Below are positions 1 to 64,000 of a DNA stretch of 64,000 bases, one piece after another. Source of the DNA: Camelus dromedarius (lineage: Eukaryota); NCBI RefSeq assembly GCF_036321535.1, contig NC_087436.1:57042001-57106000 (forward strand). Direction: 5' to 3'. The stretch's first letter is position 1, and the number at the start of each line of letters is the position of its first letter. The notes beneath the pieces are model-generated. The model had not been told where the DNA came from and did not search any database. It worked only from the letters and a program-made list of their open reading frames with translations. The position numbers were made by a program, and so were the translations under genes.

Positions 1-664
1 TTGTTTTTCAGCGGCTTGTTTTCCAGCAATGTGGTAGAATTATTTTTATTTATCTTATAATTTTTCTATACTAAAGAATAACAAATTACTTTCTGACAAA
101 AATATAATAGGTTTAGATAAGAAAAAAAGTAAGATTTACAGATAAAATAATAACACGCTATGAGTCTGTCCTATATCTATCCAGATACGCTATTACCTTA
201 CTATGTATGTCAAATAGTCCCTCATCAAAATAATAATTTGGGCTAAATTCTTTACCATAACTCAATATGTAAATCAAACTTGCCATATTTCTCAGACTGT
301 ATTTTTAAAGAATAATTTGATCTCTGATAGAAGCCAGAAAAGTTAATGAAGCTTTAAAAGAAAATATTTTCAAAAGTTAATTAGTAAATTTATGAGATGA
401 TATATAGTATGATGTATAGCGTCACCATGAGCCTGGTTTCTAGATCTGGTTCTGTCACTAACTCTGTAACAGATCTTTGAACGACTCACTTTACTTGTAA
501 AACATAAGGATTCCACTAGAGGGTGCCCAATGTTCCTTTTAGAATAAATATTCAAGAATTCTGTAACTTAAAATCATGCTTTGTTTCCACCATTATCAGT
601 AAAATGGAAATATTCTGTCCTGATTTTGCTCTAGAAGTTGACTCTTTGCTCACTTTATTTTAAG

Positions 665-757
665 CTCTTCCATTTGGCAAAATTCCCATTTTGGAAGTCG
701 ATGGACTTAACCTTCACCAGAGCCTAGCAATCGCAAGATATTTGACCAGAAACACAG
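665..757 (+). CDS. HPGDS: HPGDS coding exon (human exon 3 equivalent)
   Basis: taag|CT...ACAG|gtaata; 93 nt; translates (T)LPFGKIPILEVDGLNLHQSLAIARYLTRNT, the GST N-domain GSH-binding segment. Confidence 0.97.
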
Positions 758-2688
758 GTAATACATTTATTGTGTTTAAGATTTTTGATAACTGAAAAAA
801 AGGCATATATTTAATATTCATTAAATAACTTTATTATTTAACCCTATACTACAAAGAATAGGATTAAATGGGATTAAATGCCAGAGAAGTATACTTGTAC
901 TATTGCTATCAGTTTAATTTTCCATGAGTTCCCTAGACAATAATATAATTTTATTTTATATGACCTACAGACTCTCCTGAACTGCACTTCCTTGCTCCCA
1001 ATCCCTTGTTGGAATTCAGCTGAAAAATTAGACATGTCTGAACCCAAACTTTTGCTAGCATGTCTGACTTCAATTGTAGGTTTTTAACCTGGAAAAGCAA
1101 CATAACCATAGCTATGAGCTTGGAAGATTATTCCGGCCATGCTTTCTATCAGTTTGGCATGACTGCAGGGATGCACATATGGATGTCATTGAAATAGTCC
1201 AGACAGAAATGGAAAAGAACAAGGAGTAAGGAAAAGATGAGAAAGTTTGTGAAGACAGCATCATCACAGGGCTAGAAAGCAGGGTTTGGCGTGTGGAGGG
1301 CACTGTTTTGGAGTAGGAAGAGTGAGGGCCAGGCAGATGGCAGGTTGGACATAGTTTCTTGTTCTCATGGCTCCTTCTTTTCCTCTTCTTTATTTAAAAA
1401 AAAAAATTCCTTTAACTTGCGATATCCTTTTCATTGTCTGTCCTCTCCAGTTAGCCATAAGTGCCACGCAGGCAAGGGATTCACCTCCTTTGTTCACTGC
1501 TGGAGCCACTGTTGGGGCCGATGCACAGTTGGAGCCCAGTAATTATTTGTTGAATGAATGAGGAAGAAGAGCTGGTTTGCAGTAGGACAGGATGACTGCA
1601 CTTTGGGATTTGCTGAAGGAAGTTCAGGGGCCAAAAGGATAGACAGAGGATTACCCAAAAGGAGGCTGAGGATATGGACCTGGAATTTAGGACTAAACGT
1701 GTTGAATACAGAGTCATCTGCATAAGACTGACTGAAGCCTTGCGCGTGGAAGTCAGAGTAGGGAGTAAGGATGAAAATGAGTGAAGAGAACCTATGATAC
1801 AATTCGGAAGGACTTTCCAAGGTCAGAAAGAAGAATCAGCTTTTGAACATCACACACTCACAAATATAGATAGTTTACAGAAGAAATCAAATTACTGAAG
1901 CATTTTCTTTCACTTTTAACAGCTTTCTTGAGGTATAATTAACATACAACTCACCCATTGTCAGTATATAGTTCCTTGATTTTTAGCAAATTTATACAGT
2001 TGTACAAAAGCAACCTATCTTAAAATGCTTCCACACTGAAGCATTTTAAATTGACACCAATGGGAAAATATTTGGGAAGACCAATGATTCCTTAACAAAA
2101 TGATAATCAATGAATGACAGAAAAAAAAAAAAACCTCCTCTATTATTTTAAACTTAGTTTCCAAGAAGAAAACAAATGCTCCTGACAAAAATTATCTGCA
2201 AAATAAAAATAATTCCTTCTACAAGATAAAAGATAACAGGTTATTCATTGTAGTATTGCTTGTACTAGCAAAAGACTGGAAACAAACCTAATCTGTTGAG
2301 GATCATAAAATAAATTTGCAGCATTTCTGCTTAAAGATATCCCATGTAGCTGAAAAAAGAGCAAGGATGCCCTTAAGGGACCTGTAAGAAAGGCTCTCTA
2401 GGACATATGGGGGAGGTGCGTATTGAGTGGGATATATATTCTTATTTTCACAAAGAAACAATGGTAGAATACAAAATAAACTAATGAAAGTGGTTACCAG
2501 TATGGTGGGTAAGGAAGCAAAATGAAGTGGGCGGGGGCAGGGGTGGAAGTTAGTCCTCAATGGATACTATTTTATATTGTTTTGAATTTTTGAACCATGT
2601 GAATATATTGCCTGTTTAAAAAGTTTTACTATAGTAAGTTAAATTGAGCATATTCTTGGTCTTAAAATGGCCTCTCTCTATTCCATAG

Positions 2689-2798
2689 ATTTGGCTGGAA
2701 AAACAGACTTGGAACAATGTCAAGTTGATGCAATCGTGGACACGTTGGACGATTTCATGTCATGTTTTCCTTGGGCAGAGAAAAAACAAGATGTAAAA
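2689..2798 (+). CDS. HPGDS: HPGDS coding exon (exon 4 equivalent)
   Basis: ccatag|AT...AAA|gtaatg; 110 nt; (D)LAGKTDLEQCQVDAIVDTLDDFMSCFPWAEKKQDVK with the metal-binding Asp cluster and the active-site Trp (FPW). Confidence 0.97.
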
Positions 2799-4079
2799 GT
2801 AATGTGATCAGTTTGCTATTACTGCTATTAATCATTTCCTCTTGCCAAACATTATGTTAGGTGCTTTTAAAAGTTCCTTTTTTAAAAAAAATCAAAGTAA
2901 GACATACCATGGTTTTGAAATATCCAATTATATTAAAAAGTTTCAAACAAAGTACTACAGTGATTCCCAGTCCTACCTCTTCATATTAACCCTTCCTCAG
3001 ATGCAACCCTCATTTTAACACTTTCAGCTGTTTCTTTAGGATTTCCATATCTTCATATTTCTATAGGATATGTAAATATGGCTTTCTTTGATTCACTAAT
3101 TTTAGGTCATTTCAGTAGACTAAATTAATGAGAATTTATTTCTTATGTAGTCATTCTCTCTGCTCCTCTTCCCCCAAACTCCCAATATAATATTAAAATT
3201 TTGTGGTGAAATCCATGTTCAGTCATTACATTAATATGCCTATACAAATAGTGTGCAGAATCGTGCATGGTAGTATACTTTGATTATATTTCCTTTCTCA
3301 CTTTCTTCCTCAAATTAGTAATTGCCTTTTTTCACTTGCTTAATTCTTCCTACTTCCATTGCTGAACCTTCCCACACTATTCAATGCCTGCCGATATAAT
3401 TTTCCACCGAGTAAATGATACCAGGTAACCTATTATTTCCATTATTTTCTTGGAGCTGGCTGGCCAGAGATGTCCTTTTCCCTTTGGAGAGCTGTCTAGG
3501 CTTTTTGCCCAGCTGTCATCATTGGACTTCCCTTCACTGCCATTCCAGGAATGTCTTTCTCTTGAGCTGGAGTCCTGTTTCCTGGATGCCACCCTCTGTT
3601 TTTATTTACTCCCTTGTTTACTTGGGGCACATCCCCAGTGTTCGTATCTCTTATCATCAAGCCTTCTTCACTTTAATTTTGGAAACTTTCGTTATCCTCG
3701 TCTTCCAGATGAAGAAATTAAGGTTCATGTACTGTAAATAACTTGCCTAAGGTTATTTAGCTGGTGGGTGGTGCACAAGGAATTCAAATCCCAGACACTC
3801 TGACTCAGCCTCCACGTTCTTAACCACCGGGTGTAATGCCACGGGGCCAGCAGCCGTTCAAAACAGCTGTGCACGAGTATTTACGTGCATGTCATGGTTT
3901 AAGACCTATATCCAAAAGCCCCAGCACAAAACAAGTGGCAGTCTTATCAATGTACTTAAGCATATTTATTCTAAATACTGTTTGTTTAATAGGACCCTCT
4001 GATTTGAATAGAGATATTTGGAACATAAAAGTATTCACATGTACTGATTCCTTGACATAAATGTAAGGTGTGTGTAGAG

Positions 4080-4082
<3 letters not shown>

Positions 4083-4139
<57 letters not shown>

Positions 4140-4146
4140 ACACACA
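4083..4146. repeat. (CA)n microsatellite
   Basis: Near-perfect CA run of about 64 nt. Confidence 0.97.
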
Positions 4147-4199
4147 TCTGAGTAACCAGAACAAAGTCTTACATAAAAGCCCAGCTTTGATGATAGAAA

Positions 4200-4410
4200 T
4201 ACATTTGGGCTCTGGAGTCAGACTGCCAGGCTTGAATCCTGATTCTCTTTTTACCAGTTGTCACTTAACTCCCTATCAAATTTTCATTCTTTGTCTGTAA
4301 ACTAGAGAGATCACAGAATCTGCTTTGAAGTATGTTGGGAGGATGAAATGGTTGCATAAGTACCTGTGGCTAAGTAGAAAGTGTTCAATAAATATTAGTT
4401 GTTATAATTA
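4200..4410 (+). mobile_element. MIR SINE remnant
   Basis: ggctctggagtcagactg...ttgaatcctg...tctgtaaa...aataaatattagtt resembles the MIR core. Confidence 0.7.
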
Positions 4411-4897
4411 ATACAGTGTTATCATACCATTCAGTGCTCATTGTTTTTATTTGTCAGTCATGACATTTATATTTCACATATCTTTATAAATGCAGAGACA
4501 AGTAGATGCATAATCCTCAATTTAGAAAAAAGTATCTAAAGCTTTTTGTTCCACATGGGCTTGCCCATCTCTGTTTCTCTGCTTTGTACCTTTCTGGGGC
4601 AGAGGCTCCACACCAGAGGCTACCTCCCAGAGGAAAATATTCTTTGAATGTTTATGTTAAGAGGAATGCTTAATGTTTGAATTACAATGCTGTTACATAC
4701 CACCTACCTTAAAAAAAATTCGCAAGACATAATCCAAGTTCTTGAATAAACCATCAGAAAGCGGGACATGTTGCAGAAATATTGCAGATAGCTTGGCTAT
4801 CTGATTATCTGATTAACAAGAAGAACTTGCAGTAGACAATGAAACACGCACACTTCTTTTGTATCGCATCAGCTTGTCTCTCCGTAGTGGGTTGCTT

Positions 4898-4916
4898 TGC
4901 TGCCACCTTGTGGTCA
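4898..4916 (-). promoter_or_regulatory. CTCF motif in an HPGDS intron
   Basis: - strand TGACCACAAGGTGGCAGCA closely matches the CTCF core CCASYAGRKGGCRS. Confidence 0.6.
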
Positions 4917-7151
4917 GGTAAAATTTTTGAAAGCAGAATATTGATGCAGTAAAGAAGAATGGATAGTGAAAAAAGTCCTCTTATTCTATGTGTTTAAAAA
5001 AACTACCAAATACACGATTATAAATGTTTCAGTATTGGTTGCTAAAATTCTATTTCCAATTAACATTTTAAAGTTAATTTAAATTTAATTTATAAGGCAA
5101 AATATGTCTCTCGGCATTGGTCACATTGATAATCTTTGCACTTGGCACTAGTGTTTCTGTGGTTAAACTTTGCATCTGTTTCAGGTTCCTCATCTGAAGA
5201 ACAGGGCAGGGGGTGGTGGGTGGGGAGATGAAGGATGAGCAGGATTGAAGGAATGCTAGTGGCCCATTTCCAATACTAAATGCTTTTAGTACTGTGAATT
5301 TTAAAATGGTGCTTTGGAGAAATACACAAACCTCCCTAATTCTGCTAAAGATCATTTGATAGAATACTATAGCAATGACTTTTCAGGGTGACAACCTCCT
5401 GCCTTATAATGCTCTGGAGGAGGTAGGAAATTTCTGAGTCCACCAAGTTAAGAGTCCACCACTAGAGTTTATCAGAAAATGCACTTTAAAAAGGATGTAT
5501 AATTAAATTTTATCTTCTTTAGGTTATTTTGGTGAGTTTTAAAATGATTCTTAAATACTAATAATTATGCTGTTTAGCAATTACATTTCATTAGACTGAG
5601 ATGATTAACCAGACACATAAAGAGAACCTGGCTAAAGGAGAAGTCAAGAGTGCAGAGAAATTTCTATTTGGAATTGCATATACACAGCACTGGTGTACTT
5701 TAAATTGTGGAAATGCACATTAGAAAAAGTAACAGAATTACCCAGGTGAGTATTCAGGAGTTTTTGGAAAGCCGTCCAGCAGCTACATCCTGCTCTGTTT
5801 AACTCCCCCCTGTTTCTAGCTATTCTAGGACAGCCAAGCTGGCTGTTACCTCCCCAACTGATGCTCAGCTGAGCTGTGGGAAGTGCCACTTGCTTCTGGG
5901 CCCATTGCACCTCAGCTCACAAATTCTGTGTAAGGGGCTGAAGGACTCGCACTATTTTATTTAGAACTATGAATATATTCACCATAGAGAGAGAACCTTA
6001 TATACAAAGGAGGTATAGAACCGTGGAGAGCATATAAAATCAAAATAATGACAAGCTTCCAAAGCTCCAGTTTGTGAAATCTGGCACATGTATGTAAATA
6101 TATGGTGATTCTTTAGCAAACTGTGCTCTACAAATAAAAGACAGTATGTTATAGTAATCTATATTACCTGGCTAAGTCATAATACTAACAGGAAGTAAAT
6201 CAGCAAATTGGTGAGAAACTTATCCACTAACTGACTTACCTCAATAAAGGCTGGATTTTATTATAGGCCACTTATGAATATTAATTAATGTCATATACAT
6301 GTTTTATAATTTTTTTCAATTTGGCTTACATTTCACATCCATGATACAAACTAGCCCAATATAAACAAATAAGTATTTCTGACCAAGAAAGAGGCCATGA
6401 ATAAATCATTTGGCCATCAGAGATCCAAGTAAAAACATAAAGATAACTTTTTAAAATAGATGTATCTGTAAATTTTCTTCTGAGGATATTCTTTGATTTG
6501 TGATGATACCTTACATATTATATTAAAAGTGGGGCATCCAGATGATGGATTTTATAGATGATATTCAAGGCAGACAAATCTCACACTAAGGCACAATGTC
6601 AAGAGAGGAAATCCAGAAAGCACCGAGAGCGTAACGATTTATTATGAATTAACTTCTGTTAAGCACAATGGTGAGATGAAAGACTGCCAAACTGGGGGAA
6701 TCTAGCCTTATAAATTAAAATTAATTTCTTTATCTTCAGTTACATTATTTTACTTTAAAGAGAGGGAGGCTAAAAAAAGGGGGAATTTTAGAAATGTAAA
6801 AACATAATGGAATAATTTTCATTAACAAAAATTAAGATAAAAAGCATGTAAAGATTTTATGGATGAAATATTTAGTCATTATATGCAAAGAAACTATAAG
6901 AACTGATGATAAAAATATTTATTTTTTAATCCATGAGTAATAAAGGGGGAAATAAGGTCTGTAGAGAATCAAACCTGAATCTCTATGACATACATTTTAA
7001 AAAACAACCACCCACCAATAACATGTAGCTTCTCCTCTTCTTTTTTGAACTCATGGGAAAATGAAGATGGAAAAATCTACTTCCTCTTCAAATCGTATTA
7101 TTTATTTTTCTTCCTATTATCCTTCAAGTGGTCTTTTTCTCTCTCTCCTAG

Positions 7152-7250
7152 GATCAGATGTTTAAGGAGCTACTTACATGTGATGCACCTCATCTTCTGC
7201 AAGATTTGGACACATATTTAGGGGAAAAAGAGTGGTTTATTGGTAACTCT
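7152..7250 (+). CDS. HPGDS: HPGDS coding exon (exon 5 equivalent)
   Basis: ctcctag|GAT...TCT|gtgagt; 99 nt; DQMFKELLTCDAPHLLQDLDTYLGEKEWFIGNS. Confidence 0.97.
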
Positions 7251-8109
7251 GTGAGTATGTTTTACATCTTAAAAAATACAAGTTTATATCTTTATCTATA
7301 TATCTATATCTATATCTACATACCAACAACTTATAAAACCTTATTGAAAAAAGTGTTGCCCATAGGGAGGAGGGAGGAGCTTAGCGAGTAGGGACAAAGG
7401 CTAAATTTCTTGGAATAAACATTTTTGGTGGACTTAACTTTGGAAACACAAACTAAAATATTTTATATAATTATATAACAACAAAATCATTTAAAAAAGC
7501 TGTCACTGCAAAACAAAAGCAAAGTGAAACAAATGAGATTGTGCCAAATTGATGCACAGTCTGTGGAGAAGTACCTGTGTACTCTTCTTAGTAAAAACTA
7601 GTTTAAGAAAGATTATTATTTGTAAAACACAATGATTTGAGTAGACATCTCATTATAGATATTCTGTCAACAAAAAAGAATAATCATACACCATTTTTGG
7701 TTCATGATGTACTTTATCTTAGGATAAAGAAAAAAAGCATTTTGCATCTCATTTTCTTGAAAAAATGACCAACCCTGCTGTTCTGGGTACCCTAGGACCC
7801 AGATTCTGGTCTCTGAATACTAAAAAGAACCAGGGCTTCTTGAAGAAATAGCTCATTCTCATTTTGGGGCAGGAAATGTAAAACATGAGCTGGGAATACT
7901 TTTTCATACCAGAACCAAGTAAATTATCAAAACAAACAGACAAACAAACCGACTGGGGTTGTATCAAAAGAACTCAGCAGCCACCTCAAAGAGATTCCCA
8001 CTGGCCAAACATGGGACAACTCAAGCTTCAATAAGAATGCTAGCTGCAGTGGATTAAAACAAATCAAAATGAATTAATCCATGAGTGTATGATAATCACC
8101 GCCACCAAA

Positions 8110-8138
8110 TACACACACACACACACACACACACACAC
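8110..8138. repeat. (CA)n microsatellite
   Basis: Pure AC run. Confidence 0.95.
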
Positions 8139-8194
8139 CTCAAAACCAAAGATTCTTTGGTGACTTTTAGAAGATGCTATGGAGCCAAATTATT

Positions 8195-8409
8195 ACAGAT
8201 TTTCCTCAATTAACAGTAAGGTTACATCCCAATAAATCATTCATAAATTGAAAGTATCTTGAGTCAAAAAATACACATAACCTACTGAATATCATAGCCT
8301 GGCCTAGCCTACCTCAAATATGCTCAGAACACTTACAGTAGCTTACAATTGGGCAAAATCATCTACACAAAGTCTACTTTATAATAAAGTATTGAATGTC
8401 TCATGTAAC
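8195..8409 (+). mobile_element. Truncated TcMar-Tigger MITE (MER47-like)
   Basis: TA|cagat...cctcaattaac...atcatagcctggcctagcctacct...aaagtattgaatgtctcatgtaa resembles the MER47A left half. Confidence 0.7.
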
Positions 8410-9755
8410 TGGTAACCACTAGTTTGTTCTCTGTATCTGTGGGTCTGCTTCTTTGTTCTGGTTATATTCACTAGTTTGTTGTATTTCTTAGATTCTGCAT
8501 GTAAGTGATACCATACAGTATTTGTCTTTCTCTGTCTGACTTCTTTCACTAAGCATAAATGGTTTCAAACCCATCCATGTTGCTGTAAATGGCAAAATTT
8601 CATTCTTTTTTGTGACTGAATAGTATTCACCTGTCAATGGACACTTGGGTTGCTTCCATATCTTGGCTACTGTAAATAATGTGAACATTGGGGTGCATGT
8701 ATCTTTTTGAATTTGTGTATTTGTTTCTTTCAGATATATACCCAGGAGCAGAATTTCTGGGTCATATGGTAGTTCTATTTTTAGTTTTTTGAGAAAACTT
8801 CATACTGCTTTCCACAGTGGCTGCATCAATTTGCATTCCCACCAACAGCGTACAAAAGTTCCCTTTTCTCCATATACTTGCCAACATTTGTTATTTGTGA
8901 TCTTTTTGATAACAGCCATTCTGACAGGTGTGAGGTGATAATACCATTGTGGTTTTGATTTGTATTTCCCTAATGATTAATAATGCTGAGCTTTTTTTTA
9001 CGTGTCTGCTGGCCATCTGCATACCTTCTTTGGAAAAATGTCTATTCAGGTCTTCTGCCCATTTTTTAATCAGATTGTTTGTATTTTTGATGTTGAGTTG
9101 TATGAGCTGTTAATATATGTTGAACATTAACTCTTTATGGCTTATATCATTTTGCAAATATTTTCTCCCATTCAACAGGTTGCCTTTTTGTTTTGTTGAT
9201 GGTTTCCTTTGCTATGCAAAAGCTTTTAAGGTTAATTAGGTCCTATTTGTTTATTTTTGCTTTTATTTTCTTTGCTTTAGGAGACAGATCCAAAATAATA
9301 TTGCTACAATTTATGTCCAAGAGTATTCTATGTTTTCCTTTAGGAGTCTTATCATTTCCAGTCTTATATTTAGGTCCATAATCCATTTTGAGTTTGTTTT
9401 TATATGGTAGTAGAGAACATTCTAATCTCATTTTTTTACATATAGCTGTTCTGTTTCCCCAGCACCATTTATTGAAGAGATTGTTTTCTCTCCATTGTAT
9501 ACTCTTGCCTCTTGTTATAGACTAATTGACCATAGTGCATGGGTATATTTCTGGGCCCTTTATGCTTTTCCATTGATCTATGAGTCTGGTTCTGTGTCAG
9601 TACCATACTGTCTTGGTTACTGTAGCTTTCTACAGGAGCATAGCATGGTTCCTCCAGCTCTGTTTGCCTTCTCAAGACTGCTTTGACTATTTAAGGTCTC
9701 TTGTGTTTCCATACAAATTTTAAAATTATTTGGTCTAGTTCTGTGAAAAATGCCA
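8410..9755 (-). mobile_element. L1 fragment (ORF2 3' part and 3' UTR), antisense to HPGDS
   Basis: L1 ORF2 remnants in the ORF track ([26 protein letters not shown]). Confidence 0.92.
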
Positions 9756-10113
9756 GAGTACTGTTCTGAATTAAGAAAGTTAAAGAATATAACAAGGTGA
9801 AATGCATGGTCCTGAGATGGATTCTGCTTTATCTTATAAAGAACATTTTTGAAATAGAAAAGTATTGATTGGGTATTAAATAAGATGAAAATGTATTATC
9901 ACAGAGAGGCAGAGACTGAATCAAGTTACAAGAGTATGTACTGTAAGATCTCATTTTAGTGAAAATACACACACACACACACACACATGCATAGAAAAAT
10001 ACCATGCACAGAGGTATTAATATGAGTAACCTCTGTGCACTGGGAGTCTGTAACTTTCTATCATATACACATTCTGCTTTTGTAATTACAGATTATTTTC
10101 ACTTACACTACTT

Positions 10114-11402
10114 ATTATTATTTTTACTGAAGTATAATTGGTTTACAATGGTATGTTAATTTCTAGTGTACAGCACAGTGATTTAGTTGTGTATATGTAT
10201 ATGTATAGAGTCCTTTTCATATTTTTTCATTAGATGTCATTGCAAGGTATTAAATATAGTTCCCTGTGCTATACAGTGGGACCTTATTGTTTATCTATTT
10301 TATATGTAGTAGTCAGTATCTGCAAATCCCAAACTCCCAATTTATCCCTTCCCACTGCCTTTCACCCTTGGTAACCATTGTTTGTTTTCTATGTCTGTGA
10401 GTCTCTTTCTGTAAATAAGTTCATTTGTGTAATTTTTTAAGATTCCACATGTAAGTGATATCGTATCAATATTTGTCTTTGTCTGGCTTAGTATGACAAT
10501 CTTCTGGTCCATCCACGTTGCTGCAAATGCAACGCAAATTCTTTTTTATGGCTGAGTAGTATTCCATTGTATAAATATACCACAGATTCTTTATCCTGTC
10601 ATCTGTTGAAGGACATTAGGTTGCTTCCATGACTTGGCTATTATATAGTGCTTCTGGGAACACTGGGGTGCATGTATGTTTTTGAATTAGAATTCCCTTC
10701 AGATACATGCTCAGGAGTGGGATTGCTGGATCATAAATCTATTTTTAGTTTTATAAGAAATCTCCATGCTGTTTTCCATAGTGGCTACACCAAACTACAA
10801 TCCCACCAACAATGTAGGAGGAGTAAACATTTCTGAACACCCTCTCCAGCACTTTTCATTTGTGGACTTTTTAATGATGGCCATTCTGATTGGTGTGAGG
10901 TGATACCTCATTGTAATTTTGATATGCATTTCTCTGATAATTAGTGATATTGAGCATTTTTTCATGTGCCCATTGGTATGTCTTCATTGGAGAAATGTTT
11001 AGGTCTTCTGCACATTTTCTGATTGGGTTATTTGTTATTGAGTTGTTTATGTATTCTGTAAATTAAGCCCTTGGCAGTTGCATCGTTTGCAATTATTTTC
11101 TCCTACTCTATAGGTTGTCTTTTCCTTTTGTTTATAGTTTCCTTTGCTGTGCAAAAGCTTCTAAGTTTACTTAGGTCCCGTTTGTTTATTTTTGCTTTTA
11201 TTTTCATTGCCTTGGTGCACTGCCCTAGGATAACACTGCTGTGATTTATATCAGAGAATGTTTTGCCTGTTTTCTTCTAGACTTATGGTGTCCTGTCTTA
11301 TGTTTAAGTCTTTAAGCCATTTTGAGTTAATCTTTGTGTATGCTGTGAGGGAGTGTTCCAATATCATTGTTTTACATGGGGCTGTCCAGCTTTCCCACTG
11401 CT
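10114..11402 (-). mobile_element. L1 3' fragment with tail, antisense to HPGDS
   Basis: Typical laurasiatherian L1 3' UTR (tgaagtata...ttccctgtgctatacagt); possible degenerate TSD tacactac(c)tt. Confidence 0.92.
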
Positions 11403-11475
11403 TGTCATACACTACCTTCAGATTAAGAAGTTAGGCCTTTTATGTTCCAATGAAAATTTGCTTCCTTTAAACTAG

Positions 11476-11640
11476 GTAACTTGGGCAGACTTCTACTGGG
11501 AAATCTGCAGTACCACACTTTTGGTCTTTAAACCTGATTTGTTGGACATCCATCCCAGGCTGGTGACATTACGCAGGAAAGTCCAAAGCATTCCTGCCAT
11601 AGCTGACTGGATACAGCAAAGGCCGCAAACCAAACTCTAG
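11476..11640 (+). CDS. HPGDS: HPGDS last coding exon with stop
   Basis: aactag|GTA...CTC TAG; 165 nt; VTWADFYWEICSTTLLVFKPDLLDIHPRLVTLRRKVQSIPAIADWIQQRPQTKL*. Confidence 0.97.
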   Translation, partial: VTWADFYWEICSTTLLVFKPDLLDIHPRLVTLRRKVQSIPAIADWIQQRPQTKL

Positions 11641-11788
11641 GTGATGCCTGCTGACTCCAACTTCATTATTCTTCACAGCATCACTCCCAAAAGATGATAA
11701 GCTACATCAACGTGCCACATAATCTACACACTTCCCTCCCCAGTTCCATCAAGGTTTTGACTTTTGCATATTCTACTTATAAAAACAA

Positions 11789-11794
11789 AATAAA
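11789..11794 (+). terminator. Candidate HPGDS polyadenylation signal
   Basis: AATAAA about 150 nt after the stop, followed by the U/GU-rich stretch cttttgtttctgg. Confidence 0.55.
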
Positions 11795-11887
11795 AAAGGA
11801 AGAGGAAACCAAGACTTTTGTTTCTGGCACCTTTTTTTTCAGAATAGCTTCAAGTCATTTATAACTGAGGAAAAATAGTTTACAATA

Positions 11888-13962
11888 CGGGCAGGCCTTG
11901 CTTTGTGCTGCTCTGACATGCATGCATCTCAGTCACAATGGTTTAGTTGCATAACACATTTTCTCCCCCAAATGGTTTGTACTTCAGTTAGTATAGCATA
12001 ACTGTGACTAACACATAAAGTATAAATTTTGCTTCTAGCTCTTCAGTCCACAAATCACTATGTAAATAACAGATGTATATCACAACCAATCACGTCACTT
12101 CTTTCAGAGTTTGGTAGTCTTGGTCACTGCACATCTGTCATTCACACACAGTCAGCAAAGTGTGTAGTTAAACTGCTTGCTTCTCAGTGAAAAACCCACT
12201 TGACACTTTACAAAAGTGGATAATTGAAAAAGGGAACTCATCAACAAAGGTGAAAATACAATATAGGAATGAAAAGGGATGATGCTGGAGTGAAATTCAA
12301 ATTGAACGTAAGCGTAAAGAGCTGGCTGTAAGAATGCTGACACTACTGCAGTTCAAGAGGCCCTAGATATGCAGCCAGAAGTACCTGGTGAGGCAAACTT
12401 ACTGCCATAAGTGAGGAATGTGGTTGTGACAAAGGTGAAGATATCCCAGAGGAAGTGACACTGGCAAAACAAACAAACAAAAACAACAAAAACCCAAAAA
12501 CTGAACATTAAAAGAACAGAGATCAAAAGAATAAGAAGACAAGCCACAGGTGGGAAGAAAGTATCTGCAAAAGGACTGTAATCCAAATATCCACGACAAA
12601 GAATAACCTGATTATTAAATGGACAAAAAATCTGGACAGACAACTCACCAAACATATACAGATGGCAAATAAATATATAAAAAGATGCTCAACATCATGT
12701 TACAAGGGAACTGCAAATAAGAACAATGAGATACCATACATACCTATTACAATGGCAAAAATTCAAAATATAACACCAAATGCTGACGAGGATGTGGAGC
12801 AACGGGAACTTTTATTCATTGCTGACAGGAATGCAAACTAGCACATATACCTTGCAAGAGTCTGTTAGTTTCTTACAAAACTAAACACTCTTACCATATA
12901 CTCCAGCAATCACACTCTGGTATTTACCCAAAGGAACTGAAAATTTATGTCCACACAAAAACCTGCACATGGATGTTTGTGGCAGCCTTATCGGTAACTG
13001 CCAAAACTTAGAAGCAACCAAAATATCCTTCAGCAGGTTACTGGATAAGTAAATTGTGGTATATCCAAACAAGAGAATAGTAGTCAGTACTAAAAAGAAA
13101 TGAGTTATCAAGCCATGAAAAGACATGGAGGGAACTTGAATGAATATTACCAAGTGAAAGAAGCCAATATGAAAAGGCTGCATGATTTCAGCTATATTAA
13201 CATTCTGGTAAACGCAAAACTACAGAAACAGTAAAAAGATCAGTGGCTGCCAGGGGCTTAGGGGAAGTGATGAATAGGTATTGAGAAATTTTAGTGCAAT
13301 AAAACCATTCTGTATGATACTGTAATGGATTCATTTGTCAAACCCATAAAATGTGCAACACCAAGAGTGAACCCTAATGTAAACTATGGATTTCGATGAT
13401 TGACAATGTGGGTTCACTGATCATATCAAATGTGCCATTCTGTGTGCAATGCTGATAGTGGGGGAAGCTGTATCTCTGCACGGGGGCAGGGGTACATGGG
13501 AACTCTGTACTTTGTGCTGAATTTGCTGTGAACCTAAAACTCCTCTAAAAAGTAAAGTCTACTTAAAAAGAAAAAGAACAGAGATATTTCACAACATTAA
13601 AAGAGTAATAAAATGTTGGAAGCTGATCCAAATTTAGGATTATGACATTTGTTAAGATATGAAAAAAAAAGGCTAACTTGCTAGTTTTACAACAAGAAGG
13701 TACTGTTCAAACTACTTTTGATTAATTTTTTACAAAAATGATATCTCTTCAATGTTTCTAATATTTCACAGTGTACTGAGTATTGGTTTTTACTACTTTG
13801 TTCATTTACTTACACATTTATAACTGACATTTTATATGTGCTGATTAAATTTTAAAGGTCACTGAACAATCATTTTCCCCAATGATTATTATTATTTTGC
13901 ACAATTTCAACTTGCAGTCATTTTTACAGTCCTGGTCTACTGTGGAAAGCAAGAACTGCTTG
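11888..13962. mobile_element. TcMar-Tigger element (MER82/Tigger8-like) split by an L1
   Basis: TA-flanked imperfect inverted ends cgggcaggccttgcttt ... aaagcaagaactgcttg. Confidence 0.7.
12524..13571 (+). mobile_element. L1 (L1MC-like) 3' fragment inserted in the Tigger element
   Basis: L1 3' sequence bounded by a perfect 14-bp TSD aaaagaacagagat (12510-12523 and 13572-13585). Confidence 0.88.
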
Positions 13963-14994
13963 TATAAACAAGTCATTTGAACAGGAATAATATTTAGTTA
14001 GATTACCCTCAACCTATTTTAAAACATAATTACATTGGAACATCAAATTTTAGTTCAGTTTATGTTAATATTACTAATATTGAACTGTCTAATCTTAGTA
14101 TGTCATATCAGGAAACAGATTAATAAAATAGATGATCTTCTACATGAAATGCAGAGCAGAAGGAGAATGTAGTTGAGAAGCCAAAAATGGGGAGAGAGTG
14201 TGGGAGAGGAGAAAGGAAAGAAAAAGGAAAGTCCATTTAAGTATGATCTTGTTTAAGGTGTTTTAGTTCCTCCCAACAATGCTCTATGAAATTTGGAAAA
14301 AAATGTTAAATACCTTATACATTATTAAGGATTACACACAAAAACAAAATGTATTTCCCAAGTACCTTACTTCTTTGGATTAATTTTCTTATCATTAATG
14401 GCTGTTAATAAATGTTGATCAGTTGTAAGCGACTCTCACTGCAAAGTACTCAATCTGTCATCAAGACAACTAAAGAAAAAATTACCTTTCACAAAATAAA
14501 TTCAAATAATACGCTAGATAATGAGGTAGAAACATTTCTTCCCTCTTATGCATGTTCTTTTTCCTCCACATAATTACATTCTGGCAAGCCTTAATGAAAA
14601 TAGAATTTAGTAACAGTGAATAATTAAATGCTTATTTAAATTATAAAAATAAGATAATCATTCCCGCTTGTTTACACAAATCCTAATTCAAATATAAAAT
14701 GCAACCACAGCAGGTTTCATAAGGAAATATTTCAATCATAGCATCATCATAACTTTCAGGTCATCTTTTTCCACTGAAGAACAACACACTCCATTACCCT
14801 ATCCTGTACCTAAATTTAATATCCCCTCGATGAGCAAGTAAGCAGGTGTGAGAGAGAATGAATAAATCAGAGAAGTTGAATTGCATATTATACTTACAAT
14901 CAGGAAAAAAAAGTACCTTTAAGAAGAGTTAAAAGAATCAATTTTTAAATTTTATGGACCATTTAAGTGTCTTTTGCTTAATGTCACATTATCC

Positions 14995-15056
14995 AATATA
15001 ATGTAATGTAATATAATATATATTATAATACATAATATAATATAATATAATATAAT
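14995..15056. repeat. (TAATA)n degenerate pentanucleotide repeat
   Basis: aatataatgtaatgtaatataatat...ataatataat. Confidence 0.85.
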
Positions 15057-15514
15057 CCAATCTCCTAATATTCCTATCTAACCACTACACAATAACACCA
15101 ACAACTAGGAACAACATTAATGTTTCAACATAGATACCTACTAGTATAAAGTTACAAGTCTACAGGGTCAGGAATACAGTTATAAAAACATATATGTCCT
15201 CTGTCTCTGTGTGACTTGTATTAAAAAATAAAAGTTGCTTCAGTTGGCCAAGATATTACTCCAACAACTGTGGCTTCATATGCTCTCTTTACTGATAATG
15301 GATTATTGTGATGTTTAGAGACATCAGTCCAATAAAGGGACTAATGAGAACACATCCAAACTATTAAGTTCCAGTTTACTGAGAAACAGATGATATTAAG
15401 CACACAATATCATCTCATCTGTATTCAATATAATGTATTTTTAAGGGTAAAGGGAGGGAGGGTTAGAAACTATTAAAAACGGGTGTGAAAATACAACTTA
15501 TGATCACAAATATT

Positions 15515-15520
15515 TTTATT
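15515..15520 (-). terminator. Candidate distal SMARCAD1 polyadenylation signal (another at 15758-15763)
   Basis: AATAAA on the - strand about 1.5 kb past the stop, with downstream ttgtattttc. Confidence 0.5.
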
Positions 15521-17037
15521 AAGCCCAAAACATAATAGAGCATTACTGGGAGAACCAGTATGTTCAGTATATTTTCAAAATTGGTAAGTCTACTGAGTTG
15601 TGAGTTTTCAGAGTCTATAATATCTGAAGAAACACTGTAAGAGAGCTTCACTAACCTTCTAATGCCAGAGGATTATATTACCTTAGAAACTCAAGAAGTC
15701 AAGATGCCTTGAAAGTATAATCTCTAACAATTAACAAATCTTTGATTTATAAATAAGTTTATTTATAATGATATTTACATAATAAAACAAAACACATGAA
15801 ACTCACAAGTTATACAAAGAAACTGATGTATAATAAAAACAGCAATATAGACTGACAGGCAAAAATTTAAAGAAAGATTTAATAAAGAGTTAAGTATTAA
15901 GTAGACAACTTTACTTCTAAATTTCACTTTGTCACCCACACTGAATTGGAATTGAACAATGGCTCTCTCTTTAGGAGGTCCTGTACTGGAAACTCTGGAA
16001 ACTGGTAAATTATATTTTGATAAGAATTTAAAGTTAATGATCTATTTCCATGCAGTACCTAATGCTGCCTTAATACGAAGTCACATTCAGTCTGCTTTGA
16101 AGTGAAACAGCTTGTTAATCTGTTCTGCCAGGTTAGAAAAAAGTCACAAACATTTTGCTGCTGTTGGAGACGTGGCAGGAATATACTGTTTAGAGAGTAA
16201 AGAGAACTGGAGCAAAAATGACTGGGCAACAGTTTCAAGAGAAGCAAAAGCCAGGAGAGGGAAATCAATGAAAACATGCACAAGAATAGGCAGAGTAATA
16301 AGCACAGTTAGTGCAGTTGGGAAATGAACAGAAGGAATTAATCCATTGAGCAAGATAAAGGCTTCTTTAATTACTTACTATTCACTGGAAAACAACTTAG
16401 TGCCTACCCAAACAAATTCGTTCTAACAGAAGTACTTGGGAGGACCTGGGGGTGTTAGTATATGGAATGCCACCTTAAATTCAGGTTGAGTTCTTGTTGA
16501 CAGTGGTGAACATCTGTTTCAAATAGCAATAAAATGAAAGCTATATAATCTATACAGCTGCATCCTTAAACATAATAAAAAAAAACTTCAAATGAGACAA
16601 GCAAAAACAAGACATAAGCATTGTCAAATAAGGCACATGTAAAAATCTACACACATTATCCAGTGAAAGACAATATATATATATATATTTGGAGGTAGAA
16701 ATAATTACAAAAATACTGACATTTCTAAAGCATTAGCATATTTGTTACAAACAGTCACCAACTAATCCCCATTCAGAAAACTGTTTTTTTTGTAAAATGA
16801 TTATTCAACATCTTCAGGACTACCTATTTGTGGCCTTTTTTTTTTTTTTAATTTCACATGTAAGCATCTGAAGAATTCAGTTAGTGGCAAAAAAGTTGTC
16901 CATACTATGAGAAATGTAATATGGAATTTATAAAAAGTTATAAATGTTCATAAACCCCACGGTCATCATAATGTAAATGTCCTTGAGTGCACCAAGTTGG
17001 TATTTCCTCATCAGTTAGGATTTAACAATTCTTTATT

Positions 17038-17099
17038 TCACAGGCCCATTGACGTTTTTAGTAATGTGGCTATATCTGCTGGCATACTCCCTTCGTCAC
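17038..17099 (-). CDS. SMARCAD1: SMARCAD1 last coding exon (exon 24) with stop
   Basis: ctgcag|GT...; (G)DEGSMPADIATLLKTSMGL*, the known C-terminus. Confidence 0.97.
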
Positions 17100-18105
17100 C
17101 TGCAGGTCAGAAAGTGGTGTCAAAAGTTTGATAGAAATATCTTATGAAATAATTTTTTTCTCTCAAATTTTCCCTACTTTTGTGAATTCTTAATCAGCTT
17201 TCAAGGCCCAGTGTGATTCAGTGTCACTTCCTGCTAAAACCCTTCCCAAATCCCTATCTGTATTAGGGTTACGTCCCTCGAGCTCATCTTTACACTGCCA
17301 GCACAGCACCTACAGGTTATGCCGCTGATCTGATACACAGATACACAGAGATACGCAGATCTAGACCGTCTGGATCATATCCTAGTCATACAGCACACGT
17401 TTACTCCTCAGGTTCGCTAAATAAAAACATTCATGTAACAAACTGAATAGTGACAATGAAGACAACAAAACTCCTTCGTTCCAACCAAACAGAAATCATT
17501 TCACCTACACCCTTATTTTCAGTCCAAAGATACAATCATTGACTCTTTTTTTCTTTCCCAGTTAAATGAGACCCCAGAATCTAGACACTTATCCAGGTGT
17601 CTCTCTCCCTCTCTCTTTCGTTCACACACACAGACCTCAGTTATAAACTAAACTTGTGAGGCTACTTTCATCTACTCTTTTCCTTTCAGTAAAAAGCATG
17701 CATAGGAACACATACTGCAAAAATTCTCAGGGAATTCACTGACATGCTTGCCTCCAAGTTTGTCCACAGACTTGAAAACAGATTCAATTTTAAATTGAAA
17801 TCCCAATTTAATATTAAATAAAAAAGCAAGATGAAGAAGACTGCATGTTAACTTGTGTAAAACAGAGAAAGAATACATATACTTACTTTCATCTGCATAA
17901 AATAACTGGTCACACACTGGAAAAAACCCTAATGTGTCACTTTTATGGGGAAGCCAGGTAATAGCGTGGGAAGGGGGATTTTGTTTGCCTTTTTGTATCT
18001 TAGGAATTTTGAACTATATGAACATATTATCTTTTCAAAAATATTTAAATAAAAAAATTTAACTTTTAATACTTTAAAAATTACTCTCTTCAAAAAGATG
18101 GAGTT

Positions 18106-18253
18106 GGGGAAGGGTACAGCTCAGTGGCAGAGCACGAGCGTAGCATGCAAGAGGTCCTGGGTTCAATCCCCAGTACTTCCATTAAAAAAAAAAAAAAAGA
18201 TAAACCTAATTACCCCCCACCAAAAGCTTAAAAAAAAGAAAAAAAAAAGGAAA
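18106..18253 (+). mobile_element. Vic-1-like tRNA-derived SINE
   Basis: A box acagctcagtgg, B box ggttcaatcc, aaacctaattacccc, A tail; TSD aaaaa(g/c)atggagt. Confidence 0.9.
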
Positions 18254-18723
18254 AAAAACATGGAGTGGAAAGAGTTCCTTCACTTGATGGTTCTTTCTTG
18301 TTAGTACCCAACTGCTTCAATCTGAAATTACGAAATTTTTGAATAAATGCATTTTATTACACTCTGGCACAATTAATTGCTAGTCGAAATGAAATTAATG
18401 TAAATGTTAAAGAGTTCTTAGTAAGTTAATATTATGCCATGTATTTTAAATCTTTGGATTCATAAATACTACTTATATAGCAAGTACATCATAAAATTGT
18501 GGATAAAGTTACAGATCCAATTTTAATTTCTGGGGTGTTTTGATGTCAGAGATAAGGAATGGAAGAGACAGACATTTTCAAAATCAAACTATTTATGTCA
18601 GTTGTGGCAAAATGAACTTAGTTATTGTAGCACATTTGAAATAAGTATGCCTATCCTCTTCTGTGCTATTAAATTGCAGGCCAGTTGAGGACTAAGACCA
18701 CCCTTGTTATTATCCCTTTGCTA

Positions 18724-18909
<186 letters not shown>

Positions 18910-19840
18910 TCATTGGTTACTTAATAAAAAATTATTTGATATATATAAACTACATTCATCACCAATAAGAATAATTTGAAAATTGTATAACAACTATATC
19001 TATAAATTTAAATTCTCTTTTCATTCAAACTACTTGAGATTGACATTTTCTGAGTACATCACTTTAAAATATCCTTTCCTATTGATGCAAGAGATGAGAA
19101 AAAGATATTTAGTCTTTAAAAATTACTGGTAAAATTGTATTACAACAAACAGTTTGGGGTTCAGGTAGGTATTCCATTTTAAAAAGGAATATGCTTTGCT
19201 TATCAAGTTCCATGAAATAATTTAGTACAAAAAGAAGGTGTAGAAAAGTATACAGATTACATGGAAGGTTTTAGTTCCACAATAAGTACTGATAAACATT
19301 TGGTTTATAAATAACATATCAATGTCTTTTGGAAATACAGTAAAATACTCTACGAAGAAAACACTGGTTGTCTGCTTACATGTGAAAATAAGAGCTGAAT
19401 TATAGGTATTGTCACCTTTTAATGTCTTGTGACCAATGTCTAATTTAACCTTCACCTAAACTATCTATAACTCACATAATCCTAAAGGTAACAAGGTAAC
19501 AATAGTATGCATTATTACCAAGTCTATTTGGGTCTTACATGGTCTAACAAGCAAGTTTTTTCAATTTCTAATCCTTTTCAAAGGGGCTGCACCATTGGTA
19601 ATATTTCATTTTCACCAGCTGCAGAACTATTTGGACTGGGAGGTGGGAGGTTATTTTGTTTTAATTACTAGAATTTGAACAGGTTACTTAGTGGGGTTCA
19701 TATTCAACACCATTGGTATAAAATACAGTAGAAGCCATGTTTTGCTGAAAATATAAAACCTAAGGGCAGGATTATCTGACAGACCATATTCCAATATTCT
19801 ATGCAAATTAAACTGGCATTCGATTAAAAATGTATGTCAA

Positions 19841-20005
19841 GGGAGAGTACAGCTCAGCAGTAGAGTGCATGCTTAGCATGCACAAGGTTCTGGGTTCAAT
19901 GCCTTAGTACCTCCACTAAAAAATAAAATAAAATAAAAAATTGATTAAAAAAATACATAAAGAAACCTAATTACCCCCCAACCCCAAAACAAAAACAATA
20001 AAAAA
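19841..20005 (+). mobile_element. Vic-1-like SINE
   Basis: Same A box, B box and cctaattacccc architecture; ends about 23 nt from the exon 22 donor. Confidence 0.88.
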
Positions 20006-20027
20006 GAATTTCAACTGCAAATACTTA

Positions 20028-20231
<204 letters not shown>

Positions 20232-21039
20232 TTAAATCTCACAAAAAGGTATATAATTAAAACTGAAAACAATCACATCACATGGAAAATAAACTTGAAG
20301 ATGTAAATACATGCTCATGGCATTATTTATTTTTCCTGCAGCTGTTTTATTGAAAAGACCTACCCAATTCACCAACTTTTTTCTATACCATTTATCTCCC
20401 TATTGATTCTTACTTTTAACTATTCAGATTTGATTAATCCCTAAAGAACTATTTTGTACTTTGTTTAGTGACTTCTGGCTTTTCTAAAGTCTGCATATGG
20501 CTTTTGAATCTTAACCTTTTCAGAGTCTATCAGCTACAACTCATAGACAATGTACCTGATGAACTAAGAATCTCAGTGTCAAACTATATTGGTGTATAAT
20601 CTTTAGCATGACTTCTATTCTTATTTTAATGCAGGAAAAAAATTTTACTCTGGCTGATAAAAAAAAAACCAAAGATATAATGCAGTTTAAACATACTAAA
20701 AAAAGCATTCCTCCCCCACCCCCCAATCTTTTTAACCTTTGGGGATTAAAAAAAAAACAAAAAAACCTAAACTTATTCAATTACCCTTAAAATATAAAAA
20801 GCCCAAGATTTTAAAATAATCTTGGTTGAAAGATAAAATGCTTTAGACTTAGAATGATTTTTAAAGGGGAAAACATTGATATACATATAATTTTAGCAGC
20901 TGTTTCAAAATATATTTGTATGTAATTCAGATGAAAATTAAAGTTTTCTCATCTTAAGGTAATGAATAACTTAAAATAACCAAACATAAGACTCAAAGCA
21001 ATACAATTCTATCAAATACTCTAGACATTTAAAACTCTA

Positions 21040-21243
<204 letters not shown>

Positions 21244-21740
21244 TTAGATACATTAAAAAGTTATCTAATGAAAAATTGCTTCTTTAATTTAAAAAAATCA
21301 AGTAATCATAGCTAAAATAAATTTCTTATTTTAGATTATATATAAGTAAATTATCTTCTAAACTTCAGACCTAAAATTTAATTTTCAGTTTTGATTTTTT
21401 AGAATATTTGGGAATAGCTACAAACAGTACTATTTGGATTGTGATCTTACAAATTTAAGCTAATTCACATATAAGTTGTAGTATTAGTTTACTTTACAAA
21501 GTATCTTCAAATACTAATTTTGAAGTAATACAGATTGTCACCTATGAAATATTGACAAGATTATTTTTTAAAAACATCAATATAGATGTATTCTACTAAA
21601 TTCTATTAAATGGAGGAAGAGTATTCAGGAAACATGCCCAAATATATCCAAAAAATGCTCAAAATGCTAGTTTCTATAAGACTGTAGAACAGACATAGAC
21701 TAAAGCTTTAAGAAAATCAAATCATGCCAGAACTGTTTTA

Positions 21741-22061
<321 letters not shown>

Positions 22062-22622
22062 TCACATCTGATAAACTATCTCAATCATAAAATATTTTAG
22101 TGCAACAGATACAGCAAAGGAAATTAATATTTATTTTTTAGGTACAATAAAGGGGAGGGGAGTTCTTATTGTCTTAGAAATAATATACTGAAAAATTTAC
22201 AGATGAAATAATGTCTAACACTTGATCCAAAATTGTTCTGGGGAGAGTTCTAGATGAAACAAGAGCAGTAACATTGCAGATGATAACTGTAGAAAAGGGG
22301 TGAAGGTTATGCGGGCAGAAAATTTCATTATACAATTCTCTCTACTTATATATGTCTGAAAATCTCTGTAAGTTTTAAAAAACATTTACAAAGCAAATGG
22401 TTGCTTTAAACACAAAGATCTATAAGGAGAAATACAAGCAGGTGCTATGGGAGAATGAGACAAAAATAGAGGGTAACGGCTAAGACTACTGACAAAATTC
22501 AATAAAGAAGAAACAAAATTAAAAAAAAAATGGAGAAAAATGACTCACTACCCAGGACATATATTCTGAAGGATCTTTTGGGTGAAAAATAAATAAATGA
22601 AGTGCTCTATAGAAGTCTAGAT

Positions 22623-22816
22623 CAGAAGCTGGCAAACTTTTTCTGTGAAGGGCCATTTAGCAAATATTTTTAGGCTCTGTAAGCAAAAATGATCTGTTTT
22701 ACAGCTACACAACTCTGCCTTTATATTGAGAAAGCAGTCAATACAGAAACAAAAGGGCGTGGCCATGTTAGAAAAAAACTTTACTTGGAAAAACAGCCAC
22801 TGTTCTATTGCTCCTG
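22623..22816. mobile_element. hAT-Charlie MITE (MER58A-like)
   Basis: cagaagctggcaaactttttctgtgaagggcc...actctgcc...aaagcagtca. Confidence 0.75.
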
Positions 22817-22977
22817 AGGTAGACTGTCACTCCTCATTGGCTCTTATGTCTCCAAAATTATTTTGAGCTTTGTCTTAAAAATGTTTTCCTTAATATGTGG
22901 TTAAAGGGTTAATATGCTCATTAGGTTCAACAGTCTGATTTTTAGACTGACAATGAACCTCATGTTTAATACTGTTA

Positions 22978-23229
<252 letters not shown>

Positions 23230-23351
23230 TTAATAATTATTTCTTCAAATTCCAACTAACTTAAAAAAATGAGCAAATCTCACTATCATATAAGTAAACA
23301 AAATGCAGCCCCAGTACAGGATTATTTTTTCACATAAAATCGTGAAAATCA

Positions 23352-23671
<320 letters not shown>

Positions 23672-24785
23672 CTAAGTAAAATAAGAACATGTCCTTTTAA
23701 ATTATTCATTTAAATGATCACAATAACATTACACAACCTGAAAATCTCCCTCACTACCATCTGTAGTTATTTCCCACAGAAACTCAATTTCATTCGAGAT
23801 GAAACTTCATATTTGAATTCTGGGCTATAATCTACTTCTTAAAGCTTCATATTTATTTTGAGGCTTTGTGACATGTAATTGTGAACTCTGCATAGGTAAT
23901 GAAATTAAACTGAACTAGGATGGTGTTCAGAAGTAATAAACTGATGAGTCGTTACTGATTACATAGATAACCTTCATGAAAAAAAGGTGTGTGTTTAAGC
24001 AGGTAGGGGTGAAGGGGAAGAGAGAGGAAAGGAGGAAGAGAGAGACAGACAGTAAAAAACTTGTGTTTATGTGTTGAAAATGGCCCGAAAAGAAAGCTAG
24101 TGCAGGTGATGCAAATCATATCATCTCAAGAAATGTGACAGTTCCTGTTATTTTGGAGAAGTGAAATTTTATTCTGTGATGTAAAGGAGTCCGCCATACG
24201 CTATGATCTGCTAGACCATCAAGCGGGAGGGAATGTGTTAGTGAGAAATTAGAGAGGCAGTTAGTTTGCAGTGGAAGATTATCACATAGAATTCTTGTAA
24301 AACACATGTGATTTGAGAGAGAGAGTAAGAATCTAATAAACAATGCTATAAGGAAAATTTGAGAGTTCTTGAAGACTACTTTTTCTAAGCAATAGGGAGA
24401 ATATTAATCAGATTTTCTTCTAAAGAGTATTTCTTTACCGTGACTTTCAAAAATTGTTACTTTTGTATTTACGGAGTTTTATTTCAAAATATATTTCCTA
24501 ATATAGGAATCTTCTAGATATTCTACTTTTGCCCAGTTCTATAGTTTACCTATAAAGAAATGCTGATTTTTAATGAAGAAGACATAGTAATCAAACTTTC
24601 CCCACATATTATATATCTGAGCCATCCAATAATTTAAAATTGTCATTCTTCAAAAAATTAGAATAATAAAAACCAAAACTTTTAGACACTGATTATAGAA
24701 GTCACCTATTTAGTTCCCACTGTATTTCAGATGACTTCCCAACTCATCCAAGTATAGGGATATCAACTACTTAAAAGTTATTTCA

Positions 24786-25049
<264 letters not shown>

Positions 25050-25314
25050 TTAGTGGTTTTTTTTTTAAGAGCCACATCCTTCTTGTCTATACCACTCAGT
25101 GAGGAGAAAAAGAAATTAAAACTATTATTAGTAATGTAACATTCTGTTGAAAGGTAAGTAATTTATAAAAATTATCATCCATGTACTTTAAGGTACAATG
25201 TGTAAAACTAATACTCTCATTTTATAAGTAGATAACTGATGTTCTCATATTACTTTTATGAAGTAATGAAAGAAGATAGATTGTATCTGTATTCATAAAC
25301 TTTATCTTATAGAA

Positions 25315-25484
25315 CAAAGGTCGGCAAGTTGAAGCTCATGAACTGAGAACGGCTTTTAAATTTTTAAAGGTTGTTAAAAAAAGAAAAGAGAGAAAGAAAA
25401 GAAGAAGTGACAATAGCTGAATGGCCACAAAGCATGAACTGTTTACTTATCTGGTCCTTTACAGAAAAAGTTTGCTGTTCCCTG
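25315..25484. mobile_element. hAT-Charlie MITE (MER58-family)
   Basis: caaaggtcggcaag...tctggtcctttacagaaaaagtttgctgttccctg. Confidence 0.75.
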
Positions 25485-25531
25485 ATATAAAGTAGTATAT
25501 ACACTGAAATACATAATTCAAAATTTCATCA

Positions 25532-25750
<219 letters not shown>

Positions 25751-26414
25751 TCAGGTGAGATGTAATATTTTCTAAAATTATTTTTACTGATAAACTTCTA
25801 ATAGCCACTACCTAAAAGATACCACTAGACACAGTTGGTATTCAAAGAAATAATGATGTACTTATAGCCAGTAATTATTGATATACATGTAATTAGGTTA
25901 CAAAAGTGGCAATTTATAGTTAAAAGACAATTTATATGTTATAATGTAATTAGACAACTTCTACACATCTAGGAAGAGGCCAGTTTGGGTATAATTTATA
26001 TGTAATCTGCAAGTGTTATACACTTTGCCAATTTATGAACTGTTGTTATTTTAAGAAGCACGGAAAAAAAGGACACGAAGCTAAGATATTTCTGTTAAGA
26101 CTATAATATCACTGCATTAAACTAGTAGAGTGAATCCAAGAAATAATAGTTAAGAGCAGCCGGCAGTAGAAGACTATCTATATATGAAAATGGAGTCCAC
26201 TTTATTAAGAAAAGATGAATTTTGGATGAAATCTTTTAATCATGATCTCTTACAGAACTAGCAAAAAAACTGCTATCATAGTAATTATACACCAAACTGA
26301 AAAATCCTGAATCTTCAACATGTCATTCCATTACTTTTGTTGCATAGTTCTTAGCATATACTTTTCTTCATTTTACTACTAATATTTCTAAACATAATTT
26401 TTTTTAATACTTAC

Positions 26415-26490
26415 GTGGTCACAATTACATTATATTCTTCATATTTACTATGAATGTTATATCTAATCTGTTTACGTTCTTCTTGAGAAC
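26415..26490 (-). CDS. SMARCAD1: SMARCAD1 exon 14
   Basis: 76 nt; (G)SQEERKQIRYNIHSKYEEYNVIVT. Confidence 0.96.
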
Positions 26491-26550
26491 CTAGAATTTA
26501 AAAATGATACACACGTATTGATTGTATTTATTGTACTTTACTGTATGTTA

Positions 26551-26676
<126 letters not shown>

Positions 26677-27333
26677 TTACTCGCATCTGCTACAACAGGG
26701 TATATGAGTGTAATGAAATGAACACTAAAGTTTGACAAGTTCTATCCAGAAATTTTCTTTTATTAAATAATACAAAATGTTTTTTAAAAATCACAGACCC
26801 TTCACAATTTTATTCCTGATGATTAAAATGACTTTGAGATTTTGAGGCATCAATGAAGAGCAGAGGGCCAAATATTCTATTTATAGTTGATTATTAATTT
26901 CTAACTTAAAAAGTGATTTCTTTTTTGGTTATGTTCATACGTACAAACATTCTTTTACTCCGATCAAGCAAGAATGAAACAGTAATCTAAGTGGATATGA
27001 ACTGCATACTTTCTCAATAAATGTTTAATTATAAATTTAAAAGCATTTAATTTATCTGAAATTAAATTAAATAATTTTAAAATAATTTTAAAATATTATA
27101 AAACAAATGATCTTATCAAAGGGTATTTGATCTATAATAACTTATAAGCTGTATAAATTGACTTATACTGGAGTTATTTTCTTTAAAAAGACTATCCAGT
27201 ACAATCACACACACACATATACATACACAAAGGGGGGAGAAGTGTAAGGAGACCACAGAAATTGATATTCACCTCCCCAAACTAAGAAACTGCACATACA
27301 CACAGTTTTTCTTCTCCCAATATAAAACACTTA

Positions 27334-27474
<141 letters not shown>

Positions 27475-27814
27475 TTAAAAGTTTAAAATATATTAAATTT
27501 TGAAACAAATAAAAAACCCAAATAAATACTGGAAAAATTAAAGAAAAAAGAGTATTTCTGGTTTTATTATGATTCCTCATAATACAACTGAGAATTTCTA
27601 CCATGTTCTTAGTTCTCAGTAACACATAAAACATATCATAATCTCCAGATGAGACTACAATTTAGTTTAATGAGTAGGATGTATCTCAACTGCTAGTTAA
27701 TATGTGATACACATTAATATGGATGACCTCTGCTTGCATAAAAGGATATAACTGTTAATATAAACCAAAGTTTAATACGTACTGGATGGATAGAGAATGA
27801 TGTTCCAATGACTA

Positions 27815-28395
27815 CTTGGAGTTGTATATATACCTATTACCTAGCAATTTCACTCCTAAGAATATATTCAAGAGATGAGAGTGTATGTACATAAAAAGAC
27901 TTGTGTAAGAATGCTGATGTACTTTTATTATAACAGTCACACACTGGAAATAACCTAAATTGCCATCAACTGGAGAATAAACAAATTGCAGCATATTTAT
28001 ACTATGAATTACCACATGCCTCCCTTCCCCTACCCCACAAAAAGAAAAAGGAAAAAAAAAGCACCAAACTGCTGATAGATGTAAGAACACAGATGAATCA
28101 TAGTAACTTTATGATGCACCAAAATGAACCAGGATCAACCAGTATATATTGTATGGATCTATTTATATAAAATTCAAAATCAGAAAAAATTATTCTGTGG
28201 CGATAGGCATCAGAATAGTAGTGGTGGTAATGACTGAAAAGGAACATGACGGAACTTTCTGGGATGATGGAAATGCTGATCTCAGAGGCATGTACATACG
28301 GGTGTACATATACATATAAAGTCATTAAGCTGAATATTTCTGTATTTTATTTCAAGTAAATTATACATCATTAAAGTATCATATTAAAAAAAAAA
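27815..28395 (+). mobile_element. Old L1 (L1MB/ME-like) 3' fragment
   Basis: cctagcaatttcactcctaag...aaagacttgt...aaattatacatcattaaag. Confidence 0.8.
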
Positions 28396-28441
28396 TGCTA
28401 TCGAGGAGGTGAGCTCCTCAGGAGAGCTAAACATTACCAAC

Positions 28442-28680
28442 TGTTAGGAACTGAATTGCCCCCTACCCCAAATTTACACCAGGGATGTGTGCACAGAGAA
28501 AAAGCCACATGAGGACACAGCAAGGTGGCCACCCGCAAACCAAAGGGAGCGGCCTCAGGAGAAACCAAACCTGCCATCATCTTGATTTTAGCCCTCCAGC
28601 CTCCAGACTGTAAAGATTTCTGTTGTTTAGGCCACCCTGTCTCTCGTATTTTGTTATGGCAGCCCTGGCAGACACGAACT
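28442..28680 (+). mobile_element. MLT1A-like MaLR LTR, internally deleted
   Basis: gccacatgaggacacagcaaggtggcc...ggcctcaggagaaaccaaacctgcc...ttgttatggcagccct. Confidence 0.8.
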
Positions 28681-29778
28681 TATTACAAATATTGTCCTTT
28701 ACAGGTTACAAAAACAGTTTCACATAATATACCTTATTTGATACCAAATATAATCTTATGGTACAGAAGTTACCTATGTTTTATTAATATTGACTCTGAG
28801 AGGTTAGGTCATTTGGTAAGGATTAGACAGCCCATGAAAGACAGAGCTGGGACCCAGAGCCCAAATCTACTTCCCAAGTCCAGTTTCCACAACTATACTA
28901 TTCTATATGTTATATATAATATCTAACTATTTTGAAATCCTGCATGTATTATTCACTTTTCTATCAGAAAAACAGCATCTTTGTTTTAATGGAAGTATGA
29001 GGTCTGTGTGGGAACTGCCTTAAAATACTAAAGATTACTTTACTAGAAGCTAACTAGAGAACAAGGGTTATTATTTTTGCTATTTTTATTTTGCAAATCT
29101 AATACAAAATGTAATACATATATATTTAATAAACATTTTCTCCACAGAACATAACTCATTTTTAATAAACACTTTTTAAAAAGTATAGCTAGAAGAAGGA
29201 GGGTAAAGTTTAGATTAAAGGTCAAGTTTCTACATGACAATACCTAGATTATTAGCTATGATGAACTTCCTAAGTTTAGCTTCAAGTAAAATATAATTTG
29301 GAAAAGAAAAGAAACTCAAGAGACATCTAATAAAAGGAAAATGGCTGAAATGATGTTGATAATAAATGTGTAGATTTATTTATTGACAAGAACATGTATC
29401 TATGATAAAGTTTAACAGCAGCTATAGAAAAGCGCATATAGTAAAATCTCACTTAGTGTAACATATGTGTACGTATGTACATGCACGTATGTATGCATAC
29501 ACACACACCCCAGCAGAAGAAAATACTCTACAAAGATATACACCAAAATAGTACTTATTTTAAGGTGGCAGGATTAAGCTGATTTTGTTTTTTTCTTTCT
29601 ATTTTTGTGTAATATTTAATTTTAAAAACACATATGTTTATTACTTTGATAATGAGAAAGACAATAAATCTATTTTTACTTTTGAGGGGCGAGCAAGGAG
29701 GTAAGAACTAAGATAAGCAATAGAAAACCAGAAGGGGTGAGAAAGGTTACAACATACTTTGGTAAGAGCAGTAAACTA

Positions 29779-29979
<201 letters not shown>

Positions 29980-31399
29980 TTATAGATTTATACTTCTACT
30001 AGTTTTCTCTACTACTTTTCTGAGAAAAGGTTTAGGTTTACAATGAAGTACCTAACTCTAATCTTACCTTTTAATTTACTGTTAAGAGCTATCTACACTT
30101 AGGAAAATGAACTCAAAACATAACACATTTTTTTGATCTCTCAAGTATTATTCTGTATTTGATTCATTTCTTTTGGCAATAAGAATTACAAAGATTATGT
30201 TCATATTTTATCACAATGTAATGCCATCAAAATTACTACATAAATGACCAGAATATTAACTATGATAGATAACATATTACTAACCTAATGTTTATACTAG
30301 AAAATTGTACTGAACTGATTTGAGTATTAGCACATGGAGAAACTTAAAGTATTAGGACCAAAACATAAACATAACTTACTACTTTGTCAGACTGACTTAA
30401 ACCCTTTCTGAATGAATGCTAATCACTTCTCATATCAGTGGTATGTATAACTCCAGAACTTGTAGGCATATTGGTATTTATGTTTAAACTTTGTATAAAC
30501 ATAAATTTGCTAGGCAACAACAAACACCAGTCAGTGGAAAGCAGCAGGGAAGTGTCCAAAATCTTATATAATCTGCAAACACATAAACAGACTAATCCCT
30601 TGCTTCGAAGGTAACATGGAAGTGTTATAAAGGGACAAAAACAATATATTTTTTTAAAAGTTTAAGTGGTTAAAAACTAATAGCACTTATTTATTGAACA
30701 TCTATTACACACATATACAAAGATAACATTTTGAAGTATAACTTCATTCAGTCTTTTAATATCCTATAAAGGTAGCTATTACCATAATTTTAACAGATTA
30801 AAAAAACCCAAGGCTCAGTAATTTGCCTGAGGTTGCAAAGCTACAAAGTCTTACAGCTAAGATTTTAACTCAGAAAGTCTCTCTCACTCAAAAGCTCATT
30901 CTTATACTCACTAGGACAGCATACACCATATGAACATGAAAACCTAGGACAAGGCCATGCTTCCCATTCTCCAGCTTTTATCCTGCCCCTTAATTTCCTG
31001 TTACACCACCCTATCTGCACATAGGGAAGGGGTGTGGACACAGCTATGGGTGTGATAAATGCTAGGAGTCAAATTCTGAAACCACGAAACCTTAATTAGA
31101 ACGGGGTAAAAGAGGTGGGGTAGAAATATATCTTAATCTACATTTCAACTGCGGAGTGTACAGTCTATAAAACATGTCTCATTTGAAAAATTAAAAGTAT
31201 AGGCAGGAGAAATCAGCAGTATTGCTGAAGTCTTTACAGTTCACTCTTAAAAATGTCTTTGCCTTCTTGCCCAATACAATTTCTATGCCACTATAGAAAT
31301 AATAATAAACAGAACATATTATCATAGATACTTTTCAGATCCAAATAAATTCTACTATACTAGTGGTGAGAGTAAATGCTAATCGTGTAACTCCAGACA

Positions 31400-31610
31400 C
31401 TATACAATGAGCTTTCCATGCCTCATTATTTAATCTATACTATAAAGTGGATACTATTATTATCATCCCTATTTTACAGATGAGAGTTCTCTGGGATTCA
31501 GAGGAGTTAAGCAACTTGCCCAAGGTCACACCTATCCAAATCCATGTCTGCAGTGGCAGAGCTGGTATGTAATCCAGGTCTAATCCAGAGCTCAGCCCTT
31601 AACCATGTAA
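31400..31610 (-). mobile_element. MIR SINE remnant
   Basis: attttacagatgag...gttaagcaacttgcccaaggtcacac...gtggcagagctgg. Confidence 0.75.
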
Positions 31611-34600
31611 CAACATACGTGAAAAAGCTCTCTCTCTGACCCACCTACTCTACCGTCAAAACTATTTTTAAATAGAATTCACTATTATTTTTCTGAGTCC
31701 TTCCTAATGCTGTTGGTCACCCCCCACACATTAAGGTTCATATTCCATGAAAATGATGAAACCCGGTAATGCAGGCATATTGTATCACTTATAAATGCAT
31801 CCAAGGGCCAACATCCTAAACCAATGTAAATCTATCACAAATAGCCAAGAAATTAACCAACAAAAATTACTAAATTTCTTTATCACCAACATGTTGAGAA
31901 GTAAGTCTATTAAAATATTCTTCACTATACACACAATTTTAAAAAGCAATGAAGAAATTTTGAGAATCATTTACTACATTACCTTTTTCATTCAAATAAA
32001 ACTGCTTCATCCACAATCACAAAGCAACTCTGGTAGTTGTTTTGACCAGGACATTAAATACTTTTGTTATATTGAAATATTTGTTTTAAAAATATGTGAG
32101 TATGTGTGTGTATTTGCTCCTCTGCTAGATTTACTTAAATTACACTTAACGTTTTGTTGCTTAGTATCCCAACAGTGCTACCCATAACATATGCTTTCTC
32201 CAGAATGCAGAAGGATCAATGAAAATGCAGTTTTGACTAAGTACCTTTTTAAAAAATTCAATTCACTTATTAAGACAAATTTTTAAAACAGGGCAGCTAC
32301 ATTCTTTCTCTAGCAGTCTCTAATATTTAGATGCCATACAATCATATTTTCCATTTATTTTGACATTCCACAGTTTTCTAAAAATTTTCATGACTGCATA
32401 TAAACTCCAACCACTAGTTTATACATAAGAATGTAATTTGCTCAGGGTTACCTGAATGATAAAAACAAAGCCCAGGTCTTCTGAATTAGGTAAGCGATCT
32501 CTTTTCAATAGGGGACTATAATATCTATAAACTGAAAGTTTTCTTACCTCCCCCTAAGAAAAAAATTGATTTTAAGATTTTCTGAGGTCATGAAAGAAAA
32601 CGAGGCAGAATGCTACTTTAAAGTTACTTGTTTTGTTAGAGGGAAAAAAATCCTTCCAGACAGTTACTATGATAATCTTTCCAGAGTAAAAATTAAATTG
32701 GGTTTAAATTTCCCATCGGAGAAATTACTATCAAAATTATTTTGAAAGGTGAGAAAGGCCTGAAACAGGAAACGAGAGTATGTACAGTGTGCTCACTTTG
32801 AGTTTAAAATGCAGACGGTTAGGGATACTTTTTGAAGTAGTTCATGTGACAGAGATTAGGGATCCCAGCTGACCAAAAATTTATGCCCTTTAAGTATAAC
32901 ATGGGTGCAGAAAAGACTACCACAATATTAGTTTGAACTAACAGAAGTATCCGAACTACTAAAATATTTACATCATAGTACTCTGAGTTAGTCAGATCAC
33001 ATCTGCAGCACTGGTCTGCATTTACATCACTGTCAAATGGTTTCACAGCAACTGTTTTAGGAGCAGGTATGAAACCATCCTGTCAGGTTGAGGACGAATA
33101 AGATCAGAAGAACCTTGGTAGATTTAGCCCAGAAAAGACAGGACACACATGATTAGATATTAGTTTATACTGAACATGTCAGAAATCGTTTCAGTTAAAA
33201 CAGGTTAGGGCTGATAAATCTTAGATACACCACTAAAGCTTGAGAGATGGCCACATCTATGATAGGAATAAAGTAGGAGAAATATTGAGGTTTTCTTCCC
33301 AACTTTTCAAATCTCACTGTATTCTATTTTAACTTTAGGCAATTTTAGCTTTGATATTTTAAAATAAAGATTATGGATAATGTTTTTGAGATACATATGA
33401 GAATTTTTTCTCCCTTGCAAGACTTTATTTTTAACAAGGAGTTACAGTATGTCTGTATTTCTTTTATGTCTAAAAGGCTATTTTCCTTCTGTTGGGATTC
33501 TTATAACAGGAAAATAAAGAGCTAATATAATTTTGCTTCAAAATAAACTTTGTCACAAAGAATTTGTTCTGTTAAGCAAAAGTTTAACAGATTATTTATC
33601 AGGACAGTGTGACATTTTCCTTTGTGCTAATAAATCCTTTCCCAAGGCAAGGAAAGTACTTTAAATGCTTCTATACTAAGCAGCCATTATGCCTGGCCAG
33701 TTTACCAAGTAAAAATTGCTTGTGCAACTTACTTTGGCTAAAAACAAAAACCAAGGCAACAAATTTCACCCCCTAAAAGTGCATTTAAATAAACTCTAGA
33801 GAGACTATACAGGTTTTCAGAAGTTGTACTTTGGACTAGATCCAATAAGCATTAAAAAAAAAAAAAAAAAACCCAAACTATTTTTCTCATCTATTCAATA
33901 CTTCATTTAAAAAAATCCTCATTCTAATGGAAAAGATAGCTTATTACCTTATCATACTATTTACAAGTAACAGGACTTTGTGGACGTGGGTTTAAGAAAG
34001 AAATTTTTTTAAGTGATGCAATAAAGGACTTGATTTTTTAAAATCCAAATTATGATAAAGTAGACTCAACTGAGTAAGCCTTGTAGAGTGAAGAACTCCC
34101 CATATCCAATGCTGTAGAACAAGAAGGAGCAGCTCCAACTACACTTTTAGGAGATGAATTTGCTGGCATGGCCATAGTTCTTTCTATGCAACAGAGAAAA
34201 GAGCTTCTTTGTGGGAACTGCATCACGTTTCCCTACACCATCCCATAGCACCCTAGAAGGGCACAGAAAAGATTGTAGCTTACTATTAAAGGCCAGTAAC
34301 CATATCTTGATTTTTAATTAACCAATGATCAGCAAATATGCTTTGATCATTAACTTAGAAAAATACCAGAAGTATATAAAATCACCAACTAAGGCAATTA
34401 ATTTTAATGAGACTCTAGTGCTAATCTTATTAAATACCTATCAGAAATATTCTGAACAGATATAACTCATTTTTAAAGTTACATAAAACTGCAGAGTATG
34501 GATATACCATAATTCATTCTAACTAGCTTCTGATTTTAGAAACTTGGATTGTTTACATGCTTTTGACTCTATATGCATTATCACAATAAACAATTTTATA

Positions 34601-35428
34601 CATTCTTTAAAAAAGGAAGTACTCTGAACAGTTCTGAGTTCCCAGACCACTTAAAAATAAACAAATAAACTTTTAAAAGAAGTTTGAAACAACGCCCTCA
34701 ATAGCCCCAAATCATGCAAAATAGGGATGTTTACAGCTACAAAATACCATTTTAGTATGTGCTGGCTGTTGGGACAAATTTTTTAGTGAAAATGATTTAG
34801 TGTGTTTATTTTTTGCAAGAATTTTATTGGAAGTAGCAGTCTTGGGGAATATACTTTTTATTAGCATGCTTTTTATAATTTTTCCTTATAAAATCTATTT
34901 AATAAAAGTATCATTTTCATTTTTGATGTGTTTCTACCTCAAAAAAGATTTAAAAATTTGGGCTTTTGAAAGCATTTAAAACATTTGATCACATATATGG
35001 GATCATTTCATTTATGATTAAAAATAAATTGAACCAAGACAAATTTTTACATTGATGCAACTGAGCAGCTGACTCTTTGAAGTACCAAATTAAGTAAAGA
35101 GGTAACCAAAACAACCTTTTCAGTTTATGTGATTATGAAATTATCTGTCATCAGAAAAGGAAAACATAGGTTATGTAAGACCACAACATTTCCTCCCTCG
35201 AATTTTTAATGTGATAATGGAGTAAAATAATGTGATTTGGGGGTTGGGGAATCAATGAAAAACAATTCATATACCACGTATGTGCTGTTATAGGAAACCT
35301 TGGGTTTCCTTTTAAACATTAGTTTTCCTATCACTTCCATATTTAAGTTCCCTAGGCAAACTACAGAAATAAGTTCAAAATTTTTATACAACTGAGTTAA
35401 AATAATGAATAGGTGCATACAAGTATTA

Positions 35429-35629
<201 letters not shown>

Positions 35630-37395
35630 CTATGGCATGAAAAGAAAAATAATTTAACAGTTCAGATCTAGTAAATAGAAAGCCTATCTCAATTCCTTTC
35701 TTTGAGGGAGAAAAAAGTTTGTTAAACTTCTACTAATGACCTTAATCAAGTGTGAACAGAACCTGCACTTGAATTTTCATGTTTCACTTTAATAAATCCT
35801 ACTACCACCTCAAATTCATCGTGTTGAAATAAAATATATCTTTTTCCTCAAAACGCAAGCTTGTTACTTTGTCCCTGGTAGCTATTCTTTTATAGGAGAA
35901 ACTCTAAATTGTTAATGTCTCCTATCAAGATTTGTCTTCAAAACCTCAGATTCACATCCATTACCAAAGGTAATAGTACCAAATGTAGTAACTTCATACT
36001 AGATCGCTCGCCTCCATTTTTGTCACTTCCTGTGACTATGACATATAGTAATATGAATAAGATGGTAACATTGATTGTGCTAAAACATATCTTCCCTATC
36101 TATCATCAAAGTACAACCCTTCAAGCTTTCAAAATTCCAATTATGTCACTTCATATTTTACCCTAAACTGAGACTACAACTTCGAAAAATACTGCATGAA
36201 TTAAGTTAACTGTTACCAATTCAATAATTTGATAAAACTTAAATATAATATCAATTTCAATATAACACTTATATAAATTGGTTCGTGAGACTTTCTTTCA
36301 GAATGTATTTGTATTTATTTTTCTAAAGAACACACTGAATACTTTACAATTTAAAAGCTGTAACAGAATTAGAAGTTTCCCATACGGCTAGCTGAAAAAA
36401 AAATATACCCTAAAGAACTATACAAAAATACACTTCCAGTGAAAAGATTAGAAAAAAGCCCAGTGGCTATCTGAAAGCTGTTTGTTGGCAAAAAGAAAAA
36501 TCCCTAGTCCAAAACAGAATAAAGGAAACTAAACTAAAACCATCTGTCAGGCTAAAACCACACATGATTTTGATTCATAACATCTTATTTAGCATATTCT
36601 TTCAAGTTATGACAAGAATCTCATTAACAACTTTAAATAATCCCTCTGATCACAGTATTTCTAAGTTCACAGAGAAGCTCAAGCAATAGAAATAGAACAC
36701 TTACGGGATATAATAAGAAAATTCCATTAAAAATGTAGTTTATACTAACACATACTTTTTACACCTAACCTAGAATACGCTGCTAAGAAAAAAAGTTTCC
36801 AGTCTATTCCAAAGCCATGTTATTAATGTACTGCACGATTAAAAAACAAAATAAACCAAAAACTTGGCATGTCACAAAATGACACTAGGACACATGAAGG
36901 TATCTGCACACTATATTTTCACATCCACAATGTGACCTCCCAATTAGTGCTTTCCAGGGAAAAGATTTATACATAAAAAACAGAATATGTAAGAATCTGT
37001 GCCTTGAAGACTTTAATGACTTTCTTCTAGAACTTTCAGGTAAAATTTTTTATTTAAAAATGAAACCCTAAAATTATAGGCCAAAAAAATCAATCTCACG
37101 TCTATTGTGGGGAGGGTGTATGATATGTATGTGAGTGTAAGAACCAACAAGAATAACCAGGGGAAAAAAAAGGAACATATATTATGTGCCTTGTATGTGC
37201 CAGAAACTACTAGGTGTCTTTTGTTCATTAACTCATTAAGCTCTCACAACAACCGCAAGATCAGTCCACCAGTTCTGAATGAGTAAACCAAGGTTCAAAT
37301 TTCAAGGTCACAAAGCAGGATAAAAGATTCTAAAGTCTATACTCTTTTCACTAAAACTAGTACCGCCATAAACAAAAAAACAAAACTTAAAAGTC

Positions 37396-37471
37396 AGGGA
37401 GGGTATAGCTCAGTCGTAAAGTGCACGCCTAGCATACCTGAGGTCCTGGGTTCAATCCCCAGTGCCTCCAT

Positions 37472-37539
<68 letters not shown>

Positions 37540-37586
37540 ACCTAATTACTCCCCACCCCCGCCAAAAAAAAACCCAATTAAAAATT
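37396..37586 (+). mobile_element. Vic-1-like SINE with an internal (TAAA)17 array (37473-37540)
   Basis: gggagggtatagctcag...ggttcaatccccagt, 17 perfect TAAA units, then cctaattactcccc; TSD about aaaaaacaaaactt. Confidence 0.92.
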
Positions 37587-39975
37587 AAAAAACAAAAACT
37601 TCTTATTTTCTGTAACCAACTATCATTTATTATGTTTTTTTTTTTTTCTTAGCAAGTACTACAGGGGCTAGTGAAGGTACCCATTCCCTGTCCTTGTGTG
37701 GTTTATAGTCATTTGGAAAGACATGCAGCAAATAATTTTACGTGTAAGGGGAAAAAACAAACTTTTCACAAGGAGACTATCAGAAGCTAGGATATAGGAA
37801 TCCCTTTCAAAGTAGTAAGACAAGAAATCGGAAAGAACTGTTTTGACTCAAAGAAGATCAATTTAATATGTCAAAACCTAGAGAAGAGATAAAGGTACAG
37901 GACAAAAAGAACCAACCAGACATTACTATTCCCCAATGAAAGAACACATTACTGACCATGTAATGGTACTGGTGGGAGTATTTAACCTTCTAATCATAAT
38001 TTCCCAGAAAACAGAACCAGAAAAGCCCAGACTGGGAAGCTGTGGAACAAATGATTGGGAGAAAGTGACAGTGAGAGAGTGAGAGAGATGAAACAAAATC
38101 TGACATGAGCTGGTAACTGAAGCTGGTGATGTGTACATGAGGGTTCATTATACTATTCTAATTTTTATGTTTGAAATTCTTATGGGGCAACGAAGGAGAG
38201 TGCAAAAAAGCAACCTTTACTTTACAATGCTGCAACAGTTTGACTGAGACTTCTAGTGAACTTGACATTCTGGTTATTTTTTAAGTCAAAATTTCAAAAC
38301 ATAACTCCCTGAGGCTTCCCACTCTCTTTACCTCTCTTCCCATACAATCCAATCAACATTAGAGATGATCCAAATTGCTGCTGCTAGTTTAGAATTTAGA
38401 TCTATCTGTAGTGATACAATGTCCATGAATGTAAGACATCAGTAGACAGATTTTCAAGGAAAAAGTTTCATTGTTAATAAATCTGTTAGAATTAGGTTCA
38501 GTTACGAGTGATAGTAAATCCAAAACATCAGGGGTTTAAATAAAACATAAGTTTATTTCTCTCTCATGTAAATTAAGACCACAGGGGGCAGTTCAGATCT
38601 GGTAAAGTGGTTACAAAATCAAGGATTCTTCTACTTTGTTGCTTCAAAACCTCTATATGTGGATCCCACCATCACACTGACATCTCAACCAACAGGAAGA
38701 AGGGATCCTTTAAAGATACTTTCCAAAAGTCACAGTATACTCCTGCTTACATCCCACTAGACAGGAATTTGTCAAATTACCAAAGGGAGGCTGAAAAAAC
38801 GTAGTCTTAATATATTGTGGGAAATGTAACCAGCCATAAATCTGTTCTAAAGCACAGATGGGGTTAAAAAGAGAGAGAGAGAAACAATTAGATCCAAAAA
38901 AGTTTGATTCCACATGACTAGAACTGATATTGAGGGGTGAGTAGAAAACTACAATTGATTCTTAACATTTCACTAATGATATATACAGCACTTCTAATGT
39001 AAAATATTGTGGATATCTGCAGCTAACATTTTTTTAAAAACCGGCTACTGGACAGTTATTTTATTTAATCCTTGGACTTTCCCACTAATTACATCCTACT
39101 TACAGATGAAGAAATACAGGAACAGAGAAAGAACTTGCTTTAAGTCATGTAAATTGCTAGAAAATGTCAGAATTGGGATTCGAAAGCAGGCCATCTAGGC
39201 AATTTAGCTCCACTATATTATTCACCCATCTCCTAGTAGGTATTTACAAAACCAAGGGGGATAAATAAAGAGGCAGGAATGGAACTCAGAAACAAGAGAT
39301 CCAACACAAGAGAGAAAAACAAGATTTTTCAAAACGCTGGGGAAATGAGATCCCAGTATCACAGTTGATAAGCTGGTCTATAATATGGCCAGTCCAAAGC
39401 AGGTCATAAGACTCCAGAAGAGACTTGCTTCAAGATGATGCAACTGATAAAATACTTGAAGTGTCTAAAATTTGACGGGAAATTTAGACAACTGGAGAAG
39501 AGTTTAGAGTTGAACTTTAAGTATACAAAAAACTAAGAAAACAGAAAAACCAAGACAACTAATAACTAGAGAGAACACAATGCTGAGCAAGAAAAAAAAA
39601 AATAACCATGTAGTATATTACATGGCTCAGCTATGAAAGGCATTTGCATAGTCTAACAATGTAGATACTGAAAATTATTTTCAAAATTACCACATTAACA
39701 TACTGTTAGAATTGGGGAACTGGAAATGGGCATAAGAGGTGAGACAGACAGTGATAAGAGAGCTAATCCTGCCAAAATGTTAACAATATTTATGTCATGT
39801 CAACAGATAAAGCCTACAACTGAAAAAAAATTTTAAAGCATTGTTTAATATTATCCAGAGATATCCAGAAAGTGTTAAGAAACAGACAGAATAAGAGTTT
39901 GAGAGAGGAAGAAGCAAAGTTTCGAGTTCCTTAAAGAGGTCAAGCAGAATAAGAATTTAAAATGTCCTTTGAACT

Positions 39976-40118
39976 GGGAGGGGAGGTATAGCTCAGTGGT
40001 AGAGCTCATGCTTAGCACGCACAAGGTCCTGGGTTCAACCCCCAGTATCTCCACTAAAAATAATAAATAAAATCCCCTAATTACCACCCCCCACAATAAT
40101 TAAAAAAAAAAAAAAAAG
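39976..40118 (+). mobile_element. Vic-1-like SINE
   Basis: A and B boxes; perfect 13-bp TSD atgtcctttgaac (39962-39974 and 40119-40131). Confidence 0.93.
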
Positions 40119-40995
40119 ATGTCCTTTGAACCAACAATCAGTGGATCACTGATGATGTCACAAAAGCAATTTCAAAGGTGATGGAAAGAGTAGAGGCATC
40201 ACATAGGAAAGGGGAAGGCTAGCTCTTCAGACAGCTTTTGTAATTTTTTTTTAAGTATTATGAATCATATCAGGAAATATCCCAAAATACCTCACAGTGG
40301 TTCTTTTGTATAATATCATAATATCCATTTTCTAGGGAAAAAACTAAATAATTTTAAGCTGCACACTGGTCAAATTTTTCTGATCAGAAGGCTAACATTT
40401 GATGCCTTATTTACAGACTTCTTTTCAAGAAACTTTTGTTGAACATTAAGGCAAAATTTTACTAGAAATTCTTAAATTTTTTAGAGAAAAGCAAAACATC
40501 TGACTTACTCCAGATTCCTTTCCTACTTTAAGCAAGAAGTATTATTAACATCAACAATACACTATAGATTAACCTGACTTGTCAATAAAGAATGTACTTT
40601 TAAGGGAAAAAAAAAAGAATCAGAAGAAGTAGAAGCAGTTATCTGCAGTGTGGGAAATAGGCTAGAGAAGGGGATGGATATGGATTTTCAGGGAGAATAA
40701 GCCTGTAGAATTATTTGTTAACTTAATATATGCATAAATAATAAAAAAAATTAAAAAATATTTAATTTCACAATATCTTCATTAGGTGTGTATAGGGACA
40801 GAGAACATGGTGACTTCCCTCAAAGAAAGGTGTAAGAAAAAGTCTACTGTTATGTTACTGTTTTCTAAAGACAAAAAGCATTTAATAATCCTGTAAGTTA
40901 GCTTTACTAAAACAAGATTTAATAAAATGTAGAGTATAAATGCGGGATCTACAAGTAAATCTAAAGTTATTGATGAATATACAAAATATGACCTT

Positions 40996-41206
40996 ATGAG
41001 GGATAAATTTGGAATTTGAGATTACAGATACACACTACTATAAATAAAACAGATAAACAACAAGGACCTACTGTACAGCACACGGAACTATATTCTACCT
41101 TGTAATAACCTATAATGGAAAAGAGTACATATCTATATGTATAACTCAACCACTGCTATATACCTGAAACACTGTAAATCAACTATACTTCAATAAAAAT
41201 TTTTTA
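40996..41206 (+). mobile_element. 5'-truncated L1 3' end
   Basis: gggataaatt...aacaaggacctactgtacagcac...aactatacttcaataaa; TSD aaaatatga(c/t)ctt. Confidence 0.9.
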
Positions 41207-44200
41207 AAAATATGATCTTGTTTACATAATATGACAAATACAAACATATGCATAAGCAGATGGTTGCTCAATAAAGCCTTAAGTGGCAGGTATCTAGTAG
41301 AATTTTAGCTAAACTTGACTTTCTTCTTTGTTCTTGCATGCACTGTTTCAATTGTAGACAAAGAAAACAAGTCATTCTTCAAAAAAATGATAAAGCTATT
41401 TTTTCAGAGGGAAGAAAGAAAAAAAAGTAATTGGTACTTACCGGATAATTACATGAAAAAAAAAAAAACCCATCAACATGGCCCTGATTACTTTCTCTTT
41501 GATTAAAAAATCAAGTATTACTTTAAAGCCTTAATCTTTTAAAAATAGTCATTAACTGAAGTACCTATCTCTTGCCACAGTGTGTCACTCTTATAGTAAG
41601 AATAATTTTGAATTTCTATAGGAACAGAGAAATTGTTCAAAAGCAGATTTAATTCCCCACCTGAAAAGTAATATTCTTAAGCACAGAGTCCTAATCTTAT
41701 TCACTGCTATGAAAACCAGGCAGCAGCCTATAAAGTACTCAAAATGTATTTATAATTTTAAGTAAATATTTATCAAAGTTATAAAAATGAAAACAAAGCC
41801 TGAATACAGTAATCCTATACCCAAATTTACTGAAGCCACTCTATCACGAAGGAAGGAGTAGGCATTACAATACTTCAAGTGACAAATTTAGACAGACATT
41901 TCACAACCACCAGGAAAACACAGCAAAAAGAAAACCTATGGTCTAAGTTACTAGTAGATGGGAGCAGCACATGTTTCCATATGAGCTAAACCTGGGCTGC
42001 TTGGTTAACAATAAAAAAAAAACAAACTGCATTTATGCTGATCTAAATGTTAAGGAAGTAAATGCACGTAAGAAAAGTTTTTAGGCTGAGCCATTTCTGA
42101 ATAAGCTATTCATAAATCTTTAATTTGGTCAGTATATACTACTATTCTGATTAAAGTATAAAGATTAATATAATACGATTATCATAGACATAATAGCATC
42201 CCCACCTTACTCTGCACAAAGCTAGGTAAAAATTCAGTAAGCGGTTGGTGAACTGATGCCATTAAATGTATAAAATCTGGTGATAAAAATCCCAATTTTA
42301 CCATATTAACAGTACATGTCTTTAAACTAATGATATTTTGACTTGCTGTATTTCCAAAGTCTACATGAATTAATGCTGTGGTTTCTTATGATGAGCATGC
42401 ACTTTTTGCTCTTAAAGCAGAAAAATAAGTGAATGGAAAAAACTATGAAAACCTGACAAACATTTAGATTTTAAAAAAGGGTATAAAGCTGCAAACATAA
42501 ATATCCCTATATAATGCACTTATTTAGTTAAATAACCAAATTTTCCTCATGTAAAATAAGGGTGACTAGAATATCTCAGAGCATTTTAATTTTTTAAAAA
42601 GTATAATCCTGACAGTCATAATAATGATGTTCAATTTTTCAACTTCTGTTTTAAAAGGCAGTTACCATAATTTTCACAATCAAATGAATTTTTTAATAAA
42701 ATAAGACAATGAAATACTGATTACATTCAATTTACCAATGTTATGGTGACTTCTATTTCAGCAAAAATCATAATTAAAATATATGCAGATACTTGATTTG
42801 TTGGCTCAGTATGCACTATAATGAAATATTTATGAATTTTAAAGTTCTGCCAAATCTCCCAATCCTTAAGACTGAAAAAAAAAAAAAGCTTCCACAATAA
42901 TGTTAAGTGTTTACTAGACATTTGCACACTGTTCTTAATATATAATGCCTTATAATTTCCAGGAAAGTATGACTGAGGGACATAATTAAAACTTCGACTA
43001 ATTCTCATAGGAATTTTTCTAAAAACAGTAGTTTTGAAAACAAAAGTAAATGTTTTTTTTTTTTTGGATGGGGGAGTGATTCACAGGTACATTACCAAGC
43101 CTCTGATTAATAGGGAAGGAGCAAATTGACTTCAGTAAATATACATATTAAAAAAATAGGGAAGGAGCAAATTTATAGTTTTTTTTTTTTAACCAAAATG
43201 TACATAATATGACCTTTCCTTTGATGACTTTAAGATATTAAATTGCTCTTTAAATCAGTTATATTCAAAATTCTAAAGTAAATGAAAGCAGAAGCTTAAA
43301 GTTCTAAGCAACTTAAAACTTAAAAGCTTATAAATACCGACTTGCTAATTTTAACTGTTCATTTCCAAAAACTTACATTTACTAACATTTTCAGGATAGC
43401 AAAGCCTTATATTCGCTGAACTCAAGTATCAAGTTTACTTCTTAATTATCACATAAAATAATCAACATTTAGATGAATGGCTAGCAAAAATAGTCTCCAT
43501 ATTTAACTTCTAGAAAGGGGGCAAGATGCTATAGGAGGTTTAAGTAGGTAATGCATATCTACAAGTTCATGTCAAGACTAATTTAAACTACGCCAATTAA
43601 TTAGTAGGGGAAATATGCTTTCCACATGTTAAGTTGCTGAATATTTTTAAAAGCATCTGGCATTCACAACTCTGGTATAATTTATTTTTACTATGAGATA
43701 TGTGGGCAAGTAGTTACAGTGATTAAACACACTGGTGCAGATAATTGCATTCCTTATTAAACAAATTAAAATCCCAACAAGCCTGAGCAACCCGACTCTG
43801 CAATAACATAGGAGACCATTAAAGATTAAAAGAAAGAAGAAAAGGAAGAAAAGAAGAACAAGAAAGCCCTTCAGCAAATACTTTAGCAAATAAATCACTC
43901 AGGCAAAGCCGAACAAGTTTTGAAAGAGCCTGCTTTGACAGATGTTCTCTGGAAAAGCAAAGGCTTTAGGCAAAACGAATGGCTTATTTATTTTTTTAAA
44001 GGCATGAAATACCAGTAATGGTGTTTCTGTATTTTTCAAGTATTTTAATTTTTAAAAAAATGCTATTTACAACCATTGTTCAGGGACCTTCCTACCCTGA
44101 CACTTTAAGATACTCATCAAAGGGACTTAGGCTCATACAAATTTGTCACAAGTTTAAAATTAATCACAAAAGCAACTTTACTCCTTAAGTTCGGGAATAA

Positions 44201-44491
44201 AACCTCCTAAAAATTTATAAAACATCGAGTCACTTCATATTCTAAAGCTGTAAAAAAAAAAAAAAGATCCATATTGCTTTCACAGCAGGGCCTGCTTAGA
44301 ATTCATGCTGTAAAAACTCACATTCTCACAAAAGTTGAAGCAAAATTTAAAAGACAGAGTCCTTGTATTTTTCTGTATGAATAAGATTTGCTGACTGTTG
44401 ACATTTATAAAACTCAAAATACAGCTTCTTTAGATAAAATTTGTTTCTAGAAAACAAAATTCCAGAAAATGATCATGCAAAGTGTACTTAC

Positions 44492-44869
44492 CAGTGCTTA
44501 TGCCTTCCCTTCACCTAACGCTTGAATTCTAGGCTTCCACACACTTTTCTATCTTTCCAATTAAAAACGCTGCAGCCTGCTACACTCCATAAAATGGCCG
44601 CGTTGTTTAATCAAGAAAAACATGTTAGAGATTGAGCTGTCACTTATAAAAGAAAAATAAAATGAACAATTGCTTCTTTTGTGGTGAAGCATGAAACACT
44701 CAGGCTGGCATTTTGAATCATGGAGCTCCCCTGGACGTTGCTATTGCTCTTCAAGTAGTTGTAGTAAAATTTCTGCCACATTCTCACTTTTTGCATGGTG
44801 TCTCAGCAGTAACAGATCAGAACAGGCTAGCAAACAACTCCTTCCTAAACGTAAGCTCTAATTTCTTCT
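44492..44869 (-). other. SMARCAD1: Candidate non-coding alternative first exon of the short (skin-type) SMARCAD1 isoform; 5' end inferred
   Basis: Donor GCACTG|gtaagt whose G is intron 9 position +665. The 5' end is extrapolated from the recalled human exon length (c.378+1 variants) and is not visible in the sequence. Confidence 0.7.
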
Positions 44870-44898
44870 TCTTCTTCAGTGAAATGAACCAAGTTTCT

Positions 44899-44936
44899 AT
44901 GCAAAAGAATGAGTGACAGTATGCCCAGCCAATCAG
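44899..44936. promoter_or_regulatory. Candidate internal promoter: CCAAT box plus octamer-like motif
   Basis: AGCCAATCAG at 44927-44936 and ATGCAAAA at 44899-44906, just upstream of the inferred alternative first exon. Confidence 0.45.
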
Positions 44937-45008
44937 CTTGGGTTTTTTCAGGAAAATCACCCCTTAATTCATTCAAAATTAGGTCATATGACACTATTTG
45001 AAATACTA

Positions 45009-45572
<564 letters not shown>

Positions 45573-47075
45573 CTACATTAGAGATATAAATTGAATATAA
45601 ATATAGATATATGACCTCAAATAAGATAAGAAGAATGTTTAAATATATCTACCTTTCTTTTCAATACAGAACTCAATTATGATTTATTGTTGAATCTTGA
45701 TATAAAGAGAAATACTGAAGTAGAATTAGAAGTTATACAATGAGTTGAAATAGTTTCAAAAACAGATAACCTTTTTTTTTAATGAATTAAACTTAAATCC
45801 TCATTTTCTAACAAAGACTCCAAGCACCTAAGTGGCAGATGCATATATGTAAGATGTCCCAGATGTTATTTAGCAGTCCTATCCCCAGGCCAACACTGAT
45901 GGGTGCAGTAAAAGCAACACTCACCCTAAACTAAAACCATCCAAATTAAAATCAATTTTTTCCTCACCATCTCCACTATCCTAGGTCCATCATTACTCTA
46001 AAAATCATTTAAATACATTAGTATTGAAAAGCACGACTACTTTATAACTAATTAGTCTATCATAGTCCACAGAGTTCTAAGATGCCTGTGGTTGGAGGTA
46101 CACTGCTATTTTATGTACCAGTAAGAAAATGCAAACCATTAACCTATAACCATATTTTATTATTTAGAATGTTTATGTTTTACTTACTCAAAGAGCTTTT
46201 AGACTTGCACATTGATTATCGTACATTCATTCTTATACATATATAAAAAAGTAAGCAAGACAAATTGATTAAGTGTTCCTCAAATTTTTTCACACTCATA
46301 ATCTTTCTCTTCTGAATCATTTTTCAGACTCAGAATTGGTGATACTGGTGGCTTTCTTTACTCCACACAATATCATTCTCTTTGCCATCAAGAGCACTTG
46401 TTGTACAGCATTTCCTAAAATAATTCATTACCAAACAAACAAAACACCTAAAGCCACTGTGTTGGGCTTGTAAAAAGCTGGTGTTGCAATTATGAAGAGC
46501 TAGTCTACTTGATTCCTGCTTAAGGATGTTATAAAGATGTGTGATTCAACTCCTTTCTGCTACTTTTCTCCTACCACTTGGTTCCCAAAGTTAAGAATGT
46601 TTCACTATGAGATCAGGGACTTTGTTCCATGCCAGTGATATCCATCTTATATGTTTCTGATACTGGTGCTTTTGATATTCATTTAAGTGCAGGCTAGGAC
46701 ATCTACATTACAATGATTTTAAGACACCAGCAATTGTTAGATCCTTTCTGGCTGAGAGCTGTTTAACTGTAAAAAAAAAAAAAAAAAAAAAGTTTCCTTT
46801 GTACTCCATAAAACATGGTAGTTTAAAAGTAGCCTTAACTGTAACAAAAGTTAGCCAAGTAGAAAAAGATGTTTATTGTTTGATTTTACACTGCACTAAA
46901 GAACAGGTTAAACCATTTGGGAACTGGTCATTTAAAACTTTTGTACATCATTATTTCCAACATCTTTTGCAATCCCATTCTCTGATTATTAGCTAACAGG
47001 ATTACTATTTTTTTATATACTAAAATACAATATATTGGGAAGCATGAAATTTCTATAATGACATAAAATAATTAC

Positions 47076-47157
47076 CTTGGTCTTCTGCAAACACTTTTAA
47101 AGATTCTAAAGCCTCCGTGTACATCCATTCATGTTCCTTGAGTACCTCCCTTAATTC
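47076..47157 (-). CDS. SMARCAD1: SMARCAD1 exon 8 (CUE2, C-terminal part)
   Basis: 82 nt; [27 protein letters not shown]. Confidence 0.96.
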
Positions 47158-48156
47158 CTAGAAATAAGTCATTGATCTTTTTGTTAAAAATCTAAAATTA
47201 ACTTGTTGAAAAAACCTTTATACTCTTTTATAAATAAGTAAAGCACCTGAAAACTTACTAGAATTCATATCAGATTATTTCATAGTTATTTTTATGTTGC
47301 TTTAAAAATGCTTTCTGTGTATATAATTTCACCTCTGCAAACATACAACAATCTTTCTTCAGAGGGAAGGAAGCCTAACTGTTTTTGCATTTCTACTCTG
47401 ACTAGGAAGTGCTCTGATACCAGAGTACCAAAAAAATGTTTGCTCAATTAAACTTCAACATGCAGCTAAGCTTTTATACTTCAACATGAAGCTAGGCTTT
47501 TATAAACTGCCAACTTCAAAGCATGTAATTTGAACATATGTAAAGAACGAGTACAGCAACAAGATTTTGCATTCAGCTCATCAGAATTTAGCAGATGTAC
47601 TACCTGCACATGTACCTGAATAAATCAATACAAGTGTAAATGTATTCCCAGTGTTGAACAAATAATGTGCTTCCATATACAATCTTGTGATTGAACAAAA
47701 GTCCTTTTAGCACTGGCATGCTTGGCATGGGTCTTTACCGACTCTGAAAGCATTTTTCCTATCTAGCAAATAGACCAAAGCTTATGGAATACTACACTGC
47801 AATGCATTATTACACTCAAAAAAAACTTCATGAAAAATTTAAAGGGTGAGAATATGAAAAAAGCTAAAACAGGTGACTTGGGGTTATAGATGGCATCATA
47901 AATGATTTACATTTTATATGAGTTCACAACTGTTACTACAGCTATGTTTGTTACGATTACAATGCTGATACTATAGCTAGGAAATAAGATAAATAAATAA
48001 TGTAAAGAATTAACAAGCAGTTCAAAAATATTTTATAATATTGATAAAAAAGAATATTTAATCAGAAAAATGCAGAACTTATCCTAAGCTTTTCACATGG
48101 TTGATCTCAAACACTATTTTGTAATATAAACATTTAGCACACACATTACATTCCTA

Positions 48157-48273
<117 letters not shown>

Positions 48274-49596
48274 CTAAAGGAGAGAAAAAAGAGAACCAAT
48301 TTAAGAGATTATCAGTAGTCTTAAGATAATCACATCTATATTTTGACTTGACTTGGAAGTTACCACATTTGATCAGAAGAATTCAAAAATGTTTCTTTTT
48401 GCTCATGTGAAAATTGACAAATTCATATCTTAAGGACAAAAAAATTTTACTGGTTTAAGATCACTGAAAGACCTTTACTGCATATCCAATAACTCATACT
48501 TCATACAATGCTCAAAATGAGATAAATGTGCTAAATAAAACAACTAGAATGATCCTCAAATTAACTCAAAATTTTCAAGTATACTGAAGCCTCTTCAAGC
48601 TAATGGCAAAACAAACTCATCTATGCTCACGATTTTCTATCCCCCTACAAATTTTAAATACTGAGAAAAAGAAGTCTGCTTTTACTTCGGTCTTGATTGG
48701 CTTAAATATTAATTTTCAGTCACAACACAAAAATGACACAATGATAAAGAAACTTATATGAAACTAAATAATATATAAACTAAACATTAATTTGGGAATA
48801 ACTGTGGCTACTCATACATACTTACCTCCATCTTTTCTGTCACCTAATTTCATTCGAAGAAACTGGTTAAAATTCCACATTTAAGCAAAAGAAGGTTCCT
48901 TGGGTTCATATATAAGTAAAATCTTGCATTTTAGTTAATCTAAAAGTATTTATCTACTTTGCTTAGAACTGTACCACATGCTATACAAACAACAGAGAGA
49001 AAAGTACAGTTTCATACTTTCTCTTCTACCTCCTTTCTTATACAACAACAATGCTGTTTTTCCCTTTCGTTACTGAAGATAGAAATATCTAACCTGTGAG
49101 TGATAACCTCTCTTGCACACAGGAATAGACGAAGTTCCACAAGACAGAGACATACAATGCTACGGAAGTTAGCGGTAGGAAGAAGAAAACTGGATGTGTT
49201 TTTGTAATAGTAAGTGGCCTATTTGGGTTGGAGCACAGAGACCAAGGATAGGCTATAAGGCTAAAAAATTAAACCAGAGCTAATACTGCTTAAGGCCTAG
49301 AGTACTAAACTGAGGTCAGTCTTTACTCTGAAAGCAGTACGATTTTGAGAAGGGGAATAATAAAACAGTAATATTTAGAGAAAGCATTTCAAAGCCCTCA
49401 AAAACTTACTGCTGCCTTGCTTTATAGTTGAAGACAGTCAAACTCCAAGAACAATCCTTTTAAAGGTCACAGATGGACAATAATCAGCTGAGGTACAAAA
49501 AGAAACTTAGGTGTCTTACTCTAGATCAGTGTTTTTCCACTGCCTAAGTGTTTCCTAAACTTTAGTCATTTATATAAGCACATTCATGGTTTTAAA

Positions 49597-50025
49597 TTAA
49601 GTCTAATGTCCATCAAAGGATGACTGGATAAACAAATTGTAGTATTTCCATAACATGGAATATTATTCATTCCTTAAAAAGAATGAAGTATGGATACATG
49701 CTACAACATGGATGAACCTCAAAAATATTAAGCTCAGTGAAAGAAGCTAGACACAAAAGGTGACATATTATATGATTACATTTATATGAAATATTCAGAA
49801 TTGGTAAATTTAGAGACAGAAAGCCAAGTGGTGGTTGCCAGGGAGTAGGGGAAAAAGAAAAAGGGGACAAACTGCTTAAAAGATACAGCATGCTGTTACT
49901 GGGTGAAAACATTGTTTTGGAACTAGACAGGAGTGGAAGTTGTACGACACTGTGAATGTACTAGATGTCACTGAATTTTTAATGGTTAGTTTTACACAAT
50001 GCGAACTTCACCTCAAAAAAAGTGA
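49597..50025 (+). mobile_element. L1MB-like 3' fragment
   Basis: aatgtccatcaa...acaacatggatgaacctcaaaa...acttcacctcaaaaaaa. Confidence 0.85.
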
Positions 50026-50518
50026 AAATATTTAGAAAACCGTAAATATCTTTTGAGAATTAAATACACGATAGCATGTAATTTGGGCTCAAATCTGTCT
50101 CACTGGGCTCAGGGGTTATAAATTAATCCTATGGTTATTTCTCTGGTTCCAGAAAGCAGAGTGAGACGTGACATATTTGGCACTGACAGAAATCTGACAT
50201 TAGCTCCTTGACCCATAGAGTAAGGGCCACAATTGTAGAAAACACAAAATCTAAGTCGCAAGAATTACCCCCTGAAGAAGCAGCAGCAGCACCAACACCA
50301 CATTTCTGAAGAAACTGCAGAGACTGACAGACCCCAGATCCCAATGTAATGTGCCTCCCTGGCCTACGCAAAAGCTGAATGGGTCTTGGAGAATTAGTTT
50401 AAATCATCATAAACAAATGAGTGATGACTCCAACCAGATGTGGCAATCCCCAGTAGGAAAATCGTCGCAGAGACCATATGGTTACAAGGGAAGTCATGTC
50501 CTTTTCTGCTGACAACTA

Positions 50519-51584
50519 TAGTCTGTTATGCTATAACAGGACACACGCATTTCCAAAAAATGACTGTGCCATGCAAAATCATGAAAATTAAAGCTACAGT
50601 GTTTGAGAAAAACTATGTTAGAGCTACAACATTCAAAAACTTCATTAGTGACACATTAAAAAAAGAGAAAGAAACCTTAAAAAAGGGTAGCATAATTTTA
50701 CACATTAAATCATTAAGAGATAAATACTACAATAAATATGGCATAATAAATAATGAAGTTTCTTTGGGGATGTCAGCATTGGAAGAGTTGTAGCTTTGGG
50801 AAATTCTTTTGCAGCTTTCCCATCTGCATTCATGATTCCATGTGTAACAGCTGATAGCTTAGGGATTTGTAACATTGTTTGAAATTACTACAGCAATCAC
50901 GACTGGCACTAAGAGAAGCCAGTTCTGCAGGATACAGTGCTTTCCATTTAAGGTGTTTAGATATAAAGGTCCACGTGAAAACAGTTGTTCCTGATTTTTT
51001 CACCCTTTGGTCTTTAATAAAAATGCTCCATATTTTTTCCTTTTCTTCTATTTCTTTATGCATCTTTTTATTGATTTCATAACATTTTAAGATGATCCAG
51101 TCATACACTTTAATTTTTGTGGCACTGTCTCTGACAGTCCACAATGTCGATTCCTTTATGCCTGTATCTATATCACATGTTCTCATTTCTTTCCAAATGT
51201 TTGTTTCAAGCTTCTCAATATTTCATTTTCCTTTTGTATGCACTGTGTAGTGTTTTTGAACCAGAATGCTTAGATATGTTTGGGATGCTGAATGAGTGCT
51301 TTTTTCAAATAGAAAATTTCACAAACATGGAAGAATAGCATAACACAAACTTGTGAGATAACAAAGTTGGTGAAATGAGGCAGCCAGTAGATGTCTGAGG
51401 TATGCTCATTTTATTCTTATGTGGCCTAGTTTAGCTGGGTGCAGTTTTCTGTGTTCATCTATATAGTATTTCTCATGGACAAACTTGTACATAAACAATG
51501 CAAAATTCAGGTTATACACAAACTGTTCTCTAACATATTTACTGCATTGGGAACAAACTGACATTTTAAAAACAGAATGAACTA
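50519..51584 (-). mobile_element. Tigger DNA transposon with a transposase N-terminal remnant
   Basis: ORF 50830-51186 (-) has GIKESTLWTVRDSATKIK...EIEEKEKIWSIFIKDQR, resembling the CENP-B-type HTH region; imperfect inverted ends at a TA site. Confidence 0.7.
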
Positions 51585-52634
51585 ATCTTTTTGTGAAATA
51601 GTTGCTGGCTTTGAAAGGGAGTCCTGACAGGACCAGAATGGCTGACTGTGGGACCTCAAGTGACCAGGAGACGAGAGCTGTTATGTGACCTGGGTATCTG
51701 ATCTCCCAAGACTACCCCGAGGATAAGCAGAGCAACCCATCCTCGAGTGGAAATGCTATATTTGAGACTGGACTTGAGCAGGTTCAGGAAGCATAAGTAA
51801 GCTGCATGCACAGATGTGTCTCAGACTCCCATGGGATTTACTTCTCTGCTTTACTTCTTCACCTAATATCTACTGCACTATGGGAAATTCTTTATGATTA
51901 TCAGATAAAGTCGGAGAAAAATCTTAAACTTGCTTTATAAAGAGTTTACATAATTGTTTGAACCAGCTAAAAATGAACAACTACTATAATATAATCACAT
52001 TAAGAAAGCAGCCCTATGCACAACTTTGGGAAGTACAACTTGCTGTCTATTTTGTATAAAAAGAAATGGCCAGAGGTACAGATCAATGATATATCATGGA
52101 CAGTAGCTAAGGAGAAGAATGAGAGTGGAAGATCAGTGACCAGAAGTCTACAGAAGAGGTATACTGTTCAACTTCTTTTGTTGCTGTTGAAGTTTTTCTG
52201 AGAACAGAATATAAGGATAACAGTTTTCCATGTAAATGTTAAGCAAAAGGCATCTACTGCAGAGGAGTTTTTTAAAAAATCAAGTGGATAAGATGAGCCA
52301 TTCTGTGAACCAAAATAAGACCACAGCCACTTGGATGCATGCTCAATAGGTCTATATACAAATGGCCATGGCAACATGCACTGAGTCTGTGCACAGAGAT
52401 TAACAAGATAAGACTTTCTCATCCCAAGATTTATCTGGCTATTGCTACTGGTGAGTATTCAACCTGCCAAGAGTAGAAGCCATCAATGAATTCTGGTAAC
52501 AGCACCATTCTTTGGGAGATTCAGTCAACTGTTTGGTGGCAAGTTGATTACATTTGGCCCTTCATCATGAAATAGACAGTAATATAACTATTTTGGATTA
52601 GCCTTTCCTATCCACCTGCATTTAGTAAAAGCAG

Positions 52635-53051
52635 TTATGAATAGAATTCTCTTCCTCCAAAATTCCCATGCTGAATAACGCCCTCAGAATGTGGCCTCAC
52701 TTGGAAACAGGGTCTTTACGCAGGTAATCAAATTAAAATGAGATCATTAGGGTAGGCCCTAATCCAATGCCTGGTGTCCTTATAAAGAAAGGAAATCTGG
52801 AGATAGACAAGCACATGGGGAGTACACAGTATGAAGACGAAAGCAAAGATATACAAGCCAAGGAATATCAAAGATTGCCAGCAAATCACCAGAAGCTAGC
52901 CAGAGAGGGATGGAACAGCCTTCAGAAGGAACTAACCCTTCTGACACCTTGATCTTGGACTTCTAGCCTTCAGAACTGTGAGACAATGTATTTTCATTGT
53001 TTAAGCCACTGTTTGTGTTCCTTGTTACAAGACCCCCAGGAAAATAATGCA
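52635..53051 (+). mobile_element. MLT1B/C-like MaLR solo LTR
   Basis: ctcagaatgtggcc...ggaaacagggtcttt...ccctaatccaat...gacaccttgatcttggacttctagcct. Confidence 0.85.
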
Positions 53052-53359
53052 TCATATGCAGGTATATAGAAAGCTTAATTAAGGAACAGTACACTATGAC
53101 ACAACAATCAATGTTTCTGACCAGGGGAGTTAATTTCACTGGAAGAAAAGCACATCAAATGGATTCAAGTCCATGGAATTCACTGATCTTACTATGTGCC
53201 TCAATACCTAGAAGCAGCTGGCTTACAGAACAGCAGTATCACTTAGAGAAAATTCACAATGTGAACTTACTGATAATACCCTCAAAGCTAATATGCTGTT
53301 CAACAGATGTACAAGCAAAGTAAATGCTTTGAATCAGCAATTAATATGATGCTATTTCT

Positions 53360-56300
53360 TAAATAAAATAGAGATGAAAATAATAGGGAAAAATCAATAA
53401 AATCAAGAGCTGGTTTTTTGAAAGGATAAACAAAATTGACAAGCCTCTGGCCAGGCTCACCAAGAAGAAGAGAGAGAGGACCCAAATAGGCAAAATAAGA
53501 AATGAAAGGAGAGAAATAACAACTGATACCACAGATATAAAAAAAAAACTGTAAGAGAATACTATGAAAAATTATATACCAACAAATCAAACAACCTAGA
53601 AGAAATGGACAAGTTTCTAGAAACACAGCCTACCAACACCCAATCAAGAAGCAACAGATAAGGGGGAGGGTATAACTCGATAGTAGAATGTGTTTTTAGC
53701 ATGCACAAGGTCCTGGGTTAAACCCCCAGGTCCTCCAATAAAAATAAATAAATCAATAAACCTAATGACCACTGTCCAAAAAAAAAAAAAAAACCAGAAA
53801 TAGATAATTTGAATAAACCAATCACTAGAAGTGAAATAGAATCTGTAATTAAAACAAAACAAAACAATACTCACTGCAAAGAAAAGTCCAGGACAGGATG
53901 GCTTCCCTGGGGAATTCTACCAAACATACATAAAAGAACTTATACTGATCCTTCTCAAACTCTTCCAAAAGATTGAAGAGAAAGGAACACTCCCAAACTT
54001 ATATGAAGCCACCATCACCATGATACCAAAAGCAAATACACTACAAAAAAAGAAAATTACAGGCCAGTATCTTTGATGAATATAGAAGCAAAAATTCTCA
54101 ACAAAATATTAGCAAGCGGAATCCAACAACACATTAAAGGGATGATACAGCATGATCAAACTGGATTTATCCCAGGGTCACAAGGATGGTTCAACATAAA
54201 CAAATCAGTGTGTTATACCACATCAACCAAAGAAAGGACAAAAACCACATGATCATTTCAATAGATACAGAAAAAGCATTTGATAAAATTCTGATCCATT
54301 CATGATAAAAACTCTTATCAAAGTGGGTATAGAGGGAACATATCACAACATAATAAAAGCTATTTATGACAACCCACATCCAACATAATACTCAATGGTA
54401 AAAAGTTGAAAGTCTTCCTGCAAAAATCTGGAACAAGGATGTCCACTCTCACCACTTCTATTCAACCTAGTATTTCAAGTCCAAGCCACAGCAATCAGAC
54501 AAGAAAAAGAAATAAAAGGGATCCAAATTGGAAGGGAAGAGGTAAAACATCACTATACACAGATGACATGATGCTACATATAGAAAACTCTAAGGACTCC
54601 ACACAGAAACTAGACCTGATAAACAAATTTAGCAAGGAATCAGGATACAAGATTAACATACAGAAATGTTGCACTTCTTTACACTAACAATGAGCTATCA
54701 GAAAGAAAAAGTCAAAAACGATCTCTTTTAAAAGTGCATCAAAAAAAAAAAATCTAAGAATAAACCTGAAAGACTTATATGCTGAAAATTATAAAACACT
54801 GGTAAAGGAAACTGATGATGATTCCAAGAAAGAGAAAGATATCCTATGCTCTTGGATGGGAAGAATTAATATTGTTAAAATGGCCACATTACCCAAGCAA
54901 TCTACAGATTTAATATGATCCTGATCAAATTATCCAGGACATTTTTCACAGAACTGGAACAAATAATCCTAAAATTTATATGGAACCACAAGAGATTTGA
55001 ATTGTCAAAGCAATCCTGAAGAAAAAGAACAAAGATGGCAGTATTACTGTCCGATGTCAGACAATTATACAGAGCTACAGTAATCAAAACAGCACAGTAC
55101 TGGCACAAAAAAAGATATACGGATCAATGGAACAGAACAGAGAGCCTAGAAATAAACCCATACACCTACAATCAATTAATCTTTGATAGAGGAGGCAAGA
55201 ATATACAATGGAAAAAAGACAGTCTCTTCAATAAGTGGTCCTGGGAAAACTGGACAGCTACATGTAAAAGAATGAAATTAGAACATTCTCTAACACCATA
55301 TACAAAAATAAACTTAAAATGGATTGAAGACCTAAATGTAAGACACAACACTATAAAACTCCTAGAAAGGAACATAGGCAAAACATTCTCTGACATAAAT
55401 CGTAGCAATGTTTTCTTAGGTCAGTCTACCAGGCAAAAGAAATAAAAACAAAAATAAACAAATGGACCTAATCAAACTTATAAACCTTTATTCAGCAAAG
55501 GAAGCCATAAACAAAATGAAAAGACAACCTATGGAATGGGAGAAAATATTCACAAATGATGCTACTGACAAGGGATTAATTTCCAAAACATACAAACAGC
55601 TCAGATACCTCATTATCAAAAACAAACAAACAAAAATCCAATCAAAAAATGGGCAGAAGACCTAAATAAACATTACTCCAAAGAGGACATGCAGATGGCC
55701 AACAGGTACAAGAAAAGGTGATCAAAATTGCTAGTCATCAGAGGAATGCAAATCAAAACTACAATGAGTTATCACCTCACACAGGTCAGAAAGATCATCA
55801 TCAAAGTCCACAAATAATACTTGCTTGAGAAGGTATAGAGAAAAGAGAACCCTTCTACACTGTTGGTGGGAATGTAAATTGGTGCAGTCACTATGGAGAA
55901 CAGTCTGTAGGTTACTTAAGAAACTAAAAATAGAGTTACCTTTATGATCCAGCAATCCCACTTCTGGGCATGTATCTGGAGAAACCTCTAATTCAAAAAT
56001 ATACACGTACCCTAATGTTCCCAGCAGCACTATGTACAACAGATAAGACATGGAAGCAACCTAAGTGTCCACTGACAGATGAATAAAGAAGATGTGATAT
56101 ATATATAAATGTATGTATGTATATGTATATATACACACACAATGGACTATTACTCAGCCATAAAGAGTGAAATACTGCCATTTGCAGCAACGTGAATGGA
56201 CCAAGAGATTTTCCTACTAAGTGAAGTAAGTCAGACAGAGAAAGACAAATATCATATGGTATCACTTACATGCAATAGAAAAAAAATGATACAAATGAAC

Positions 56301-56606
56301 TTATTTATTTACAAAGCAGAAACAGACTCTCAGATATAGTAACTTATGGTTACCAAAGGGAAAAGGGGGAGAGGGAGAGATAAATTAGGAGTTTGGAATT
56401 AACAGATACATACTACTATACATAAAACAGATAAACAAGGACCAACTGTATGTAGCACAGGGAACTATATTCAGTATCTTGTCTATAATGGAAAAGAATC
56501 AGAAAAAGAATATATGTATGTAAAATTGAATCACTTTGCTGCACACCTGAAACTAACACAACATTGTAAATCAACTATACTTTAATTAAAAAAATTTTAA
56601 AAATAC
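53360..56606 (+). mobile_element. L1 of about 3.2 kb (ORF2 RT to 3' end), antisense to SMARCAD1
   Basis: Frameshifted ORF2 ([23 protein letters not shown]); 14-bp TSD atgatg(c/t)tatttct at 53346-53359 and 56607-56620. Confidence 0.95.
53662..53793 (+). mobile_element. Vic-1-like SINE inside the L1
   Basis: ggggagggtataactc...agcatgcacaaggtcctgggtt...aaacctaat, A tail. Confidence 0.88.
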
Positions 56607-57459
56607 ATGATGTTATTTCTCACATAGCCTATATATAGGTATATAAACTAAAATGTGGGCCTAGTCTCTCAGACCACAGTTGTTCCTCACACCTAAAAAC
56701 TTACAGAATCTTTACTTCCTACCATTATTAGTTCTCTCAAGGGAAGAATACTTTCATGGAAGGACACAACAACTGTCCCATTAAATTAGGGTCGAGACTG
56801 TCACCTGCTATTTAGGGCTTCATATACCACCAACTGAGGCAAAGAAAGAGGTTACTGTGCTTGTTGGAGTGACAGATTTTGATTTTGATTACCAAAAAGA
56901 AACTGTGTTTATTCATGTGTTGTCACGAATAAAGACAGGGAAGACTATGTCTAGATTCACTGGGAGGCTTCTCAGTAGATATATTTATAAAGTAAAAGTT
57001 AATGGGAAACCAGAGTAACCCAGTAAAAGCATAACCACTATTAATTTTCGATAAGTAGTTAAATATCAAGAGAGTCCTCTATTTCAACAATTATAAGGAG
57101 CTGTCACTGGGGAGGAGAAAATGGTACTGGCAATGGTAACAGTTGTTTTACATAATTGTGTACAACCGTATGTATGTATAAATTTTATAAAATAAAATTT
57201 AAATTAAAAGCAAATTTTCCCAAGAAGTTACTTTACCACACCACTAGGATACCTTTTAAAATTAATTTTGTACTTCAGAGATAAGTAATAATACTAGATT
57301 AATTAAACAGAAAGCAACAGCAGTCACAAATAAAATGCAAACGTAAGTTCTCTTAGTTGTGAGAGAGAGGATTGATTCATTGAGGTATATTTTCAGGTTT
57401 GATATCCACAGACTCAACATATTCTGTGCTTAAGCAGATGATTTTGATACTGCAATTCA

Positions 57460-57612
<153 letters not shown>

Positions 57613-57845
57613 TTATAAGAATCATTAATGCAAAACAAAGGCAAAAGTGTTATTATAATGAAAATACTTGTAGATAGTTCTCTTGATATCAGGCCCAATG
57701 CTATTTCTACAATAAATGTCAACCGAATTGAAAGAAAAGTAAACAGACTCTTTTCAGTTTTTCAAAAGTAGAAATCACTTTAAAAATGTAGTATTTCTCC
57801 AGTATTAAAGGTTATGCACCAGTGTCACTTCAAAGTTACCTGCCT

Positions 57846-60187
57846 CCAGCAGTACATTAAAAGGATCATACAACATGATCAACTGAGATTTATCCCAGGA
57901 ACGTAGGGGTTTTTCAATATTCACAAATCAATCAATGCAATACACCACATTAACAAACTGAATAAAAACCACATGATCATCTCAATAGATGCAGAAAAAG
58001 CTTTTGATAAAATTCAACATCCATTTATGATAAAAACTCTCCAGAAAGTGGGCACAGAGGGAACACAGCTCCACATAATAAAGGCCATATATGACAAACC
58101 CAAGTTAACATCATATTCCTTGGTAAAAAGCTGAAAGTATTTCCTCTAAGATCAGGAACAAGACAAGGATGCCCACTCTTGCCATTTTTATTTAACATAG
58201 TTTTGGAGGTCTAGCCACAGTAATCAGAGAAGAAAAAGAAATATAAGGAATTCAAACTGAAAAAAAAAAAAAAAAAAGTAAAACTGACTGTCACTGTTTG
58301 CAGATGACATGATACTATATATAGAAAATCCTAAAGATGCCACCAGAAAACTGCTAGAGCTTATCAATGAATTCGGTAAAATTGCAAGATACAAAATGAA
58401 TATACAGAAATCTGTTGCATTTCTATACACTAACAATAAAATATCACAAAGAGAAATTAAGGAAAGGATCAAAAAGAATAAAATACCTAGGAATAAACCT
58501 ACCTAAGGAGGCAAAGACCTGTACTCCAAAAACTAAGACGCTGATAAAAGAAATTGAAGACAACACAGATGGAAAGATATACCGTGTTCTTGGATTGGAA
58601 GAAACAATATTGTTAAAATGTTCATACTACCCAAGGCAATATACAGATTTTTTTCACAGAACTGAAACAAAAAAATTTTTAAATTTGCACAGGAACACAA
58701 AAGGCCCCAAATAGCCAAAACAATCTTGAAAAAAAATGAAGCTGGAGGAATCACACTCCCTGACCTCAGACTATACTAAGCTACGGTAATCAAAATAGTA
58801 TGTATGGTACTGGCATAAAAACAGACACATCTATCAATAGAACAAGACAGGAAGCCCAGAAATAAATCCATGTGCTTATAATTAATCTACACCAGGCGTT
58901 AAGAATATACAATGGAGAAAAGATAGTATCTTCAATAAGTGGACAGCTTACTGGGAAAACTGAACAGCTACATGTAAAAGAATGAAATTAGAACAATCTC
59001 TAACACCACATACAAAAACTCAAAATGAACTAAAGACCTAAACTTAAGATCAGATACTCTAAAATTTTCTAGAGGAAAATGTAGGCAGAACAGTCTGTGA
59101 CATAAAAAGCAGGAATTTTTTTTTTCAATCCATCTCCTACAGTGATGGAAATAAAAGCAAAACTAAGCAAATGGGACCTGGTTAAACGTAAAAGCTTTTG
59201 CACAGTGAAGGAAACCATAAACAAAATGAAAAGACAACCTATGGAATGGGAGAAAATATTCAAAAACTATGCTATGGACAAGGGATTAATTTCTAAAATA
59301 TACAAACAGCTCATACAGCTTAATATTAAAAAAAAAAAAAATCCAAAAACGGGCAGAAGACTTAAATAGGTATTCTCCAAAGAAACATACAGACAGCCAA
59401 CAAGCACATGAAAAAATGTTCAACATCACCAATTATTAGAAAAATGAAATCAAAACTACAGTGAAGCATCACCTCACACCAGTGAGAATGGCCATCATTT
59501 AAAACTCTATAAATAATAAATGCTGAAGGAGGTGTGGAGAAAAAGGAGTCCTCCTATACTGTTGGTGGAAATATAAATTGGTGCAACCGCTATGAAAAAG
59601 AGTATGGAGGTTCCTTAAAAAACTAAAAATAGAGTTACCATATGACCCAGCAATCCCACTTCTGGGCATATATCCAGATAAAACTGTTCAAAGATACATG
59701 AACCCCAATGTTCCCAGCAGCACTACCTACAATAGCCACAACATGTAAGCAACCTAAATGTCCAGCAACAGATGAATGGATGGATAAAGATGATGTGTTA
59801 CATATATACAACAGGATATTACTCAGTCATAAAAAAGAATGAAATAATGCCATTTGCAGCAAAATGGTTGGACGCAGAGATGATCATATTAAGTAGTTAG
59901 AGAATGACAAGTATCATATAATATCACTTACATGTGGAATCTGAAAAAAAAAGATACAAATAAACTTATTAAAAACTAGAAACAGACTCACAGACATAGA
60001 AAACTGCGGCTACCAAAGGGGAAAAGAGTGGAGGGGAGGGATAAATTAGGAGTTTGGGATTAATATATATACACTACATATAAAGTAGATAAACAACAAG
60101 GACCTGCTATACAGTACAGGGAACTATATTCAGTATTTTCTAATGACCTATAATGGAAAAGAATCTGAAAAAGAATATATTAAAAAG
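57846..60187 (+). mobile_element. L1 of about 2.3 kb (ORF2 RT to 3' UTR)
   Basis: [29 protein letters not shown] and further frameshifted ORF2 remnants. Confidence 0.95.
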
Positions 60188-61547
60188 AAGTCCTTATGTT
60201 GAAAATTGTCCTAATAAGCCAAAAATAGTTTCATGTCTTAATGATACAGTATCTTGAAGGATACCTTATCTTGGTAAGACAAAGCTATCATTCTACACAT
60301 TACCTCTAAAGTGTACTACATTAAAGATGAAAATGACTGACATGACTGTCCTGTCCATTCTAAAAGGAACCAAGAAAAGTTTACTTAAAAAACAAGAAAA
60401 CTCTGATTTCTTCTCTCCTTGTAGTTTGCCTCTTGACTTTTTAAAAAAATATCAAAGTCTAGTACGAGAATGAGAAGAAAAAAAAACTCAGCTAAAGTTC
60501 AAATTTAATGAGGACTGTAAAAAATTCAGGAGGGCAACTGTTATGCACGTTTTGTTTCCATATATATTCTCAGTGCCTAAAATAGCATCTGGTGCCCAGC
60601 AGTGGGTGCACAATAAGTATCTGTTAAATTAATGAATAAAGTTGAATGATGTAAGTTGCTGAGGAAAAAGAAGATTAGATACTACTGTGGAATAAAGTTA
60701 TTCTACAAATTTTTCACTGGGAATACTGTGGAATATTGATATACTAAGAGGACAAGAAAGAATATCTAAAATTTCCCAAACCATTTAGCAACTCAACAAA
60801 TGTTAACTGAGACTACCATTTTTCAGGAACTTTTAAGAGTAGGGATACTGTAATGAGGAAGACACAGTCAAGTTTTTCCGGTACCATTTTCTATCATCAG
60901 ATGGCCCTTAAGAATAAATAAATGCTAACATGTACTATGTACTTCCTATGTGCCACTCACTATAAGAAGAAATTTACACTAACTTTGTCACTTCTTCGCA
61001 ACAACTTTGAGTTTGGTACTATTATCATATTATTTTATTTGCTAAGGAAACAAAGAAGAGTTAGGCAACACTGCCCAACGTCACACAGCTACTAAGTAGA
61101 AGAAAAGGAAGAATCTTAACACTCAATGTAGGCAGCACCCACTAATCACACAATACTGTTCCCTTGCTCAAATTGGTGAAAATGAGAGGTTTAAAAATAC
61201 TTCATGTGGATAAAATAATATCATCTTTGGAATCCACTCCAATACAATCCACTTAGGGGGATAAATATGAAGTAGATGACTGTTGAAGAAAGATGATGGG
61301 CCCATGAGAAATATTGTACTATTTTCCATTTTTGTGTATATTTTTAAGTTTCAAAAAAATTAAAAACAAACAAAAAAAATCCACCTACGATAATGGGCAC
61401 TTTATACTGCTGATGAAAGCATAAATTGGCAGAAATTTTAAAATTAAAATTGAACTATATATTAAAATTTAAATGTGTATACCCTTTCGATTTAGCATCC
61501 TAGTTTGAAGTTTAGCCTATAAAAATAACAACATAAAGATTTACTTA

Positions 61548-61970
61548 TGCCATTTGCAGCAACATGGATGGAACTGGAGATTGTCATTCTAAGTGAAATA
61601 AGCCAGAAAGAGAAAGAAAAATACTATTATGATATCACTCATATGTGGAATCTAAAAAAAAAAGACAAATGAACTCATTTACAAAACAGAAAAAAAGACA
61701 GACATAGGAAACAAACTTATGGTTACCAGGTGGGAAGGGAGTGGCAAGGGATAAATTGGGAGTTTGAGATTCGCAGATATTAACTACTATATATAAAATA
61801 GATAAACAACAAGGTCCCACTGTATAGCAAAGGGAACTATATTCAATTTCTTGCAGTAACTTATAGTGAAAAAGAATATGAAAACAAATATATGTATGTA
61901 TATGTATGACAACTATTACGCTGTACACCAGAAATTGACACATTATAAATCGACTATACTTCAATAAAAA
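61548..61970 (+). mobile_element. 5'-truncated L1 3' end
   Basis: tgccatttgcagcaacatggatg...gactatacttcaataaaa; TSD aaagattta(c/t)tta. Confidence 0.92.
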
Positions 61971-62731
61971 AAAGATTTATTTACAAGGCTATTTACTTTA
62001 GTTCAATAATAATGAAATAATGTAAATGTAAATGGTAATTAATAGAGAAACAGTTAATAAACTAATCCTATGCATAGTCAGACAGGAATGCTATGAAGTA
62101 GCTGACTGTACTGATAAGTTATCCACGATAAATCATCAAATGACTTTTCTTAAAATGCAAACCAATACTATAATTATATTTTGTAGCCTAATGTGTGTGT
62201 TTTATAATGGTGTGTAGGTTTGCTTTCATCCCTTAAATACATTTTTGGTAGAAGGATTACAGGTTATTTTTACTTGTTTGGTATGTACAAGTTAGAACAA
62301 AAAATCTAGATAGCATTTATCAAAGAAAAATTGGAGGTGCTTTTATAATGCAAGTCCCTTCAAATGTATTTAGTTTGTGTTCTGAGCCTGGAACAAAGCA
62401 TACATATTTACTATATGAAGGAATGCTGATTACCAGCTAGGACTTTCCTCAAGACATTATGTTCCTACTGACTCAGGTGTACGTAAATAAAGCTACAATG
62501 CAATTAGAAAGGACACAAGAGAATATACCTCCCAAAACATCACTGTAAAGAGATCTGATCTGTAGAAAACAAACAAAATTACCAATGAAAAACTGCCTCC
62601 TTCCCTTTTTGGCAGGGTGGGGGAAGGATCAACCCAGAAAATCCAATTCCCAAATAGTTGTAGGACCTCAGATGAGTCACTTAATCTTCTTAAACTTCAG
62701 TCTTTTCATCTAAAAAACCCCAAAGCTATTA

Positions 62732-62908
<177 letters not shown>

Positions 62909-63271
62909 CTAATAAAATGAGAAAAGATTACTATTTTAAAAATAATACTCTAAGAATTATTTCACAAAGTTACCAAAATATTTAAGAACAAATGCTTTAA
63001 AAATACAAAGTGGAGAAATATGTACATAACAGCTTAAGTTCATTAAGTCCTATGATAAATTTTCAGAAAATGTTGTTTATCTAAAAAGTCCAAATTTATC
63101 TGAGCATATCTTAAAATGTATTGGATTTACTTATCATCAGTATAAAGGGAAAATTAAAACACAGTCCAATATGACAGTATAGTCAAGATTTTTGTTATTT
63201 TAATTGCAAGGTTGTACACTGAAGTCTCAAAAACTTCCTACTTACAAGTGAGTCCAGGCACTGTGTGGGGG

Positions 63272-63330
63272 ATGTGTGTGTATGTGTGTGTGAGTGAGAG
63301 AGAGAGGGAGAAAGAGAGAGAGAAAGAGAG
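63272..63330. repeat. Compound (TG)n(AG)n microsatellite
   Basis: tgtgtgtgtatgtgtgtgtgagtgagagagagaggg... Confidence 0.85.
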
Positions 63331-64000
63331 CAGGGGAAGCAAGGAGAGAGAGGATACAGTGATAAATATTTACAACGAACCACAATTCTGAAATAGTATT
63401 TTCAAAATCCAGTACTTCTAAGATGAGTGGGATAAAGGGCTCTTGATTTTTTGCTCTATTTCTAAACTGCTTGAATTTGTTCAAGAACATAATATATGGC
63501 TTACATAATTAAGTTTCAATATCCTATTTTTCTTTATTATTCTGTAACATTTCAGATTTCAGAAGACACTGGATATCCTATGATTTTCTTGTTAAGTTTC
63601 CTACATTGCCAATGAGTTACTTGTTTTAAAAAGATCTTAGCTTAAAAAATAAGCTTTTTTGTATTAAATAGCCTTAAATTGGGAATGCTCTTTTCTATAC
63701 TAGTTTTCCTCATATTGGATCCTCAGATACCCTATAAGCCCCTCCTCATTTTCAAAACAGCCAAAGCATATTCTTATCAAGCCTAGAACTATATTTATAT
63801 TTTATAACTTCCTGAATTATTTTATATGGATCTAAAAGCCTCTGTAGAGTGATTTACAAATGTCACCTTTAAATCTTTTGAAATAATGAGAGATCATTTG
63901 AAATTCAGATTACTTCAAGACAGTGCTCTGCTTTGGAGTAAGTGATTTGCTAAATTCCCCAAATTTCAGATTCTAATGAAATAAAAATACCAAGTCCACG

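What the first reader, a model, noticed from the sequence alone, without database searches (positions are those of the whole stretch)
44485..44869. Preserved 'fingerprint' (skin-isoform) first exon of SMARCAD1 in a probable camelid
Seen: a near-consensus donor (GGCATAAGCACTG|gtaagtac, - strand) in non-repeat sequence, with its G at intron 9 position +665. Splicing it to exon 10 gives, from the first exon-10 ATG (35620, MSKTN...), 1791 nt or 596 aa, retaining the ATPase but lacking both CUE domains. Recalled knowledge: human has a skin-enriched short isoform from a non-coding exon in this intron, and its donor mutations (c.378+1 etc.) cause adermatoglyphia, Basan and Huriez syndromes. Inference: retention in an ungulate implies a role in pad or glabrous skin or sweat glands that is more general than fingerprints.
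Basis: partly seen in the sequence, partly recalled or inferred. Interest (0 to 1): 0.7.

Follow-up and report, generated by a model that had tools for sequence, protein, structure and literature searches.

The report
Fingerprint-gene exon conserved to birds
An intron of this mammal's SMARCAD1 gene holds a non-coding exon and upstream control stretch that also align to a bird; they likely match the human first exon whose mutation erases fingerprints, so the short protein form likely predates fingerprints and sweat glands, and databases already list it.

Summary
Observation confirmed: donor CTG|GTAAGT at intron-9 position +665; exons 10-24 give 1,791 nt and 596 aa. Neither fact alone beats chance: intron 9 has two G|GTAAGT, and the start Met is amniote-wide. 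Comparison makes it real. A RefSeq model from another mammal begins with this exon's translated 3' end joined to exon 10 (best of 552 GT sites). A bird locus aligns over the upstream promoter-like block (84%), the exon (59-82%) and the donor. The window's 596-aa protein is already in RefSeq, letter for letter, and 596-aa models exist for sperm whale and mouse. So this is very likely the orthologue of human SMARCAD1-s exon 1, far older than ungulates. A pad or sweat-gland role is too narrow; a general stratified-epithelium or ectodermal isoform fits better. The uORFs look regulatory, not coding. Not shown: junction reads, start site, tissue, direct human alignment. The scan noted a positional counterpart in elephant shark before (e1-7791214, untested here). 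Interest 0.38.

The parts
45156..45548 (-). SMARCAD1 exon 9 (last exon private to the long isoform; encodes FNKKRKKN, the human NLS1 motif); 5' boundary approximate
   Evidence: tblastn to P0001, 95% over 131 aa; donor at 45155; NLS1 motif as given in bioRxiv 10.64898/2026.08.17.745107
44870..45095 (-). Promoter-like conserved block: GGGTGG box (45058), CCAAT (45012), inverted CCAAT (44933), kB-like GGGTGATTTTC (44962), no TATA; promoter role inferred; motif labels recalled
   Evidence: 190 of 226 columns identical (84%) to bird locus L001, against 42 +/- 4% for 60 unrelated intron pairs and 80% for the 3' part of coding exon 9; all four motifs also in L001; human predicted promoter maps by offset to 45049-44813
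44492..44869 (-). Alternative non-coding first exon (5' end taken from the human length of 378 nt, not observed)
   Evidence: 82% (5' part), 68% (uORF part), 59% (3' part) identical to L001, where the equivalent is 383 nt; 3' end matches the N-terminal extension of RefSeq model P0189; translated pieces in 13 unnamed Logan/ENA gene calls of one cluster plus P0208-P0211 and P0213
44644..44796 (-). Longest upstream ORF, 50 codons, three in-frame ATGs (44796, 44781, 44721); likely regulatory, no coding signature
   Evidence: Same three ATGs and a 54-codon ORF in L001; mismatches by codon position 14/8/11 against 4/8/31 in exon 9; ends and frame vary among other records
44486..44494 (-). Splice donor CTG|GTAAGT, intron-9 position +665
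   Evidence: bird equivalent GTG|GTGAGT at +644; best of 552 GT sites for the P0189 extension, score 40 against next 5
43847..43980 (-). Second conserved non-coding block about 510-645 nt below the donor; enhancer or splicing element inferred
   Evidence: 103 of 137 identical (75%) to L001:3873-4004, E 1e-18
35430..35629 (-). Exon 10, shared acceptor; short-isoform ATG at 35620
17038..29953 (-). Exons 11-24, completing the 596-aa ATPase/helicase protein; includes the NLS2 motif across exons 17-18

Best explanation
This conserved non-coding block in SMARCAD1 intron 9 is likely an internal promoter plus untranslated first exon, orthologous to human SMARCAD1-s exon 1, whose donor at 44491 would splice to exon 10 to give the 596-aa ATPase-only protein. 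Shown here: the donor, the 596-aa frame, conservation of promoter-like block, exon, uATGs and donor in a bird, and a RefSeq model in another mammal that joins this exon end to exon 10. Inferred from the human papers: transcription starts in the CCAAT-containing, TATA-less block mainly in proliferating keratinocytes of stratified epithelia (skin, nail, tongue, oesophagus) and some neural tissue; upstream ATGs damp translation from the exon-10 ATG; the product keeps the motor and the weak NLS2 but lacks the CUE region and NLS1, so it is dosage-limited and partly cytoplasmic. Inferred from the bird match: the module is at least amniote-old and serves a general epithelial or ectodermal job, of which fingerprints are one dosage-sensitive human read-out.
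For: Bird locus L001 (exon 9 protein 87-92% identical to bird records, 100% to P0099) aligns continuously from exon 9 through the block: 84%, 82%, 68%, 59%, then 47% below the donor, against 42 +/- 4% background; its other intron sequence gave only one more hit at E below 1e-3 outside exons. Donor kept at +644. P0189 (XP_060043713.1, 617 aa) starts with 18 residues, 10 identical to the translated exon end, in frame and ending exactly at this donor: best of 552 GT sites, 40 against 5. P0181 (four RefSeq accessions) is identical to the window's 596 aa. 24 distinct stored records of 596-598 aa start at the exon-10 Met, among them sperm whale P0190, mouse P0191 and two with reptile-level divergence, P0168 and P0206. 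Human landmarks agree: TG/GT, +3A, +5G, ATG 9 nt into exon 2, 596 aa, intron 9, promoter offset.
Against: No junction read, start site or tissue was seen in this species or in the bird. No human DNA was aligned; of the six donor letters matched only -2 T is non-consensus. The P0189 match is significant only when anchored at a donor: unanchored over the whole window it scores 40, with 300 shuffles giving mean 32 and maximum 45. The 596-aa records do not show which 5' exon they use. The exon's 3' third is the least conserved part (59%), the bird has another good donor at +767, and the small matrix scores the bird donor only 4.0 (the matrix had no GTGAG example). PMC8659716 states there is no mouse counterpart in UCSC mm10. 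ATG number is at chance level (7 against 6.2 expected) and a 50-codon uORF arises in about 11% of resamples. The exon does not hide the main AUG in a fold prediction.
Confidence: 0.78

Rival explanations
1. Hybrid or poison cassette exon: exon 9 splices to an acceptor at 44896, the 405-nt exon puts a stop after 6 codons, and nonsense-mediated decay tunes the long isoform; this could coexist with first-exon use.
For: A passable acceptor at 44896 (score 6.5, rank 17 of 566 AG sites) has an AG at the same place in the bird (4.9), and the frame hits a stop at once. High flanking conservation is typical of such exons (general knowledge).
Against: The score is at the bottom of the gene's real acceptors (6.5-15.0) and weaker in the bird, which has an extra AG upstream. 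Two CCAAT boxes are kept at the same spacing. Human CAGE data and a promoter-removing deletion point to a start site.
Confidence: 0.08
2. The ancient part is an enhancer or other regulatory block; use as a spliced first exon is limited to mammals, and the bird donor is incidental.
For: Identity falls from 84% to 59% towards the donor. No bird 596-aa model appeared among the best 120 of 3,686 hits listed.
Against: The purine run before the donor and the GT are aligned in the bird, and 4 of the window's 7 uATGs are kept. Two RefSeq models with reptile-level divergence start at the same Met. Only cluster representatives are listed, so bird short forms may be hidden.
Confidence: 0.08
3. One reading: the exon is kept in ungulates for a job in foot pad, glabrous skin or sweat glands.
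For: Human loss affects ridged skin and sweating; camelids have padded feet (general knowledge).
Against: Conserved in a bird and annotated as a 596-aa form in sperm whale; human expression includes tongue, oesophagus and cerebrum. A pad role may exist but cannot be why it is kept.
Confidence: 0.04
4. The 'non-coding' exon is kept because it encodes a conserved microprotein from the 50-codon uORF.
For: ORF open in window and bird from the same ATGs, 42% identical, two 3-nt indels; open for 58-92 codons in 12 of 13 records of the P0216 cluster.
Against: No third-position bias (14/8/11; pS 0.32, pN 0.26, against 0.60 and 0.08 in exon 9). Frames shift between records and the window has two stops where others read on. 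No Pfam family. Gene callers only report open frames, so those records are a biased sample.
Confidence: 0.02

Closest known systems
Human SMARCAD1-s (skin-specific short isoform, NM_001254949; exon 1 chr4:94,253,294-94,253,671), mutated in adermatoglyphia, Basan and Huriez syndromes (PMC8659716; bioRxiv 10.64898/2026.08.17.745107)
   Same: Exon in intron 9, donor TG|GTA-G, ATG 9 nt into the next exon, 596 aa, ATPase and NLS2 kept, CUE region and NLS1 lost, several uORFs (longest tested in human 55 aa; 50 here, 54 in the bird).
   Different: Intron to exon 10 is 8,862 nt here against 11,035 in human. Start site, splicing and tissue are measured in human and only inferred here. The papers treat it as human and one says mouse lacks it.
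RefSeq predicted 596-aa SMARCAD1 isoforms of other mammals (P0181: XP_006192339.1, XP_010951852.1, XP_010978887.1, XP_072796547.1; mouse XP_006505576.1; sperm whale XP_007100311.1) and the 617-aa XP_060043713.1
   Same: P0181 is identical to the window's product; P0189 carries this exon's 3' end as translated N-terminus.
   Different: Automatic models with no published biology found; their first exons could not be viewed except through P0189.
Other intronic alternative first exons giving N-terminally truncated epithelial isoforms, such as deltaNp63 (recalled)
   Same: Internal promoter, truncated product, stratified-epithelium expression, deep vertebrate conservation.
   Different: Here the private exon is non-coding and carries uORFs, and the product is a chromatin-remodelling ATPase.

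Membership tests
Orthologue of human SMARCAD1-s exon 1 | Lies in intron 9 of SMARCAD1 | tested here: met
   human position from PMC8659716
Orthologue of human SMARCAD1-s exon 1 | Donor letters -2 T, -1 G, +1 G, +2 T, +3 A, +5 G | tested here: met
   6 of 6; only -2 T is informative
Orthologue of human SMARCAD1-s exon 1 | ATG 9 nt into the next exon, 596-aa product without CUE | tested here: met
   true of any amniote gene, so weak
Orthologue of human SMARCAD1-s exon 1 | Nucleotide alignment to human chr4:94,253,114-94,253,676 | not testable with these tools
   No human DNA is served; papers read give coordinates but not the exon sequence; preprint supplements closed
Orthologue of human SMARCAD1-s exon 1 | Promoter directly upstream | tested here: inconclusive
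   Conserved block with two CCAAT boxes at the human offset; activity not measured
Orthologue of human SMARCAD1-s exon 1 | Spliced to exon 10 in RNA | tested here: inconclusive
   No read-level result obtained; indirect support from RefSeq model P0189 in another mammal
Orthologue of human SMARCAD1-s exon 1 | Skin- or keratinocyte-enriched expression | not testable with these tools
Orthologue of human SMARCAD1-s exon 1 | uORFs with conserved starts | tested here: met
   4 of 7 ATGs kept in the bird; repression itself untested
Conserved-peptide uORF / microprotein | Codon-level purifying selection and stable frame | tested here: not met
   (two DNA sequences only)
Poison cassette exon | Conserved upstream acceptor and early stop | tested here: inconclusive
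Structured RNA element | Rfam match or fold more stable than shuffles | tested here: not met
   No Rfam hit on the exon; z +2.88, 100 of 100 shuffles fold as well or better

The most novel reading that the evidence does not exclude
The 'fingerprint' isoform of SMARCAD1 is an ancient, amniote-wide and perhaps jawed-vertebrate-wide module: an internal CCAAT promoter more conserved than the neighbouring coding exon, a uORF-laden leader and a downstream conserved element, making a CUE-less remodeller in epithelia long before fingerprints, hair or sweat glands. Mouse and chick would then have it, against the published statement that mouse lacks it, and deleting the donor in mouse or chick would give the first animal model of adermatoglyphia, Basan and Huriez syndromes.
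Probability: 0.55. Interest if true: 0.6.

Novelty: new member of a known kind. Interest (0 to 1): 0.38.

Why it matters
As 'a camelid keeps the exon' it matters little: the protein is already a database model. The useful part is its age. The 2026 preprint says the role of the short isoform in skin is unknown, and PMC8659716 says mouse has no counterpart, which would discourage animal work. A bird match over promoter-like block, exon and donor, plus a mouse 596-aa RefSeq model, suggests the isoform can be studied in mouse and chick. The alignment also points to which elements to test in undiagnosed patients and reporters: two CCAAT boxes, four uATGs and a second conserved block below the donor.

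Tried and rejected
Read-level test of the junction: 24 runs were listed, 20 holding the stretch in whole or part, but neither lay returned data, so splicing, start site and strand stay open; those runs are not used as evidence. No genome is held, so no genome-wide uniqueness test. Searches for the human long-isoform numbering of the donor found no paper; two primary papers are not held. The 596-aa length as proof of an isoform: rejected. The donor motif as proof: rejected. Origin by duplication of exon 9, suggested by similar ends: rejected, local score 23 against shuffle mean 24. Conserved microprotein: rejected. Structured RNA: rejected. Hiding of the main AUG by the exon, as modelled in the preprint for human: not reproduced, unpaired probability 0.58 with the exon, 0.64 without, 0.49 with exon 9, 0.54 +/- 0.11 for 30 shuffles. 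P0140 (646 aa) looked like an extended form but starts inside exon 9. Of 8 hits, P0212, P0214 and P0215 were long repetitive proteins with no match to the region and were dropped.

Full report
Observation. The window holds SMARCAD1 on the minus strand. Exon 9 ends at 45156, intron 9 is 9,526 nt, and the candidate donor CTG|GTAAGT has its GT at 44491, intron position +665. Exons 10-24 give 1,791 nt from the ATG at 35620, 596 aa, 593 of 596 identical to the C-terminus of P0001. The identical record P0181 has SNF2 and helicase-C domains and no CUE. Two of them prove little. Intron 9 holds 6 GTAAGT and 2 G|GTAAGT, and the site ranks second of 559 GT sites by a matrix from the gene's own 15 donors. 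The exon-10 Met is kept in 169 of 172 longer stored amniote proteins in which the motif was found, so 596 aa follows from any upstream exon. The 5' end 44869 is the human 378 nt counted back.

What the human papers give. PMC8659716 (parts 1-3 of 4 of the text read) places the alternative exon 1 in intron 9, gives 596 aa from residue 431, lists +1G, +2T, +3A and +5G changes, and states there is no counterpart in mouse (UCSC mm10). The preprint bioRxiv 10.64898/2026.08.17.745107 (outline, sections 3, 6, 7, 8, 18, 28, first part of 13, and passages) gives the exon as chr4:94,253,294-94,253,671, the site as TG/GT, the ATG 9 nt into exon 2, a predicted promoter at 94,253,114-94,253,350, an 11,035-nt intron, translational damping by exon 1, more than 20 candidate uORFs with some starts conserved by phyloP, and expression in skin, nail, tongue, oesophagus and cerebrum. 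Its supplements were closed; its primer table and promoter figure could bear on orthology and on whether conservation depth is already shown. PMC9113868 (retracted; passages), PMC9403131 (passages), PMC9585957 (passages) and PMC7334198 (one reference line) added nothing on conservation. Nousbeck 2011 was not read. The window matches 6 of 6 donor letters, only one of them non-consensus, and the human promoter maps by offset to 45049-44813.

The protein is already annotated. A search with the C-terminal 596 residues found two clusters of 86 and 45 members. Of each, 40 were read and 15 listed; 14 and 8 of those listed are 596 aa. P0181, with four RefSeq accessions, differs from the window's product at 0 positions; all other listed records differ at 2 or more. 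That these accessions are camelids is recalled, not shown. Named by the tool are sperm whale (P0190) and mouse (P0191, XP_006505576.1). P0168 and P0206 start at the same Met with reptile-level divergence (83% for P0168). These records do not show their first exon.

One record does. P0189 (XP_060043713.1, 617 aa, 20 differences from the window in the shared part) starts with 18 extra residues, MWNLRIEAVGEEGQAWAL. Translating the 63 nt above each of 552 GT sites in intron 9 and scoring with the end anchored, 44491 scores 40 and the next best 5, with 10 identities. Without the anchor the match is still the best in six frames but not beyond shuffles (40 against mean 32, maximum 45 of 300). So in another mammal a gene model joins this exon end, with its last stop lost, to exon 10 at exactly this donor. 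That such models rest on RNA-seq introns is general knowledge.

Conservation to birds. A scan with exon 9 returned one genomic locus, L001, whose exon 9 is 87-92% identical to bird records and 100% to P0099. It aligns from exon 9 on through the intron (E 2e-161). By segment: 3' part of exon 9 80%; first 60 nt of intron 43%; 45095-44870 84%; 44869-44797 82%; uORF 68%; 3' part of exon 59%; below the donor 47%; a second block at 43980-43847 75%; background 42 +/- 4%. The bird has GTG|GTGAGT at +644, aligned to the window donor, and a 383-nt exon equivalent. Two CCAAT boxes 78-79 nt apart, a GGGTGG box and a kB-like word are the same in both; neither has a TATA box (motif labels recalled). Unnamed gene calls that are translations of this region, 13 in one mammal-like cluster plus P0209 and P0213, and bird-like P0208, P0210, P0211, show that it is widespread.

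uORFs. The window exon has 7 ATGs, 4 kept in the bird; three open a 50-codon ORF that is 54 codons in the bird. There is no coding signature (mismatches 14/8/11 by codon position against 4/8/31 in exon 9), ATG number is at chance, and an ORF this long arises in about 11% of resamples. Other records read on through the window's two stops or change frame. This fits regulatory uORFs with fixed starts and loose ends. The exon folds worse than shuffles, and it does not hide the main AUG in prediction, which is against the structure part of the preprint's model for this species.

Mechanism. Shown: donor, frame, conservation, a cross-species model of the splice. Inferred: an internal TATA-less promoter fires in basal keratinocytes and related ectodermal cells, the leader exon splices to exon 10, uORFs damp translation, and a CUE-less, NLS1-less ATPase is made in a narrow dose range. 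The main rivals are a poison cassette using the weak acceptor at 44896 (rank 17 of 566, stop after 6 codons) and an old enhancer used as an exon only in mammals. No read-level evidence was obtained.

Novelty. The human element is known and the window's protein is already a database model, so this is a new member of a known kind. Six literature searches (listings only, up to 40 rows each) showed no paper on the short isoform outside humans, but the library lacks most subscription papers and the preprint's phyloP track already shows conserved starts. The worthwhile claim is the age of the module and the chance of mouse and chick models, against one published statement. Interest 0.38; 0.6 if amniote-wide use as a first exon is shown.

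Noticed in passing
window 43847-43980 (-); L001:3873-4004: Second mammal-bird conserved non-coding block (75%, E 1e-18) about 0.5 kb below the donor; by offset it would lie inside the 1.36 kb of intron kept in the human minigenes.
   Followed up: partly
P0191 (XP_006505576.1): RefSeq has a predicted 596-aa mouse Smarcad1 starting at the exon-10 Met, whereas PMC8659716 says mouse has no counterpart; its first exon could not be viewed.
   Followed up: partly
window 39982-40053 and 37399-37470 (+), also near 18106-18245, 19841-19934, 53663-53805: tRNA-like Rfam hits are one family of five copies in the window, one followed by (TAAA)17: tRNA-derived SINEs, possibly the camelid Vic-1 family (name recalled).
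   Followed up: partly
window 45156-45164 and 44492-44500: Exon 9 and the alternative exon end in similar words (AAGCTCTG|GTAAG and AAGCACTG|GTAAG); no wider similarity.
   Followed up: yes
window 45017 (-): ATG|GTAAGC inside the promoter-like block is the top-scoring donor-like site in intron 9 but is absent from the bird.
   Followed up: partly
P0204, P0205: Two 624-aa RefSeq/GenBank models start with four foreign residues joined to the last part of exon 9, hinting at another short form through an internal exon-9 acceptor.
   Followed up: no
window exon 23, short-isoform residue 550: The window and P0181 have Leu where the other listed mammalian records shown have Gln: a lineage-specific change in the helicase C-terminal region.
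   Followed up: no
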